Shown here: positions 1 to 57,290 of the stretch, piece by piece | Layout of the letters: each line of letters opens with the position of its first letter | Position numbering within the stretch: position 1 is the stretch's first letter | Assembly: GCA_012838175.1 (NCBI GenBank) | Contig: DUPU01000107.1 | Location: forward strand, 1-57,290 | DNA from: Clostridia bacterium | GTDB lineage: Bacteria > Bacillota > Dehalobacteriia > Dehalobacteriales > Dehalobacteriaceae | DNA length: 57,290 nt | Reading direction: 5' to 3' | Notes under the pieces: generated by a model | The model's input: only the letters and a program-made list of their open reading frames with translations | The model's database searches: none | What the model was told of the DNA's origin: nothing | Program-made: the position numbers and the translations under genes

Positions 1-14
1 CATCGAAGTTTATT

Positions 15-91
15 TGGGGTGGATGAAGGGATTTGAACCCTCGGGTGCCGGAGCCACAATCCGGTGCGTTAACCGCTTCGCCACATCCACC
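15..91 (-). tRNA. tRNA-His (anticodon GTG)
   Basis: The reverse complement folds as a cloverleaf. Acceptor GTGGATG/CATCCAC, anticodon stem CCGGA/TCCGG with loop TTGTGGC, T-loop GGTTCAAATCC, encoded CCA, and the extra 5' G typical of tRNA-His. Confidence 0.9.
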
Positions 92-117
92 ATAAAGTTT
101 TCGTAACCGCAAAAACA

Positions 118-146
118 ATATTAACAAACCAATAATAAAATGTCAA
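118..146 (-). promoter_or_regulatory. Sigma-A type promoter for tRNA-His (TTGACA-N17-TAATAT)
   Basis: The minus strand reads TTGACA (141-146), a 17-nt spacer, then TAATAT (118-123), about 25 nt upstream of the tRNA-His 5' end. Confidence 0.55.
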
Positions 147-185
147 GGGAACAACATAAACTAATTTTTGATAAATTTCCAGGTT

Positions 186-211
186 AAAAAAGCGCCTTCC
201 AGCGCTTTTTT
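186..211. terminator. Bidirectional rho-independent terminator hairpin between tRNA-Arg and tRNA-His
   Basis: AAAAAAGCGC-CTTCCA-GCGCTTTTTT. A GC stem flanked by an A-run and a T-run. Confidence 0.6.
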
Positions 212-217
212 CTTTTC

Positions 218-294
218 TGGCGCGCCTGAAGGGACTCGAACCCCTGGCACACGGATTAGAAGTCCGTTGCTCTATCCACCTGAGCTACAGGCGC
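218..294 (-). tRNA. tRNA-Arg (anticodon TCT)
   Basis: The reverse complement is GCGCCTGTAGCTCAGGTGGATAGAGC...ACGGA-CTTCTAA-TCCGT...GGTTCGAGTCC...CAGGCGCGCCA, a cloverleaf with encoded CCA. Confidence 0.9.
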
Positions 295-318
295 ATAATA
301 AAACCTTCTAAAAATTAT

Positions 319-392
<74 letters not shown>

Positions 393-612
393 ATGCAGTT
401 TCTCTCGAACTGACAAAGACTAGTATAACCTAAACAGATTCTAAGGTCAAAAACGATTTACCCGCCACCAAAGGCCGCTAACGGCGTTCCCGTTCAAAAT
501 AGTCCGTTTTCCATCAAGTATCTCTGTCTTTTGCAGTTTTTTGCCTTCCTTTTATCCAAGAACATTCCTGTAGCACCCTGACCCTATTAGATTATTTCCC
601 AATATGGAATCT

Positions 613-1218
613 TTATACCGACTTGGATAATATTTTTTCCAGTATGGGTAGAACGGCTTTAAATGCTTTTCCCCGGTGACTGACAAGGTTTTTCTCTCCC
701 AAGGACAACTGGGCCATGGTCTTTCCCCATTCCGGCAAGAAAAACAATGGATCATAGCCAAAGCCGTTAGTTCCTCTGGCCTCTGTTAAGATTTGTCCCT
801 CACAAAAACCCTCACAGTACTCCACCTGTCCGGAAGGTTCCGCCACAGCAATGGTACAGCAAAACCTGGCAGTTCTTTGGTGTCCGGGTACACCATCCAG
901 CATTTTCAACAGCTTCTCATTATTCTTTTGGTCTGTCGCCCCTTCCCCGGCAAAACGGGCAGAGTGGACTCCAGGCAATCCGCCTAAGTAATCTACCACC
1001 AATCCGGAATCATCTGCCAAAGCCACCAGCCCGGTTTTCTCAGCAGCAGAAACAGCCTTCAACCTGGCATTTTCCCGAAAAGTCGTCCCGGTTTCGGGTA
1101 CTGCAGGAAGGGCGGGAAAATCTTTCAGAGATAAAACCACCCAGGGGTAACCGGTGCTTAAGCTCCTAAATTCATGGAGTTTTCCCGGGTTTTTCGTTGC
1201 CAGTATGATCTTTTTCAT
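613..1218 (-). CDS. rdgB: Non-canonical purine NTP pyrophosphatase (RdgB/HAM1 family)
   Basis: 201 aa. N-terminal [13 protein letters not shown] motif and FGYDPLF motif. 4-nt overlap with upstream rph, the classic rph-rdgB pair. Confidence 0.9.
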
Positions 1219-1955
1219 TGGTTATCTCCCGAGTTTAAATTTAAGTCTAAAACTTTTTTTTGCATCTCAATCAACTCTATGATTCCTTTTTCCGCCATCC
1301 TCAGCATCCGGGTCATTTCATCCCGAGTAAAAGGCTCTGCCTCTGCCGTTCCCTGCACCTCGACAAATTTTCCCGCACCGGTCATGACTATATTCATGTC
1401 CACTTCTGCCTGGGAATCCTCTGCAAAATTTAGATCTAAAAGCAGTTCCCCGTTAACCTTGCCCACACTGGTAGCTGCCAGCCAGTCCAGGATGGGCAGA
1501 CTGGGCCATTGTTCCGCTTCCTGCAATTTAACCAAAGCATCTGCCAAGGCGATAAAACTGCCGGTAATGGAAGCAGTCCTGGTTCCGCCGTCTGCTTGAA
1601 TTACATCACAATCTATGTAAATTGTCCGCTCCCCTAACTTAGTTAAATCTACCACAGACCTTAAAGACCGGCCGATCAGCCTTTGAATTTCATGAGTCCG
1701 TCCGGCAATCTTGCCCTTGGCGGATTCACGAATGGTCCTCACCTCCGTAGCCCTGGGAAGCATGGCATATTCCGCCGTAACCCAACCTTGAGAGGTCCCC
1801 TTTAGAAAAGGAGGTACCTTATCATCCACTGAAGCAGAACAAATCACCTTGGTATCTCCGATTTCAATAAAAACAGAACCCTCCGCATTTTTCAAGTAAC
1901 CTCTGGTAATTTTTACCGGCCTTAATTCTTCCGCTTGTCTTCCGTCTACCCGCAT
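1215..1955 (-). CDS. rph: Ribonuclease PH
   Basis: 246 aa. [20 protein letters not shown]...[18 protein letters not shown] and [18 protein letters not shown] are typical RNase PH sequences. Confidence 0.95.
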
Positions 1956-2227
1956 TCTTTTATCTCCTCTCGCCTAGCTTGGCTGCCTTCACCCATATTT
2001 TAGTATAGCATTTAATCCTCTCCCGGTAAAGAAGGCAAACCCTGATAATGCCGAACCTGCGGCGGACTAACTATCGGTTGAACCAAAAAGTTCCTTTATG
2101 GAACAATCAACCTTGCCAGTCTTTTTAAACCGCAGGTCCTAAATATATTTTCTCCTATATAATCTGAAATATTTTAGAAAACTTTTGCTTGCCTAATGTA
2201 AATTTTGCCTAACTTTAATAAAACTAC

Positions 2228-2989
2228 TTATGTTCTTCCGTAAATGCAGCAGCCGATAGCCCCGTTAAACTGGGGTTCCGGCGGGACAATAACCTCTACC
2301 CCAAATTCTCTTTCTATAATTCTTTTTATCGCCGGATTAAAAGCCACTCCACCGGTAAAGACTATGGACTCACTTATTAATTGCGTTAACATGGGTTTAA
2401 CCCGGTTCACAATGGTTTGGTTTACCCCGGCAGCCAGTCTTTCCACCGGTATCCCTTCAATAATTTTGCCGATTAGTTCTGATTCTCCGAAAACGGCACA
2501 AGTGGAGGACAACTCTACCGGATCTTCTTCATGCCTGCCCAGTTCTTCCAATGTTATCCCTAAAACCCGGGACATATTCTCCAAAAACCTTCCCGAACTG
2601 GCAGCACATTTATCATTGGTCTGAAAATCCAGCATTCTTCCTTTTACCACTTTCACAATTTTACTGTCCTGACCTCCCAGGTCCATTAAGGTAAAGGTAT
2701 CCAGTCCGGTTTGGTGCAGGGCACCTAAGACATGGGCCTTTATTTCCGGGATTACCAGGCCGCCTTCTACCTTTATGGTTAACCTTCCGTATCCGGTAGA
2801 TACCACCTTTCCCTTTGTTTCCATGTGTAGCTTGTCAAAATCAATGCGTAGTTCGTTGTTCACCAATTGACCGTACTGCCGGTAAAACTCAATGGTATCA
2901 AAGCGACGGAAATTCCATCCCTTTTCATTTTCCCAGGCAATTTTTACATGCCTGCTGCCTAAATCAATTCCCAAGGTCACCTGTTTCAC
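2228..2989 (-). CDS. BadF/BadG/BcrA/BcrD-type ATPase (2-hydroxyacyl-CoA dehydratase activase, HgdC-like)
   Basis: 253 aa. GIDLGSRHVK and DLGGQDSK actin-fold ATPase motifs. Conserved Cys (KCAASSG) for the bridging [4Fe-4S] cluster. 4-nt overlap with the upstream dehydratase-like gene. Confidence 0.85.
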   Translation of the reverse strand: MKQVTLGIDLGSRHVKIAWENEKGWNFRRFDTIEFYRQYGQLVNNELRIDFDKLHMETKGKVVSTGYGRLTIKVEGGLVIPEIKAHVLGALHQTGLDTFTLMDLGGQDSKIVKVVKGRMLDFQTNDKCAASSGRFLENMSRVLGITLEELGRHEEDPVELSSTCAVFGESELIGKIIEGIPVERLAAGVNQTIVNRVKPMLTQLISESIVFTGGVAFNPAIKRIIEREFGVEVIVPPEPQFNGAIGCCIYGRT

Positions 2990-4008
2990 CTCATCATATC
3001 CAGAAATGAATCGATTCTCATTTTACTTCTGGCATCCACCGGTCCGGGCCGGTCCCCTTCCAGACTGAGAATGGGGATTTTTATTTTGTTCCGGAAAATA
3101 ATATCCTCTATCTGACGGAAACAAAAACTCTGGGTATAGTGAATGAGCATATCTATATTTCTTCTTTCAATTTCCCGTTGGACATCCTCTAACCGGTAAA
3201 AAACATGATACGGATATGTATATAAACGGTATTGTTCAATCAGGTCTTCTGTGGAAAAAGGCATGGTAAACTGCCTTTGCACCTCATTGAAAACCACCCG
3301 CCCCCCTCTTTCCTCTAAATAATGATAAATATCGGTAATAATGGGAGGGACCCCGATGAACCCGATTCTAATCTCATTTTCAAAAGGTGTTCTTTCCTGT
3401 ACTTGCTCAATAAATGCCTTTGCTTCTTCCGCAAATACGGTCGGATTCCCATTAAAATCACTGCAACTAACTTGAAAAAGATGGTTTTCCCATCCGCTAA
3501 CCAGGTTTTCCTCATAGGTTAATCGGTCAATTTCCCATACCAATTGACGTACCCGATCCAGATCCTCTTTTGTTTTATTCACTTCACCCCAATTGGTGCC
3601 TAAACGGTCCATCAGCTTTTCTATCTGCAATTTCAGTAAATCCCGGTCCCGATCGAAGGGAAAAGCAAAAGGAATTATTTCAATACCCGCCAATTCCAAA
3701 GTTTCCATTAATGCATGGGTATTGGAACAATCCCCCTGGGTTACCGCAATCACCTTGTTAATCTCCGGTTCCGATAAAACCGTGCCGTAAATCCCTTTGA
3801 TCCACCCGCACAAATTCCGGGGATACCCGGCCAATTCCGCTTTCTCAATATATTTATGGGTTTCCTTACCCGTAATAAATACATTATTTAAATCTACCGG
3901 GATATATCCTCCGGCATAGATTACTTCCACCGGAACGGTAGTTGTCAATCCAATCTTTTCTGCCAAATAAGCCACCCCATCTCTGTCACTTAACTCTAGT
4001 TTCTTCAT
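2986..4008 (-). CDS. 2-hydroxyacyl-CoA dehydratase family protein (HgdB/BcrC D-component-like), single subunit
   Basis: Conserved Cys contexts NLCGWIKG, QGDCSNTH and QSFCFRQ, and overall family-like sequence. The track ORF extends to 4110, but that part overlaps the amidase 3' end. The ATG at 4006-4008 (MKKLELSD) is the more likely start, although no clear SD precedes it. Confidence 0.75.
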   Translation of the reverse strand: MKKLELSDRDGVAYLAEKIGLTTTVPVEVIYAGGYIPVDLNNVFITGKETHKYIEKAELAGYPRNLCGWIKGIYGTVLSEPEINKVIAVTQGDCSNTHALMETLELAGIEIIPFAFPFDRDRDLLKLQIEKLMDRLGTNWGEVNKTKEDLDRVRQLVWEIDRLTYEENLVSGWENHLFQVSCSDFNGNPTVFAEEAKAFIEQVQERTPFENEIRIGFIGVPPIITDIYHYLEERGGRVVFNEVQRQFTMPFSTEDLIEQYRLYTYPYHVFYRLEDVQREIERRNIDMLIHYTQSFCFRQIEDIIFRNKIKIPILSLEGDRPGPVDARSKMRIDSFLDMMR

Positions 4009-4042
4009 TTTATTATAAACAAAATCAGTAGAGAAAAACCGA

Positions 4043-5497
4043 TTATGGATAAAGAAAATTCCAGATTCCTTCCCCGATAGCCTGAGCTGCTTTGAACTGA
4101 AATTGTTCATTAGATAATAATTTTTCCTCTTCCGGGTTGGAGATAAAGGCTATTTCTACCAAAACAGCCGGAACTTGGGCCGTGCGTAAAACAGCAAAGT
4201 TTTCTTCCCTGACACCCAGGTTTCTTCTTCCCAAAGCGGCCAGTAATTTATCCTGCACAGACTGGGCTAAAAGCTTACGTTTCTCTCGTTGCTCCGCCCA
4301 ATCGCTGCCTGTAGGCGCATAAAAATAAGTGCTTGTCCCGCTGATACTACTGCTGACAGATGAATTGGCATGGATACTGACAAAAGCATCCGCCCCGGCT
4401 TCATTTGCCATTTCCCCTCTCTCTTCCAGAGTCAGATACGCCTCTTTTGTCCTGGTCATAATCACCTGAACCCCTTTTTCCGCCAGCCACTTTTCCACCA
4501 ACTGACCGATTTTCAAAACAATCTCGCTTTCATGCTGTCCTCCGGGACCAATGGCACCGGTATCATACCCCCGGGAACTAATGTTTCCGTGTCCCGGATC
4601 AATCACCACGATTTTTTTCCCTTCTTCAATAAACAATTTATCTTTCGGGCACATGACATCAATAATTAGATGACACCCGTCACTGCTTAAGGAGGTTTGA
4701 TAGCTTATTGAGTCATCAAGGTCCACCTGAAATAAGGTACCGATTTCACCTTTTGCCGTGCTGATTTTCTGCACACCGCCATAATTAATATTCTCTACTC
4801 CTAAAGGACTTTGCCAGGGACCTCCGAATTCCAGCATAATTTTAGGATTACCCTCAAATGTTTTTTCCGAAAAACCTAAAGGTTCGCTCCCGCAAACCTT
4901 AATTTGCACACCGGACGGAATTTTTTCCCAACCCCAGCTAATCCCCGGACTTTCCGGTTTCTCCGGTAAAGCCGGAAACTCATTATTGGCTGATGAAGCG
5001 GGTTCAGCGGAAACATCGGTTTTCGGAAGTGCTGTAACCAGCCAGCCCGCTACCCAGCCTTTACCCCCCGGATAAATGACTTGATACCAATCTCCCTCAA
5101 AACCAACAGCTTTAATTCTCGTACCGTTTGGCAGTGAAGACACCTTTGTATAATCAGTGCCGGGACCGGAGCGAATATTAACTACTCTTCCCTGTATCTC
5201 CAATTCTATATAATTCAAGGAAACATAGTCCTTAATTACCCACCCGACAGTCCCATTGCTTAACTTTATTCTATACCAGCCATTTTTTTCTTCTTCCACC
5301 TTAAACTCACGACCCAGTTTAACCTGCCCTATAAGGGGGAAGTTGACACCCGGACCGGACCGGACATTTAAAACCTGGGTATTAACAATGAGCATTTCCT
5401 CACCCCAAACCGGCAAAGGAAAAAACAGAATCAGGAAAGACAAAAAAGACGCCGTTAAAAGGGGAACTATTTTTTGAAGTGATTTTCCGGCAATCAT
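4043..5497 (-). CDS. N-acetylmuramoyl-L-alanine amidase (Amidase_3) with N-terminal signal/TM and two SH3b-like domains
   Basis: C-terminal VVIDPGHGN...SIHANS...RTAQVPAVLVE amidase_3 motifs. Repeated VNVRSGPG/VNIRSGPG SH3b motifs. Start chosen at MIAGKS (5497), which follows GGAGGT. Confidence 0.85.
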   Translation of the reverse strand: MIAGKSLQKIVPLLTASFLSFLILFFPLPVWGEEMLIVNTQVLNVRSGPGVNFPLIGQVKLGREFKVEEEKNGWYRIKLSNGTVGWVIKDYVSLNYIELEIQGRVVNIRSGPGTDYTKVSSLPNGTRIKAVGFEGDWYQVIYPGGKGWVAGWLVTALPKTDVSAEPASSANNEFPALPEKPESPGISWGWEKIPSGVQIKVCGSEPLGFSEKTFEGNPKIMLEFGGPWQSPLGVENINYGGVQKISTAKGEIGTLFQVDLDDSISYQTSLSSDGCHLIIDVMCPKDKLFIEEGKKIVVIDPGHGNISSRGYDTGAIGPGGQHESEIVLKIGQLVEKWLAEKGVQVIMTRTKEAYLTLEERGEMANEAGADAFVSIHANSSVSSSISGTSTYFYAPTGSDWAEQREKRKLLAQSVQDKLLAALGRRNLGVREENFAVLRTAQVPAVLVEIAFISNPEEEKLLSNEQFQFKAAQAIGEGIWNFLYP

Positions 5498-5614
5498 CTT
5501 ACTTATAACCTCCGCAAATACCAATAAACCATACTAAAGTTTCTCGATTTTTTGTGACTTTCCTTCTAAAATTCCCCAATTATTTTTATAATTTCCCCAT
5601 AAATCTTTCCATAA

Positions 5615-5640
5615 GAAAAAGCGCAATAATCTTGCGCCTT
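5615..5640 (-). terminator. Rho-independent terminator after gerM
   Basis: The minus strand reads AAGGCGCAAGATTATTGCGCTTTTTCTT, a hairpin plus T-run. Confidence 0.6.
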
Positions 5641-5695
5641 TACTCTATTATTCATTATTAACAGTAATCAAACTTTTCTCCAAGAATTCTCTTTG

Positions 5696-6319
5696 CTATC
5701 TGTCCAAAATAATCTCTTCATTTCGTGCCATGGTAGTGGATACATCCAAGTGGCCGGCAATGGTTTCCACTTTTTGCCCGTCTACTAGGATTTGCACTTC
5801 CTGAATGGTGGGGAACTGGGTGAGGGTATTAACCACAGAGTAAACTGTCATTTCTTCATTCAGGGAGCCTCCGGGATGATTAACTACCAACTCACCGCTA
5901 AAATCAACAATGCATACCCCGTCCGGACGCACATTAATATCCAAAAGTTCCGTCCCAACGGGAATAGTGGGCAATAAACCCGATTCCACACTGGGTCCGG
6001 CAATCAATTCCTGCATCGCAGCCCGGGCAATTCCTTCTACCTTAGGTATCTCTCTTGTTTCACACACTAAGTACTGTCCTGACTCATCACTGAAATATAA
6101 GGCAATCTCTTTTGTTTCCCCAAACAATACCTCATTAATAAATTCCGTACCTTCCAAACCTTCAAGACTCTCGGTAGCAGGTGTTTCCTCATCTCCGGCA
6201 TTTTTCCATGCCTGGAGCCGGTCAATCAAAGCACAGCCGGCTGTCAATGTAACCAAAAAAACCAACAACAACATAAAACTAATTTTAAAAATTCTGTGTC
6301 TACCGAAAAAAAGCTTCAT
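5696..6319 (-). CDS. gerM: GerM-domain sporulation/germination lipoprotein
   Basis: 207 aa. Signal peptide with lipobox LTAGC. GerMN-like repeat content. Position next to the amidase and near rph, as in other spore formers. Confidence 0.75.
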   Translation of the reverse strand: MKLFFGRHRIFKISFMLLLVFLVTLTAGCALIDRLQAWKNAGDEETPATESLEGLEGTEFINEVLFGETKEIALYFSDESGQYLVCETREIPKVEGIARAAMQELIAGPSVESGLLPTIPVGTELLDINVRPDGVCIVDFSGELVVNHPGGSLNEEMTVYSVVNTLTQFPTIQEVQILVDGQKVETIAGHLDVSTTMARNEEIILDR

Positions 6320-6416
6320 TTTCTTCTTTCCCTCCTCATACTACTCCTTTAATTTAATAGGCGATTAGTAATATGTATAAGGAAGGAATGATTTTTAGTA
6401 CAAGTTTTTTTTAAAA

Positions 6417-6848
6417 TTAAAGGGAATAAACTTCCTCTTCCGGCAAAACTCTAATGTTATTTTTCTGTAAAACCTCGATCGCTTCGTCAATTTTTTCCAC
6501 CCGGAAAATATTCAGCGCTTCATGTCCGGACTGGCCTAAAAAGGCATACAAGTATTCCAGATTTATTTTTTCTTGATCCAAAATATCCAACACTCGGGCC
6601 AATCCTCCCGGTTTATCCGGCATCTCCACGGCAATTACTTCTGTTGTACTTACGGTAAAGTCATGTTCCTTCAACACTTGATAAGCTTGATCCGGTTTAT
6701 CCACAATCAGCCTCAAAATCCCAAAATCCGAGGTATCAGCAATAGAAAGAGCCCGAATATTCACTCCTGCCTTGGCTAACAATCGGGTCACAGCAGCCAA
6801 ACGTCCGCATTTATTCTCCAAAAAAACGGATATTTGCTTTACAGTCAT
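6417..6848 (-). CDS. ACT domain-containing protein (amino-acid-binding regulatory protein)
   Basis: MTVKQISVFLENKCGRLA is a typical tandem-ACT start. The family is usually found downstream of paaK-type ligases. Start set at M23 (6848), preceded by GAAGGAG. Confidence 0.8.
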   Translation of the reverse strand: MTVKQISVFLENKCGRLAAVTRLLAKAGVNIRALSIADTSDFGILRLIVDKPDQAYQVLKEHDFTVSTTEVIAVEMPDKPGGLARVLDILDQEKINLEYLYAFLGQSGHEALNIFRVEKIDEAIEVLQKNNIRVLPEEEVYSL

Positions 6849-6916
6849 ATTTTTCAACTCCTTCAATTTCATTCCTTTTAATTCCATTGTTATCTTTTCC
6901 CCTCCAAAAGTCAATG

Positions 6917-8215
6917 CTAAAGTTTCCGTTTGTCAGTGACCCGTTTGGCCTTCCCTTCACTACGAGGGAGTTTTTTCGGTTCAACCAAGGTTACCTTGCA
7001 AGATAAGCCCAGAACACTTTCTAACTCATGTTTAATTAAATGCTCCAAATGTTCCAATCCTCTCACCTTATCGGAGAACATCTCATCTGATACCTCCACC
7101 TGTACCTCCAAGGTATCCAAATTATTTTTACGATCTACCACCAAATGGTAATTTGGACTGGCATAACCGCTTTCCAGAAGAACACTTTCCACCTGAGAGG
7201 GAAACACATTGACGCCCCGGATAATCAGCATATCATCACTGCGTCCCATGACCCGGGACATTTTCACATAAGTCCGGCCGCAGGAACATTCCTCCAAATG
7301 CAAGGAGGATAGGTCCCTGGTACGATACCGAATAACAGGAAAACCTTCTTTGGTAATGGTGGTGAATACCAATTCACCTACTTCCCCGTAAGGAAGAACT
7401 TCCCCAGTTTCCGGATTAATAATCTCAGGAATAAAATGATCTTCAAAAACGTGCAGACCGTTTTTCTCGCAGCATTCCATGGCTACCCCAGGACCCATGA
7501 CCTCACTTAAACCGTAAATATCATGAGCGCTTAACCCTAATCTGTCTTCAATCTCTTTTCTCATAGCCTGAGTCCAGGGTTCCGCCCCAAAGATCCCGGC
7601 CTTAAGCTTTATCTCATCTTTTTTTATCCCCAGCTCTTCCATGGTTTCCGCAATAACCAGGGCATAGGAGGGAGTACAGGCCAATGCCGTACTGCCAAAG
7701 TCTTTCATTACCATCACCTGTCTTTTGTTGTTCCCCCCGGAGGTTGGAACAACACAGGCTCCTATCCTTTCCGCCCCATTATGGATGCCTAAGCCGCCGG
7801 TAAATAAACCGTAACCGTAGGAAATCTGGATCACGTCCTGTTTTGTAATCCCAGCAAAGCCTAGAGACCGGGCGGCAAGCTCCGCCCAATTATTCAAATC
7901 CTGGCGGGTATAACCCACCACGATCGGCTTTCCGGTTGTGCCGGAAGATGAATGAATCCGCACAATTTCGCTTAAGGGAGCGGCAAATAAACTATAAGGA
8001 TAGTTGTCTCTTAAATCCGTTTTTACGGTAAAGGGAAGATGGGCTAAATCTTCCAGGGATTGAATGTCATCCGGCTCCACTCCCTTTTCCTGCATAGCCT
8101 TACGGTAATGTGGAACATTATAATATACTCTTTCCACTGTTTGTTTTAAACGTTCCAGTTTTAACTCTTCCAACTCTTCCCGAGGCATACATTCATACTT
8201 CTCATTCCAATACAT
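6917..8215 (-). CDS. paaK: Phenylacetate-CoA ligase (PaaK family aryl-acid adenylating enzyme)
   Basis: [16 protein letters not shown]...[11 protein letters not shown]-binding motif. Length is about 432 aa from the ATG at 8213-8215. The longer track ORF (to 8344) runs into the T-box terminator and is an artefact. Confidence 0.9.
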
Positions 8216-8273
8216 TTTAATCACCCCATGTCCAGTTTTATATTTTTTATATATTTTTATATATTGGTATAAT

Positions 8274-8625
8274 AAAAAAAGCACTTCACGTCTTAAGGGA
8301 CGGAAAGTGCACCGCGGTACCACCCAAATTGGTTTGAAACCCACTCATAAGGTACGGGGTAAGATTCTGTTAAGATAAACAAAAAGCTTTTTGTCTAAGG
8401 ACAAAAAGCACCACCTTAAATCACAAAAGTACAGGGCATCATTACCCGATACCTGTCTTCGCTAACGGGAATACCCGGCACAGGCTACTGCCTTAAGAGA
8501 AAACTCCAAGGGTTCACCCTGCAGTTCAAGAGTGAATTTCTGTTAACTTAACTTTGAAATGCTCTCAGTCTCCGGCATTTCTTCCCTGGAAAAGCATCCG
8601 TTAACATACTTGTCTCTGTCATTAC
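8274..8625 (-). promoter_or_regulatory. T-box riboswitch leader (probable Phe, UUC specifier) with terminator/antiterminator
   Basis: On the minus strand, stem I starts with AGAGA..AGTA (about 8607-8620). The specifier loop reads AGAAATTCA (TTC at 8534-8536, followed by A). The T-box sequence AATTTGGGTGGTACCGCG lies at 8313-8330. The terminator GCACTTTCCGTCCCTTAAGACGTGAAGTGC plus T7 lies at 8274-8310. Confidence 0.85.
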
Positions 8626-8647
8626 TTTTGCCTATAAAATTAGTAAT

Positions 8648-8676
8648 AGTTTAGCATAAAGAATTATCCTTGGCAA
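8648..8676 (-). promoter_or_regulatory. Sigma-A type promoter of the T-box/paaK operon
   Basis: The minus strand reads TTGCCA-N17-TAAACT, with a TG two nt upstream of the -10 (extended -10). Confidence 0.5.
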
Positions 8677-8703
8677 TATCTAAGAGAAAAAAGATTTTAA
8701 AGG

Positions 8704-10104
8704 TTACCCCTTAAAGCTTCTGATATTCTTTGTTCCGTCAAAACTGAAAATAACCGACCGGCCTTCCAGAATTGTTTCCAGGTGAACTGTTTTTCCCCAA
8801 AGATTGTAAACATGAGGAAGGGTCTTTTCTAAATAAAAGGTATCCAGGTCCACTCCTTCATGACAATGACGTATAAAAAGATGCCCGCTCTTTTTATAGT
8901 CCCCGTCTTCCACCAGAAGGTAAGGATGACCTCCGTTAACTAAATTAGCCACAATACCGTCCCGCACCGTTTCCCACTCCGTATCAGTAACTTTCCACTG
9001 TTGGCCTTGTTTTTTGTATAAATAAAGGTCCAATTCCCGGACTAAATCCCGGGTTAAATAATTTCTTAGAAAAGAGATATCATTTTCCGTTTCTCTGACC
9101 TCAAAAATTTTGGCCAAGCCCTCCCCTCCCGGACGGCAAAATTTTTCCCGCTCCTCCGGAGGCGGATTTTCCCAGCGCTTTTCAATGTCTTCGAATATTT
9201 TCATTCCTAACAAATAAGGATTCAACCCGGTCCGGCTGGTGTGCAAAATCCCGGCATGAAGGCGGGCAAACTCCAAAGCCTCATCTTCATTTAAATCCAT
9301 ATCCCGAAGAATTCTGGCATGCCAAAGAGCGGCCCAGCCTTCATTCATAATCTTGGTTTCCACTTGGGGCCAAAAATAATACATCTCATCCCGCACCATG
9401 GCGAGAACCTCTCTCTGCCAGTCCTTTAAACAATGACTGTGGTTCATAATAAAACCTATCAAATCTTTTTCCGGACTGGGAGGAAATTTCTCCGCTTCTG
9501 CTATTTCCTCCTCTTCCCGGCCGTTATTACCTATGGACCAAATATCATCATAGGGAGTTTCCGGTTTAACACTTTTCCTCCCTTTCTCCTGCTGTCCTTT
9601 CTTATTTAGCCGGTGGAAATCGATATGTTCCTGAATGGCCAAAGCCCCGTCCAGGGTTTTTTCCACTTCCTCCTGACCGTACAAAAATTCATATTCTCTG
9701 ATACGGGCCGCATTAACGGACATAGTTTCTATCATATCCCGATTGGTCCTTTTAAACCAAATATTGTTCTTAAAAAAATCACAATGGGCATAAACATGGG
9801 CGATGACCAGCTTATTTTGCAAAAGGGAATTTCCCTCCAAAAGAAAGGCATAACAAGGATTGGAGTTGATTACTAATTCGTAAATCCGGCTTAAATTAAA
9901 ATCATACATGGTTTTCAGGCGAAAATATTGTTTTCCGAAGCTCCAGTGGGTAAAACGGGTGGGCATACCATAAGCCCCAATTGTATAGAGTACATCCGCC
10001 GGGCAAAGCTCAAATCGCATGGAAAAAAAGTCCAATCCAAATTTCTTGGCCCTTTTGGATATTTCATCAATAGCTTTTTCCAGTTCAAATAGTTCCCTGT
10101 CCAC
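8704..10104 (-). CDS. spoVR: Stage V sporulation protein R (SpoVR family)
   Basis: 466 aa. Full-length SpoVR-like sequence (YAMPTRFTHWSFGK, HVYAHCDFFKNN). Third gene of the prkA-yhbH-spoVR operon. Confidence 0.9.
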   Translation of the reverse strand: MDRELFELEKAIDEISKRAKKFGLDFFSMRFELCPADVLYTIGAYGMPTRFTHWSFGKQYFRLKTMYDFNLSRIYELVINSNPCYAFLLEGNSLLQNKLVIAHVYAHCDFFKNNIWFKRTNRDMIETMSVNAARIREYEFLYGQEEVEKTLDGALAIQEHIDFHRLNKKGQQEKGRKSVKPETPYDDIWSIGNNGREEEEIAEAEKFPPSPEKDLIGFIMNHSHCLKDWQREVLAMVRDEMYYFWPQVETKIMNEGWAALWHARILRDMDLNEDEALEFARLHAGILHTSRTGLNPYLLGMKIFEDIEKRWENPPPEEREKFCRPGGEGLAKIFEVRETENDISFLRNYLTRDLVRELDLYLYKKQGQQWKVTDTEWETVRDGIVANLVNGGHPYLLVEDGDYKKSGHLFIRHCHEGVDLDTFYLEKTLPHVYNLWGKTVHLETILEGRSVIFSFDGTKNIRSFKG

Positions 10105-11254
10105 CGGAATCCCCTTTCTGGGAAAAAAATTTTTTCAATGCCGGATATATTTCCTTTTTGCTTTTTATCGTTACCGTGGTCAAATTATCCCTTTTAATCC
10201 TCTCAAAAACAGAAATAAGGGTGCTGTTACGATAATATGGGCTGGTAATTTCTCCATACCCGAAAAGATTGCACAAAGGGAGGATTTGGTTAATCAATTC
10301 AAAACATGTATCATTGTCCGAAGGAAGATTATCCCCGTCGGAAAAATGAAAAGGGTAAATATTGTAGCGTGCCGGATTATATCTTTGTCGAATAATTTCC
10401 AGAGCCAATTGGTAAACAGAAGAGCATTTGGTCCCCCCGCTCTCCCCTTTGGTAAAGAATTCTTCTTCGGAAACCTCCTTGGCTTGGGTATGGTGCGCCA
10501 GAAACACAATTTCCACATGTTGGTATTTGGTACGCAAAAATTTTACCATCCAGAAAAAAAACGTCCGGGCAATATACTTTTCATAATTGCCCATACTGCC
10601 GGAGGTATCCATCATCGCTATTACCACGGCATTGGACTCCGCCCGATACACAGTTTCCCAGGTTTTGAACCTGAGGTCTTCTCTGGCAATATTGTATTTA
10701 TCTGAACCCTTCCGGGCGTTGCGCTTTATGGCTTCCAAAATTGTCCGCTTCTTATCAATATTACTGTAAATGCCGGCCTTGCGCACATCGGTAAATCGGG
10801 TGGAAACAGCCTGAAGATTCTCTTTTTTCTTTTCTTTTAAATTAGGCAGAACTAAATCCGCAAAAACGATCTCCGCCAATTCATCGAAACTCACGTCCGC
10901 TTCATAATAATCAACCCCCGGTGCATCACCGGCTCCCGGACCTCCCTTACCGTCATGATCTCTTTCCGTATGGATCACATCTCCGGGCCGGCTTCCGCCC
11001 TCACCCTGTCCCCCATGCTTTTGCTTATTATAGTTAAAACGAAAACGATACTCATCCAAGGTCCTGATGGGAAGCTTGGTAATTTTTTTCCCATCGGACA
11101 TAATGACGCTTTCCTCGCTGATAATGTCGGAAAGATTATTCTTAATCGCCTCCCGCACTTTTTCATTATGTCTCTGCTGGTCCAGTTCCCCCTTCCGGTG
11201 CAGTGTCCAATTATCCCGGGAAATAATTGATTTATCCGTCATTTTCCTTACCAC
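10085..11254 (-). CDS. yhbH: YhbH/YeaH family sporulation protein (DUF444, vWA-like)
   Basis: 389 aa. DUF444-like sequence with a vWA MIDAS-like MMDTSGSM motif. Lies between prkA and spoVR and overlaps spoVR by 20 nt. Confidence 0.85.
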   Translation of the reverse strand: MVRKMTDKSIISRDNWTLHRKGELDQQRHNEKVREAIKNNLSDIISEESVIMSDGKKITKLPIRTLDEYRFRFNYNKQKHGGQGEGGSRPGDVIHTERDHDGKGGPGAGDAPGVDYYEADVSFDELAEIVFADLVLPNLKEKKKENLQAVSTRFTDVRKAGIYSNIDKKRTILEAIKRNARKGSDKYNIAREDLRFKTWETVYRAESNAVVIAMMDTSGSMGNYEKYIARTFFFWMVKFLRTKYQHVEIVFLAHHTQAKEVSEEEFFTKGESGGTKCSSVYQLALEIIRQRYNPARYNIYPFHFSDGDNLPSDNDTCFELINQILPLCNLFGYGEITSPYYRNSTLISVFERIKRDNLTTVTIKSKKEIYPALKKFFSQKGDSGGQGTI

Positions 11255-11256
11255 CC

Positions 11257-13152
11257 TTAACGGTTTAAGAGGCTGCCGATATATTTCAAGGTTTCATTAG
11301 CGCAAACCGGGCAATACCCATGATGATTGATTAACCGGGCTACAACATCATTAATCCTTTTTAATTGTTCCGGATCCGGGTTTTTAGTGGAGGTAGTAAT
11401 CTTCACTATGTCTTTTAAATCGGCGAACAGCTTTTTCTCAATGGCTTCTTTAAGTCGTTCATGGGAGTTATAATCAAATCTTTTCTCTCTCCGGGCATAA
11501 CTGGATAGGCGAATAAGTATTTCTTCCCGAAAAGTTTTCTTAGCACTATCCGAAACACCGATCTGTTCCTCTATGGAACGCATCAGTCTTTCATCGGGAT
11601 TCATTTCTTCATCGGTAATAGGGTCTTTTACCTTAATTCCGTTACAATAAGCTTCCACATTATCCAAATAGTTTTCAAAAAGAGCCCGGGCAGACTCCTC
11701 ATAAGAATAGACAAAAGCCCTTTGTACCTCTTTTTTGGCAAAATCATCAAATTCCTGCCGCGCCGCAGCCAGGAAGTTAATTAACTTTTCTTTCTCCTCT
11801 TTAGTAATGGAGGGATGCTGATCCATTCCTTCTTTCAAAGACCTTAAAATATCCAAGGCATTGATACATTTGGAATCGGAATTAATTAAGGCACTGGAAA
11901 TCCGGTTAATGACATACCGGGGGTCTACCCCACTCATCCCTTCTCCTTCATTTTCTCCTTGCAGTTCTTTCAAATCTTTTTGTTTAAAGCCCTCTACATC
12001 CTCCCCGTCATATAGTTTCATTTTCTTCAGCAAATCTACGCCCTGTTTTTTTGATTCCTTTAATCGGGAGAGCACGGAAAAAATCGCTGCCGCCCTGAGA
12101 GCAAAGGGAGCAATATGCACATCCTTTATATCACTGTGACTAATTAGTTTTTCATAGATTTTAACCTCATCACTCACCCGCAGATTATAGGGAATGGGCA
12201 TTACTAAAATCCGGGAATGAAGTGCTTCATTCTTTTTATTGCTGATAAAGGACCGGTATTCCGCCTCATTCGAGTGAGCGATTACCATTTCGTCAGCTGA
12301 AATAAGGGCAAATCTCCCCGCCTTAAAATTACCTTCCTGAGAAAGGCTTAAAAGATGATAAAGAAATTTCTCATCACACTTCAGCATTTCCTGAAACTCC
12401 ATCAGTCCCCGGTTAGATTTATTCAATTCCCCGTCAAATCGATAAGCCCGAGGATCCGATTCCGAGCCATACTCGGTAATGGTGGAAAAGTCAATGCTGC
12501 CGGTAAGATCTGCAATATCTTGGGATTTGGGATCAGAGGGACTGAAGGTGCCGATTCCTACCCGGTTTTCTTCGGAAAAAACAACCCTTTCCACTTCCAC
12601 CTCTTCCACCCGGCCTCGGTACTTTTCCTGGACCATCAGACGGCAGGAAGGGCACAGGTTCCCTTCAATCCTGATATCCAGTTCTTTCTCAAAATCTTTC
12701 CTTAAGGGTTCCGGTATTAAATGCATGGGTTCTTCATGCATGGGACAGTTTTTAATGGCGTAAACCGCTCCTTCTTCTGTTCGGGTATACTCTTCCAATC
12801 CTCTTTTTAACATGGTAACAATGGTGGATTTTCCCCCGCTTACCGGTCCCATTAGCAGAAGAATTCTTTTTCTAACATCCAAACGACAAGCTGCTGAGTG
12901 AAAGTATTCCTCTACCAAACGCTCTAAAACTTCATCTAATCCAAATATTTCACGGGAAAAAAAATGATAACGTTTCCCCAAAGAAGTCTCCTCTACACCG
13001 GCTTTGACAATCATATCATATATTCGAGAATGGGCTGTTTTTACTATTTTGGGGTTCTTTTTTACCAGTTCAAGATAGTCGCGGAACGTGCCCTGCCAAA
13101 TTAACTTTTCCTGTTGGCACCGGTATTCCTCTAAAGACTTGAAAAAATCCAA
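11257..13152 (-). CDS. prkA: PrkA serine protein kinase (AAA+/Lon-like)
   Basis: 631 aa. Walker A GPVSGGKST. Characteristic PrkA N- and C-terminal regions. Confidence 0.92.
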   Translation of the reverse strand: MDFFKSLEEYRCQQEKLIWQGTFRDYLELVKKNPKIVKTAHSRIYDMIVKAGVEETSLGKRYHFFSREIFGLDEVLERLVEEYFHSAACRLDVRKRILLLMGPVSGGKSTIVTMLKRGLEEYTRTEEGAVYAIKNCPMHEEPMHLIPEPLRKDFEKELDIRIEGNLCPSCRLMVQEKYRGRVEEVEVERVVFSEENRVGIGTFSPSDPKSQDIADLTGSIDFSTITEYGSESDPRAYRFDGELNKSNRGLMEFQEMLKCDEKFLYHLLSLSQEGNFKAGRFALISADEMVIAHSNEAEYRSFISNKKNEALHSRILVMPIPYNLRVSDEVKIYEKLISHSDIKDVHIAPFALRAAAIFSVLSRLKESKKQGVDLLKKMKLYDGEDVEGFKQKDLKELQGENEGEGMSGVDPRYVINRISSALINSDSKCINALDILRSLKEGMDQHPSITKEEKEKLINFLAAARQEFDDFAKKEVQRAFVYSYEESARALFENYLDNVEAYCNGIKVKDPITDEEMNPDERLMRSIEEQIGVSDSAKKTFREEILIRLSSYARREKRFDYNSHERLKEAIEKKLFADLKDIVKITTSTKNPDPEQLKRINDVVARLINHHGYCPVCANETLKYIGSLLNR

Positions 13153-13390
13153 TTTCCATCCCCCCTGTTTCCATTCATCTACTTATCCTTTTGTCTTACC
13201 TCTGCGCTTTCTCTAAAAAATTACCTGCCTTTATATTATCTGCCTTTATTGCCCTTAGCTTCAGCTGCAAGTTGTTATTTATATTTATATGGTGAATGTG
13301 CCCTAAAAAGAAGTAAGTATAATATTTGAAATATTGGGCAAAGATGTTAATAATGACGGGACAGATTAACCTTAAAAGGGAGGTGAACTG

Positions 13391-13549
13391 ATGCCCTACA
13401 TCTGCCCTAGCTGCAAGAAAACTAAGAAATTGCCGGACTATTGCTGCGGCACATCCATGATTCCTGTAGGATCATACTATTGCTCCACCTGCGGAAATTC
13501 CTCTCCCAGTCTTTCTGATTGCTGTGGGAATACCATGGAAAAATTATAA
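13391..13549 (+). CDS. Small cysteine-rich protein (52 aa), tandem desulforedoxin-like CxxC-x9-CCGxxM repeats
   Basis: Missing from the ORF track because it is under 60 aa. Strong RBS GGGAGGTG 5 nt before the ATG. Translation: MPYICPSCKKTKKLPDYCCGTSMIPVGSYYCSTCGNSSPSLSDCCGNTMEKL. A hairpin follows at about 13576-13620. Confidence 0.6.
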   Translation: MPYICPSCKKTKKLPDYCCGTSMIPVGSYYCSTCGNSSPSLSDCCGNTMEKL

Positions 13550-13782
13550 GCTTGAAAAAACTGACGACATAATTAAAAAGGAGTGACCGAAAAATTCTCT
13601 TTCCGGGCCACTCCTTTTTAACTAATGCTTCAATATTCTTATACTTTTTTTCTTTTTTTAAAGCTTTCCTCCCCGCAAAAACCTTCATCCAGCATTAATT
13701 AATACCTCTTTATGTATAACTTTGTTATTTATTGGTAACTATATGCATAAATATTATAAGAAATATCCTGTGGAGGGGTAGT

Positions 13783-13944
13783 ATGAGCGCGAAAGCATTA
13801 TTGCAAACATATATTATACAAGGTAAAGAGTACAAAAAAATGTTGGAAAAAGTAAATTACAATGGCTGTCATACAGCCAAAATTAAAGCTATCGATAAAA
13901 AACTAAAAATAGCTGCCAAGACTTTAAAACAGATCAAAAAATAA
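13783..13944 (+). CDS. Small lysine-rich hypothetical protein (53 aa)
   Basis: The ATG at 13783 is preceded by GGAGGGG. Sequence MSAKALLQTYIIQGKEYKK... A hairpin GAAGGATGAC-N9-GTCATCCTTC plus T-run follows. The longer track start (13732) lacks an RBS. Confidence 0.45.
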   Translation: MSAKALLQTYIIQGKEYKKMLEKVNYNGCHTAKIKAIDKKLKIAAKTLKQIKK

Positions 13945-14171
13945 CATACCCATGGTGAAGGATGACTTAATTTTTGTCATCCTTCAGTTTTTCTTCAATA
14001 TGCTTATTAGCTACCCCGTCATTATCCATGGTCAATGCAATGCTTTTATTCATTCTCTTTTCTTTCAGGGAATCTAAGATTTAACCTCTGTCCCGGCGGA
14101 CTGTTAAAAAGATTAATATTTACCGTTATGGGAAACACTGATATAAGAAAATTTTTAAAGGAGGACAGGGA

Positions 14172-14534
14172 ATGGATACCATAGAAAGCAATTTAAAATA
14201 CTTTACCGAAAAACACAAGGAAATATACGACGCCTACGAAAACTACGGAAAAATGATACACTATAAAGGAGGCCCCTTAGATGAAAAAACCAGATGGCTG
14301 ATTAAAGTGGCTTTGTCAACCGCATCTCAATATCCTTACGCCTTAAGGACACATATAATTAAAGCCATTAAAAGCGGATGTACCCGGGAGGAAATTGAAC
14401 ATACCATCTTGCTGGCCGCTCCCACAACCGGCTTTCCCAAAACCATGGAGGGTATTTTAATTCTGAGGGAAGAAATGGGAGAAACAGAAAGTACCAATCC
14501 CAACATCGTAACCTCCCGTTCCATGAAAAACTAA
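14172..14534 (+). CDS. Carboxymuconolactone decarboxylase (CMD/AhpD-like) family protein
   Basis: 120 aa. Preceded by AAGGAGG. CMD-like helical sequence (ALSTASQYPYALRTHIIKAIKSGCTREEIEH). Confidence 0.7.
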   Translation: MDTIESNLKYFTEKHKEIYDAYENYGKMIHYKGGPLDEKTRWLIKVALSTASQYPYALRTHIIKAIKSGCTREEIEHTILLAAPTTGFPKTMEGILILREEMGETESTNPNIVTSRSMKN

Positions 14535-14597
14535 TCATAAAGCAATAAAAGACCCAGGTTCAAAATTACCCTGGGTCATTGGTTTTCATAAATAGTT

Positions 14598-15725
14598 TTA
14601 ACCAGGTGAAGAAGTCTTTATTTCATTTTCAAAATAAATACTGGTACTGGGTAAAGCAAATGAAACCCCTTCTTTTTCAAGAATACTCATAATTTTTAGA
14701 TTTGTGTCTTCCTTTACCCGGAGAAATTCTCCCCAATTAGTGGTACGTGTAAAGAAATATAAAAAAATATTCAAGCTGCTCTCTCCGAAGGAATCAAAAT
14801 TCACAAATATAGTTTCCGGATGTATCTCTGGATGATTAACCAGCATTTCTTTTATTTCCCGAATACATTTTTCCAATTTTTCTCTGGGAGTGTTATAGGT
14901 AACACCCAAGTTAAAGGTAATACGTCTTTTACCCATGCGGCTCCAGTTGGTAATAGGCTCATTTGCCAAGGTAGAATTAGGCATGGTCACCACAGCCTGG
15001 GCAAAGGTTCGAATTTTGGTGCTGCGAAAGTTAATATCTTCCACGGTACCTTCTACACTGGGTGTTAATATCCAATCTCCGATAGAAAAAGGTTTGTCCG
15101 TAATAATTACAATGCCGCCGAACAAATTAGCCAAAGTTTGCTGGGCAGCCAGGGCAAAGGCCAATCCCCCTAAACCCAGTCCGGCAATAAATCCGTTAAT
15201 GTCATAATCCCATTCCTGAAGAATTACAATTAAGGCCAGTACAATAATGACAAATTTTACTACCTTGGTTAAAAAAGGGATCAGAATTTCATCCAGTTTA
15301 ACACCTACCAGGCTGGGCATTTCTTCGGCAAATACATTATAATTACTTGCCAACCTAAAGAACCCCAAAGCAGTAAGGCCGACTAACCCGGTACGAAAAA
15401 TCCTGGTAATGAGAAGGTTGACTTCTCCACTCAAAGGAAGATACATGAAAGCCAAATACAGCCCTAAAATGATGAATAACCATTTAAAAGGTTCTTCAAA
15501 AGATTTCACCAGGCAGTTATCCAGATTTGTTTTCGTGTTTTTGGCCAATCTCAGGAAGATGGCAAATATTCTCCGGGTAAAAAAATTCCTTAACAGTAAA
15601 AAGAAAAAGAAAATACCCAGGGCTGCTCCAATTCTAATTAGCCATGGAATTAGTGTTTCGTTTGAAAAAGGAAGATAATTTGAAGCATTAAAAAACACAT
15701 CCACATATTCCGGCAAACTCATCAC
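14598..15725 (-). CDS. Mechanosensitive ion channel (MscS family)
   Basis: 375 aa. Several TM helices followed by a conserved MscS beta domain (GGIVIITDKPFSIGDWI). Confidence 0.85.
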   Translation of the reverse strand: MMSLPEYVDVFFNASNYLPFSNETLIPWLIRIGAALGIFFFFLLLRNFFTRRIFAIFLRLAKNTKTNLDNCLVKSFEEPFKWLFIILGLYLAFMYLPLSGEVNLLITRIFRTGLVGLTALGFFRLASNYNVFAEEMPSLVGVKLDEILIPFLTKVVKFVIIVLALIVILQEWDYDINGFIAGLGLGGLAFALAAQQTLANLFGGIVIITDKPFSIGDWILTPSVEGTVEDINFRSTKIRTFAQAVVTMPNSTLANEPITNWSRMGKRRITFNLGVTYNTPREKLEKCIREIKEMLVNHPEIHPETIFVNFDSFGESSLNIFLYFFTRTTNWGEFLRVKEDTNLKIMSILEKEGVSFALPSTSIYFENEIKTSSPG

Positions 15726-15756
15726 CTCTCCCCTTGCTTTAATTATGCATCCCGGT

Positions 15757-15783
15757 GTGTCAAAGAACCGTCCCCTGTCACGC
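15757..15783. repeat. Copy of short palindromic intergenic repeat GTGTCAAAGAACCGTCCCCTG(T/A)CACGC
   Basis: Nearly identical to 29014-29040 and to the inverted copy at 28967-28991. Lies directly after the hpt stop codon. Confidence 0.8.
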
Positions 15784-15785
15784 TG

Positions 15786-16325
15786 TTAGGTGTACATTTC
15801 CGGTTTTAAAACGGCCACATAAGGAAGGTTCCGGTAGTGTTCTCCATAATCCAGTCCATACCCTACCACAAATTCATCCGGAATATCATATCCGTTATAA
15901 TCTGCCTGCAAGTTCACCTTGCGGCGGGAAGGTTTGTTTAAGAAAGTACATACCTTAATACTGCCTGGCTTTCTCGCTCTTAAGATATCCAGCAAATAGC
16001 TTAAGGTTAAGCCCGTATCAATTATGTCTTCTACAATCAGGATGTTCTGACCCTCAACATTTCTTTCCAGGTCTTTCAAAATTCGCACGGCTCCTGAAGA
16101 TTCCGTGGTCTTTCCGCCATAGCTGGACACCTCCATAAAGTCAATCTGCAATGGCAGCTTAATCTCCCGAATTAAGTCACCCATAAAAACCACTGAACCT
16201 TTCAATATTCCCACTACCAGCAGCTCTTGACCTTGGTAGTCCCTGGTAATGATTTCTCCCAATTCTCTTACTTTTATTCTAATTTCTTCTTCTGCAATCA
16301 GTACTTTTTGTAAATCCCTTTCCAA
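15786..16325 (-). CDS. hpt: Hypoxanthine phosphoribosyltransferase
   Basis: 179 aa. PRPP-binding motif [14 protein letters not shown]. Typical HPRT length. Confidence 0.92.
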
Positions 16326-16489
16326 TGTGCAGCCTCCCTACAATGTTTTGAATAACTATGTAAATAAGTAAAGTTCTGTCATAATAGTTTAAATTCCTGC
16401 CCCAAAAGAAAATTTATCTTACTTAAGACATATTATTATAATTTCCTTAGTAAATATATGTAAAAGCATGGGCAAAGGGAGGAAAAACT

Positions 16490-17203
16490 ATGCCTAAAAT
16501 TAACATTCCATGGAAAAAGTATTTTCGGCTAAGGTATGTTTTAATACTGGTTTTAATCATCATCCTTGCATATATGGCTTATGTCTACATTGAAGAAAAC
16601 ACCCGCATCGTTCCGGAAGAGCTGCTGAATACCGCCATAAACAATACTTTAGCAGCTGAGTCTTACCAGTTTCATACCCGATCCACTATTACCGTTGAAG
16701 GAGAAGATAAGGTTTTCAGTGATATCAGCGGGGAAAGAGCTGATGCCCAAACCTTTCATGTAGTTGGTTCTATGCTGGGAACGGAAATAAATGTCTACCA
16801 AATTAAGGACACTACATACCGTTTGGATGCCGTTACCGGCAAGTGGATTGTTACGGAAGACAATTCCCTCCTCCGGGAATCCTTGCTGATGGCGGAATTA
16901 AACCCCCTGTCCAATTTTTATTTTAAAGAATTAATATCTACCGATTATTTGGGCAAAGAAAAAGTATTCGGAAAAAAAATGTATAAGGTTGAATGTATTC
17001 CGAAAATAAATAACAAATGGTTGGATGATTATTTTAAAGACCTGAAATATATCATTTGGATAGACAGAAAAGACAAAGTAATCCGGAAAGCAACGGTAAC
17101 TGCCCTCTCCAAGGAAAAAGAATCCAGCAGCCTTACAGTGGAAGTGGAATTAAAGAATTTTAACAAAGAATTCCATATTCAGCCCCCGGTAGTACAAAAT
17201 TAA
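16490..17203 (+). CDS. Membrane-anchored hypothetical protein (LolA-like/lipoprotein-sorting fold suspected)
   Basis: 237 aa. N-terminal TM helix, RBS GGGAGG. No motif that I recognise with certainty. Confidence 0.5.
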   Translation: MPKINIPWKKYFRLRYVLILVLIIILAYMAYVYIEENTRIVPEELLNTAINNTLAAESYQFHTRSTITVEGEDKVFSDISGERADAQTFHVVGSMLGTEINVYQIKDTTYRLDAVTGKWIVTEDNSLLRESLLMAELNPLSNFYFKELISTDYLGKEKVFGKKMYKVECIPKINNKWLDDYFKDLKYIIWIDRKDKVIRKATVTALSKEKESSSLTVEVELKNFNKEFHIQPPVVQN

Positions 17204-17237
17204 ATGCGACAGGTAAACTACCCTGTCGCATTTTTTT
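17202..17237. terminator. Bidirectional terminator shared with groEL
   Basis: AAATGCGACAGG-N8-CCTGTCGCATTTTTTT. Confidence 0.7.
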
Positions 17238-17256
17238 GCTTTCTTACATTACCTTT

Positions 17257-18906
<1,650 letters not shown>

Positions 18907-19200
18907 TTACTTTTCAATTATGGCCAAGATATCTCTGTCACCGTTTAGAATCAAGTATTCTTCTCCGTCCATTTTAACTTCGGAGCCGGAATACTTGGAA
19001 TAAATCACCCGGTCACCAACTTTAACTTCCAAAGCAGCCCGCTCTCCGTTTTCTAAAACTCTCCCAGGGCCAACTGCCACTACCTCACCTTCCTGCGGTT
19101 TCTCTTTGGCAGTATCCGGCAACACAATGCCGCTCTTGGTTTTTTCTTCAGAAGCCAACACCTTGATGACTACTCGATCTCCCAACGGTTTAATGTTCAT
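18907..19200 (-). CDS. groS: Co-chaperonin GroES
   Basis: 97 aa. [13 protein letters not shown]... Confidence 0.98.
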
Positions 19201-19247
19201 TACGATACCTCCTTCATTTAATATAAAACATTAATTAGCCTATATTG

Positions 19248-19274
19248 TTAGCACTCACTTTAAATGAGTGCTAA
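19248..19274. promoter_or_regulatory. CIRCE operator (HrcA binding site)
   Basis: Perfect TTAGCACTC-N9-GAGTGCTAA inverted repeat upstream of groES. Confidence 0.95.
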
Positions 19275-19475
19275 TACATTATTTATAATAATAAAGAGAA
19301 GTACTAAACCGCAACCCCTCAGTAACTTGATTATAAAGGATATTGGCCCGGCATCGGGATATTATCTCTCATATACTTAATTTTTCTCGTGATTTCAACT
19401 AATATCTCAATAATTGGCCATCCGGTAAAATACTTCCTTAGAAAGTTATTTCCATGAAGGTACCATTTTATGCAT

Positions 19476-19509
19476 AAAAAAGAAAAATTCCTCAAAAAGA
19501 GGAATCTTT
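19476..19509 (-). terminator. Rho-independent terminator after moaA
   Basis: The minus strand reads GATTCCTC-TTTTT-GAGGAATTTTTCTTTTTT. Confidence 0.6.
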
Positions 19510-20472
19510 TTACCCGCCGATGGTATTCATCATTCTACCCTGGCTGCCTAATTGATGCTCCCGGGGTTTTATCTCCATCACCTGCCTTATCAGCCTTTTG
19601 ATATTCTCCTGAGAATCCCCGTTTCTCAAGGCATTAAAACAGCTAACATAATTTGTTCCATGGAGGCAGGGATAAATCCTGCCATCTGCCGTGAGGCGCA
19701 CCCGGTTACACCTATCGCAAATATGCTGACTAATGGCACTGATAAAACCCACCGTCCCTTGGAAACCATCAATGCGCCACTTTTCCGCCGGACCGTTTCC
19801 TATAATTTCCGCCGGAACCAACGACCCCAGTCTTTCTATTTGTTTTTTGGTTTCTTTGGTACTGACAAAGCTATCTGCTCCCCAGATACTTCCCGCTCCT
19901 ATCGGCATTAATTCAATAAATCGAACATGTAAAGGCTGGTTCTTGGCAAGCAAGGCTAAATCCATCACTTCATCATCATTAAACCCTTTAACTACTACCA
20001 CATTCAGCTTCACCGGCTCTAAGCCCGCTTGGAAAGCGGCGTCTATACCCTGAAAAACCTTCCGGATATCCCCTCCCCGGGTGATCCAAGCATATTTCTC
20101 CTTATCCAGTGAATCCAAGCTGATATTAATCCGGGATATCCCGGATTCTTTCAATTCTCCCGCCATCTTTTTTAATAATATCCCGTTGGTAGTGAGACTG
20201 ATTTCTTCAAACCCCAGCATATTCATATCCTGAATAAAGGAAAGCAACCCTTTGCGCACCAAAGGTTCCCCCCCGGTGATGCGCACCCTGTCCACACCCT
20301 CATCTTTAAAAGCCTGAACCATACGGAGAAGCTCTTCCCAGCGTAGGATCCCGTCATGGCTCTTAATCTCCACTCCGGTTTCCGGCATACAATACCGGCA
20401 CCTTAAATTGCACTTATCTGTAACAGAAATTCTTAGATAATTAATTCTCCTCTGATATTTGTCTACCAGCAT
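19510..20472 (-). CDS. moaA: GTP 3',8-cyclase MoaA (radical SAM, molybdenum cofactor biosynthesis)
   Basis: 320 aa. CNLRCRYCMP radical-SAM motif and a C-terminal CxxCxxxxxxxxxxxxxC auxiliary cluster (CDRCNRVRLTADGRIYPC). Confidence 0.93.
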   Translation of the reverse strand: MLVDKYQRRINYLRISVTDKCNLRCRYCMPETGVEIKSHDGILRWEELLRMVQAFKDEGVDRVRITGGEPLVRKGLLSFIQDMNMLGFEEISLTTNGILLKKMAGELKESGISRINISLDSLDKEKYAWITRGGDIRKVFQGIDAAFQAGLEPVKLNVVVVKGFNDDEVMDLALLAKNQPLHVRFIELMPIGAGSIWGADSFVSTKETKKQIERLGSLVPAEIIGNGPAEKWRIDGFQGTVGFISAISQHICDRCNRVRLTADGRIYPCLHGTNYVSCFNALRNGDSQENIKRLIRQVMEIKPREHQLGSQGRMMNTIGG

Positions 20473-20582
20473 TCTTGTTCCCCCATCCCAAATTTGGGCC
20501 TGCTTGTCCTAATTTGCATTATCCCATGATGTAATATATTTATCGGGGTTGGAAATTTCCTCCTAGCTCACTTTCTTACAGG

Positions 20583-20762
20583 TTAAAAGCATCCTAACTG
20601 ACATTTGGTAATCTTTATCCCTAACTGGTTGGCAGCTTCTCCTATTATCGCAAGAGAAATATTTAATTTTTCTCCGATGTGATGAGCTTTGACACAGGTA
20701 AGTTTTCCATCCTCGGCCGCCTCTTTAACGGCATTAAGTACTTCTGCAGATATATGTTCCAT
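20583..20762 (-). CDS. Small hypothetical protein (59 aa) ending in KCQLGCF
   Basis: Missing from the track. The ATG at 20760-20762 is preceded by GGGGAGGT. Translation: MEHISAEVLNAVKEAAEDGKLTCVKAHHIGEKLNISLAIIGEAANQLGIKITKCQLGCF. Overlaps the kinase 3' end by 29 nt. Confidence 0.5.
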   Translation of the reverse strand: MEHISAEVLNAVKEAAEDGKLTCVKAHHIGEKLNISLAIIGEAANQLGIKITKCQLGCF

Positions 20763-21858
20763 AATTATAACCTCCCCTTTTAATATTCTTGATTTTTTTC
20801 TTCATACCTGCTGTTTCAGGTAAAATTATCGTAAATTTAGTCCCTTTCCCTAAGGAACTTTCCACCTCAATCCGCCCCCCATGATCTTGGACAATTCTGT
20901 AGCTTACCGTCAATCCTAATCCGGTCCCTTCTTCCTTGGTCGTAAAAAAAGGACTGCCGATTTGGCTCAAGGTTTTTTCGTCCATGCCGATACCATTATC
21001 TAAAATACTAATGCAAGCCTCCCGAAAACGATAGCTAAACCAAGAACGGATTCGGATGGTACCCCCGTCGGTTATTGCCGCCAAAGCATTTGATAGAATA
21101 TTAATTAAAACCTGTTTTATGCGAGACTCGTCCACCATTATCAAAGGCATTTTGGAACTTAGTTTCTTTTCAATCACTACATTGCGCAATATTGCCTCAC
21201 TATCTGCCAGCATAATTACTTCATTGATAATCTGATTGATGTTTTTGCTTTCAAATTTAGAGGCAGGCGGCCGGACCAGTTGCAAGTATTCCTTAATTAT
21301 GGAATTAATCCGGTTAATCTCGCTGATAATTATTTCCGAATAAGAAGATATTTCTTGATTCTCCTTGTTCTTTTCCTGCAAAAGCTGGACGAAGCCTTTA
21401 ATGGATTGAAGAGGATTTCTAATTTCATGACATATACCCGCTGCCATTTGGCCCACCAGAACAAGAGATTCCTTGCGCTGTACCTGTTCTTCAAAAATCT
21501 TTTCAATAGAACAATCACTAAAAAACATTAATATCCCTGTCCATCCTTCCCCTGTCTTCAGCAAGCGAGTTGAAATCCTGACGACACTCTTATTTCCTTG
21601 GACCAAACAGCCTAATTCCACCCGGTCATAAAAAATTCCCCGTTTCAGGGCATCCCCAATGAAATCAAACAAATTGCCTTTGTTGTCTAATGATACCCTG
21701 GGACAAGATACCTCCTGATAAGAACGGCCAATAACTTTACCTTTTTCCAAACCTAATAATTTTTCGGCAGCGGCATTGATATAGGTAATAATTCCTTGGC
21801 AATCAGTGAAAATTATTCCTTCCGGAAGTTGATCCAAAACTCCGGACCATTGTAACAT
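20734..21858 (-). CDS. Soluble PAS-domain sensor histidine kinase (orphan)
   Basis: 374 aa. N-terminal PAS (GIIFTDCQGIITYINAAAEKLLG). H-box CHEIRNPLQSI. N and G boxes (NALAAI, DNGIGMD, GTGLGL). No TM segment and no adjacent response regulator. Confidence 0.88.
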   Translation of the reverse strand: MLQWSGVLDQLPEGIIFTDCQGIITYINAAAEKLLGLEKGKVIGRSYQEVSCPRVSLDNKGNLFDFIGDALKRGIFYDRVELGCLVQGNKSVVRISTRLLKTGEGWTGILMFFSDCSIEKIFEEQVQRKESLVLVGQMAAGICHEIRNPLQSIKGFVQLLQEKNKENQEISSYSEIIISEINRINSIIKEYLQLVRPPASKFESKNINQIINEVIMLADSEAILRNVVIEKKLSSKMPLIMVDESRIKQVLINILSNALAAITDGGTIRIRSWFSYRFREACISILDNGIGMDEKTLSQIGSPFFTTKEEGTGLGLTVSYRIVQDHGGRIEVESSLGKGTKFTIILPETAGMKKKIKNIKRGGYNYGTYICRST

Positions 21859-21965
21859 AAAACCACTCCTATTTCCAGATTCAAGAAAATATGGTGGTAA
21901 TTAATTCTAGACGGTCTTTTTTTTTCCTTTAGTAATATTCCAACATCATTCGCCAAGGCAAGACA

Positions 21966-22532
21966 TCAGCGGCAATAACCGTTTTCTTCCGTAATGACCA
22001 TATCCATGGGAATATCATAGACATCAGGGACTAATTCCGGAACGATTTGCACTTGAAAGGCTACAGCAATTTTTGGAGTATTTTCTCTTAATTTTGGTAA
22101 AAAACGGTCATAATAACCTCCCCCGTAACCCAATCGATTACATGCGGGATCAAAAGCCACACCGGGGATAATCACACAATCAATATCTCGGGGAGATACA
22201 GGACGCATTTTATCTTTCTTGGGTTCTAAAATTCCCCAAGTCCCTGGTTCCAGGTCATCCGCCAAGTCTATTATTTCCGAAGGAATTATGGCAATATTGG
22301 GTGGATCACAGACAGGAATCACCAGTCTTTTCCCTTCTGCCCATAAAAAACGAAAAAGAGGCTTTACATCCACCTCATTGCGAATAGGTAGGTAAGCCAT
22401 AACCGCCTGAGCCTTTTTAAACTCCGCCAGATTTAATATTTTTTCACAAATCATGGCGCTCTTTTCTTCTACTTGTCGGTGGTCTAAAGACATTCTCGCT
22501 TTTAATATATTTTTTCTCATTTGTTTTTTCAT
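21966..22532 (-). CDS. 5-formyltetrahydrofolate cyclo-ligase
   Basis: 188 aa. Family-typical sequence (MRKNILKARMSL...VIIPGVAFDPACNRLGYGGGYYDRFL). Confidence 0.88.
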   Translation of the reverse strand: MKKQMRKNILKARMSLDHRQVEEKSAMICEKILNLAEFKKAQAVMAYLPIRNEVDVKPLFRFLWAEGKRLVIPVCDPPNIAIIPSEIIDLADDLEPGTWGILEPKKDKMRPVSPRDIDCVIIPGVAFDPACNRLGYGGGYYDRFLPKLRENTPKIAVAFQVQIVPELVPDVYDIPMDMVITEENGYCR

Positions 22533-22568
22533 ATTTTCCCCCCTAACAAACCTCTTTTTTTTATATCT

Positions 22569-23909
22569 TTATATCACGATTACTTGTACCCCGGCTTTTT
22601 CCTCCAATTCTTTATAGGAGCGCCCGGTTAGATCCCTGCCCAGATAATCAAAGGCTTCTCTGGGAAGAAGGATTAATTCCGGCCGATCTTTTATTTCCCG
22701 GTACTCACCATAGGCGGTATAAAAATCATTAATTGTCAACAACCCGGCAGCTCCGATAGAACCGCCAAAAAAATTATTATTTACCGGCTGAATATTTAAG
22801 AGTTCTTTTTGCCTTACGGTTTTTTTCAGAGCTTTTAGGGTATTTTGAGCCAATAGGGAGCACAGCATTACCGCCGGACCGGAAAGCCTTTTTACCATGC
22901 TTTCAATTCTATCCCATCTCTCCATATCAAAATCATATTCCATTACCAGTCCGGACTTTTCATTTCTTTTGTTTTGCCAGGCTAACTCCAGAACCCTGCC
23001 CTCTCGTTCCACTTTTATATGGATTTTTCCCGGTTCCTGAGCCAACTCCCATGCCTCTACCCGGGACCGGGGTATCCGGCCGTTAATATCAAGAATCAGA
23101 TCCCCTCTTTTGATCCCTGCCTGATAGGCTTTTGATCCTCTCAGCGCACCGGCGGTGACAGGTTTTAAATCATTAATCATCGGCGGTTCAAGCAAAAGGG
23201 GACAGGATGCTGTTTCTGCCAGGGGATAAATAAAATCGGCCAGTTCCCGGTGCATTACTTCCGGAATAAATTTAAGCTCTGAGCAGGCATTTTTCCCGTA
23301 TCCCGCCATTAAAATCCTCACAGTTAATGCTCCGCATTGGCAGAGATAATCTATCGTTGTTCTCAGGTCAGCCCAACCCACTAAATGGGGCATGGCCACC
23401 ATGCTCCCATGAAAAGGAATGCCGGCCCGGTGCAAAAGTTCCACACTTTTAATCCCTTTTTCAGCCTGGCCTTCCCTTTCCCCCATTAAGATTTTTCTCC
23501 CTCTGACGGTAGCGCTGTTTAAAGAAACATTAATTTCCACCGGCATTGCTTCCTGCAAAATATGGATCATCCCTCTATTAATCCGGTGGCCGTTGGTGGT
23601 CAGGGAAATCACGGTATGAGGATATTTTTCTCGGATTAATTTTATTATTTGGGGAAATTGGGGATGGGAAAAAGGCTCTCCTTCAATAATGTTTGTCGCG
23701 GATTCGCCTATAACAATTTTTTTATTCCCGTCCAAGAATAACAAAGTCCTTTCCACCTCTTCCAGGGTGCGGGGAGGAATTTCCACAATTCTTACCTGGG
23801 GAGGATTATACCGGTGGCTGCAAAACACACATTTCGCATCACAACGGGAAGTAAGGGGTAAGATATTAAATTCCTGAGCGGAATGCAAAATCAATTGTTC
23901 TGTTTCCAA
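22569..23909 (-). CDS. Radical SAM protein with internal PDZ domain (DUF512-like)
   Basis: 446 aa. CDAKCVFCSH CxxxCxxC motif. PDZ-like segment GSKAYQAGIKRGDLILDINGR. Function unknown. Confidence 0.75.
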   Translation of the reverse strand: METEQLILHSAQEFNILPLTSRCDAKCVFCSHRYNPPQVRIVEIPPRTLEEVERTLLFLDGNKKIVIGESATNIIEGEPFSHPQFPQIIKLIREKYPHTVISLTTNGHRINRGMIHILQEAMPVEINVSLNSATVRGRKILMGEREGQAEKGIKSVELLHRAGIPFHGSMVAMPHLVGWADLRTTIDYLCQCGALTVRILMAGYGKNACSELKFIPEVMHRELADFIYPLAETASCPLLLEPPMINDLKPVTAGALRGSKAYQAGIKRGDLILDINGRIPRSRVEAWELAQEPGKIHIKVEREGRVLELAWQNKRNEKSGLVMEYDFDMERWDRIESMVKRLSGPAVMLCSLLAQNTLKALKKTVRQKELLNIQPVNNNFFGGSIGAAGLLTINDFYTAYGEYREIKDRPELILLPREAFDYLGRDLTGRSYKELEEKAGVQVIVI

Positions 23910-23928
23910 AAACTAAACTCCTTATATA

Positions 23929-24387
23929 TTATTTATTTTTTATAATTTCCTCAATTTCCTCTGCCAAAACCTCTTGGGTTACAATTCCTCCATACTGTTT
24001 AACTACCTGGCCTTTACCGTCAATCAGAATAATTGTGGGTAAAGCTATATACCAAAGCTGAAAATCCTGGGCCAGTTTCGTTACAGCCGAATTGTCCTTA
24101 TCCACATCAATCACCAGAAAAACAACTTCATTTTGATACTGTTCAGAAAGAGCCTGAATCACGGGCTCCATTACCACACAGTCAGGTCAGTACCGGCCGT
24201 AAAATTCTATTAAAATAGGCTTATGGTTATTTATCGCCTCGTCATATATTTCTAAATAATTTTTATCCTCAATACTTTTATCCTCGATATGTCTTCCAGA
24301 CATCAGTTTCCCGGAAGGACGAAAAATAATCACCGCCACCGCCCCCAGGATGAATAAAACCAAAATTACCCTTGTATATTTATTCAT
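23929..24387 (-). CDS. Membrane-anchored thioredoxin-like protein with in-frame TGA (candidate selenocysteine, U-P-D-C redox motif)
   Basis: Track ORFs 24187..24411 and 23929..24177 are in the same frame, separated only by TGA at 24187-24189. The joined sequence reads ...KPILIEFYGRY-U-PDCVVMEPV...LPTIILIDGKG (thioredoxin fold with a cis-Pro loop). A hairpin follows the TGA. Probable start is MNKYTRV (24387), after GGGGAG. A nonsense-mutation pseudogene is the alternative. Confidence 0.6.
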
Positions 24388-24498
24388 TACATTTCTCCCC
24401 ACTATTTCCATAAACAGGTTTTAATGTTAAAACCTATTTATTTATTTCCCCATTAGAACAATATTTTTTCCTTTGTCAAGAGTTAATCAATATTTAAC

Positions 24499-24675
24499 TT
24501 ATCAACATGGATATCCACAGGGTTTGTCCCACTTTAGCTGGCCTTTTATAATTTATTCACATTTTTTCCCGATCTTATCCCATCTTTCGACAAGATTTTT
24601 TCCACACCCTTTTTTCCCCGTCGCTCTACGTTATGCACAAACCTATCCACATTATCCACAGCTTTTTCATCCACA
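24499..24675 (+). promoter_or_regulatory. DnaA-box cluster (7 co-oriented boxes)
   Basis: TTATCAACA 24499; ATATCCACA 24511; TTTTCCACA 24598; TTATGCACA 24631; CTATCCACA 24643; TTATCCACA 24652 (perfect); TCATCCACA 24667. Each has at most one mismatch to TTATCCACA. Confidence 0.75.
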
Positions 24676-24740
24676 AAACACTTGTTCCTCTTTTTATGCA
24701 CTCTTTGAGTTTTTTACTGAAATACACTTTGTATCTGTAT

Positions 24741-25757
24741 TTATATTGTGAATAATGATAAATTTGGTACTGCATTTAAGGTCAAATCAGAAAACTCTCC
24801 TTTTAGGTATTTATAATAAGCGGCGCAGCCAATCATGGCTGCATTGTCCGTACATAAAACCGGAGAAGGCCAAAACACTTGGATATTTTCCCTGGCCCCT
24901 CGAGCTTGAAGCATTTCCCTTAAGCGTCGGTTAGCTGCCACGCCACCCGCTAACAAAACCTTATCTACTCCTTTCATTTTTGCTGCCGCCACAGCTTTAA
25001 CAGATAATACCTCACCGATGGCTTCCTGCAATCCCGCCGCAATATCCGGGACGTTGTAAGGCTCATTCTTCATTTTACATTTATTTAAATAATTCAGTAC
25101 AGAAGATTTTAAGCCGCTGAAACTAAAATCGAAACTACCCTCTTCCAGCCATGCCCTGGGAAAAACCAACCTCTCCTTATCACCCTGCATCGCCGCTTCC
25201 TGAATCGCCGGCCCGCCCGGATATCCTAGTCCCAGATGCCGAGCGACTTTGTCAAAGGCCTCCCCGGCCGCATCATCCCTTGTTTGCCCTAAAAGGACAT
25301 ATTCCCCTCGCCGAGGTAAATATACCAAACTGGTATGTCCTCCGGAAACAACCAATGCCACCAAAGGAAAGGTCAATTCCGGATACTCCAAAAAACCGGC
25401 ATTGATATGTCCCTCTAAATGGTGCACTCCAATAACAGGTTTCTCAAGGGCCAAAGCAGCTGCTTTGGCGTAGGAAAGGCCTACCAGCAAAGCACCCACT
25501 AAGCCTGGTCCGTAAGTAACTCCTATCCCGTCAATTTCACGAAAACTCATCCCCGCCTCGGCAAGGGCTTCTTGCACAACATAGGGCAGGGCTTCCAAGT
25601 GCTTGCGGGAGGCAATTTCCGGAACAACCCCGCCAAACTTTTTATGTATATTAATTTGGGAAGAAATAATATTGGATTTTATCTCCCGGCCATCGGTAAT
25701 CACAGCGGCAGAAGAATCATCACAGCTGGTTTCAATGGCCAAAATGTTTACAGCCAT
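24741..25757 (-). CDS. tsaD: tRNA N6-adenosine threonylcarbamoyltransferase TsaD (Gcp/Kae1)
   Basis: 338 aa. [11 protein letters not shown]...GVHHLEGH metal-binding motif. Confidence 0.95.
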
Positions 25758-25855
25758 ATCTTTCTCCTTTAAACATTAGTCCAAAGTTATTAACAAAGGG
25801 CCTGATTTTTTGTTAGAAATATGCCAAAGAAGCCCCAAAGGGCTTCTCTCATAGA

Positions 25856-25975
25856 CTATGAAAAATAAAGGGTTAATGCAATTACCCCAACTAGGAAAAT
25901 ACCAAAGACCAAATATCCTCGGCAGAAATATTTGGGTACATCCTCCAGAGTTTTGGGAATTGGATAATCCCTCAT
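25856..25975 (-). CDS. Possible 39-aa small membrane protein translationally coupled to rimI
   Basis: The ATG overlaps the rimI stop (TAATG). Translation: MRDYPIPKTLEDVPKYFCRGYLVFGIFLVGVIALTLYFS, with a C-terminal hydrophobic helix. A hairpin follows at about 25826-25850. No independent RBS. Confidence 0.3.
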   Translation of the reverse strand: MRDYPIPKTLEDVPKYFCRGYLVFGIFLVGVIALTLYFS

Positions 25976-26505
25976 TAATTGGACTTCATTTTCGTGTCCG
26001 GACATTCCATACCCTCCTTTTCAGAAAAATCCCTGATTATATTGTCACAAATTAAAGTCTTCCACATAATGATAGCATCTTCTTTGGTATCTGTATAGTA
26101 TCCCTTGCGTCGGCCCGCTGCCTGAAAGCCCATTCTTTGATACAATTTAATTGCAGAAAGATTGGAGGGTCGTACCTCTAAAGTCATGCGGCACACTCCT
26201 AGACTCAAAGCTTTGCTGATTAAATAAAAGATTATTCCTTGGCCGATTCTTTTCCCCCTGTGTTCCGGATGCACAGCCACATTGGTAATATGAGCCTCAT
26301 CCAGGATAATCCACATCCCACCATACCCAATAACCTTTTCATCAAGCATGCAAACAATATAATAAGCCATAGAATTATCATGGAGCTCACTTAAAAAAGA
26401 CTGTTTGCTCCAGGGGGTGGGAAAAGAAACTCGCTCAATTTCCAAAACCTGGTCCAGGTATTCAGCTCTTAAAGGTACATATTTTAACTGACCTATCATG
26501 GACAT
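25975..26505 (-). CDS. rimI: Ribosomal-protein-alanine N-acetyltransferase RimI (GNAT)
   Basis: 176 aa. GNAT motif VHPEHRGKRIGQ. Lies between tsaB and tsaD as in the conserved tsaE-tsaB-rimI-tsaD cluster. Confidence 0.88.
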   Translation of the reverse strand: MSMIGQLKYVPLRAEYLDQVLEIERVSFPTPWSKQSFLSELHDNSMAYYIVCMLDEKVIGYGGMWIILDEAHITNVAVHPEHRGKRIGQGIIFYLISKALSLGVCRMTLEVRPSNLSAIKLYQRMGFQAAGRRKGYYTDTKEDAIIMWKTLICDNIIRDFSEKEGMECPDTKMKSN

Positions 26506-27218
26506 TTCTCTCCGTGTTTTTCAGCCCATTTAACTTCCGCCTCTGAAGGCCTTAAATAAAAGGGTTTTATTTCAAATAAATTTGTATTAACTCCCTGAGC
26601 AAACTTTTTCCGTCCCAGGTTAGCCACTTCTGCAGCCCGGAGAAGGTTTTGCGTCATGGGGGCAAAATTAGCTTTTTCTTTTAGAGTATCTTTAATCATA
26701 CACTGATATACCGAAACTCCATCTCCCAAGAATGTTATACTTTCTTCCAGAGGCAAAAGCTCCTGAAGCAAAATTTCCGGTGCTACCGCCCGGTAAGGCG
26801 TCAGGCGTTCCCTTTCGTGTCCCCTGCACCGATAAAGGGCGGTATATACCTCATTTTTCCGGGCATCAAGTATGGGGCAAATAAGTCCCGGGATTCCGGC
26901 CAAGTTCTCTGCTAAAGCATCCAATGTCACAATACCCGCGACCGGTTTATCCAAAACCTGAGCTAATCCCTGAACTGTGGCCAATCCGATGCGCAGGCCG
27001 GTAAAAGACCCCGGTCCGATGGTAACAGCCAGGCCGTATATGTCATCCCATGAAAAATCCCCATTCTTCAGGAGGCTGTCCAATAAAGGCAGCAGCCTCT
27101 GGGAATGAGTCTTCCCGGTATTCAGCCAACTCTCAGCCAATACACCCGTTTCATCAACAATCGCTACGCCGGCAACTTTCGTCGCCGTATCAATTCCTAG
27201 TATTTTCACTTTCTTCAA
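26496..27218 (-). CDS. tsaB: tRNA threonylcarbamoyladenosine biosynthesis protein TsaB
   Basis: 240 aa. ILGIDTATKVAGVAIV...GPGSFTGLRIG. Confidence 0.9.
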   Translation of the reverse strand: MKKVKILGIDTATKVAGVAIVDETGVLAESWLNTGKTHSQRLLPLLDSLLKNGDFSWDDIYGLAVTIGPGSFTGLRIGLATVQGLAQVLDKPVAGIVTLDALAENLAGIPGLICPILDARKNEVYTALYRCRGHERERLTPYRAVAPEILLQELLPLEESITFLGDGVSVYQCMIKDTLKEKANFAPMTQNLLRAAEVANLGRKKFAQGVNTNLFEIKPFYLRPSEAEVKWAEKHGEKCP

Positions 27219-27678
27219 ACTCTCCGATCACATTTTCCCATTCAGATCCCACCGGGAAAAAACTAATAACCCGTATTTCCTGGCCTGATTCATCCCATTC
27301 CTTATCCAAGTGAATTCTAAGGAAGGATGAAGGCAAATAATCCTGTATTCGCTCCGGCCATTCAATCAAAACCACTCCGGACGAATTAAAATACTCTTCC
27401 AGTCCCAATTCATCTATTTCACCTGTACCTTCCAACCGATAGGCATCAATATGATAAAAAGGCAAATGCCCTTGATACTCGTTAATAATAGTAAAAGTGG
27501 GACTGGTGACATGTTCTTTAACCCCTAATCCCTTTGCCACACCCTGGGCAAAAAGGGTTTTCCCTGCACCTAGTTCTCCCGTTAAAGCAACCACCGTTCC
27601 CGGATAAAGAAAGGCCGCTAAGCGTTCCCCCAGGGCAAAAGTTTCCTCCGGCTCTTTTGTTTGCATCGTAAACAACAC
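27190..27678 (-). CDS. tsaE: tRNA threonylcarbamoyladenosine biosynthesis ATPase TsaE
   Basis: 162 aa. Walker A GELGAGKT. SPTFTI and HIDAYR motifs. Confidence 0.92.
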   Translation of the reverse strand: MLFTMQTKEPEETFALGERLAAFLYPGTVVALTGELGAGKTLFAQGVAKGLGVKEHVTSPTFTIINEYQGHLPFYHIDAYRLEGTGEIDELGLEEYFNSSGVVLIEWPERIQDYLPSSFLRIHLDKEWDESGQEIRVISFFPVGSEWENVIGEFEESENTRN

Positions 27679-27747
27679 ATTTTCCTCCGAAAAAATCTCT
27701 CTAATCTCTTTTCATTATAACCAATTTAGATAATCTTAGACAGTGGC

Positions 27748-28890
27748 TTAAGCAGACTCTCCCTGATCCTGATATACTGCCCGGCCATTGATAATTACTG
27801 TTTCAATTACGGAATCCCAAGATAAAATATTGCCCTTCACAATAATAATATCTGCATCTTTTCCCTTTGCCAGGCTCCCCACTCGGTGATCCACACCCAG
27901 GATTTCCGCCGGAGTAATGGTAATTGATTTCAGGGCATCTTCTTCCGACATCCCTGCCCGGTAAGCAAAGGCCGCGCACAAAGAAAGATATTGGATCGGA
28001 ATAACCGGATGATCTGTCATTAAAGCTACTTTTACCCCTGCTTGAGCCAATAAACCAGGGGTTCTCCATGTTTTTTCCTTCATTTCCACTTTAGCCCGGT
28101 TAACCAGATGGGGTCCCGAAACTACCGGGATATTGCGCCGGGCTAATTCCGACCCTATCTTATGGCCTTCCGTCCCATGAAGAATAACCAAAGGCATATC
28201 AAATTCCCCGGATATGCGCACTGCCGTCATAATATCATCAGCCCGATGGGCATGAGCATAAAGAGGTATTTCCTTTTTTAACACGCCCACCACAGGTTCC
28301 AGCATCAGATCCCTTTCTTTATGATTAGCCTCGTAATTCTGACCTTTCACAAAAAATTCCCGGAGCATGCCAGCCGTGGCCATACGGGTAGAAGGCGTTT
28401 TCTTTTGTTCTCCGTAACAACGTTTCGGGTTTTCCCCCAATGCTATTTTTAACCCGGCCGGTTCTTTTAAAACCATCTCATCCACTGTTTGACCGAAGGT
28501 TTTTAAAATTACCACCTGGCCGCCGATTACATTTGCACTGCCCGGGGCTACGGCTACAGTGGTCACACCGCCCCGTACAGCATCGGCAAAAGCCAAATCC
28601 TCCGGATTTATCCCGTCTAAAGCGCGCAAATGGGGGGTTATCGGATTAGTAATCTCGTTAAGGTCATCTCCCTCTACCTGATAAACTTCTTCCGCAATGC
28701 CCACATGACAATGGGCGTCAATTAACCCGGGCATGACAACCTTCCCATGTGCATTAATGACTTGAGCCTCTTTTGGAATTAATATATTTTCGCCCATAGC
28801 CACTATTTTCCCCTGATCTATTAACACAGTACCCTTTGGATAGGTCCTGCCTTCCATAGTGAGTATTTTACCATTAGCAACAGCCAGCAT
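27748..28890 (-). CDS. Metal-dependent amidohydrolase family protein
   Basis: 380 aa. PGLIDAHCHVG metal-binding motif and C-terminal GSLAKGKDADIII motif. Confidence 0.85.
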   Translation of the reverse strand: MLAVANGKILTMEGRTYPKGTVLIDQGKIVAMGENILIPKEAQVINAHGKVVMPGLIDAHCHVGIAEEVYQVEGDDLNEITNPITPHLRALDGINPEDLAFADAVRGGVTTVAVAPGSANVIGGQVVILKTFGQTVDEMVLKEPAGLKIALGENPKRCYGEQKKTPSTRMATAGMLREFFVKGQNYEANHKERDLMLEPVVGVLKKEIPLYAHAHRADDIMTAVRISGEFDMPLVILHGTEGHKIGSELARRNIPVVSGPHLVNRAKVEMKEKTWRTPGLLAQAGVKVALMTDHPVIPIQYLSLCAAFAYRAGMSEEDALKSITITPAEILGVDHRVGSLAKGKDADIIIVKGNILSWDSVIETVIINGRAVYQDQGESA

Positions 28891-28966
28891 TCATCTCTAC
28901 CTCCAGGAGAGAATTTCGGCAAAAAAATCGTAAACCCTGCAACAAATGGAGAAATTTCTCCCCCCC

Positions 28967-29040
28967 GTGTCAGGGGACGGTTCTCTGACACGGAAAAATT
29001 CTCCCACCAAAGCGTGTCAAAGAACCGTCCCCTGACACGC
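28967..29040. repeat. Inverted pair of the GTGTCA(A/G)AGAACCGTCCCCTGACAC repeat (25-nt arms, 22-nt spacer)
   Basis: 28967-28991 is the reverse complement of 29014-29038 with one mismatch. Each arm is itself palindromic at its ends (GTGTCAG...CTGACAC). The arm at 29014 supplies the last codons and the stop of the upstream CDS. Confidence 0.85.
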
Positions 29041-29724
29041 TTTGATGAATTCTTGAAACAGACGGTAGCTGCCCAGGTCTTCACGCCAATTACATTCAGG
29101 GTGCCATTGTACTCCCAAGGCAAAGGGATGGTCCTGAGCCTCGATGGCTTCGATCACCCCATCCGAGGCTAATGCGGCTACAATAAATCCCGGCGCGGGA
29201 TCTTTCACCGCCTGGTGATGGAAACTGTTTACCCACCGGTATTCCTGGGGTAAAATACGACTTAATTTAGTCCCCGGTTGAACCTTTAGCGAATGGGTGG
29301 GACATGCCCGAGGTGCTTTTTGATCATGCTTGATTATCTTATCCAATTGGCTGTTAATGTCCTGATAAACAGTCCCTCCCAAGGCCAGGTTTAATACCTG
29401 GCATCCTCGGCATACAGCAAATATGGGCTTTCCTAAAGAAAAAAATTCCCTAGTAAGCAGCAATTCAAATTCATCCCTTTGAGGGGTTATTTCCCCTAAT
29501 CCGGGTACCGGTTCTTCTCCGAACAGGACAGGGTTTACATCTACTCCTCCGGAAAGAATCAGACCGTCCAACAGCTCCAAATACTTTTCTCGTATCATAT
29601 TCCGCTTCAGGGCAGGAAGAAGCAGGGGAACCCCACCTAACCCTTCTACTGCCTGAACATAAAACTGTCGAACAAAAAAATTCAGTTCGTCTTCCCCACA
29701 GGTAATTCCAATGATCGGAATCAA
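29017..29724 (-). CDS. Class I glutamine amidotransferase-like / gamma-glutamyl-GABA hydrolase (peptidase C26) family
   Basis: 235 aa. Nucleophile elbow AVCRGCQ and WHPE histidine motif (GVQWHPE). Confidence 0.85.
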   Translation of the reverse strand: MIPIIGITCGEDELNFFVRQFYVQAVEGLGGVPLLLPALKRNMIREKYLELLDGLILSGGVDVNPVLFGEEPVPGLGEITPQRDEFELLLTREFFSLGKPIFAVCRGCQVLNLALGGTVYQDINSQLDKIIKHDQKAPRACPTHSLKVQPGTKLSRILPQEYRWVNSFHHQAVKDPAPGFIVAALASDGVIEAIEAQDHPFALGVQWHPECNWREDLGSYRLFQEFIKACQGTVL

Positions 29725-29782
29725 AAAAAACCCTCCCTAAATAAATAAGCCAGGCATACTGATAAGCCTGACCTAATTATCT

Positions 29783-30133
29783 TTATATTTCCACTAAACC
29801 TAAACTGATCTCCAAGGCCTTATTTACCCTGTGCATAATCTCATCGCTTAAAACCGCCACCTTATGTTGCAGACGGCTTTTATCTATAGTCCGCACCTGT
29901 TCCGCTAAAATCACGGAATCTTTGTCCAGTCCCGTTTTTTCCTTTGGCAATTCAACATGGGTCGGAAGTTTCGCTTTGTTAATCTGGGATGTAATTGCCA
30001 CCACAATAGTGGTGGGGCTATATTGGTTGCCAATATCATTTTGTACAACTAAAACCGGTCTGGTGCCTCCCTGTTCTGAACCTTGGACCGGATTCAGTTC
30101 AGCAAAAAAAATTTCCCCGCGCCGCACAATCAT
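29783..30133 (-). CDS. mazF: Type II toxin endoribonuclease MazF/EndoA
   Basis: 116 aa. Strong resemblance to B. subtilis EndoA ([30 protein letters not shown]). 4-nt overlap with the antitoxin gene. Confidence 0.93.
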
Positions 30134-30423
30134 TTGATTTTCTCCACCTGATTATCACTTGATTTTTTAAAGGCTTCATGCTCTACACCGAAACATTCCC
30201 TGGCAATAGACAAATTTATGCTTGCCATTTCTTGGTAGCCTTTTTTCATTTGTTCCTGCATGATACGTCGGCGTCGTTCAATAATATAAAACTTCATCGC
30301 TTCCCGAATAAACTCACTTCTATTCTTGTTTTCAACATTAACTATGCCGTCAAACTCCTGAAGAAGTTGATCAGGGACACTGATCATAATCCTTTTTAAA
30401 TTAGGCACAGGGTACACCTCCAA
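30130..30423 (-). CDS. mazE: Antitoxin EndoAI/MazE (RHH, CopG-like)
   Basis: 97 aa. [16 protein letters not shown]...[10 protein letters not shown] ribbon-helix-helix. Lies between alr and mazF as in Bacillus. Confidence 0.88.
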
Positions 30424-30530
30424 AAAGATATATATCTGGAGCTATAAATATTATAGCCCTTTTGCTATATTATTTGCAACTAATCCAAAAATATTTCCTT
30501 CAGGTAAATGATGGTAATTATGCTTCATTA

Positions 30531-31679
30531 TTATGCTTTTTCATCAAAATATATGCGGGGAATTCTTTCACTGAGCATACATATTATTTCGTAATTAATC
30601 GTATTTAACCTTTCGGCAATTTCTTCCACGGAAATACATTCCGTCCCTTGCCGCCCGATAATCACAACCTCGTCTCCAATTTTAACATCCGGTACTTGAG
30701 AAGCATCCACCATAAACTGGTCCATGCAAATGGTACCAACTACAGAAACTCTTTTCCCTCCAAGCAAAACTTCCCCCTGATTGGACAGCTTCCTGGGATA
30801 GCCGTCGGCATAACCTAAGGGTAAAGAAGCTATTATTGCTTCATCCCGGACAAAATATTTCCTGCCGTAACTGATGCTGGTCCCGGCACCTACTTTTTTA
30901 ACAAAAGAAACTTTTGTTTTCAACTCCAGGGCAGGTATCAAATTTATCTTCTTATGATCTACCTCGGATGATGGATACAAACCATATAAAAGAATCCCCG
31001 CCCGTACCATATCAAAATGAGTTTCAGGTAAATCAATAATTGCTGCACTATTGGCAGCATGTTTTAAAGGAATCTTGATTCCTTCTTCCTCCAAGTAAGA
31101 AATGAGTCTGGTAAATTTTTCTAATTGATGCCGGGTAAATGCTTTATCTTTTTCATCAGCAACAGCAAAATGGGTAAAAATCCCTTCCACCTGCAGACCA
31201 TCCAGGCTACAGATTTTTTTAATCAAGCTCATAGTTTCTTTTTGAGGGAGAAAACCGATTCGTCCCATACCCGTATCAATTTTAATATGCACTTTAGCCT
31301 TTTCTCCCCTGGCCAAAGCCTTTTCCGACAAGGCCTGAGCCATTTCCCAGGTAAACACGGTAGCGGTTACCTGATAATCAAGAATTTCTTCCGCCTGATC
31401 CAAGGTGGTAAAGCCCAAAACCAATATGGGAGCATCAATCCCATTTTCCCGAAGTTTTACCGCTTCATCAAGAATCGCCACACCCAAATAATCCGCCCCG
31501 TTATTAAGTGCGGTGCGGGAAATTTTAACCGCCCCGTGGCCGTAGCCGTTAGCCTTTACAATAGCCATAATCTTTGCATCCGGTTTGACAATTCGTCGAA
31601 TTTCCCTGACATTATGGGCAACGGCTCCTAAATTTACTTCCGCCCACACAGGCCGCCGGTTAATACTCTTTAAAGTCAT
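30531..31679 (-). CDS. alr: Alanine racemase
   Basis: 382 aa. PLP-lysine motif AIVKANGYGHG. Confidence 0.95.
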   Translation of the reverse strand: MTLKSINRRPVWAEVNLGAVAHNVREIRRIVKPDAKIMAIVKANGYGHGAVKISRTALNNGADYLGVAILDEAVKLRENGIDAPILVLGFTTLDQAEEILDYQVTATVFTWEMAQALSEKALARGEKAKVHIKIDTGMGRIGFLPQKETMSLIKKICSLDGLQVEGIFTHFAVADEKDKAFTRHQLEKFTRLISYLEEEGIKIPLKHAANSAAIIDLPETHFDMVRAGILLYGLYPSSEVDHKKINLIPALELKTKVSFVKKVGAGTSISYGRKYFVRDEAIIASLPLGYADGYPRKLSNQGEVLLGGKRVSVVGTICMDQFMVDASQVPDVKIGDEVVIIGRQGTECISVEEIAERLNTINYEIICMLSERIPRIYFDEKA

Positions 31680-31682
31680 TAA

Positions 31683-33251
31683 TCATCCCTCAAGTTCTAA
31701 AAATACATCCGGCACATATTCAATTAAATCTCCCGCCGCCAGGCCGGTCTGACTGATGCGGCGGATAGCCAAATCCCCTGCCCGCCCGTGGACATATGCG
31801 GCTAAAGCCGCTGCTTGTTCCGCCTTTATTCCCTGGGCCAAAAAAGCCCCAATCATGCCGGCCAAAACATCACCGCTTCCTCCGGTAGCCATACCCGGGT
31901 TTCCGGTTGGATTAACATAGAGTTTCCCCTCCGGTGTAGCCACCAAGGTCTTTGCCCCTTTTAACACCACCACTGCATGCCACTTTTGGGCTCCTTCCAA
32001 AGCATAGTCTACCCTGCTTTTCTGAATTTCCTCCGTAGTTTTCCCCATCAAACGGGCCATTTCTCCCGGGTGAGGGGTGAATACCACCTGATATTTACTT
32101 TCCCTGATTTTCCCTATACTATCCTCATCATGGGCCAAGGCAAAAAGAGCATCGGCATCAAAAACCGTCGGGCAAGGCAACTCTCCGGCAAATGCCCGCA
32201 CAATTTCCTGGGTCTCTTTTTGGCGGGACAATCCCGGCCCCAAAACGGCCACCTTGTTGGCGACACTTTTTCTGATAGGTTCTAAAGCAGATAATGACAG
32301 AGTACCCTCTCCCGTTTCCGGTAAAGGTATGGACATAGCTTCCGTCAATTTTGTTTCAATGATATGATTTAAGCCTTCCGGCACCATAGCCGTGACCAAA
32401 CCCGCCCCCGACCGCACTGACGCCCAAGCTGCCAAGGTTACCGCACCGGTCATGCCGGGAGAGCCTCCGATTACCATCACATGGCCATAAGATCCCTTAT
32501 GACTGTCGATGCTTCGCATCGGCAAAAAAGTCCGGCATAGTTCTTGGTCCAATAAATAACGGTTGAACTGATATTTCTTAAACAGTCCCCGTGGAAAAGA
32601 TATATCTGCCGTCAGGAGCTTTCCCACATAACGCGCTCCCGGTTCCAATACCAGGCAGATTTTCGGCAGCCCCATGGTCACGGTATAATCCGCCTTTATG
32701 CAAGGCCCATGCACCCGGCCGGTATCCGCTTCCAAACCCGAGGGAAGATCAATGGCTACCACCGGCTTTCCTGCCTCATTTACCAAATCAATAAGTTTGC
32801 CGGTAATCCCTTGGGCTTTTCCTTTAAATCCCGTGCCGAAAATACCGTCTACCACCAGCTCGGTATACATAAGACCTACTTTTACCACATTCAGGTCTCT
32901 TTCCGTCAAGATTAATTGATAACGGATGTTCATCTTTCTTATTATGTTCCAGTTGGTAAGGGCATCTCCTTTTAACTCTTCCGGCTTACACAACAAAAAT
33001 ATTTTCACGTCACACCCGGCATTGAACAGATGTCGGGCTACAACAAAGCCATCCCCACCGTTGTTGCCCTTCCCGGCAAAAACCAGGACTCTTTTTTGGG
33101 CCAGACCACCGGAAAAATGGCCTTTAATCACATCCACTACCGCCAATCCGGCATTTTCCATTAAGACAACCCCGGGAATTCCATAATCGTTAATAGCTTT
33201 TTCATCAATAAGTTTCATCTCTTCCCCTGTGACCAGATACATCTTGTTCAC
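31683..33251 (-). CDS. nnr: Bifunctional NAD(P)H-hydrate repair enzyme Nnr (epimerase + ADP-dependent dehydratase)
   Basis: 522 aa. N-terminal YjeF_N (GKGNNGGDG) and C-terminal carbohydrate-kinase domain (GGSGDVLAG). Confidence 0.92.
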   Translation of the reverse strand: MNKMYLVTGEEMKLIDEKAINDYGIPGVVLMENAGLAVVDVIKGHFSGGLAQKRVLVFAGKGNNGGDGFVVARHLFNAGCDVKIFLLCKPEELKGDALTNWNIIRKMNIRYQLILTERDLNVVKVGLMYTELVVDGIFGTGFKGKAQGITGKLIDLVNEAGKPVVAIDLPSGLEADTGRVHGPCIKADYTVTMGLPKICLVLEPGARYVGKLLTADISFPRGLFKKYQFNRYLLDQELCRTFLPMRSIDSHKGSYGHVMVIGGSPGMTGAVTLAAWASVRSGAGLVTAMVPEGLNHIIETKLTEAMSIPLPETGEGTLSLSALEPIRKSVANKVAVLGPGLSRQKETQEIVRAFAGELPCPTVFDADALFALAHDEDSIGKIRESKYQVVFTPHPGEMARLMGKTTEEIQKSRVDYALEGAQKWHAVVVLKGAKTLVATPEGKLYVNPTGNPGMATGGSGDVLAGMIGAFLAQGIKAEQAAALAAYVHGRAGDLAIRRISQTGLAAGDLIEYVPDVFLELEG

Positions 33252-33618
33252 TCCCTTCCGCTACACAAAATGCCACCCCATAATCCTTACTGTGTGACAT
33301 GGTTACCTCCAATTTGGCAATACCAAGCTCCTTGGCTATTTCCCAAGCCTTTCCATGGAGGATGACCAACGGTTTATCCAGGGAATCGGCCAGGATTTCA
33401 ATTTCCTGCCACCTAAAGCCCCGAAAGCCGGTACCGAAGGCCTTTGCCACGGCTTCCTTAGCGGCAAACCTCACTGCTAAGGAGGCAAAGAAATCTTGTT
33501 TATCCCGGCAAAGCGCTATTTCCTTTTCCGTATATACCCGCCTAAGAAAGGAATCCCTGCGGGCAGCATTTTTTATCCGGGATATCTCAATAATATCCGT
33601 CCCCAATCCGTAAATCAT
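33205..33618 (-). CDS. acpS: Holo-[acyl-carrier-protein] synthase
   Basis: 137 aa. MIYGLGTDIIEISRI...FAAKEAVAKA. Confidence 0.92.
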   Translation of the reverse strand: MIYGLGTDIIEISRIKNAARRDSFLRRVYTEKEIALCRDKQDFFASLAVRFAAKEAVAKAFGTGFRGFRWQEIEILADSLDKPLVILHGKAWEIAKELGIAKLEVTMSHSKDYGVAFCVAEGSEQDVSGHRGRDETY

Positions 33619-33748
33619 TTTTTCACTTCTCTCTCGGTAACTACACCCAATTATACCATGTGTTGAAAGCTACGTAAATTTTGATATTTATTTTAATCTT
33701 GGCCGAGAAATTCAGGCAGATTTTTATTAATAGATTAGGATAGGGCGG

Positions 33749-33856
33749 CTATAAGCCGCCCACTCTTTTACACCACCGTATATGCCGTAGATTTTCCCCA
33801 CGTTTTTTATATTGGCTTGCGGCTTTATTATTGGGGGGCTGATTCCTTTTTGACAT
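33749..33856 (-). CDS. Possible 35-aa basic small protein
   Basis: GAGGTG RBS 6 nt before the ATG. Translation: MSKRNQPPNNKAASQYKKRGENLRHIRWCKRVGGL. The stop lies inside the hairpin GGGCGGCTTATAGCCGCCC. No homology assessable by eye. Confidence 0.25.
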   Translation of the reverse strand: MSKRNQPPNNKAASQYKKRGENLRHIRWCKRVGGL

Positions 33857-34028
33857 AACCATCACCTCAAACCTATTCTTTCCCTGGCAAAAAAATAATG
33901 CAGGCTCTTGAATTTAAATTTTTCTTTTATGAAATACTAAGGGAAAACATTTTTGAGGATCTCCGTATTATGGGAGCATTAATGGGTTATTATATTAAGA
34001 GACTATCTAATTTAGCGGTGCATAATTC

Positions 34029-34550
34029 ATGACAAAAGACACGATTATTCTAGGTGCCCTTGCCGGTCTTCTTGCTAACATTCCAAAAACCATCATCGCC
34101 TGGGTTTTTCATTCTTTTGGTCTGCTAAGATACACTTTTATTCATATCGCCGCGGGGTATTTTGTCCCAGCGGAATTTATTGATAACCCGATATCTTTAC
34201 TAACCGGCTTTATCGCCGACTATACTGCTGCTGCCTTTTTTGGTGTCATTATGTTGCTGATTATAAAAAAATCCGGAACAGATTATGCGGAATTAAAAGG
34301 ATTAGGAATAGGAGCTTTTTTATATATTATTTTTTATGGAGCGTTTATGGCCCTTGATATTACCAGAGCCAGCCTCTTAACCCCTTTACCAAATTTGTTG
34401 CTGTTTTTTCCCCATCTAGTTTACGGCGCTGCAACATGTTGGATTATTAAAAAATATATCCAAAAACAGCAGAAAAAACAAAGATCACAGCCTGGGTTTC
34501 ACCCGTTACCGGCAAAAAAAATACTGAAGATGCGAAAAAAAATTAAATAA
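34029..34550 (+). CDS. Integral membrane protein, unknown function
   Basis: 173 aa. About 5 hydrophobic helices and a lysine-rich C-terminal tail. Confidence 0.55.
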   Translation: MTKDTIILGALAGLLANIPKTIIAWVFHSFGLLRYTFIHIAAGYFVPAEFIDNPISLLTGFIADYTAAAFFGVIMLLIIKKSGTDYAELKGLGIGAFLYIIFYGAFMALDITRASLLTPLPNLLLFFPHLVYGAATCWIIKKYIQKQQKKQRSQPGFHPLPAKKILKMRKKIK

Positions 34551-34660
34551 TAAAGATGCCAAACTATAGCCCATGCCGGGCGCACCCAAAAAAGAAACCC
34601 TGCATTTAGGGTTTCTTTGCTAAAATCATGCTAAAAATTGTCCTTCACTAAAAAAACTTT

Positions 34661-34921
34661 CTATTTGCAGCCGCAAATATTGGAAATCCTTATATCCATG
34701 GTGAAGTGGCACACTTCATCCATCTTTTCATATATATCCTTGATAAGACTGATTATTTTACTGCTCTCTCCCCTTACTGTTGTGGACAGAATCCCCACGC
34801 TATACTCCAATTGATGCAACCTGATTATGTCCAAAACCTTGTTTACATCTTGGATATAGTCATCGCTTTGTATGGGGATAAAGGATATTTCGCAGGATGC
34901 TATTTTCTCCACAGGGCGCAT
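34661..34921 (-). CDS. DUF77/MTH1187/YkoF-like (thiamine-binding fold) small protein
   Basis: 86 aa. The pattern CEISFIPIQSDDYIQDVNKVLDII...LEYSVGILSTTVRGE resembles the DUF77 ferredoxin-like fold. Overlaps the methyltransferase 3' end by 22 nt. Confidence 0.55.
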   Translation of the reverse strand: MRPVEKIASCEISFIPIQSDDYIQDVNKVLDIIRLHQLEYSVGILSTTVRGESSKIISLIKDIYEKMDEVCHFTMDIRISNICGCK

Positions 34922-35589
34922 ATATACCCTCCTTTCGTCTTTCCGGCCAGCTTCTGCTCATTTTGCAAATTAAACTCTTCTTCCTTAGCACTGGGAGGTA
35001 TAAACAAACACTCGCCGGTACCAATTAAATTTTCTTTCTTCCAGCTTTTCATCTCTTCCAGGGTCTTGAAATGAGCATACTTAAAGACGCTGTTTTCCCG
35101 GACCTCCTCAGACAGATAAAACCGGCCCCAGCTGCTTTCTCTGCTGATCGTACCTACCAGAACCTGACCGCCTTTTTTAACCACCCTGAAAAGTTCATCC
35201 AATGCTTTTTCCGGCTGGGCAATGAATTCAAAGGCCGCCATGGAGAATACCCCATCAAACTGCTCATCTGCAAATTTTAGATTATAAGCATCCATAAGGT
35301 AAAAGTCTATATGGTAGCCTGCCTTCTCGGCCTTTTTGCGTGCAATATCCAACATTTTGTCGGATATGTCAATACCAGTAACTTTACAGCCCATTTCAGC
35401 CAGTTTAATGCTGAAATTTCCGGTACCGCATCCAATGTCAAGTATGTTCATCCCTTTTTCCACCTTGAAAAGCTTAAATGCCAGATCAGTTTCTACCTTA
35501 TCTATAAAGCTTCCTTTGCTGTCTTCATACCACCGGTCATAGGAATCAGCGATTGCATCAAATACAGCCATTTTCTTCCTCCCCTTCAT
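34900..35589 (-). CDS. Class I SAM-dependent methyltransferase
   Basis: 229 aa. Motif I ILDIGCGTGNFS. The start may be M7 (35571). Overlaps the upstream ATPase gene. Confidence 0.85.
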   Translation of the reverse strand: MKGRKKMAVFDAIADSYDRWYEDSKGSFIDKVETDLAFKLFKVEKGMNILDIGCGTGNFSIKLAEMGCKVTGIDISDKMLDIARKKAEKAGYHIDFYLMDAYNLKFADEQFDGVFSMAAFEFIAQPEKALDELFRVVKKGGQVLVGTISRESSWGRFYLSEEVRENSVFKYAHFKTLEEMKSWKKENLIGTGECLFIPPSAKEEEFNLQNEQKLAGKTKGGYICALWRK

Positions 35590-36340
35590 CCAGTAAGCTC
35601 AAAATATGCCTCTTAATACGGTTAAAATTTTCTGTAGTAACTATTTTTCTTTCTCTGGGCTTAGGCAGATCTATGATAATTTCTTCCTTGATCCTGGCCG
35701 GCCTGTTAGATAAAACATAAATCCTATCCGAAAGAAAAACCGCTTCTTCAATATCATGGGTAATAAACAGTATAGATGTCTTCAGGTTCTCTAAAATACC
35801 AAGGAGCCAGCAGTGCATTTTGGAGCGAGTTATCGCGTCAAGCCCGCCAAAAGGCTCATCCAGAAGCATAATATCCCTTGAAAACATATAAGTCCGCAGA
35901 AGAGCCGCTCTCTGCCTCATACCCCCTGAAAGCTGAAAGGGATACTTCTCCTCAAAACCTTCCAGTCCAAAAACTTTAAAATAGTCCTTAACCTTTTCTC
36001 TGGCTTGCTTTTTGCCCTGCCCCTTCAACAAAAAAGGAATGGCCACGTTGTCTATAATCTTTTTCCATGGCATCAAAAGGTCCTTTTGATACATGTAACT
36101 AACTCTTCCTGTCTTCCCGGTATAATTTTTGCCTTCTATGAACACCTCGCCGGCATCAGGCATCACCAGCCCGGAAATAATATTAAAAACAGTGCTTTTT
36201 CCGCTGCCGCTTAAACCAAGAAGGGATACAAACTCAATTTCATATAGCTCAAGGGATACGTCTTCTATCACCGCTGTATCCCCAAAGGTTTTCTTAATAT
36301 TCTTTACCGAGAGCTTCAGATTATCACGGCAGGTATTCAT
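35558..36340 (-). CDS. thiZ: ABC transporter ATP-binding protein (NitT/TauT family; ThiZ-like)
   Basis: 260 aa. Walker A GLSGSGKST, signature LSGGMRQR, Walker B MLLDEP. Confidence 0.85.
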   Translation of the reverse strand: MNTCRDNLKLSVKNIKKTFGDTAVIEDVSLELYEIEFVSLLGLSGSGKSTVFNIISGLVMPDAGEVFIEGKNYTGKTGRVSYMYQKDLLMPWKKIIDNVAIPFLLKGQGKKQAREKVKDYFKVFGLEGFEEKYPFQLSGGMRQRAALLRTYMFSRDIMLLDEPFGGLDAITRSKMHCWLLGILENLKTSILFITHDIEEAVFLSDRIYVLSNRPARIKEEIIIDLPKPRERKIVTTENFNRIKRHILSLLDEGEEENGCI

Positions 36341-37337
36341 TGGTAAATGCCTCTTTTACATCCAATTCTCTTTCTATCAGTCCATTATCATACATCCAGT
36401 TTCCATATGTCTCCCAGACTTCCGTCTTCATTTCTCCCCATCTTGCCGCATCTGCGATATACTCCTCTGCAAGGTATTTCTGACTGGCTACGGCAAGGTT
36501 CTTATCAATTTCAGGAGCAAATTTCAGCAGTGACTCCACCGCTTCTTCCGGGTTGTCTATGGCAAATTCATAACCCTTTGCCGTTGCTCTAAGGAATTTT
36601 TTCACCAGATCCGGATCTTGTTTTATTAAATCTTCATGGGCAATTATTACAGGTGTATAAAAATCCAGTGCCGGTTCCACATCCTGGAGCTTAATAAAGT
36701 TAATCGGAATCCCCCTTATCTCGGCTGCTACGCCATCCCACCCATAATAGATCCAGGCAAAATCAACTTCCTTCTCTGTAGCTGAAAAGAAGTCGGCTGC
36801 ACCTATATCCACCATCTGTACTGTGTTAAAATCAGACCCCGCCTTTTTCATTAACCCTTTAATAATGGCTTCCTCTATCGGAGAACCCCACCCGCCGTAT
36901 TTTTTTCCTGCAAAGTCCGCCGGGCTTTTGATTCCCTTTTCTACCGGTGACGCAAAACCTGATGTATTATGCTGGATAATCGCCGCAATTGCTTTTACCG
37001 GAAGAGGATTGTCCGCTGTTCTGGCATAAGTGACTTGTTCCTGATAGCTGATGCCGAATTCCCCCTGGTTTGCAGCGATAAGATCTGCACTTCCCCCTTC
37101 TGAAGGCTGGATGATATTTACATCCAATCCCTCTTCGGCGTAGTATCCTTTATCCTTTGCCACATACATGCCGGTATGATTTGTATTCGGAACCCAATCC
37201 AAGAGAACGGTCATTTTTCTTAACTCAATCTTTTCCGCTTGCTCATCTTCCTGAGCTTTATTGCCTGAAGTACACCCGGAAAAGATAAAAACTGCCATCA
37301 AAATCATAACAATAATTAACGATAATTTTTTTATCAT
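36324..37337 (-). CDS. thiY: ABC transporter substrate-binding lipoprotein, NMT1/THI5-like (ThiY-like pyrimidine precursor binding)
   Basis: 337 aa. Lipobox FSGC. NMT1/THI5-like sequence (LDWVPNTNHTGMYVA). Lies in a TPP-riboswitch operon. Confidence 0.8.
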   Translation of the reverse strand: MIKKLSLIIVMILMAVFIFSGCTSGNKAQEDEQAEKIELRKMTVLLDWVPNTNHTGMYVAKDKGYYAEEGLDVNIIQPSEGGSADLIAANQGEFGISYQEQVTYARTADNPLPVKAIAAIIQHNTSGFASPVEKGIKSPADFAGKKYGGWGSPIEEAIIKGLMKKAGSDFNTVQMVDIGAADFFSATEKEVDFAWIYYGWDGVAAEIRGIPINFIKLQDVEPALDFYTPVIIAHEDLIKQDPDLVKKFLRATAKGYEFAIDNPEEAVESLLKFAPEIDKNLAVASQKYLAEEYIADAARWGEMKTEVWETYGNWMYDNGLIERELDVKEAFTNEYLP

Positions 37338-37340
37338 ATT

Positions 37341-38150
37341 TTATTGCCTCCCTATATTTTTGTTTAAAAGTTTATGCCAGGGCATTAACAAGTCCTGTAT
37401 CAGAGAAATCCCTTTAAACAGCAACATGCTCATTATCACGATCAACAAAATCACCGCAAACATTTTATCCAGTGCAAAAGAATGCTTTACCCTAAGCATG
37501 TACACTCCCAGGCCTCCCTCACCTCCCAACCATTCCCCTATTACAGCCCCCATGATGCTATAAGTTGCCGCTATCCTCAGCCCGGAAAAGAAGTTAACCA
37601 TGGAAGCAGGAAACTTCAATATCCGGAAAGTTTGCAGCCGGTTAGCACCCATAGATTTCAACATATTCAGCATATCTACATCCACGGAGTTTAATCCGTC
37701 CAACAAACTTATAACTATTGGGAAAAAGCACACCAGTATCACCACAATTACTTTCGGTAACAGGCCGAATCCAAACCAGATGACAAATAGGGGCGCCAAA
37801 GCAATGATCGGTACCGTCTGTGAAACGACTAAAAGAGGATAAACAGCTTTCTTAAGGAGCTTGATGCTGTCCATGAGCACAGCAAGAATCACGGCAAAGC
37901 ATATGGCTATGAAAAATCCGGTAAATGCCTCTTTTAAAGTAATAATAATGTGGGATTTGAGACCGGGCAAAATCTGCACAAAAGTTACTATCGTATCCAA
38001 AGGAGAAGGGAGTATGTACTTCTGCACAATGCCTTGGTCCACCACCACCTGCCACGTTATTAAGAGAATGAACAGGAATAAGGACGGGACCCCTTTAGTT
38101 GCAGCTTGACTGACCTTTTTCCTTGTTTCTGTACTTTCCAACCTTTTCAT
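37341..38150 (-). CDS. thiX: ABC transporter permease (ThiX-like)
   Basis: 269 aa. Multi-TM protein with an EAA-like loop (LKSMGANRLQTFRILKFPA). Confidence 0.8.
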   Translation of the reverse strand: MKRLESTETRKKVSQAATKGVPSLFLFILLITWQVVVDQGIVQKYILPSPLDTIVTFVQILPGLKSHIIITLKEAFTGFFIAICFAVILAVLMDSIKLLKKAVYPLLVVSQTVPIIALAPLFVIWFGFGLLPKVIVVILVCFFPIVISLLDGLNSVDVDMLNMLKSMGANRLQTFRILKFPASMVNFFSGLRIAATYSIMGAVIGEWLGGEGGLGVYMLRVKHSFALDKMFAVILLIVIMSMLLFKGISLIQDLLMPWHKLLNKNIGRQ

Positions 38151-38412
38151 CCATCGTCACACCTTCTGGTTTGAAATCAATTTTAACTACCGAAAGCACC
38201 CTGGTGGCACCTTCATTTACACAGATATCCTGGGCTTTTTTCACAATTTCCAGTAGCTGATCAAGCTCACCCTCCATGGTAGTTTCCATTGGTCCAACCT
38301 CATATTTGACTTCACAAGAATCTATGTATGCGATAACCTTATCAATTACCTCATATATCCTTTCATCACTGACTCTTGGTATCACCTGAAGGCTTACATT
38401 GACAACAGGCAT
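38095..38412 (-). CDS. MTH1187/YkoF/DUF77 family thiamine-binding protein
   Basis: Start MPVVNVSLQVIP follows GGAGTG. Typical DUF77 sequence (KYEVGPMETTMEGELDQLLEIVKKA). First gene after the TPP riboswitch. Confidence 0.75.
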   Translation of the reverse strand: MPVVNVSLQVIPRVSDERIYEVIDKVIAYIDSCEVKYEVGPMETTMEGELDQLLEIVKKAQDICVNEGATRVLSVVKIDFKPEGVTMDEKVGKYRNKEKGQSSCN

Positions 38413-38455
38413 TTTACTCACTCCTTTCAGACACAATTTATTATTTAATTTTGTA

Positions 38456-38495
38456 TAAAAAACTAAACCCTTTATCCTAAAACAGATAAAGGGTT
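38456..38495 (-). terminator. Intrinsic terminator acting as the TPP riboswitch expression platform
   Basis: The minus strand reads AACCCTTTATC-N8-GATAAAGGGTT followed by a T-run. Confidence 0.7.
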
Positions 38496-38520
38496 ACATT
38501 ACTAAAAGAATAACAATATA

Positions 38521-38603
38521 CTCCCTACGCCGGCATTATCCGTTTCAGGTTTATGGGTCGGAACGTACAGTTCCCTCTCAGCCGGTTGCCCAGCTCCCCA
38601 GGT
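38521..38603 (-). promoter_or_regulatory. TPP (THI-box) riboswitch aptamer
   Basis: The minus strand reads GGGGAGCTGGGCAACCGGCTGAGAGGGAACTGTACGTTCCGACCCATAAACCTGAAACGGATAATGCCGGCGTAGGGAG. It contains the conserved CTGAGA, ACCTGA and GGATAATGCC..CG.AGGGA blocks. Confidence 0.93.
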
Positions 38604-38626
38604 TTTTCTATTATACTTCATCTACC

Positions 38627-38655
38627 ATGATAGTACATTCATTCCATTATGTCAA
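38627..38655 (-). promoter_or_regulatory. Sigma-A type promoter of the TPP riboswitch operon
   Basis: The minus strand reads TTGACA-N17-TATCAT. A TATAAT also lies 11 nt further downstream. Confidence 0.5.
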
Positions 38656-38863
38656 CGGGGCAGCACTTATTCCTCACCAAACAAAGTTTAGAAGTTCAAA
38701 ATATAAGGAGGCGATAAGATGTACAATCTTTCCCCTTCCAGCCGAAAACTGAGAAAAACCCCTTAACTTCAAGGGGTTTTCATTTTTGGCACATTTATAT
38801 GCGATAAGGAGGGGGTTCGCCTGCCTTTACTTGATACCTAGATGGAAAGAATTTAAACGATAA

Positions 38864-39355
38864 TTAAAACCTCGAGTTTTCATAGTTGAAAGGTATGCTT
38901 GTTCCGACAACCACATCTTCGATTCTATTAATAATCAGCCAATCATCCATATTTGCCTGACGGTCAAAATCCAAAGGAGGTATTTCTTCAACATCTGTGA
39001 ATTCAATCAGGCAAAGGCACTTCTTATGCCATCTTTCTTTTTGTTTTTCCGATAAATTTAGTTTGTTTTGATTTTCTTCAAGAATTCTGTTTATCTCAAG
39101 ATCTGTTAACTTTGTATAATTCTGTACACTTACTACCCTTCCCTTGGCAGAAATTTTCCCAGTTCCTTTTTTAATGAAGTATAAGACTTCGTCTTCAAAA
39201 ACCCGACTATGAGGAATTTTTCTGCCTGCTGCTCCGCGAATTACCATTGTTTTTGAACCATTAAGAATTTTTTCCAAGACCATTTCTTTATCATCACAAT
39301 AAACAAGATGTACCATTGACTCTTCTCCAATCCTAATCTTTTTTTTAAAAAACAT
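38864..39355 (-). CDS. ASCH (PUA-like) domain protein, unknown function
   Basis: 163 aa (or 150 aa from MVHLVY at 39316). GSKTMVIRG resembles the ASCH G-x-K-T-x-E-x-R motif. Lies in an AT-rich stretch. Confidence 0.5.
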   Translation of the reverse strand: MFFKKKIRIGEESMVHLVYCDDKEMVLEKILNGSKTMVIRGAAGRKIPHSRVFEDEVLYFIKKGTGKISAKGRVVSVQNYTKLTDLEINRILEENQNKLNLSEKQKERWHKKCLCLIEFTDVEEIPPLDFDRQANMDDWLIINRIEDVVVGTSIPFNYENSRF

Positions 39356-39675
39356 TTGTAAATAAAAGGAAGTAAATACTTAACCAATTACGAAGGGAAT
39401 TCTTTGTTTGTAGCTGCTGCTATATAGTAGTCAAATCCTTACCCTTCTTTTACTGAATGAATATAAGAGCCAGACAACCCCTTTTATTTACTTTTACATG
39501 AGTCTATCACATAATTTTCCATAGGTCATTATATTATCGCTAAACCCCCTTAAAATAATGAAAAGTCTTCTTTTTTCTTCTGGTTATTCATGGGACGGAA
39601 GAGCCAAGAGAGTAGTATCCCCCATTTTTTTTGGTTATAATAAACTATCATTACTTAATGAAAGGAAGTGATAAA

Positions 39676-41703
39676 ATGACTAATTTACACAGAGTACCCA
39701 ATAGATTGATAAACGAAAAATCCCCGTATTTACTCCAGCATGCTTATAATCCGATAGATTGGTACACCTGGAATAATGAAGCATTTGAAAAAGCTAAAAC
39801 TGAAAATAAGCCGATATTTCTTTCTATCGGTTATTCTACCTGTCATTGGTGCCATGTCATGGAAAGAGAGTCCTTTGAAGATGAGGAAATAGCAGACATA
39901 TTAAATAAACATTTTATTTCCATTAAAGTGGACCGGGAAGAACGCCCGGACATCGACCATATTTATATGACCGTGTGCCAGACCATGACCGGTCATGGGG
40001 GGTGGCCTCTCACCGTGGTAATGACTCCGGATAAAGAACCCTTCTTCTCCGGTACTTATTTCCCTAAAACAGGACGGGGCGGAATGCCCGGCTTGAAGGA
40101 AATTCTCCTTAACATTGCCCGTTTATGGGAAAAGGATAGGCAAAAGGTACTGCACTCAGGCAAGCAAATAACGGAGTCCCTGAAGCATCATTTATCCCGG
40201 GAGCAATCCCCCAGCGAACTGGATGAATCTGTGCTTCATGACGCCTATCGTCAATTGGAGCAGGATTTTGACCCTGTTTACGGCGGTTTTGGCCGGGCAC
40301 CCAAATTCCCCATACCCCACAACTTATATTTTCTCTTACGCTACTGGAAAATATATGGTGAAGAAAAAGCTTTGGAGATGGTGGAGAAAACCTTGAGACA
40401 TATGTTTCAAGGAGGCATTTACGACCATATTGGCTGCGGTTTTTCCCGCTACTCCACTGACGAAAAATGGCTGGTCCCCCATTTTGAAAAAATGCTTTAT
40501 GATAATGCTTTGCTGGCCATAGCTTATCTTGAGGCTTACCAAGCAACAAAGAAGGAGCTATATAAAGAAGTGGCGGAAGAAATCCTTACCTATATCAGGC
40601 GCGATATGGTCTCTCCGGAAGGAGGATTTTACTCTGCAGAGGATGCAGATTCCGAAGGTATTGAAGGAAAATTCTATATTTGGACTCCGGAAGAAGTCAA
40701 GAATATCCTGGGAACAATAGAGGGAGAAGAATTTTGCCGTTTCTACGATATTTCCGACAGAGGCAACTTTGAAGGTAAAAATATTCCTAACCTTATCGGA
40801 AAGGAAAATCTATCCCAAAGAAAGGTTTTTCATGCTCAAAGAAATAAGCTTTTTAACCATAGGGAAAAAAGAATCCATCCATTTAAAGACGACAAAATCC
40901 TTACCTCTTGGAACGGTTTGATGATCGCAGCCATGAGCCTGGCCGGCCGAGTTTTCCGTAATGATATATGGACTAAAACTGCCGCTGAAGGAGCGGATTT
41001 TATCCTGAAGAAATTAAGAAATAAAGACGGCCGGTTATTGGCCCGTTTCAGAAAAGGCGAGGCAGCATATTTGGGTTATATTGATGATTACGCTTTTCTC
41101 ATTTGGGGATTAATTGAGCTTTACCAAGCTGGCTTCGCATCTAAATACCTATTGGAAGCCCTTAAACTATCCCATGACCTCATCCTCCGTTTTGAGGATA
41201 AAGAAAGGGGCGGTTTTTTCCTTTACGGGGATGATGGAGAACACCTGATTGCCCGGCCCAAGGAAGTATATGATGGAGCAACCCCGTCCGGCAATTCTGT
41301 AACCGCTCTTAATTTCCTGCGTTTAGCCCGGCTCACCGGACAGCAGGAATGGGAAGAAAAAGCCCATGCTATTTTTAAGGCCTTGGGGGAAAGTGTAAAA
41401 AGGTATCCGGCAGGGTACACTTTCCTCCTTATGTCATACCTGTTTTCTTTGGGACCAACCCAGGAAATAGTGCTGTCCGGCGATTTGTCCAGTACGGAAG
41501 GTCAAGAGATGATAGATATTCTAAGAACCAGGTTTCTTCCCCACACCATAACTCTCAAAGCGGACCCGGTATTGGCAGAAACTATCCCTTTAGTCAAAGA
41601 ATATCCGTCTAAAGGAAACAAAGCTACAGCCTACATCTGCCACAACTTTTCCTGCCAGGCCCCTACTACCGACCCTGGGGAAATGCTGGGAAAAATTCAA
41701 TAA
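39676..41703 (+). CDS. yyaL: Thioredoxin-domain protein YyaL (DUF255 + six-hairpin glycosidase-like domain)
   Basis: About 675 aa from [28 protein letters not shown] and [10 protein letters not shown] motifs. Confidence 0.9.
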
Positions 41704-41712
41704 CACACTTGA

Positions 41713-41753
41713 TAAACAGGGCTTTCCTCCATTGAAGAAAGCCCTGTTTATTT
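41713..41753. terminator. Bidirectional terminator between yyaL and the HD-GYP gene
   Basis: AAACAGGGCTTTC-N11-GAAAGCCCTGTTTATTT. Confidence 0.7.
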
Positions 41754-41756
41754 AAA

Positions 41757-42854
41757 TCAAATAATGTTTAACAATTCTTCTTCATCTCCGTTTAAAATTC
41801 GGACTATGTAGAGGTCTCCCCGATCCACCAGAGATACCTCCCTTTTTAGCTTATCCTCCCGGCCAAAGCGATTACAAAGTATTTGCACCCGAGGAAAAAG
41901 AGGATACCCTCGCGGTGTATCAAGAACTAAGGCAATGCTTCCGTCGTTAAGTTCTACTATAGCCCCCCGGGGATATACAGCAATATTGTATAAAAAAGCA
42001 TTCACCACATTTTCTTTAAAATAATAATTGCCCGAAGCGGCGCACATTTCAAAAGCTTCGTTAGGTGAATAAGCCTTCCGGTAGATACGGTCAGAAGCAA
42101 TAGCATCGAAACGATCGGCAATACCGACTACCTGGACATACTCTGGAATCTTCTCTCCGGGAATACCGGAAGGATAACCGGAGCCATCATAGTTTTCATG
42201 GTGGTGCAAAGCAATTATCGCCGTACTCCCTCTTAAATTATTCGCCTCTTTTATCAGTTCGTAGCCAAAGGAGGTATGCATTTTTACAATTTCAAACTCC
42301 TCCACAGTCAGTTTTCCCGGCTTATTAATAATATTTTCCGGTATCTTAATTTTACCCAAATCATGCAGCAGGGCTCCCACGCCTAAGTCAGTCAGCTTTG
42401 TGCCTCTATAACCCAAGGTAATACCTGTCATCAAAGCCATAATGCATACATTGACAGAGTGAGAAAAAATATAATCATCATAAGAGTAGAGATAGGAGAG
42501 ATAGAAAATAGCGTCCTTATTCTGAAAAATCTCGCTGATAAAACTATTTACAGTATCATAAAGTTCTTCCGGATTTACTAAAAGTTTCCCTGTGACTTTG
42601 GTATTCATAGTAATATCTCTGATTTTCCGTATCGTGGCAATCCGAGTTTTTAAAGAGACCACTTCGTTTACCTCAAGCCCGGTGAAGACTTCATCTTCAA
42701 TCCAAACATAACTGAGACCCAAATCCCGCAGTCGACAAATATAGGTATCGGTTAAGGTAACTCCCGGAACCAAAAGCTCATCAGATCTACTGTTGTAAAT
42801 AGGACTACCCAGTTTCATCCCCGGTTTTAGGCAGGAAATACTTATCCGACGCAT
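41757..42854 (-). CDS. HD-GYP domain c-di-GMP phosphodiesterase
   Basis: HDLGK and HHENYDGSGYP motifs. Start chosen at MRRISIS (42854), after AAGGTGG. The longer track start lies in AT-rich non-coding-looking sequence. Confidence 0.85.
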   Translation of the reverse strand: MRRISISCLKPGMKLGSPIYNSRSDELLVPGVTLTDTYICRLRDLGLSYVWIEDEVFTGLEVNEVVSLKTRIATIRKIRDITMNTKVTGKLLVNPEELYDTVNSFISEIFQNKDAIFYLSYLYSYDDYIFSHSVNVCIMALMTGITLGYRGTKLTDLGVGALLHDLGKIKIPENIINKPGKLTVEEFEIVKMHTSFGYELIKEANNLRGSTAIIALHHHENYDGSGYPSGIPGEKIPEYVQVVGIADRFDAIASDRIYRKAYSPNEAFEMCAASGNYYFKENVVNAFLYNIAVYPRGAIVELNDGSIALVLDTPRGYPLFPRVQILCNRFGREDKLKREVSLVDRGDLYIVRILNGDEEELLNII

Positions 42855-43160
42855 TTCTATCCACCTTAACTTAATTGTTTTTAAAAAAGCTGGAAAGTTA
42901 TTAAAAACAATTAAAATACCATAATTTTTCATGTTTTTCGACATAAATAATTTTGTTCCTGCTATTACAATACAAATATTTTTCTTTATATACAAAATTT
43001 TCGGATTTAACTTAAGAAAACGAGAAAAAATGTCGATAATTAATTTGAAAACCATTATTTATCACTTTATTATAATTAAATTATAATTAACTGACCACTG
43101 GGAGCAGTGACAAAACCGCAGCACTTAAATAAACATCATGAAAGTAAAGGGGGCGATTAA

Positions 43161-45134
43161 TTGCCGACATCTAATATGGAACCAATGTTCGAATTGTTTT
43201 ATTTCGAAACCGGCCAATATTTAAGACAACTGGAACAATTAATAATAAACGGAGAAAAGTCTAACCACTTTTCCGACTCTGCTATTGACGAAGTATTTCG
43301 TATTATGCATAACATTAAAAGTTCTTCTGCTATGATGCATTTGACCAATATTTCTTCCTTGGCGCATGCAATGGAAGATTTGTTCTTTTTTCTCCGGGAA
43401 GAGAAGCCGGAAAATGTAGATTTTTCTACTCTGTCCGACCTTATTTTAAACGGGGTTGATTTTATCAAAGTAGAACTGGAAAAAGTTAAAAACGGAGACC
43501 CTGCGGACGGCGATAATACCGGTCTGATTGGCAACATAAAAAATTATCTTAATGAACTGAAACAAAAAAACTCTGCCCTTGATAATATAAAAGCCGTTGT
43601 ATATTTTGAAGAAGGCTGTGAAATGGAAAACATCAGGGCCTTTAACATTGTGCATCAGCTTAAGGAGATAGCAGAAATAATCCGTTACATACCCGAAGAC
43701 ATAATGGAAAATGATCAAAGTGCTGAGGTTATTAAAAAGCAAGGTTTTCAGATAATCATCAAAACCCACCGTCCTATTAAAGAAATTCAGAACATTATTT
43801 TAGGTACAGCTTTCGTCCGGGATTTTGAAATAGTGGTACCGGAAAAGGGCGATGAAGTTAACGAAGTTATACCGCTTGGTCCAAACCAAAGTATAGAAAA
43901 AATCTCCGCTTCCACCCCAGAGGTGATGAAGGAGAACAAAAAAAAGACGGAAAAGAATAACATAAACAGCCCCCAACAGATGATTAGCGTGAACGTGACA
44001 AAACTAGACATCCTCCTGGATTTGGTAGGCGAAATGGTGATTGCAGAAGCCATGGTTACACAAAATCCGGATTTAAAAGAATTGGAGTTGAATAATTTTA
44101 AAAAAGCTGCCCGGCAGTTAAGAAAAATTATCAGTGAAATCCAGGATATTGTGATGTCCATCAGGATGGTACCCTTAACGGTTACTTTTCAAAAAATGAA
44201 TCGAATAGTGCGGGATATGTCAAAAAAGCTTAATAAAGACGTGGTGCTGGAAATAGTAGGAGAAGAAACGGAAGTTGATAAAAACATTATTGAGCAAATT
44301 TCCGATCCCTTAATGCACCTGGTGAGAAATGCCATCGACCATGGTTTGGAAAGCAGCGAGGAAAGATTAAAAAAGGGAAAAACAGAACCGGCCAAAGTAA
44401 TAATTGAGGCCAGAAACGCAGGAAATGAAGTTCTTATCCTGGTAAAGGACAACGGAAAAGGATTAGATAAAGAAAAGATCCTGCAGCGGGCCAAAGAAAA
44501 CGGACTATTAACGAAACCGGAAAGCGAACTTACCGATAGGGAGATTTTTAACCATATTTTCTTACCTGGCTTTTCCACTAAAGAAAATGCTACAGAGTTT
44601 TCCGGCCGGGGCGTGGGCATGGATGTAGTCACTAAAAATATTGAAACCATCGGCGGCTCAGTTTTAGTAGACAGCATCCCCGGCGAAGGAACAACTTTCA
44701 CCTTAAAAATTCCTCTTACTTTAGCCATTATCGACGGAATGAATATCCAGGTTGGCGAGTCATGCTATACCATCCCCATTACATCCATAAAGGAATTCTT
44801 TAGGCCGAAAGAAAAGCAGATTATTACGGATCCTGACGGCAATGAAATGATTATGGTGCGGGGACAATGCTATGCCATCATTCGATTGCATGAAGTCTTA
44901 AAGATACAAACCGACATCACCGACCTGACCGCAGGAATAATGATTATGGTAGAAAATGATGAAAAAACAGCCTGTCTCTTTGCAGATACCGTTTTAGGTG
45001 AACAGCAGGTAGTGGTAAAAGCACTGCCCGCTTATATTAAGAAAATCAAAAGATTAGCCGGGTGTGCCCTTTTAGGTGACGGCAGTATCAGTCTGATTCT
45101 TGATATTGCAGGTTTTTTTGAAAGCAGGTCTTAG
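43161..45134 (+). CDS. cheA: Chemotaxis histidine kinase CheA
   Basis: 657 aa. Hpt MHNIKSSSAMM. N box HLVRNAIDHG. G1 DNGKGLD. G2 GRGVGMDVV. C-terminal CheW-like domain. TTG start after AAGGGGG. Confidence 0.93.
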   Translation: MPTSNMEPMFELFYFETGQYLRQLEQLIINGEKSNHFSDSAIDEVFRIMHNIKSSSAMMHLTNISSLAHAMEDLFFFLREEKPENVDFSTLSDLILNGVDFIKVELEKVKNGDPADGDNTGLIGNIKNYLNELKQKNSALDNIKAVVYFEEGCEMENIRAFNIVHQLKEIAEIIRYIPEDIMENDQSAEVIKKQGFQIIIKTHRPIKEIQNIILGTAFVRDFEIVVPEKGDEVNEVIPLGPNQSIEKISASTPEVMKENKKKTEKNNINSPQQMISVNVTKLDILLDLVGEMVIAEAMVTQNPDLKELELNNFKKAARQLRKIISEIQDIVMSIRMVPLTVTFQKMNRIVRDMSKKLNKDVVLEIVGEETEVDKNIIEQISDPLMHLVRNAIDHGLESSEERLKKGKTEPAKVIIEARNAGNEVLILVKDNGKGLDKEKILQRAKENGLLTKPESELTDREIFNHIFLPGFSTKENATEFSGRGVGMDVVTKNIETIGGSVLVDSIPGEGTTFTLKIPLTLAIIDGMNIQVGESCYTIPITSIKEFFRPKEKQIITDPDGNEMIMVRGQCYAIIRLHEVLKIQTDITDLTAGIMIMVENDEKTACLFADTVLGEQQVVVKALPAYIKKIKRLAGCALLGDGSISLILDIAGFFESRS

Positions 45135-45172
45135 AATTTTATATCATCTAACAGAGAAAGGAGATATAAAAC

Positions 45173-45667
45173 ATGGTGGATATTCAAGACAAAGAATTGT
45201 TAGAACTGGAGGAAGACACTCTGAAAGGTAAGTATCTTACTTTTTCATTGGGAAGCGAATATTTTGGTATTGAAATCAAACATGTGATAGAAATAATCGG
45301 ACTCCAGCCCATTACCCCCGTACCTGAGCTTCCCGACTATATTAAGGGGATTATTAATCTTAGAGGCAGAATTATTCCTGTGATGGATGTAAGGATTAGA
45401 TTTAAAAAGCCTCCGATGGAATATGATGACCGGACTTGCATCATTGTAGTTGAAGTTAAGGATATTTCCGTCGGCTTGATCGTAGACAGCGTATCCGAGG
45501 TGTTAACCTTGCCGGAGGAAGACATTGTCCCTCCGCCGGAATTAGCTAAAACCGGGAACAGATATATTAAAGCCATCGGAAAAGTAGGAGATAATATTAA
45601 ACTCCTTTTGGATTGTGATAAACTTCTTAACGATGATGAAACGGAATTATTAAGCGAAATTCAATAA
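45173..45667 (+). CDS. cheW: Chemotaxis coupling protein CheW
   Basis: 164 aa single CheW domain ([15 protein letters not shown]...[14 protein letters not shown]). Confidence 0.92.
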
Positions 45668-45693
45668 ACAATTTTGTAAAGGGGTATCATTTC

Positions 45694-47532
45694 ATGAAAT
45701 GGTTTAATAATATTAAGATTTATAAAAAACTGGTTCTCGGCTTTTTTATAATTGCAATGATTGCAGCAGCAGTAGGTTTTTTTGGTGTCAATAACATTCG
45801 CGAAATAGTTAATGCTGATAAGTTGCTTTATGAAGAAAATACCTTGGGAATTGATTACATCGGACATGCCTCTACCCATTATCAAAACCTAAGATTTTAT
45901 ACCATGGAATTGTTAATTGTTGATAATGAGGCAAAATATGAAGACTATATGAAAAACATTCAAAGCAACACTGCCGCCGCTGATGACTATATCAAGAAAT
46001 ATGAAGCGGGTATTATTACGGAAGAAGACCAATTGCTGTTTGATAATATGAACGCTCTTTGGCATCAATATAAAACTCTGATCCAAAATGTGATCAAGAT
46101 GGTTGAAGGAGATCAAAAAGAACATGCTCTGACCCTGTTTTTAGGAAACGGGGATATTATCGGCAACTCATTGGAAATCTCCTTTGATAAGATGATGGAT
46201 TATAATTCCACCGGAGCAAAAGCACGGGCAGATTATAATTCCGAATTGGCGGAAAAAGCTACCCTTACCATGATTATCGCCCTGATTATTGCTGTGATTC
46301 TGGCTATTGTCTTAGGATTAATTATCGCCAGATTAATAAGCAAACCTATAGAAAAACTAGTAGACGCTTCCAATAAACTGGCTATGGGGGATATTAATGT
46401 AAAAATTGAAAACACCAGAAAAGATGAAATCGGTAAACTAATGGAGTCATTCGGCGCTGTAGTTGCCAATCTCCGCGGCCATGCCCTGGCTGCCGAAAGA
46501 TTAGCGGCATATGATTTTACAGTCCATGTGGATGTTAAATCGGAAAAAGACATCTTAGGCAAGAATTTAGCTAAAATGACCGATGACCTAAACCAATTTA
46601 TCTCAAGCATTAAAACAGCAGCAGAACAGGTAGCTTCGGGTGCCAAACAAATATCTGATTCCAGTATGGCCCTTTCCCAAGGAGCAACAGAACAGGCAAG
46701 CACCATTGAAGAATTAACTGCTTCTATTCAAGAGATCGCCGCCCAAACTGAAAAAAATGCGGAAAACGCCAACCTAGCTAATGAGCTGGCGGAAAATGCC
46801 AAGGAAAATGCCGCCCAGGGAAATAACCAAATGAAAGAAATGCTGAAAGCCATGGATGAAATTAATATATCCTCCGGCAACATTTCTAAAATAATCAAGG
46901 TTATTGAAGAAATTGCCTTCCAGACAAATATTCTGGCTCTAAATGCCGCCGTGGAAGCTGCCCGGGCCGGACAATACGGCAGAGGATTTGCCGTGGTAGC
47001 CGAAGAAGTTCGAAATCTGGCAGCCCGTTCTGCCAATGCTGCCAAGGAAACCACAGAACTAATTGAAGGGTCCATTAAAAAGGTTGAAGGAGGTACCAAA
47101 TTAGCCCATGAAACAGCCTCAGCCTTAAATAATATTGTAGAAAGGGTAACCAAGGCGGCCACTCTGGTAAATGATATCGCTATAGCCTCCAACGAACAGG
47201 CTTTGGGTATTAACCAGATTAATGAAGGAATTATGCAAGTATCTCAGGTTGTCCAAACTAACTCCGCCACTTCTGAGGAAGGTGCGGCAGCCAGCGAAGA
47301 ACTGGCCTCCCAAGCTGAACTCTTAAAGCAGCAGGTGGCCAACGCCAAACTTAAAGAAAACAATTATACCATGAAAGAAGCAGACAGTTTAAGTCCCGAA
47401 AATGGGAAAAAGGCCGATGAAATATCGGAAAAATCAGAAGAAAAAGAACCCCCTCCGCAAGCTGAAAATAATACCGCTCTCCCCGAAAAAAAGGAAATTA
47501 AATTGAGTGATGAGGAATTCGGCAAATACTAA
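45694..47532 (+). CDS. Methyl-accepting chemotaxis protein (4-helix-bundle sensor, HAMP, MA domain)
   Basis: 612 aa. Two TM segments, HAMP, and the highly conserved signalling hairpin [39 protein letters not shown]. Confidence 0.93.
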
Positions 47533-47590
47533 TATAGTTTGAGAGAGAGCAGCTAAATGCTCTCTCTTCACCTTTAAGGCTGGTGAAGTT

Positions 47591-48409
47591 ATGATTGCAA
47601 TAACAGAAAAGGAATTCCGGCAATTATCGGATTTTATCAGAGACCACTATGGAATCCATTTAAAACAGGAAAAGATGACACTGGTGACCGGGAGACTAAA
47701 TAATGTCCTGCTGCAAAATAATTTTAAAAGTTTCTCGGATTATTTTAACTATGTAGTTTCCGACAAAACCGGGGAGGCCGTGAAAACATTAATAGATAAA
47801 ATAACTACCAACCATACCTTTTTTATGCGGGAAGCGAGTCACTTTGAGTTTTTTAAGAGTCATGTCCTGCCCTATTTGGCTCATTCCGTCAAGGACAAAG
47901 ACTTGAGGATTTGGAGTGCAGGTTGTTCCACCGGAGAAGAACCCAGTACCCTGGCCATGATTATCGATGAATTCTTTGGTCCGGAAAAAAAATTATGGGA
48001 TACCAAAATACTGGCTACCGATATTTCCTCTAAGGTACTGGATGTTGCCCGAAAAGGAATTTATTCCACGGAAAGCATCGCCAACTTACCCGTAAACTGG
48101 AAACTAAATTACTTCCAAAAAATTGACCGGGATAATTCTGTCCTGGTTAGTAAAATTCGAAATGAAATTATTTACAGAAAGTTTAACTTGATGGACCCGG
48201 TTTTCCCATTCAAAAAAAAGTTTCATGTCATTTTTTGCCGAAACGTAATGATTTACTTTAATGCTCAGACCAGGACAGAACTGGTAAATAAATTTTATAA
48301 TTTCACCGAACCGGGAGGTTATTTGTTTATCGGTCATTCAGAATCATTGAACCGGGGAGAATCAAAATATAAATATGTATTACCGGCTGTTTACAGAAAG
48401 GAAAGCTGA
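47591..48409 (+). CDS. cheR: Chemotaxis protein methyltransferase CheR
   Basis: 272 aa. RIWSAGCSTGEEPSTLAM SAM-binding motif. Confidence 0.92.
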   Translation: MIAITEKEFRQLSDFIRDHYGIHLKQEKMTLVTGRLNNVLLQNNFKSFSDYFNYVVSDKTGEAVKTLIDKITTNHTFFMREASHFEFFKSHVLPYLAHSVKDKDLRIWSAGCSTGEEPSTLAMIIDEFFGPEKKLWDTKILATDISSKVLDVARKGIYSTESIANLPVNWKLNYFQKIDRDNSVLVSKIRNEIIYRKFNLMDPVFPFKKKFHVIFCRNVMIYFNAQTRTELVNKFYNFTEPGGYLFIGHSESLNRGESKYKYVLPAVYRKES

Positions 48410-48410
48410 T

Positions 48411-49415
48411 ATGGTTGAGAAAAAAATTAAAGTTTTAATAGTGGATGATTCCATCCTCTTCCGAGAAATTATGTCCAGAGGAATCTCCTCTGATCCGGCT
48501 ATTGATGTTGTGGCCACCGCCGTTGACCCCTTTGATGCCCGGGATAAAATATTACAATTCCGGCCGGATTTAATGACCTGTGACATTCAAATGCCAAAGA
48601 TGAACGGAATAGAATTTATCAAAAGGCTTTTACCCCAATACCCTCTTCCTGTGATTGTGGTCAGTACGGTCAGCGATGTGGTTTTTGAAGCCTTAAACGC
48701 CGGAGCGGTGGACTTTATAGCTAAGCCCAGCATGCAATCAAAAACCGGGATGGACAGTTTTATTAAGGAAATGATTTCCAAAATTAAAATTGCCGCAAAG
48801 GCGCAAGTAAAAACCGCCGAGCCAACCACCCCGGTGCAGGAAAATCCTAAGGTTCACTCGGACAGAATTATAGCCATAGGAGCTTCCACCGGAGGGACGG
48901 AAGCAATTGCCTATATCTTGAAATCACTCCCCCCTACCACACCGGGGATTGTGATTGTCCAGCATATTCCTCCCGTATTTTCCAAAATGTTTGCCGACCG
49001 CTTAAATAACACTACCCAACTGCAGGTAAAGGAGGCGGAAACAGGTGATAGGATTGAGGCGGGCAAAGCCCTGGTTGCGCCGGGTGACCGGCATATGGTT
49101 ATTAAGCGTACAGGGGATAATTATCAAGTTGAGTGCTACAAAGGAGATAAGGTTAACGGGCATTGTCCTTCAGTAGATGTCCTTTTTGAATCGGTAGCAA
49201 AAGAAGCCGGAGACAAAGCCACCGGTATTATTCTGACAGGCATGGGATATGACGGGGCTAAAGGTTTGCTTGCCATGAAACGAAAAGGAGCTTTAACCAT
49301 TGGCCAAGATGAGAAATCTTGCGTAGTTTATGGTATGCCCAAAGTTGCTTTTGAAATCGGTGCTGTGAATAAACAAGTACCTTTGGAATATATTCCCCGG
49401 GCAATTATTTCTTAA
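48411..49415 (+). CDS. cheB: Chemotaxis response regulator protein-glutamate methylesterase CheB
   Basis: Start MVEKKIKVLIVDDS lies directly after the cheR stop (TGATATG). REC domain plus a methylesterase domain (GASTGG, GMGYDGA). Confidence 0.92.
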   Translation: MVEKKIKVLIVDDSILFREIMSRGISSDPAIDVVATAVDPFDARDKILQFRPDLMTCDIQMPKMNGIEFIKRLLPQYPLPVIVVSTVSDVVFEALNAGAVDFIAKPSMQSKTGMDSFIKEMISKIKIAAKAQVKTAEPTTPVQENPKVHSDRIIAIGASTGGTEAIAYILKSLPPTTPGIVIVQHIPPVFSKMFADRLNNTTQLQVKEAETGDRIEAGKALVAPGDRHMVIKRTGDNYQVECYKGDKVNGHCPSVDVLFESVAKEAGDKATGIILTGMGYDGAKGLLAMKRKGALTIGQDEKSCVVYGMPKVAFEIGAVNKQVPLEYIPRAIIS

Positions 49416-49479
49416 AATAAAAAAAGGAACCTATCTGGTCCCCTAAACTAATATTTTCTGAAGCTTCTATATTAAAATC

Positions 49480-50250
49480 CTAAACCCGGCCGATTTCGTT
49501 TACGGTTTTTTGCAATAAGTTATCAATAATTTGTATTACTTTCTGATTGGACTGGTAGAACCTGGCCGCTTCAATCATTTTAACCATCTGACCGGTAAGG
49601 TCAACATTGGATTCTTCCACACAACCCTGGGAAATCCTGACCCTTTCTCTTTCCAGAGGAACAGGTTCTGTCAAAGCTTGGTAGAGAGTGGTATCACCTT
49701 CTTGTCGGATTTGGTTATTAGGGATGCTGACTATTCTCAGTCTGTCTATAACATTGTTTGTTTCCTGGTTAATTATTGTCCCGTCCGGCTGCACCTTGAA
49801 CTGCTCAGGCAACGGTCCGATAGGCCCGTATTCTCCAAGTACCAAATTGCCCCCGGCAGTCCTTAAGCGGCGGGAAGGATCCAAAACAAAATGGCCGTTT
49901 CTGGTATAACGCTCCCCATCCAAGGTTTGAATGACAAAATAACCTTCCCCGTTCACTGCCAGGTCCGTCGGATTATCCGTTTGACGTATCAACCCCGGTT
50001 TATTGCTATAGTAAATCCTGTCCGCCCTGACACCGGTTCCCATTACACCTAAATTTACCACTTCCCGTTCCCCGGAGCCTATTGGAGACGGACCGATTCT
50101 TTGAGTTAAGATCTGGGGAAAAGAAGTTAACCCCTGGGAAATCTCCCGATACCCGGGACGATTCAAATTCTCGATATTACCCTCAATGATATCACTTTTC
50201 CTTTGGTTAACCAGCATGCCTGAAGCAGAACTGTATAGACCACGAATCAT
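49480..50250 (-). CDS. flgG: Flagellar basal-body rod protein (FlgG/FlgF family)
   Basis: 256 aa. N-terminal MIRGLYSSASGM. C-terminal EESNVDLTGQMVKMIEAARFYQSNQKVIQ rod/hook motif. Confidence 0.8.
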   Translation of the reverse strand: MIRGLYSSASGMLVNQRKSDIIEGNIENLNRPGYREISQGLTSFPQILTQRIGPSPIGSGEREVVNLGVMGTGVRADRIYYSNKPGLIRQTDNPTDLAVNGEGYFVIQTLDGERYTRNGHFVLDPSRRLRTAGGNLVLGEYGPIGPLPEQFKVQPDGTIINQETNNVIDRLRIVSIPNNQIRQEGDTTLYQALTEPVPLERERVRISQGCVEESNVDLTGQMVKMIEAARFYQSNQKVIQIIDNLLQKTVNEIGRV

Positions 50251-50272
50251 ATTCTTTCACCACCTACTGAAT

Positions 50273-50299
50273 ATATCGGGCCAAACCATCATCTTCTTA
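50273..50299 (-). promoter_or_regulatory. Sigma-D/FliA (sigma-28) type promoter upstream of the flgG-like gene
   Basis: The minus strand reads TAAG-N15-CCCGATAT, against the consensus TAAA-N15-GCCGATAT. It lies about 20 nt upstream of the start codon region. Confidence 0.55.
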
Positions 50300-50319
50300 A
50301 GTACACTCGGATAAATATT

Positions 50320-50802
50320 TTAGATTACCTTTTGCCCGTGATTGATAGTTCGAATAAGCAGGTCACCTGTTGTTAAGTCAAGAATTATCGTGCGGCCGAA
50401 ATTCCCGCCCACATCATATGAAACCAGGGGGATGCCGGCCTTTTTTATTTCCAGTTTAACCCTTTCCGCGTTGTTTTCTCCTATTTTCATCAAAGGACTG
50501 TTTCCGGCAAAAGAAAACATGCTCGCTCCTCCGGCAATTTTAGCCTTTAAGCCGGCCTTGTTCACACCCATTTTTAACAGGTCTCCAATCATCAAAGGTA
50601 TACAGGTATCAGCATATTTAGCAGGGTTGTCCCCTTTTTTCCCTTGAGAGCTGGGCAGCATTATATGAGCCATTCCTCCTATTTTCTTGGCTAAATCATA
50701 AATGCATATTCCCACACAGGACCCGAGCCCAATGGTCATAAGCTTGTCCGGTGCCTTGCCGATTTTATAATCTGCCATTCCCACAATGATATTATCGCTC
50801 AT
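50320..50802 (-). CDS. cheD: Chemoreceptor glutamine deamidase CheD
   Basis: 160 aa. GLGSCVGICIYD catalytic Cys motif. 4-nt overlap with cheC. Confidence 0.9.
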   Translation of the reverse strand: MSDNIIVGMADYKIGKAPDKLMTIGLGSCVGICIYDLAKKIGGMAHIMLPSSQGKKGDNPAKYADTCIPLMIGDLLKMGVNKAGLKAKIAGGASMFSFAGNSPLMKIGENNAERVKLEIKKAGIPLVSYDVGGNFGRTIILDLTTGDLLIRTINHGQKVI

Positions 50803-51395
50803 AGGTCAAATACCCGGACTAATTTTTTTAGAGAACCTTCATTGGGTATGTATAAAAACTTGCCTTCCATTTCCGTTAACCCCGTCATTTTAGTATCAAA
50901 AATTAACACATTATCGTCAATTTTTCCTTCTTCTATCAGGATAGTCTCAATCATTGCTCCAATCATATCTATCCCCAAGGCCGGAATTGAGGTATACAGC
51001 TTAACACCGGAAAATTCCGTAATGGCCATAATAAATGAGCCTACCAGGATATTTCCCACTTCTTTCAGAGCAGATTGAGCCAGTTCGCTGGTAAAAATAT
51101 CTGTACAGGGATTTTTTCCCAGCAGGGTATCCAATATAGTTTGGACACTGGGTAAAGAAAACACAAAAATAGCTTTTCCGGGCGCTTCTCCGGTAATTTT
51201 CAGGTAAATTGCTGCCCGAGGTGAATCCAATTCGCCAAAAACTTCGGTAAGTTTATTCAGCGGTAATAGCCACACCCGGGGCACGTCCATGCTAATCCTT
51301 GATTGCAGCATATCAGATAAGGAAGTGGCCGCATGACCGGATCCGATATTGCCGATCTCTTTTAAAGCCTCCAATTGAGCAGCTGTTACGTCCAT
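50799..51395 (-). CDS. cheC: CheY-P phosphatase CheC
   Basis: 198 aa. Duplicated motif ALKEIGNIGSGHAATSLS / ALKEVGNILVGS. Confidence 0.88.
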   Translation of the reverse strand: MDVTAAQLEALKEIGNIGSGHAATSLSDMLQSRISMDVPRVWLLPLNKLTEVFGELDSPRAAIYLKITGEAPGKAIFVFSLPSVQTILDTLLGKNPCTDIFTSELAQSALKEVGNILVGSFIMAITEFSGVKLYTSIPALGIDMIGAMIETILIEEGKIDDNVLIFDTKMTGLTEMEGKFLYIPNEGSLKKLVRVFDL

Positions 51396-51434
51396 GATTT
51401 ACCAACCCTTCCCAAGGAATCCAAAAGTAAGCGA

Positions 51435-51830
51435 TTACTCCCTAACTACTTGTCTTAATAGATTTAAATGGGATGAATAAATACGGGCTAAAGCATTATA
51501 TTGAATGGTGTTTTCCGCCAATCTCGTCATTTCCAAATCAATATCCACATTGTTGCCATCGTTCCGGTATGAGGTACTGTTATCCTGAACTATGATATCT
51601 TCCGAAAATCTGTTTCCTGATAAATGCCTGTCAGAAGTTCTTTTCAAGGCCAATCCCTGATGATCGGCCATGACCTCCTTTAATACGGCCTGAAAATTAA
51701 TATCCGATCTTTTAAAACCGGGTGTGTCAATATTGGCAATATTGTCTGCCAAGATCTTATTCCTTAAATTGGTAGCATCCAATGCCTTTTCCAATTGATT
51801 GAGAATTTTAAAATCCAACCAACCTACCAT
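51435..51830 (-). CDS. flgB: Flagellar basal-body rod protein FlgB-like
   Basis: 131 aa. LEKALDATNLRNKILADNIANIDTPGFKRSD is the typical FlgB N-terminus. Confidence 0.75.
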   Translation of the reverse strand: MVGWLDFKILNQLEKALDATNLRNKILADNIANIDTPGFKRSDINFQAVLKEVMADHQGLALKRTSDRHLSGNRFSEDIIVQDNSTSYRNDGNNVDIDLEMTRLAENTIQYNALARIYSSHLNLLRQVVRE

Positions 51831-51832
51831 TT

Positions 51833-52603
51833 TTATCCCCTCATGGTAATAGCTTGATGAAACATTTCGTCTTGATTTTTTATGGTGCGCAACTCTACTT
51901 GATAAGCCTTCTGAAATTGTATTAATTGAGTCATTGCATTAACGAAATTTGCATTAGACCTTTCCAACATACCACTTTGGATAATTCCTAAACCATTGGT
52001 TCCGGGCACACCGGTACGTGGCTCCCCGGAAGCCTCCGAAGCAAAAAACAAGTTATCTCCCCCTTGTTCCAAACCATGGGGATTATCAAATTCAGCTAAC
52101 TGAATTTGACCTAAAACTTCCGGTTCACCATCCACCACTCCTGTAATCTTGCCGTCATTTCCCACATGAATATTGAAAGTATGAGGGGGTACCGGGATTT
52201 CCGGTTCCAACAGCATACCCTGATTATTTACTATTTGTCCCCGGGCATCAAGCATAAAAATACCTGTTCGGGTAAATCCAATCCGCCCGTCGGGAGTACG
52301 CACTTGAAAAAAACCGGTCCCGTTCACGGCCAAATCCAAAGGGTTGTCTGTCTGCAACAGAGCGCCCTGGGAAAGGTCCAGTCTTTTTCCATGATACAAA
52401 TTTCCCTGGATATTAAAATAATCAACTTCCGGCATCACCCCGCCGAACAGGGCCACGGTATTGCTTAATTCCCGAGTGTCAAAAGCTTCTTCCAAGGATT
52501 GGAGGGTTTCCTTAAAACCTATGGTATTACCGTTTGCGATGTTATGCCCTACGATATCAATACGATTTTGCAGAGTTTGGAGATAATAAGCCGATATCTT
52601 CAT
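51833..52603 (-). CDS. Flagellar basal-body rod protein (FlgF/FlgG family)
   Basis: 256 aa. IVGHNIANGNTIGFK N-terminal rod motif. C-terminal LERSNANFVNAMTQLIQFQKAYQ. Confidence 0.8.
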   Translation of the reverse strand: MKISAYYLQTLQNRIDIVGHNIANGNTIGFKETLQSLEEAFDTRELSNTVALFGGVMPEVDYFNIQGNLYHGKRLDLSQGALLQTDNPLDLAVNGTGFFQVRTPDGRIGFTRTGIFMLDARGQIVNNQGMLLEPEIPVPPHTFNIHVGNDGKITGVVDGEPEVLGQIQLAEFDNPHGLEQGGDNLFFASEASGEPRTGVPGTNGLGIIQSGMLERSNANFVNAMTQLIQFQKAYQVELRTIKNQDEMFHQAITMRG

Positions 52604-52612
52604 ATGCTACCT

Positions 52613-53515
52613 CTAACCACGCTTCAAATCAATGAGTTCCTGCAACATAGTATCGGAAACGGTAATTACCCGGGAATTAGCCTGAAAACCCCGTTGAGCT
52701 ACAATCATATCAGTAAACTCCTGGGCCAAGTCCACATTAGACATTTCTAAATTATTGGGGATGATGTAACCTCGCCCGTCCATGCCCGCATATCCCAGGT
52801 CAGCTTTCCCGGAGTTGTTGCTTTCAGTGTAAAAGTTATTCCCCATGGAAACCAAGCCGGACTCATTATTGAAATTGGCTAAAGCAATCCGGTAAATGGG
52901 GGTGGTAATTGTTTGATTCCCGTTGCTGTAAGTACCGATAATGACACCTTTTTTGTCGATACTGTAGCCAGTCAGCTTGTAATCAGGATCATCTACATAT
53001 TCCTGCCCCAGATGAAAACGAATATTTACCGTTTCAGTTGCAGAATCAACTTCTTCCCAACCGGTGTCTTCATCATATTTGTCAGCATCATATCCTTGCA
53101 AAATTGCCCCGGTGGAAGGCTCCACCAAATTGCCGCTTTCATCAAAACTGAAATTGCCCGACCGCGTATATAGAAATTCTCCGTTTAAGTTCAAAACAAA
53201 CATACCTTCCCCTTCAATCATCATATCTGTATCTTTCCCGGTATATTGAGCGCTTCCCTGGGTCATAATCTGGTCCACGGAACCTATTCCTGCCCCTAAC
53301 CCAATCTGGATACCGTTAATACCCCCAAAAGCAGGAGTTTCTTGCTGATCCGGTGCGGAAGCCGCTCGCATGCTTTGTCCCAGCATGGTGGCAAAAGCCG
53401 TACGATTCTTTTTATAACCGGGAGTATTTACATTGGCGATATTATTACCGATTACATCCATATAAATTTGATGGTTTTTTAATCCTGATATGGCAGAGTA
53501 CAAAGATCGCATCAT
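52613..53515 (-). CDS. flgE: Flagellar hook protein FlgE (short Firmicute type)
   Basis: 300 aa. MMRSLYSAISGLKNHQIYMDVIGNNIANVNTPGYK. C-terminal LEMSNVDLAQEFTDMIVAQRGFQANSRVI. Confidence 0.85.
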   Translation of the reverse strand: MMRSLYSAISGLKNHQIYMDVIGNNIANVNTPGYKKNRTAFATMLGQSMRAASAPDQQETPAFGGINGIQIGLGAGIGSVDQIMTQGSAQYTGKDTDMMIEGEGMFVLNLNGEFLYTRSGNFSFDESGNLVEPSTGAILQGYDADKYDEDTGWEEVDSATETVNIRFHLGQEYVDDPDYKLTGYSIDKKGVIIGTYSNGNQTITTPIYRIALANFNNESGLVSMGNNFYTESNNSGKADLGYAGMDGRGYIIPNNLEMSNVDLAQEFTDMIVAQRGFQANSRVITVSDTMLQELIDLKRG

Positions 53516-53537
53516 AAGGCATACCCCTCTCTAAACA

Positions 53538-53981
53538 TTATTTTTCTTCTTTAATCTCCAATATCCCATTTATGTTCAGCCAGTTTTCTCCTATTTTGAG
53601 CATTAAATCCCTTTCGTTCCATTTAACCCCGGTAACTTGACCTGTCAGCATTTTGCCTTCTTCGTTCATACCTTTAACTTCCTTGCCCATCAAGGCAACT
53701 CCTTGAGTGAAAAGGGACTGGTTATAAAGACCGTTCATAGTTTCTTTTAAACCATTTATTGAATCAGACATATTCCCAATCTGTTCTATCAAACTTAATT
53801 GAACAATCTGGGCCATCATATCATTTTGATCCATGGTAGTCATAGGGTCTTGATTAGACAACTGGGCAATTAATAGCTTTAAAAAATCATCCTTCCCCAA
53901 CACATTGTTAGCCTTGGCGGTATCCGTCTTATGATCCTGCATCCCATAAGTGGCGGCACTTGTTCCGTATACACCGGTCAT
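53538..53981 (-). CDS. flgD: Flagellar hook capping/assembly protein FlgD
   Basis: 147 aa. LGKDDFLKLLIAQLSNQDPM motif. Confidence 0.88.
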   Translation of the reverse strand: MTGVYGTSAATYGMQDHKTDTAKANNVLGKDDFLKLLIAQLSNQDPMTTMDQNDMMAQIVQLSLIEQIGNMSDSINGLKETMNGLYNQSLFTQGVALMGKEVKGMNEEGKMLTGQVTGVKWNERDLMLKIGENWLNINGILEIKEEK

Positions 53982-53996
53982 AACGCTTCCCCCTTG

Positions 53997-55376
53997 CTAG
54001 ATACTTACATTTATTCTTGTTTTCGTCATCAAGTCTTGCATATTATACATGGCTTTGCCATAACTAATACTCTCTTCCTCTGTCGGCCGGTAATAATCAT
54101 GGTTTTCAGGAGCGTTTCCTTCATTTTCCTGTTCACGCTCTCCCTGAAAGCTCATTTCCATGGAACCACAGGATATCCCTATTTGAGTAAGGCTTTGTCT
54201 TAATTCCCCAAGATGATTTTGCAGATAATTCCCGGTAGCTTGGTCTGAGGCATTAATTACCAGATGCAAAATCCCGTCTTCCATTCTTAAATGTACATCC
54301 AGTTTTCCTAACTCTGCCGGATAAAGCTTGATTTCAATTTTTTCTACCGTCCTGCCCTCCATAGCGGAGGAAAGGGGAACTTCTTTGATAAAATCAATTA
54401 CTCGCGCCCAAATCTGGGCTTTATCCGGTATTTCCGTCTGTTTAAAATCAAAATTTCTCCCTGTTATTGTTTCTTTATATCTCACATCCGGGATAATTTC
54501 TTCCGAGGAAAAAGAATTTTCATTTTTTTCATAAACACCGGATCCCTTTACCCCTGAAGACTCCATTGCCGTTTCTGTATCGGAAATCCTATCTTTTTCA
54601 GATACCGCCCCACCTTGTCTTAAATTGTCTTTACCGGTTAAAGCGTACTCCCTTTTTACCTCCCCGGACAATTCTTTTAACAATTCGGAAACCTTATCCC
54701 CATGGACTGCCTTTTGCTCTGTTTCATAAAACCCTTCCCCGCTGCCGGACCTAAGGTCAGCTTTTTGCAACAAAGTATCCCTTTCTTTCCCGGCACCCGG
54801 AAGTAATTCTTTTAAACCGAAGGCCAATTCCGGCTCTGTCAAATCTCTACCAATCGGAGGGAGTTGGTGGGCCATGCCTTTATCTTTGATTCCCTGACCC
54901 TGCTCCGGCATTGCCAATTCGGCTTCCAACCGATGAATCGTCATATCCTTCCCTGACCCCTGGGGCAGCTCTTCCCGAATCTGTGCTGAATCCGCCGGCG
55001 GGCTTTCTTGACATACAAGCATATTTGGTATATTTTCACCAGGCGCCGGTTGAACTGAATCCAGAGATGGACTTTGAGGCAGTATCCCCGGGATTACCCC
55101 CAAAGGGTAAAAGACCTCTGAAACTACATCTTTCTCAGGTAACAAACCCGGTTCCACCGTTTCCGTTTCCTCCCTGTCCTGTTCCGACAGCCTGCCTAAG
55201 GTGTCTTGAAAACTTAATAACAGGGAGAGCCACGCGGCGAAATAATCTGCTTTTGTGCCCGGTTCATTCCCGGGTACTGTCATCGTCTTGTCTCCTGAAA
55301 TGTTACCCGGAATTTGATAGGCTGAAAGGATTGTACCCGCATCCATAGTTACAAATCTCTCACTTTCTTTATGCAT
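53997..55376 (-). CDS. fliK: Flagellar hook-length control protein FliK
   Basis: 459 aa. Low-complexity Pro/Glu-rich N-terminal part. C-terminal Flg_hook domain (IKLYPAELGKLDVHLRMEDGILHLVINASDQATGNYLQNHLGELRQSL). Confidence 0.8.
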   Translation of the reverse strand: MHKESERFVTMDAGTILSAYQIPGNISGDKTMTVPGNEPGTKADYFAAWLSLLLSFQDTLGRLSEQDREETETVEPGLLPEKDVVSEVFYPLGVIPGILPQSPSLDSVQPAPGENIPNMLVCQESPPADSAQIREELPQGSGKDMTIHRLEAELAMPEQGQGIKDKGMAHQLPPIGRDLTEPELAFGLKELLPGAGKERDTLLQKADLRSGSGEGFYETEQKAVHGDKVSELLKELSGEVKREYALTGKDNLRQGGAVSEKDRISDTETAMESSGVKGSGVYEKNENSFSSEEIIPDVRYKETITGRNFDFKQTEIPDKAQIWARVIDFIKEVPLSSAMEGRTVEKIEIKLYPAELGKLDVHLRMEDGILHLVINASDQATGNYLQNHLGELRQSLTQIGISCGSMEMSFQGEREQENEGNAPENHDYYRPTEEESISYGKAMYNMQDLMTKTRINVSI

Positions 55377-55385
55377 CTAGTTAAT

Positions 55386-55422
55386 ATATCGAAAAAAACA
55401 TCCCCTACCTTTAGGGATGTTT
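55386..55422 (-). promoter_or_regulatory. fliA terminator hairpin overlapping a possible sigma-D type promoter for fliK
   Basis: The minus strand reads ACATCCC-TAAAGGTAG-GGGATGTTTTTTT (hairpin plus T-run). TAAA-N16-TTCGATAT lies in the same stretch. Confidence 0.4.
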
Positions 55423-55432
55423 AATTTAAATT

Positions 55433-56257
55433 TTAAATTAAATTTTTCTTTTGTCGGCTGAGATAGCCCCGCAAACGCAAAATGGCTTTTGAGTGAATTT
55501 GACAGATTCTTGATTCCGATAAATTCATTATTTTCGCGATTTCTTTCAAGGTAAGTTCCTCTCGGTAGTATAATGCCACTACTGTCTTCTCTTTTTCAGA
55601 AAGCCGGTCCACAGCCTTCATAATAAGCTTTTTCTGCTCTTCTTTTTCAATTCTGTTAAATTGCTCCTGAGCCTCCAAATCCACAATCATATCAATGGGA
55701 GAAAAATTAGCGTCACCGTCTACATCCCTATGGGTTAAATCCTCAAGAGAAAGTAAAGACATATATTGTCCTTGGGCCAGAATAGTATTCAGTTCTTGCA
55801 CGGAGATTTCCAAATAGGCGGCAACTTCTTCCTGGGAAGGGCTCCGCCCATACCTGCTTTCCAAATCGGCAAAAGCTTGGCGGACATTTTTAAACTTTTG
55901 CCGGACAGATTGGGGAACCCAATCCATTGCCCTTAATCCATCAATCATTGACCCTCTGATTCTAAGACTGGCATAGGTTTCAAACTTAACACCCCTGGAT
56001 GGCTCGTACTTTTTTAAAGCATCCAACAGCCCCATCAGCCCGTAGCTTAAAAGGTCCTCCTCCTTTATATGGGCGGGCAGTGAAATTGCCAATCTCCCGG
56101 CCAGTCGTTTCACCAGAGGTAAATATTTTTCAATATAAGATTCATTCCATGGGGAATTTTGTGCCCAACCTTTTTTATTATACAAATCAAGGAACACCTC
56201 TTTATCTGGTTTCACCCTGAACCATTTTTTCCAAGATTTCCGCCTGTGCTTTCTCAT
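55433..56257 (-). CDS. fliA: Flagellar sigma factor FliA/SigD (sigma-28)
   Basis: Region 2 (YLPLVKRLAGRL, DLLSYGLMGLLDALKKY) and region 4.2 HTH (LTLKEIAKIMNLSESRICQIHSKAILRLR). The exact start is uncertain because the ORF overlaps the upstream gene. Confidence 0.9.
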   Translation of the reverse strand: MRKHRRKSWKKWFRVKPDKEVFLDLYNKKGWAQNSPWNESYIEKYLPLVKRLAGRLAISLPAHIKEEDLLSYGLMGLLDALKKYEPSRGVKFETYASLRIRGSMIDGLRAMDWVPQSVRQKFKNVRQAFADLESRYGRSPSQEEVAAYLEISVQELNTILAQGQYMSLLSLEDLTHRDVDGDANFSPIDMIVDLEAQEQFNRIEKEEQKKLIMKAVDRLSEKEKTVVALYYREELTLKEIAKIMNLSESRICQIHSKAILRLRGYLSRQKKNLI

Positions 56258-56609
56258 CAGCCATTTGACTGATAGTTTCCATGTTTATTTGGCCGGCGGG
56301 CTTGTTATCATTAATAGTTTGCTTGTTATTTTCCGAGGGGGAAGTCCCATCTGTCAAGTCATCCCCTACCAGAAAATCAAATGAGGATTCTTTTCCTGGA
56401 TTTTTCTTCCCGGGTGCATCAGACGGGGAAGAAATCTTTTCCCATAAAAGAATCAAAACCCAGCCCAGTAAATATATGAGCAGAAAAGAGCCTATTCCTC
56501 TGATTATTATCATGAGCAAAGAAAACCCGTGATAAATACCGAGGCCTGCTACCAGGATTCCCGTTACCAAGGCCAGACAAAAATTTATCGACTCCAATTT
56601 TTGCGCCAT
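56202..56609 (-). CDS. Small membrane protein of unknown function between the PilZ gene and fliA
   Basis: Start MAQKLESINF lies just after the PilZ gene stop. Two or three TM helices, then an acidic/polar tail. Confidence 0.5.
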   Translation of the reverse strand: MAQKLESINFCLALVTGILVAGLGIYHGFSLLMIIIRGIGSFLLIYLLGWVLILLWEKISSPSDAPGKKNPGKESSFDFLVGDDLTDGTSPSENNKQTINDNKPAGQINMETISQMADEKAQAEILEKMVQGETR

Positions 56610-56610
56610 C

Positions 56611-57258
56611 TTAATCCAAACCTTTCCGCCGCATTTCTCTTTGGAGCTTATAAACAAAAGCAATTATTCTATCCCGTTCTCTTTCGGAAATATCAAAAAA
56701 CTCTAGAGAAATTCGATAATCATTTTTATCCTCTTCCACAAAACGCACCACTTTGGCAGGAACCTTCATTTTCTCCTGGGCCAGCTCAAGGGTAAGCAAC
56801 ACTTTTGTATGGGGATATAATTTTGATTTTGTTCTCAGTAAAATCCCCCCGCCGCTTAAATTTAGCATATATCCTTTGTACATTTTGCTTAAACCTTCTT
56901 GTCCGATAATCTGGTACTTAATCTCTTTTACAATAGGAATCCTGTAATATTCTCTTCTTTGCACTTTAAAAACTTGATCAGGATAAGCAATAATAAATAT
57001 AGGAATGGGTTCGGTTACTCTTCTTAAGATTTGGGAGACAAATCCATAATTGGATACTTCGTCATGGAAGTAAACACTAATTTTTGTCCCTTCCCGTAAA
57101 GGAACAAATTGGCCGTCATGAATGGGAACTCCAATGGTAATGATATTTTGATGCAATGCCTCGACCTTAGTCCTATATTTTCCGGGATAATCTCCTTCAT
57201 TTACTTCCAGTTCTATAAGTAAACCTTCTTTGAGCTTCTCTTCATATCCCATGAGCAA
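56611..57258 (-). CDS. PilZ-domain flagellar brake protein (YcgR/MotI-like)
   Basis: 215 aa. N-terminal YcgR-like beta-barrel plus PilZ motifs RREYYR and NLSGGG. Confidence 0.82.
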   Translation of the reverse strand: MLMGYEEKLKEGLLIELEVNEGDYPGKYRTKVEALHQNIITIGVPIHDGQFVPLREGTKISVYFHDEVSNYGFVSQILRRVTEPIPIFIIAYPDQVFKVQRREYYRIPIVKEIKYQIIGQEGLSKMYKGYMLNLSGGGILLRTKSKLYPHTKVLLTLELAQEKMKVPAKVVRFVEEDKNDYRISLEFFDISERERDRIIAFVYKLQREMRRKGLD

Positions 57259-57290
57259 TTGATAACCTCCACAGGGTACAACCTAATTAA

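Follow-up and report, generated by a model that had tools for sequence, protein, structure and literature searches.

Organisation of the paaK-ACT locus

The window analysed (a 57,290-nt stretch of contig DUPU01000107.1 from the Clostridia bacterium assembly GCA_012838175.1) carries on its reverse strand a two-gene operon encoding a PaaK-family aryl-acetate-CoA ligase and an ACT-pair protein, preceded by a T-box leader and a promoter-like site (Table 1). A T-box in front of paaK and an ACT gene had been proposed in a preliminary description of this DNA. The gene content holds (PaaK-family ligase by PF14535, PF00501 and TIGR02155; ACT by PF19571), and the T-box call is confirmed by a covariance scan that matched the complete RF00230 model (cmscan; 95.6 bits, E 9e-20). 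This score is barely over the RF00230 gathering score of 93 because of an insertion of ~110 nt in the leader. The putative promoter, placed by a consensus scan, has 9 of 12 consensus matches and TG ahead of the -10 box.

The ligase scores 599.6 bits against TIGR02155, under the equivalog cut-off of 646.3, and is therefore filed as PaaK-family. Homology to solved structures is full-length (462 bits to Burkholderia cenocepacia PaaK 2Y4O, 461 to 2Y27 and 439 to 4R1L, which we take to be the Bacteroides thetaiotaomicron enzyme). The Burkholderia enzymes serve aerobic catabolism. For the ligase of this operon phenylacetate is a putative substrate, suggested by the Phe T-box. The ACT-pair protein matches PF19571 (ACT_8; 112.6 bits, gathering score 23.5; profile positions 1–138 of 141) and is homologous to PDB 2F06 (E 1e-34), a ‘conserved hypothetical protein’ with no assigned function. 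Of 11 matches in a search for PaaK-ACT fusions, only one was a fusion protein, a 580-aa singleton. This is too weak to serve as evidence of interaction and leaves a direct PaaK-ACT interaction without support. A second PaaK paralogue lies on another contig (C146), with an MttB-family gene on one side and an MCP gene on the other.

Table 1 Features of the paaK-ACT operon and its leader, in order of transcription (window coordinates).
Feature	Position	Strand	Details
Promoter-like site	8648–8676	-	-35 TTGCCA 8676–8671, 17-nt spacer, TG-extended -10 TAAACT 8653–8648
T-box leader, RF00230	8293–8631	-	Full model 1–219, ~110-nt insertion; cmscan
Stem I	8524–8623	-	GA/K-turn motif, basal helix, S-turn, upper helix, distal platform; cmscan alignment
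Specifier codon and trailing purine	8533–8536	-	UUC 8536–8534, A 8533; register calibration, UUC invariance in relatives
Stem II and Stem IIA/B	8463–8521	-	Stem II 8521–8479; Stem IIA/B with F-box CCGUUA 8478–8463; cmscan, model 105–148
Hairpin X:Y1	8429–8453	-	X GGUAUCGGG 8453–8445 pairs with Y1 CCCUGUAC 8436–8429
Putative stripped-down first discriminator module	8377–8418	-	UAAGG-UGGU 8418–8410, hairpin T1 8409–8386, U-rich tail UUUUUGUUU 8385–8377
Y2	8351–8359	-	CCCCGUACC, duplicate of the X-hairpin 3′ strand, directly ahead of the second module
Stem III, T-box sequence and antiterminator	8297–8341	-	Short Stem III 8341–8331, T-box sequence 8330–8312, antiterminator 8325–8297; cmscan alignment
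Terminator T2	8274–8310	-	Hairpin 8310–8281, U7 8280–8274; 5′ arm overlaps the antiterminator 3′ half
paaK-family aryl-acetate-CoA ligase	6917–8215	-	432 aa; PF14535 + PF00501; RBS GGGGUGA 8227–8221
ACT-pair protein	6417–6848	-	143 aa; own AAGGAG RBS, 68 nt after paaK

Every motif named in the preliminary description (Stem I base, specifier loop, T-box sequence with UGGU bulge, terminator with U7) is present in the leader. In Stem I, AGAG (8617–8614) pairs with CUCU (8532–8529) to form the basal helix, followed by the S-turn AGUA (8610–8607), an upper helix (UGUUAAC/GUUAACA) and a variant distal platform (CAGGGA...GACUGAGAG); basal helix, specifier internal loop and upper helix were also recovered by an independent MFE fold. 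The T-box sequence reads AAUUUGGGUGGUACCGCGG, and the antiterminator bulge UGGU (8322–8319) is complementary, as previously suggested, to the ACCA 3′ end (A73-CCA) of the only tRNA-Phe(GAA) in the genome (contig C88). The T2 terminator (-13.4 kcal/mol, z -5.3) and the antiterminator share CCGUCCC and are mutually exclusive, and the paaK ATG lies 59 nt beyond the U7 tract. From this anatomy, the leader is predicted to be a class-I transcriptional T-box riboswitch specific for tRNA-Phe.

Specifier codon

On its 3′ side the specifier loop reads GAA-A-UUC-A (8540–8533). UUC (Phe) was the codon favoured originally, but the loop sequence GAAAUUCA also contains AUU (Ile) one base upstream, and A73 is probably shared by tRNA-Ile (the assembly yielded no tRNA-Ile). 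If AUU or another codon were the specifier, the operon would answer to a different amino acid. This is extremely improbable: the register used here (codon plus one trailing base beside the basal helix) is correct in 12 of the 13 other T-boxes of the genome (leuS, thrS, tyrS, valS, serA, ileS, trpB-like, metG, glyQ, ilvE, cysE and hisS(-aspS)), the ileS T-box itself reading AUC, and it also gives the right codon for the T-boxes of pheST and aroF-pheA. In the paaK leaders of relatives UUC never changes, while either A or G stands ahead of it and some leaders have no spacer at all. On account of this calibration and invariance, AUU was rejected and the UUC specifier upheld.

Phe T-boxes in the genome and in relatives

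Two other T-boxes with a UUC specifier were identified in this genome (G000), one before pheS-pheT (C31:4825–5075) and one before aroF-pheA, encoding DAHP synthase and prephenate dehydratase (C203:11741–12004). Both belong to the same family as the paaK leader and share its UGGU discriminator match and variant Stem I distal platform, but they gate a synthetase or shikimate/prephenate enzymes rather than a CoA ligase for aryl acids with its ACT partner gene. Nearest to the paaK leader is that of aroF-pheA (58% identity; sister in the tree, support 0.895), which likewise has one Stem I and two discriminators, in the same X/Y1/Y2 layout.

Relatives were surveyed in 61 genomes, with counts taken from the 30 best-matching paaK loci. 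An ACT gene follows paaK in 29 of these 30, and a T-box precedes it in 20, of which 19 are clear (16 scored by cmscan at 79–131 bits, three identified from their motifs and specifier alone) and one is weak (46 bits). All 19 clear T-boxes read UUC. The leader also occurs in Ca. Formimonas warabiya DCMF, a relative available in culture. They are distributed over three GTDB families (f1, 8/8; f3, 8/12; f6, 3/3). Such control is not universal: searches of the paaK-ACT loci of families f2 and f4, and of five loci from other lineages (Oscillospiraceae, other Clostridia, Thermodesulfobacteriota), found no T-box. Second-tier paralogues in relatives (paaK-iorA, paaK-ACT) likewise showed none upstream in a motif search. 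A paralogous iorA-iorB-paaK operon carries a T-box reading UGG (Trp) in 5 of the 11 relatives tested. PaaK and IorA occur together in the set of 61 genomes, both being absent from the 11 genomes of one genus, and iorA-iorB-paaK-ACT operons are found in other phyla.

A second terminator-like hairpin in the leader

The ~110 extra nucleotides contain a second, upstream terminator-like hairpin (T1), missed by the preliminary description. T1 was picked up by a terminator scan, comprises 10 bp (-11.2 kcal/mol, z -5.5) and is preceded by UAAGG-UGGU, in which UAAGG can pair with CCUUA at the T1 apex (helix 100% paired in nine leaders). This first module is kept in seven of eight same-family leaders and in two leaders of another family, with stem sequences that differ between leaders through compensating changes. 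Strand X can pair with either Y1 or Y2: 95.8% of cells are paired across the nine leaders in both cases, with one pair changed on both sides for X:Y1 (slid controls at most 70%) and two for X:Y2 (slid controls at most 58%).

Two terminators and two GGUGGU motifs are conserved in nine leaders, but the first module lacks an A2 helix and gave no partial match to the Rfam T-box model (cmscan), which detected only weak matches to terminator parts of other leaders. These absences would fit a T1 region (8409–8377) that is not gated by tRNA, either as a relic of a duplicated discriminator acting as a constitutive attenuator or pause, or as part of a Phe-codon-rich leader ORF: AAGGUGG could pass for a Shine-Dalgarno sequence, and inspection by eye gives short ORFs, containing UUU codons, that run through the hairpin. 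The leader-peptide form of this explanation is considered unlikely because neither the frames nor the start codons of these ORFs are kept from one relative to another. Against the explanation as a whole, [A/G]AGGUGGU and CCUU/CUUC are kept in 9/9 leaders from two GTDB families while flanks and hairpin arms vary with compensation, and a matching arrangement with two canonical discriminators is seen in this genome's aroF-pheA leader. We regard an ungated T1 as less likely than not.

On its predicted architecture, the paaK leader is a putative ‘one-and-a-half’ T-box, in which one Stem I is followed by two terminators in succession. Of these, the upstream one would be guarded by only a minimal antiterminator (UAAGG-UGGU...CCUUA), reduced in comparison with the aroF-pheA leader, and the duplicated strand Y1/Y2 could re-dock the canonical second discriminator onto the single tRNA-binding arm. 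‘Partially double’ T-box leaders, with one specifier arm and two terminator/antiterminator modules, are said to have been described by Vitreschak et al. in 2008. The paaK leader resembles these in its single Stem I, its two U-tract terminators and the ability of both Y1 and Y2 to pair with X, but differs in that its upstream module is degenerate and escapes the Rfam T-box model.

Pathway direction

As the preliminary description had suggested, this genome was searched for iorAB. Both genes are encoded on contig C152, iorA scoring 762 bits against a cut-off of 650.9 and iorB 275 bits against one of 230. An aminotransferase is implied by the presence of pheA; no phenylacetate transporter was identified. 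A genome scan found no T-box before iorAB or before the second PaaK paralogue. A second iorAB-like pair lies beside a gene for an ADP-forming acyl-CoA synthetase; this cluster looks catabolic, so the route may also operate towards degradation in this organism.

The usual annotation of paaK is phenylacetate degradation, and the T-box could be real while the ligase serves catabolism, detoxification or production of a CoA-thioester signal rather than Phe synthesis. The enzyme is similarly close to the catabolic B. cenocepacia proteins and to that of Bacteroides, the genome holds the catabolic-looking cluster just described, and a 2-hydroxyacyl-CoA dehydratase-like gene with its activase is found 2.3 kb downstream of the operon. 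However, sporulation genes separate the dehydratase-like genes from paaK-ACT, and no paa ring-oxidation or pad genes adjoin paaK. Degrading a Phe-derived product upon accumulation of uncharged tRNA-Phe would make no sense, the other Phe T-boxes of the genome control charging and synthesis, and Trp T-boxes are carried by the paralogous iorAB-paaK operon of relatives. A non-biosynthetic role for the ligase therefore appears improbable.

The explanation that we consider probable is that a tRNA-Phe T-box gates paaK-ACT for salvage of Phe from phenylacetate. The anticodon of uncharged tRNA-Phe(GAA) would pair with the UUC specifier of Stem I and its free ACCA end with the antiterminator UGGU, blocking the terminator and allowing transcription of paaK-ACT. 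PaaK would then convert environmental or self-made phenylacetate to phenylacetyl-CoA, which iorAB (indolepyruvate/arylpyruvate:ferredoxin oxidoreductase) would reductively carboxylate to phenylpyruvate, and the aminotransferase that ends the de novo pathway would also make Phe from this product. The ACT protein is probably a sensor of an amino acid (Phe) and may tune the ligase post-translationally. Salvage is the most likely physiological role of the operon, and the proposed anabolic order, from phenylacetate through phenylacetyl-CoA and phenylpyruvate to Phe, has good regulatory support in the regulon logic, the presence of iorAB and the Trp T-boxes on the iorAB-paaK operon of relatives.

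Discussion

Rumen bacteria reportedly make Phe in a phenylacetate-dependent manner, an observation attributed to Allison in 1965. In Methanococcus maripaludis, aryl acids feed aromatic amino acids through IOR (Porat et al., cited in PMC4162585). The chemistry proposed in these cases is the same as that suggested here (aryl acetate to aryl-acetyl-CoA to arylpyruvate to amino acid), and iorAB is present in this genome; those cases rest on physiological and genetic evidence and involve no riboswitch, whereas that from the present locus is regulatory and genomic. In literature searches a T-box was never linked with paaK, phenylacetate-CoA ligase, phenylacetyl-CoA or indolepyruvate; searches combining T-box and phenylacetate returned only T-box inhibitors, unrelated by title, and the supplements of two T-box regulon surveys have no paaK or phenylacetate entry. 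Earlier mention in Vitreschak 2008 or Gutierrez-Preciado 2009 is possible.

T-box regulons are normally taken to be lists of genes that restore charged tRNA. The membership of paaK-ACT in the Phe regulon, together with that of iorAB-paaK in the Trp regulon of relatives, constitutes regulatory evidence on pathway direction, and indicates that the IOR/PaaK route runs toward amino-acid synthesis in these anaerobes. This links the long-standing physiological finding of Phe formation from phenylacetate in anaerobes to specific genes, argues for re-annotation of many ‘catabolic’ paaK genes, and gives the orphan ACT_8 family (PDB 2F06) a testable role. The paaK leader also represents a compact natural T-box with a putative stripped-down first checkpoint, which bears on how T-boxes with a single arm and two terminators function.

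A broader proposal, which we put forward tentatively and regard as rather unlikely to hold in full, is that T-box specifiers mark a family of modules for aryl-acid salvage in anaerobic Bacillota, with Phe assigned to paaK-ACT and Trp to iorAB-paaK, and that the paaK leader is a two-checkpoint switch. If so, the tRNA bound by Stem I would be read first by a minimal antiterminator lacking an A2 helix and then passed to the canonical one through an X:Y1 to X:Y2 swap, so that tRNA charging state would be tested twice in sequence, and many ligases now assigned to ‘phenylacetate degradation’ would be biosynthetic.

The paaK leader and its operon

One T-box leader was detected by cmscan in the whole window (minus strand, 8631-8293), a full-length match to RF00230 (model positions 1-219; 95.6 bits against a gathering score of 93; E 9e-20). 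All hallmarks named in the preliminary description, including the U7-tailed terminator, are present in the sequence (see table), confirming the T-box observation. CCGUCCC is common to terminator and antiterminator, and an independent MFE fold of 8623-8524 recovers the basal helix, internal specifier loop and upper helix. As a T-box, the leader is typical of RF00230; the unusual part is the operon it regulates.

Of the originally proposed phenylacetate-CoA ligase/ACT-domain operon, a PaaK-family ligase gene and an ACT-pair gene stand, the ligase scoring 599.6 bits on TIGR02155, below the equivalog cut-off of 646.3, and 462 bits to PDB 2Y4O. The ACT-pair protein matches PDB 2F06 (E 1e-34). A search for longer proteins gave a single PaaK-ACT fusion, no real support for physical interaction: the predicted protein P0005 (580 aa, one metagenome contig), with PaaK domains (PF00501, PF14535) joined to an ACT_8 pair, may be either a genuine fusion or an artefact of gene calling.

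Same-strand genes upstream of the leader (spoVR, yhbH, prkA) form an unrelated sporulation operon. At 2228-4110 (minus strand), 2.3 kb downstream of the ACT gene, lie two overlapping genes, a single HgdB-like 2-hydroxyacyl-CoA dehydratase D-component gene and a BcrAD/BadFG-family activase gene. Between them and the ACT gene are a Germane-domain gene and a gene for an SH3-amidase with a CwlD-like catalytic domain. The minus strand also carries a TPP riboswitch (RF00059; 38505-38610; 65.1 bits, gathering score 54.3) and a cluster of tRNA-His(GTG), tRNA-Arg(TCT) and tRNA-Gly(TCC) (15-392); tRNA-Pyl(CTA) and tRNA-Sec(TCA) are encoded elsewhere in the genome.

Features of the paaK leader and operon, and Trp T-boxes at fetched loci (L-numbers) of relatives
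Feature	Position	Strand	Basis
Promoter-like TTGCCA-17-TAAACT, TG extension	8676-8648	-	sequence scan
GA motif and basal helix AGAG/CUCU	leader, after promoter-like site	-	sequence
S-turn AGUA	leader, 3' of basal-helix AGAG	-	sequence
Specifier loop, 3' side, GAA-A-UUC-A	leader	-	sequence
Stem II, then IIA/B element with F-box CCGUUA	leader	-	sequence
Hairpin X:Y1, X GGUAUCGGG, Y1 CCCUGUAC	X 8453-8445, Y1 8436-8429	-	pairing
First discriminator-like motif UAAGGUGGU	8418-8410	-	invariant [A/G]AGGUGGU
10-bp hairpin directly after first motif	8409-8386	-	-11.2 kcal/mol, z -5.5; called by terminator scan
U-rich tail of 10-bp hairpin	8385-8377	-	sequence
Y2 CCCCGUACC, second Y-strand copy	8359-8351	-	sequence
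T-box sequence with UGGU bulge	leader, 3' of IIA/B element	-	sequence
Terminator (followed by U7)	8310-8281	-	fold -13.4 kcal/mol, z -5.3
PaaK-family ligase, 432 aa, RBS GGGGUGA	8215-6917	-	PF14535 and PF00501
ACT-pair protein, 143 aa, own AAGGAG, 68 nt after paaK	6848-6417	-	PF19571, 112.6 bits
UGG T-boxes directly upstream of iorA-iorB-paaK	L129 493-735; L134 496-751; L135 340-118; L126 365-122; L133 358-618		

Specifier codon

For each T-box of the window's own genome (2.4 Mb, 232 contigs; 16 full T-boxes and one partial), the codon was read as the three bases preceding the last unpaired base beside the basal helix. This register gives CUC for leuS and ilvE, ACC for thrS, UAC for tyrS, GUC for valS, UCC for serA, AUC for ileS, UGG for a trpB-like gene, AUG for metG, GGC for glyQ, UGC for cysE and GAC for hisS, and GCC (Ala) for the sole calibration target without a family match. 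The paaK leader reads UUC, as do two further T-boxes, upstream of pheS-pheT and of DAHP synthase plus prephenate dehydratase. The single tRNA-Phe (anticodon GAA) ends in A73-CCA, complementary to UGGU, in agreement with the predicted discriminator match. AUU (Ile), the alternative reading, was rejected: the same-genome register gives UUC, and in paaK leaders of relatives UUC is invariant, preceded by A, by G or by no spacer at all. The specifier first suggested, Phe UUC, is thus borne out.

A reduced first module in the leader

An insertion of ~110 nt between the F-box and Stem III, kept in 7/8 same-family leaders and in two leaders of GTDB family f6, contains a discriminator-like motif followed by a 10-bp hairpin, whose arms differ in sequence among lineages with complementarity kept. 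UAAGG can pair with CCUUA at the hairpin apex, a helix that is 100% paired in nine leaders and includes one A-U to G-C change; on steric grounds, it and the hairpin appear mutually exclusive. Y1 and Y2 are equally good partners for strand X (each 95.8% of cells paired in nine leaders; slid controls ≤70% and ≤58%, respectively), with one pair changed on both sides for X:Y1 and two for X:Y2. These data from nine related sequences are consistent with, but short of proof of, a helix-swap-type model.

The closest paralogue is this genome's aroF-pheA leader (contig C203:11741-12116; L015 1501-1900). It shares the X/Y1/Y2 layout and has two canonical discriminators: downstream of one Stem I (UUC) come two complete antiterminator/terminator modules, and before each of them stands a CCCGUAC copy able to pair with one GGUAUCGGA strand. 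This layout and relationship argue that the paaK leader is a 'one-and-a-half' T-box, with its first checkpoint reduced to a minimal putative antiterminator. The first module is not recognized by the Rfam T-box model. AAGGUGG might instead be the ribosome-binding site of a short ORF, which is unlikely because neither start codons nor reading frames are conserved.

Conservation in relatives

By PaaK identity, the nearest named genomes are those of Candidatus Formimonas warabiya DCMF (84%) and a Dehalobacterium MAG (82%); the window's genome comes from a non-gut lineage related to them. Among the 30 best-matching paaK loci from 61 related genomes, the ACT gene follows paaK in 29, the remaining locus ending at a contig end. 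A clear T-box lies directly upstream of paaK in 19/30 (16 with full-model cmscan scores of 79-131 bits, three identified by motif and specifier only), always with UUC (19/19); one additional locus scores weakly (46 bits). By GTDB family, T-boxes occur in f1 (8/8), f3 (8/12) and f6 (3/3), and were not found at paaK loci of f2 (0/5) or f4 (0/1). Beyond this set, UUC T-boxes were identified at two MAG loci, from Thermoanaerobacteraceae (105 bits in cmscan) and Thermovenabulum (read from the sequence by eye), and none at five paaK loci from Oscillospiraceae, other Clostridia and Thermodesulfobacteriota. At L025 1501-2794 (genome G006) and L064 6001-7294 (the Dehalobacterium MAG), the paaK orthologue lies in two frames meeting near codon 62, a frameshift or assembly error, and the leader there has no first discriminator module either.

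iorAB and paralogous operons

The genome encodes indolepyruvate:ferredoxin oxidoreductase (IOR) on contig C152 (iorA 762 bits, cut-off 650.9; iorB 275 bits, cut-off 230). Contig C20 (418-3762; L081) carries, in a row, genes for an IorA-like protein (598 bits, below cut-off), an IorB-like protein and an ADP-forming acyl-CoA synthetase. Such a gene order would be expected if arylpyruvates were fermented with a gain of ATP, which would run opposite to the proposed salvage. None of the genome's T-boxes lies at either iorAB pair. Across the 61 genomes, PaaK and IorA occur together; both are absent from 11/11 genomes of one genus, approximately one loss event since these genomes are related. PaaK paralogues occur as paaK-ACT, paaK-iorA and iorA-iorB-paaK, and other phyla combine them in a single iorA-iorB-paaK-ACT arrangement. 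An MttB-family methyltransferase gene adjoins the second PaaK paralogue on contig C146.

Proposed function

In the literature library searched, no paper connects T-boxes to paaK, phenylacetyl-CoA or indolepyruvate; the only one containing both T-box and phenylacetate concerns T-box inhibitors. The supplements of two T-box regulon surveys have no paaK or phenylacetate entry. Phenylacetate-dependent Phe synthesis was reportedly described in rumen bacteria by Allison in 1965.

The analysis supports an anabolic, Phe-salvage interpretation of the operon. Uncharged tRNA-Phe would stabilise the antiterminator and allow paaK-ACT transcription; PaaK would form phenylacetyl-CoA, IOR would reductively carboxylate this to phenylpyruvate, and Phe would then be formed by the aminotransferase that serves the de novo route, with the ACT protein as a putative Phe sensor. 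Conversion of aryl acids to aromatic amino acids through IOR, the feature shared with this proposal, is known in Methanococcus maripaludis (work by Porat et al. cited in PMC4162585).

The most telling result for the pathway context is a T-box with a UGG (Trp) specifier, in the same register, upstream of iorA-iorB-paaK in five of the 11 relatives with a fetched upstream region, where the PaaK paralogue is 40-48% identical to that of the window. The specifier thus matches whichever aromatic amino acid the corresponding aryl acid would be expected to yield, and the UGG T-boxes imply a probable tRNA-Trp-controlled salvage of indoleacetate.

What the first reader, a model, noticed from the sequence alone, without database searches (positions are those of the whole stretch)
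23929..24411. Candidate selenoprotein: thioredoxin-fold membrane protein with TGA replacing the first Cys of CxxC (U-P-D-C)
Two track ORFs are in the same frame, interrupted only by TGA at 24187-24189 (minus strand). The read-through product has an N-terminal TM anchor, then beta1 PILIEFYGRY, then [TGA]-P-D-C at the exact position of the thioredoxin W-C-x-x-C motif. Further on come VVFLVIDVD and the cis-proline loop A-L-P-T-I-I-L-I. Together these make a complete thioredoxin fold, which neither half forms alone.

Beginning 18-19 nt after the UGA the mRNA can form GGAGCC-CGUGAUUCA-GGCUCU, with further CUGU/ACAG pairing outside it. That fits the position and GU-containing apical loop of bacterial SECIS elements. 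UxxC thioredoxin-like selenoproteins are known in anaerobic Firmicutes and Deltaproteobacteria. This gene would be mis-annotated as two fragments or as a pseudogene.
Basis: partly seen in the sequence, partly recalled or inferred. Interest (0 to 1): 0.75.

Follow-up and report, generated by a model that had tools for sequence, protein, structure and literature searches.

The report
Membrane-anchored selenocysteine thioredoxin-like gene
The "stop" codon that splits this small gene almost certainly encodes selenocysteine, giving one membrane-anchored thioredoxin-like redox protein of a well-known type that genome annotation routinely cuts in two.

Summary
One minus-strand reading frame (most likely 24387..23929, 152 codons) has a single in-frame TGA at 24189-24187. 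That codon sits where thioredoxins carry the first Cys of WCxxC. The read-through product matches Pfam Thioredoxin (5.5e-16); neither half forms the fold alone.

- The TGA is kept in six near-identical assemblies and at the same codon in every relative inspected, down to 38% identity.
- A motif scan that allowed Cys, Sec or Trp codons found 56 distinct TGA-containing sequences, mainly Desulfosporosinus, Syntrophomonadaceae and Thermincola.
- dN/dS is well below 1 on both sides of the TGA, with dS above 1.
- In those 56 sequences the synonymous sites 18-41 nt after the TGA are frozen (AUG GAG CCC GUG NUN NNG GCU CU). They are free in 54 Cys-containing controls with the same peptide motif.
- The hairpin meets all four published bacterial SECIS criteria.

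Relatives are fused to, or followed by, a CcdA membrane electron carrier. This suggests a CcdA-reduced thiol-disulfide reductase on the outer face of the membrane.

Not shown: selA/B/C/D in this genome and selenium incorporation. UxxC thioredoxin-fold selenoproteins are already known, so this is a new member of a known kind, and public records truncate it.

The parts
23929..24387 (-). Complete read-through gene: 152 codons including Sec at codon 67, with TAA stop at 23931-23929. It encodes an N-terminal membrane anchor, a linker and a thioredoxin-fold domain.
   Evidence: Searches give the frame. One search gives Pfam Thioredoxin 5.5e-16. Searches show orthologs starting at the equivalent MNKY/MxK and dN/dS below 1 on both sides of the TGA.
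24187..24189 (-). In-frame UGA, proposed selenocysteine codon (residue 67), at the position of the N-terminal nucleophilic Cys of CxxC.
   Evidence: aligned to the first Cys of WCGPC in PDB thioredoxins; TGA at this codon in all relatives inspected.
24178..24189 (-). U-P-D-C redox motif (TGA CCT GAC TGT).
   Evidence: The family consensus is U-x-x-C with an invariant second Cys.
24149..24169 (-). SECIS upper stem-loop GGAGCC-CGUGAUUCA-GGCUCU. It lies 17 nt after the UGA and overlaps codons M-E-P-V-I-Q-A-L.
   Evidence: MFE is -8.2 kcal/mol. In 56 distinct TGA-containing sequences, 53 form all 6 pairs, against 1 of 54 Cys controls. Third-codon-position entropy is about 0 here and 0.9-1.95 bit in flanking codons and controls. 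RNAalifold gives the same helix, with 2 pairs showing compensatory changes. All four bSECIS model criteria are met.
24138..24182 (-). Extended hairpin with a lower stem ACUGU/ACAGU. It is present in this window but not conserved in orthologs.
   Evidence: -14.5 kcal/mol, z -2.0. The lower stem is absent in L076 (sequences).
24322..24369 (-). Hydrophobic N-terminal segment VILVLFILGAVAVIIF (residues 7-22): a signal-anchor or transmembrane helix.
   Evidence: Read directly from the sequence. It is conserved in all family members. Its orientation is inferred, not tested.
24037..24039 (-). Proline 117, the presumed cis-Pro of the thioredoxin fold. In this organism it is preceded by a 2-residue insertion (A-L) that is absent from all orthologs.
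   Evidence: Alignments. The proline column is invariant.
24395..24400 (-). Shine-Dalgarno-like GGGGAG, 7 nt upstream of ATG 24387.
   Evidence: Read from the sequence.

Best explanation
This is a single gene for a selenoprotein: a small, membrane-anchored protein of the thioredoxin fold whose active site is U-P-D-C.

Inferred mechanism:
- During translation, the UGA at 24189-24187 is read as selenocysteine by SelB carrying Sec-tRNA(Sec).
- SelB is recruited by the stem-loop GGAGCC-CGUGAUUCA-GGCUCU, which lies 17 nt downstream inside the coding sequence. That RNA requirement is why the peptide M-E-P-V-x-x-A-L and its codons are frozen across the family.
- The N-terminal hydrophobic helix anchors the protein in the membrane, with the Trx domain on the outer face.
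- There the selenolate acts as the attacking nucleophile of a thiol-disulfide reductase.
- The protein is probably kept reduced by a CcdA/DsbD-type membrane electron carrier, which relatives carry fused or adjacent.

Shown here: the frame, the fold, conservation of the TGA, purifying selection on both sides of it, nucleotide-level conservation and model fit of the hairpin, and the genetic linkage of relatives to CcdA.

Inferred only: actual Sec insertion, membrane topology, the CcdA partner in this organism, and the substrate.
For: (1) One frame with one TGA; the full thioredoxin domain appears only on read-through. The U aligns with the first Cys of WCGPC.

(2) The TGA is kept in six independent near-identical assemblies, including the NCBI MAG GCA_046128195.1.

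(3) The TGA is at the same codon in:
- L076 (FYGRY-U-PDC)
- L008 (FYSRY-U-AEC)
- L012 (FYGDN-U-PTC)
- L134 (FYGAS-U-PSC)
- L135 (FTFW-U-LDC)
- L136 (FYADW-U-GAC)
.

(4) A genome-wide scan for [TGN]xxCxxMEPVxxAL did not require TGA. It gave 56 distinct TGA-containing sequences, nearly all from Bacillota (the MAGs labelled Desulfovibrionaceae and Limnocylindrales are the exceptions). The Cys forms were almost all in other phyla.

(5) dN/dS is about 0.13-0.55 both upstream and downstream of the TGA, with dS of 1.0-2.0.

(6) Synonymous sites of codons +7 to +12 are frozen: GAG 56/56, CCC 52/56, GTG 56/56, NNG 56/56, GCT 53/56. They vary in flanking codons and in 54 Cys controls. The stem is fully paired in 53/56 Sec sequences against 1/54 Cys controls.

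(7) RNAalifold recovers the helix. Divergent members show compensatory changes (A-U to G-C or C-G; G-C to U.G) and GU-containing apical loops.

(8) The bSECIS model is met: loop 3-9 nt, stem 4-16 bp, G in the first two loop positions, 16-37 nt spacing, MFE <= -7.5 kcal/mol. Here the values are a 9-nt loop CGUGAUUCA, 6 bp, G at position 2 followed by U, 23 nt, and -8.2 kcal/mol.

(9) TGA is an ordinary stop elsewhere in the window, closing 12 of 41 long frames.

(10) Carriers of the family include a genus documented to decode Sec: Desulfosporosinus orientis has 2 tRNA-Sec genes and 13 selenoproteins (PMC5330540).

(11) 29 relatives are Trx(U)-DsbD_TM fusions (Pfam 6.8e-30). At least 8 stand-alone relatives are followed directly by ccdA.
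Against: - No selA, selB, selD or tRNA-Sec was found in the 57-kb window, or in about 10 kb beyond one end and about 8 kb beyond the other. The trait is therefore unverified for this genome.
- No ccdA is present in the window. This subclade sits next to a DUF512 radical-SAM gene instead, so the CcdA partnership is extrapolated from relatives.
- Thermodynamic z-scores of the hairpin are modest (-0.7 to -2.0). They do not separate Sec from Cys sequences.
- The main stem is almost invariant, so covariation support rests on three divergent members, two of which use a register shifted by one base.
- This organism's copy has a 2-residue insertion next to the cis-Pro that no ortholog has.
- There are no expression or selenium-labelling data.
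Confidence: 0.88

Rival explanations
1. Pseudogene: a thioredoxin-like gene inactivated by a recent Cys(TGY)-to-TGA nonsense mutation.
For: TGT/TGC to TGA is a single-base change. Gene callers split the gene. The copy has an odd 2-residue insertion at the cis-Pro loop.
Against: The same TGA is present in 56 distinct sequences of the family, in relatives down to about 32% identity, and in six strain-level assemblies. dN/dS is well below 1 downstream of the TGA, with saturated dS. Synonymous sites are frozen in a hairpin.
Confidence: 0.03
2. UGA terminates normally. The locus yields a 66-residue membrane peptide and, by re-initiation at the conserved AUG of M-E-P-V, a separate 77-82-residue protein. 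The conserved hairpin would serve translational coupling or regulation.
For: An AUG five codons after the TGA is present in nearly all members (L136 has GTG). Databases hold many 72-82-residue 'MEPV...' proteins. In Desulfosporosinus the 302-residue product is annotated as CcdA.
Against: Neither piece forms a thioredoxin fold; the N-terminal piece has no Pfam match. Cys-containing relatives such as P0006 (WCGACVMMEPV) and those in other phyla are continuous proteins with the same Met, so the Met belongs to the fold. There is no Shine-Dalgarno sequence before that AUG (GUGUGGUAAUG). The 'fragment' entries are gene-caller output, not evidence of products.
Confidence: 0.04
3. UGA is recoded, but not to selenocysteine: for example near-cognate read-through inserting Trp or Cys, or a reassigned genetic code.
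For: The Sec machinery is not demonstrated for this genome.
Against: TGA closes 12 of 41 long frames in the window, so the code is standard. The aligned residue in homologs is Cys, the usual Sec counterpart. The downstream element matches the SelB-type bSECIS model in position and loop sequence. The family occurs in a documented Sec-using genus.
Confidence: 0.04
4. Sequencing or assembly error creating a false stop.
For: None specific.
Against: The same TGA is seen in assemblies from six different samples and sources and in many species.
Confidence: 0.01

Closest known systems
Sec-containing thioredoxin (Pfam PF00085, UxxC; e.g. Treponema denticola Trx, listed in PMC13188914 and PMC9312934; 'thioredoxin' selenoproteins of Carboxydothermus, Geobacter and Anaeromyxobacter in PMC1794560)
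   Same: Thioredoxin fold. Sec replaces the first Cys of CxxC. The bacterial SECIS lies inside the coding sequence just after the UGA. Found in anaerobes.
   Different: The window protein has an N-terminal membrane anchor and a 45-residue linker. Its motif is Y-U-P-D-C rather than W-C-G-P-C. It scores below the TrxA equivalog cut-off (TIGR01068: 56.4 against 96.8 bits). Its relatives are linked to CcdA, which points to an extracytoplasmic rather than cytosolic role.
'Thiol:disulfide interchange protein' selenoprotein family (PF13098, UxxC; Kryukov & Gladyshev 2004 as tabulated in PMC13188914; found in Syntrophus and Geobacter, PMC1794560)
   Same: UxxC Trx-like oxidoreductase predicted by Sec/Cys pairing. 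The window protein also matches PF13098 (3e-10). One family member lies in a Desulfovibrionaceae MAG (L048).
   Different: I could not obtain the reference sequence (WP_011366075.1) to test whether it is the same family. The published occurrences are deltaproteobacterial, whereas this clade is overwhelmingly Bacillota.
CcdA-dependent extracytoplasmic thiol-disulfide oxidoreductases of Firmicutes (ResA, StoA) and DsbD/ScsB-type Trx-CcdA fusions
   Same: A single N-terminal anchor followed by a Trx domain. Genetic fusion or adjacency to a DsbD_TM/CcdA domain in relatives. Weak profile similarity: ResA 3.3e-11, DsbD 8.5e-7, StoA 1e-5.
   Different: Those proteins use Cys. The window protein is below every curated cut-off (ResA 43 against 170 bits; StoA 25.5 against 210; DsbD 28 against 330). 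No ccdA is nearby in this window.
TsoB, rhodanese/DsbD fusion-like selenoprotein (NCBIfam NF045694)
   Same: The only curated selenoprotein model that the window protein touches. The match is to TsoB's C-terminal thioredoxin-like region.
   Different: 32.6 bits against a cut-off of 805. The architecture (rhodanese plus DsbD) and the motif (UxxxxU) are different. Not a member.

Membership tests
Thioredoxin-fold superfamily (Pfam PF00085 Thioredoxin) | Profile match above the gathering score across the domain | tested here: met
   58.9 bits against a 23.5 cut-off, residues 55-154, profile positions 9-102 of 103. PDB thioredoxins match at up to 7.6e-12.
Thioredoxin-fold superfamily (Pfam PF00085 Thioredoxin) | CxxC-type redox motif at the N-terminus of helix 1, and a conserved cis-Pro loop | tested here: met
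   U-P-D-C aligns with C-G-P-C. The proline column is invariant in the family alignment. Here it is preceded by a 2-residue insertion.
Bacterial selenoprotein gene (SelB/SECIS-dependent UGA recoding) | In-frame UGA aligned with Cys in homologs (Sec/Cys pair) | tested here: met
   The Cys forms P0006, P0013 and P0016, plus 54 TGY sequences, share the motif at that column.
Bacterial selenoprotein gene (SelB/SECIS-dependent UGA recoding) | UGA and coding sequence conserved on both sides across species | tested here: met
   56 distinct TGA-containing sequences plus L134-L136. dN/dS is 0.13-0.55 upstream and downstream.
Bacterial selenoprotein gene (SelB/SECIS-dependent UGA recoding) | bSECIS model: 3-9 nt apical loop, 4-16 bp stem, G in the first two loop positions, 16-37 nt from the UGA, MFE <= -7.5 kcal/mol (PMC13188914) | tested here: met
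   9-nt loop CGUGAUUCA, 6-bp stem, G at loop position 2 followed by U, 23 nt of spacing, -8.2 kcal/mol. Synonymous sites are frozen against the Cys controls.
Bacterial selenoprotein gene (SelB/SECIS-dependent UGA recoding) | selA, selB, selC (tRNA-Sec) and selD present in the same genome | not testable with these tools
   None was found in the window or in about 10 kb beyond one end and about 8 kb beyond the other. The related carrier genus Desulfosporosinus is a documented Sec user.
Bacterial selenoprotein gene (SelB/SECIS-dependent UGA recoding) | Selenium actually incorporated at the UGA position | not testable with these tools
   Needs 75Se labelling or mass spectrometry.
Canonical thioredoxin TrxA (NCBIfam TIGR01068) | Score above the equivalog cut-off | tested here: not met
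   56.4 bits against 96.8. It also has an N-terminal anchor and lacks WCGPC.
ResA / StoA / DsbE-type CcdA-dependent oxidoreductases | Score above the curated cut-offs | tested here: not met
   ResA 43.4 against 170; StoA 25.5 against 210; DsbE 26.2 against 123. The resemblance is in architecture and in the CcdA linkage of relatives only.
Curated thioredoxin-like selenoprotein models (TsoB NF045694; SaoT NF040730; HUIPC NF047660) | Score above the model cut-off | tested here: not met
   TsoB 32.6 against 805. SaoT and HUIPC gave no hit at E <= 1e-3.

The most novel reading that the evidence does not exclude
The gene may belong to a large clade of extracytoplasmic, CcdA-coupled selenocysteine thioredoxins in anaerobic spore-forming Bacillota that has not been described as such and is absent from curated annotation. 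The clade includes Trx(U)-CcdA fusions that all public records truncate to a 302-residue 'CcdA'. A nearly invariant 21-nt SECIS dictates the protein motif M-E-P-V-x-x-A-L. That would make it a selenium-dependent entry point of the membrane disulfide-reduction relay.
Probability: 0.35. Interest if true: 0.5.

Novelty: new member of a known kind. Interest (0 to 1): 0.4.

Why it matters
The practical value is for annotation. The gene is split or truncated in every public record I could see. The fused relatives in cultured Desulfosporosinus species are annotated as CcdA proteins that lack their whole thioredoxin domain.

Biologically, it would place a selenocysteine at the nucleophilic position of an extracytoplasmic, CcdA-linked reductase in many anaerobic Bacillota. 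Envelope disulfide reduction (cytochrome maturation, sporulation or similar) would then depend on selenium in those organisms.

The frozen-codon signature (AUGGAGCCCGUG-N6-GGCUCU) is also a simple, specific DNA tag for finding family members.

It does not change what is known about how selenoproteins work.

Tried and rejected
- The search for homologous proteins returned nothing for the read-through protein or for a Desulfovibrionaceae-type member. The word index seems blind to these short, split proteins. I therefore could not test identity with the published 'thiol:disulfide interchange protein' selenoprotein.
I used the 85-residue post-UGA piece instead.
- The search for related loci found nothing in viral contigs or in genome contigs when the N-terminal patterns were used. 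Alignments A1 and A3 were too diverse for it. A hand-made IUPAC pattern worked.
- Rfam shows nothing at the hairpin, so no curated RNA family matched the element. The only weak hit nearby, a ylbH leader at 16 bits against a cut-off of 50, I take as chance.
- MFE z-scores do not discriminate Sec from Cys sequences. I dropped thermodynamics as the main argument in favour of synonymous-site conservation.
- Searches for sel genes, tRNA-Sec or other selenoprotein genes were all negative. This covered the window, about 10 kb beyond one end and about 8 kb beyond the other, and 136 fetched loci.
- One end-of-window look-up found no record.
- A search for ccdA in the window was negative.
- I considered and rejected the pseudogene, split-gene, alternative-code and sequencing-error readings. 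See the rival explanations.

Full report
**1. The observation**

On the minus strand the frame starting at 24411 runs to TAA at 23931-23929. It has a single internal stop, TGA at 24189-24187. The two pieces are the ORFs 24187..24411 (74 aa) and 23929..24177 (82 aa) in the mechanical ORF list.

With Cys written for the stop, the product matches Pfam Thioredoxin at 5.5e-16 over residues 55-154, which is profile positions 9-102 of 103. The downstream piece alone gives 1.5e-6 and the upstream piece gives nothing. phmmer against PDB puts the stop on the first Cys of WCGPC.

The real start is probably ATG 24387 (MNKYTR...):
- GGGGAG lies 7 nt upstream of it.
- The ortholog in L008 has a stop codon two codons before the equivalent ATG.
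- The only amino-acid difference among near-identical strains falls in the eight extra codons.

**2. Is the TGA real and conserved?**

Exact-protein look-up of the neighbouring radical-SAM gene returned seven places. Six of them cover the locus (five Logan assemblies and the NCBI MAG GCA_046128195.1). All six keep the TGA, with 1-2 substitutions elsewhere in the gene.

An exhaustive HMMER search with the 85 residues after the TGA found 59 relatives. Many are 72-82-residue proteins that begin M-E-P-V or M-A-P-V, exactly five residues after the TGA position. That is the signature of gene callers restarting after a stop.

I fetched the DNA for five of them. Every one has TGA at the same codon in a continuous anchor-plus-thioredoxin frame:

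| Locus | Identity to window | Sequence around the TGA |
|---|---|---|
| L008 | 64% | FYSRY-TGA-AECVDMEPV |
| L012 | 51% | FYGDN-TGA-PTCVVMEPV |
| L134 | 38% | FYGAS-TGA-PSCVTMRPV |
| L135 | 34% | FTFW-TGA-LDCQRMAPV |
| L136 | 32% | FYADW-TGA-GACREVAPV |

**3. A wider, less biased sample**

I scanned one genome per GTDB species for the DNA pattern of [TGN]-x-x-Cys-x-x-M-E-P-V-(hydrophobic)-x-A-L. This pattern allows Cys, Sec or Trp codons at the first position.

- 56 distinct sequences carry TGA, all inside Trx-like frames (...EFYA[KR]W-U-xxC...). They come from Desulfosporosinus (12 species-level genomes), many Syntrophomonadaceae MAGs, Thermincola ferriacetica, Desulfitispora alkaliphila and unclassified Bacillota.
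- One of these is the closest ortholog, L076 (FIEFYGRY-U-PDCVIMEPVIQALSEKY).
- 54 distinct sequences carry TGC or TGT. They are mostly from Bacteroidota, Proteobacteria, Myxococcota and Actinomycetota.

**4. Selection**

Against L076, L008, L012 and L134, dN/dS is 0.22, 0.14, 0.29 and 0.55 upstream of the TGA. Downstream it is 0.13, 0.20, 0.20 and 0.25. dS is between 1.0 and 2.0.

Both halves are therefore translated and constrained, across a divergence at which an unselected stop would not survive.

TGA is an ordinary stop elsewhere in the window: it closes 12 of 41 frames of at least 200 codons. A reassigned code is not the explanation.

**5. The RNA element**

The hairpin GGAGCC-CGUGAUUCA-GGCUCU lies at 24169..24149, starting 17 nt after the UGA. 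Its energy is -8.2 kcal/mol alone and -14.5 with the lower stem. The z-scores are only -2.0 and -2.0, and folding energies do not separate Sec from Cys sequences.

The decisive evidence is at synonymous sites:
- In the 56 distinct TGA-containing sequences, the codons for E, P, V, the residue at +11 and A are GAG (56/56), CCC (52/56), GTG (56/56), NNG (56/56) and GCT (53/56).
- Third-position entropy at those codons is 0-0.4 bit.
- In the flanking codons of the same sequences, and at these same codons in the 54 Cys controls that encode the same peptide motif, it is 0.9-1.95 bit.
- All six stem pairs form in 53/56 Sec sequences, against 1/54 Cys sequences.

RNAalifold on 22 diverse members returns exactly this helix. 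Two pairs show changes on both sides: A-U to G-C or C-G, and G-C to U.G. The three divergent members each have their own hairpin at the same place, with GU(G/U/A) in the apical loop.

The element fits the published bacterial SECIS model (PMC13188914) on every criterion:

| Criterion | Model | Here |
|---|---|---|
| Apical loop | 3-9 nt | 9 nt |
| Stem | 4-16 bp | 6 bp |
| G in first two loop positions | required | position 2, followed by U |
| UGA to loop | 16-37 nt | 23 nt |
| MFE | <= -7.5 kcal/mol | -8.2 kcal/mol |

**6. What the protein probably does**

All members have one N-terminal hydrophobic helix, a variable linker and the Trx domain.

- In 29 of the fetched loci, the Trx domain is fused to a roughly 230-residue C-terminal domain. 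This domain is Pfam DsbD_TM/CcdA (6.8e-30) and carries the two conserved Cys motifs.
- In at least eight stand-alone loci, a separate ccdA gene follows directly.

CcdA/DsbD proteins pass reducing equivalents from cytoplasmic thioredoxin to Trx-like proteins on the outer face of the membrane. This is established for ResA/StoA in Bacillus and for DsbD in E. coli, and I state it from general knowledge.

The most likely role is therefore an extracytoplasmic, CcdA-reduced thiol-disulfide reductase in which Sec is the attacking nucleophile.

In this window the partner is not nearby: there is no CcdA-like ORF in 57 kb. The window's subclade instead keeps the order tsaD - Sec-Trx - (DUF512/PDZ radical-SAM) - 5-formyl-THF cyclo-ligase. 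This order is also seen in L012, L076 (which lacks the radical-SAM gene) and L134. Only 19 nt and no terminator-like site separate the gene from the radical-SAM gene. The substrate is unknown.

**7. What is not shown**

No tRNA-Sec, selA, selB or selD is present in the window, or in about 10 kb beyond one end and about 8 kb beyond the other. The rest of the genome cannot be reached with these tools.

The organism is a spore-forming, flagellated member of Bacillota (PrkA, YhbH, SpoVR and CwlD-like proteins; flagellar and chemotaxis genes). Its closest named relative is only 'Bacillota bacterium'.

Sec use is documented in one carrier genus: Desulfosporosinus orientis has two tRNA-Sec genes and 13 selenoproteins (PMC5330540).

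**8. Comparison with what is known**

UxxC selenoproteins of the thioredoxin fold are long established. These include thioredoxin, 'thiol:disulfide interchange protein', and DsbA-, DsbG- and Prx-like proteins. They occur in anaerobic Firmicutes and Deltaproteobacteria (PMC1794560; PMC13188914 and PMC9312934).

The window protein passes the Pfam thioredoxin test. It fails the curated cut-offs for TrxA, ResA, StoA, DsbE and DsbD, and for the selenoprotein models TsoB, SaoT and HUIPC.

Public annotation does not recognise the family. The 120 best database matches to the fused Desulfosporosinus protein all start after the UxxC, at about 302 residues and 81% coverage. They are named 'cytochrome c biogenesis protein CcdA'.

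I could not test whether the clade equals the published 'thiol:disulfide interchange protein' selenoprotein.

**9. Verdict**

- The selenoprotein interpretation is well supported (about 0.88).
- The kind is known, so this is a new, currently mis-annotated member rather than a new system.
- Interest is moderate-low (0.4). The value lies in correcting annotation and in the CcdA-linked, probably extracytoplasmic setting of the Sec residue.

Noticed in passing
window 8293-8631 (-), upstream of 6917-8344 (-): A T-box leader (95.6 bits, just above the gathering score of 93) sits in front of a PaaK-like phenylacetate-CoA ligase (3.4e-180), not an aminoacyl-tRNA synthetase. An ACT-domain protein gene follows.
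   Followed up: no
window 38505-38610 (-): A TPP riboswitch lies upstream of an ABC transporter operon: an SsuA-like binding protein (36324-37337), a permease (37341-38150) and an ATPase (35558-36340). This is probably a thiamine-precursor uptake system.
   Followed up: no
window 24040-24045 (-), residues A115-L116: This organism's Sec-Trx has a 2-residue insertion (Y-I-A-L-P-T against Y-I-P-T) immediately before the invariant cis-Pro. The insertion is absent from every ortholog and present in all near-identical strains. Its effect on the active-site loop is unknown.
   Followed up: partly
L018, L025, L029, L031, L033, L036, L058, L072 and others (Desulfosporosinus); L024, L041, L044 and others (Syntrophomonadaceae): Trx(UxxC)-CcdA fusion selenoproteins of about 370-420 residues are annotated in NCBI, JGI and ENA as roughly 302-residue 'cytochrome c biogenesis protein CcdA'. 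The annotated proteins start at the Met after the UxxC, so the entire thioredoxin domain and the anchor are lost.
   Followed up: partly
window 22569-23909 (-): A radical-SAM/PDZ/DUF512 protein of unknown function starts (TTG) 19 nt after the Sec-Trx stop. It stays adjacent to the Sec-Trx in relatives down to 38% identity (L134). A functional link is possible but was not tested.
   Followed up: partly
window 39631-41703 (+): A 690-residue DUF255/Thioredox_DsbH protein (YyaL-like, 1.4e-80). It is a second thioredoxin-fold protein in the window. Its weak hit to the TsoB selenoprotein model only reflects the shared Trx-like domain.
   Followed up: partly
L141 11960-11976: In one JGI contig the flagellar rod gene is cut after 32 residues and joined to the BcrAD/HGD-D region, which lies about 50 kb away in the window. 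This is either an assembly chimera or a strain rearrangement.
   Followed up: no
window 15-392 (-): A tRNA-His, tRNA-Arg(TCT) and tRNA-Gly(TCC) cluster sits at the window edge, followed in related contigs by tig-clpP-clpX-lonB-lon. There is no tRNA-Sec among them.
   Followed up: yes
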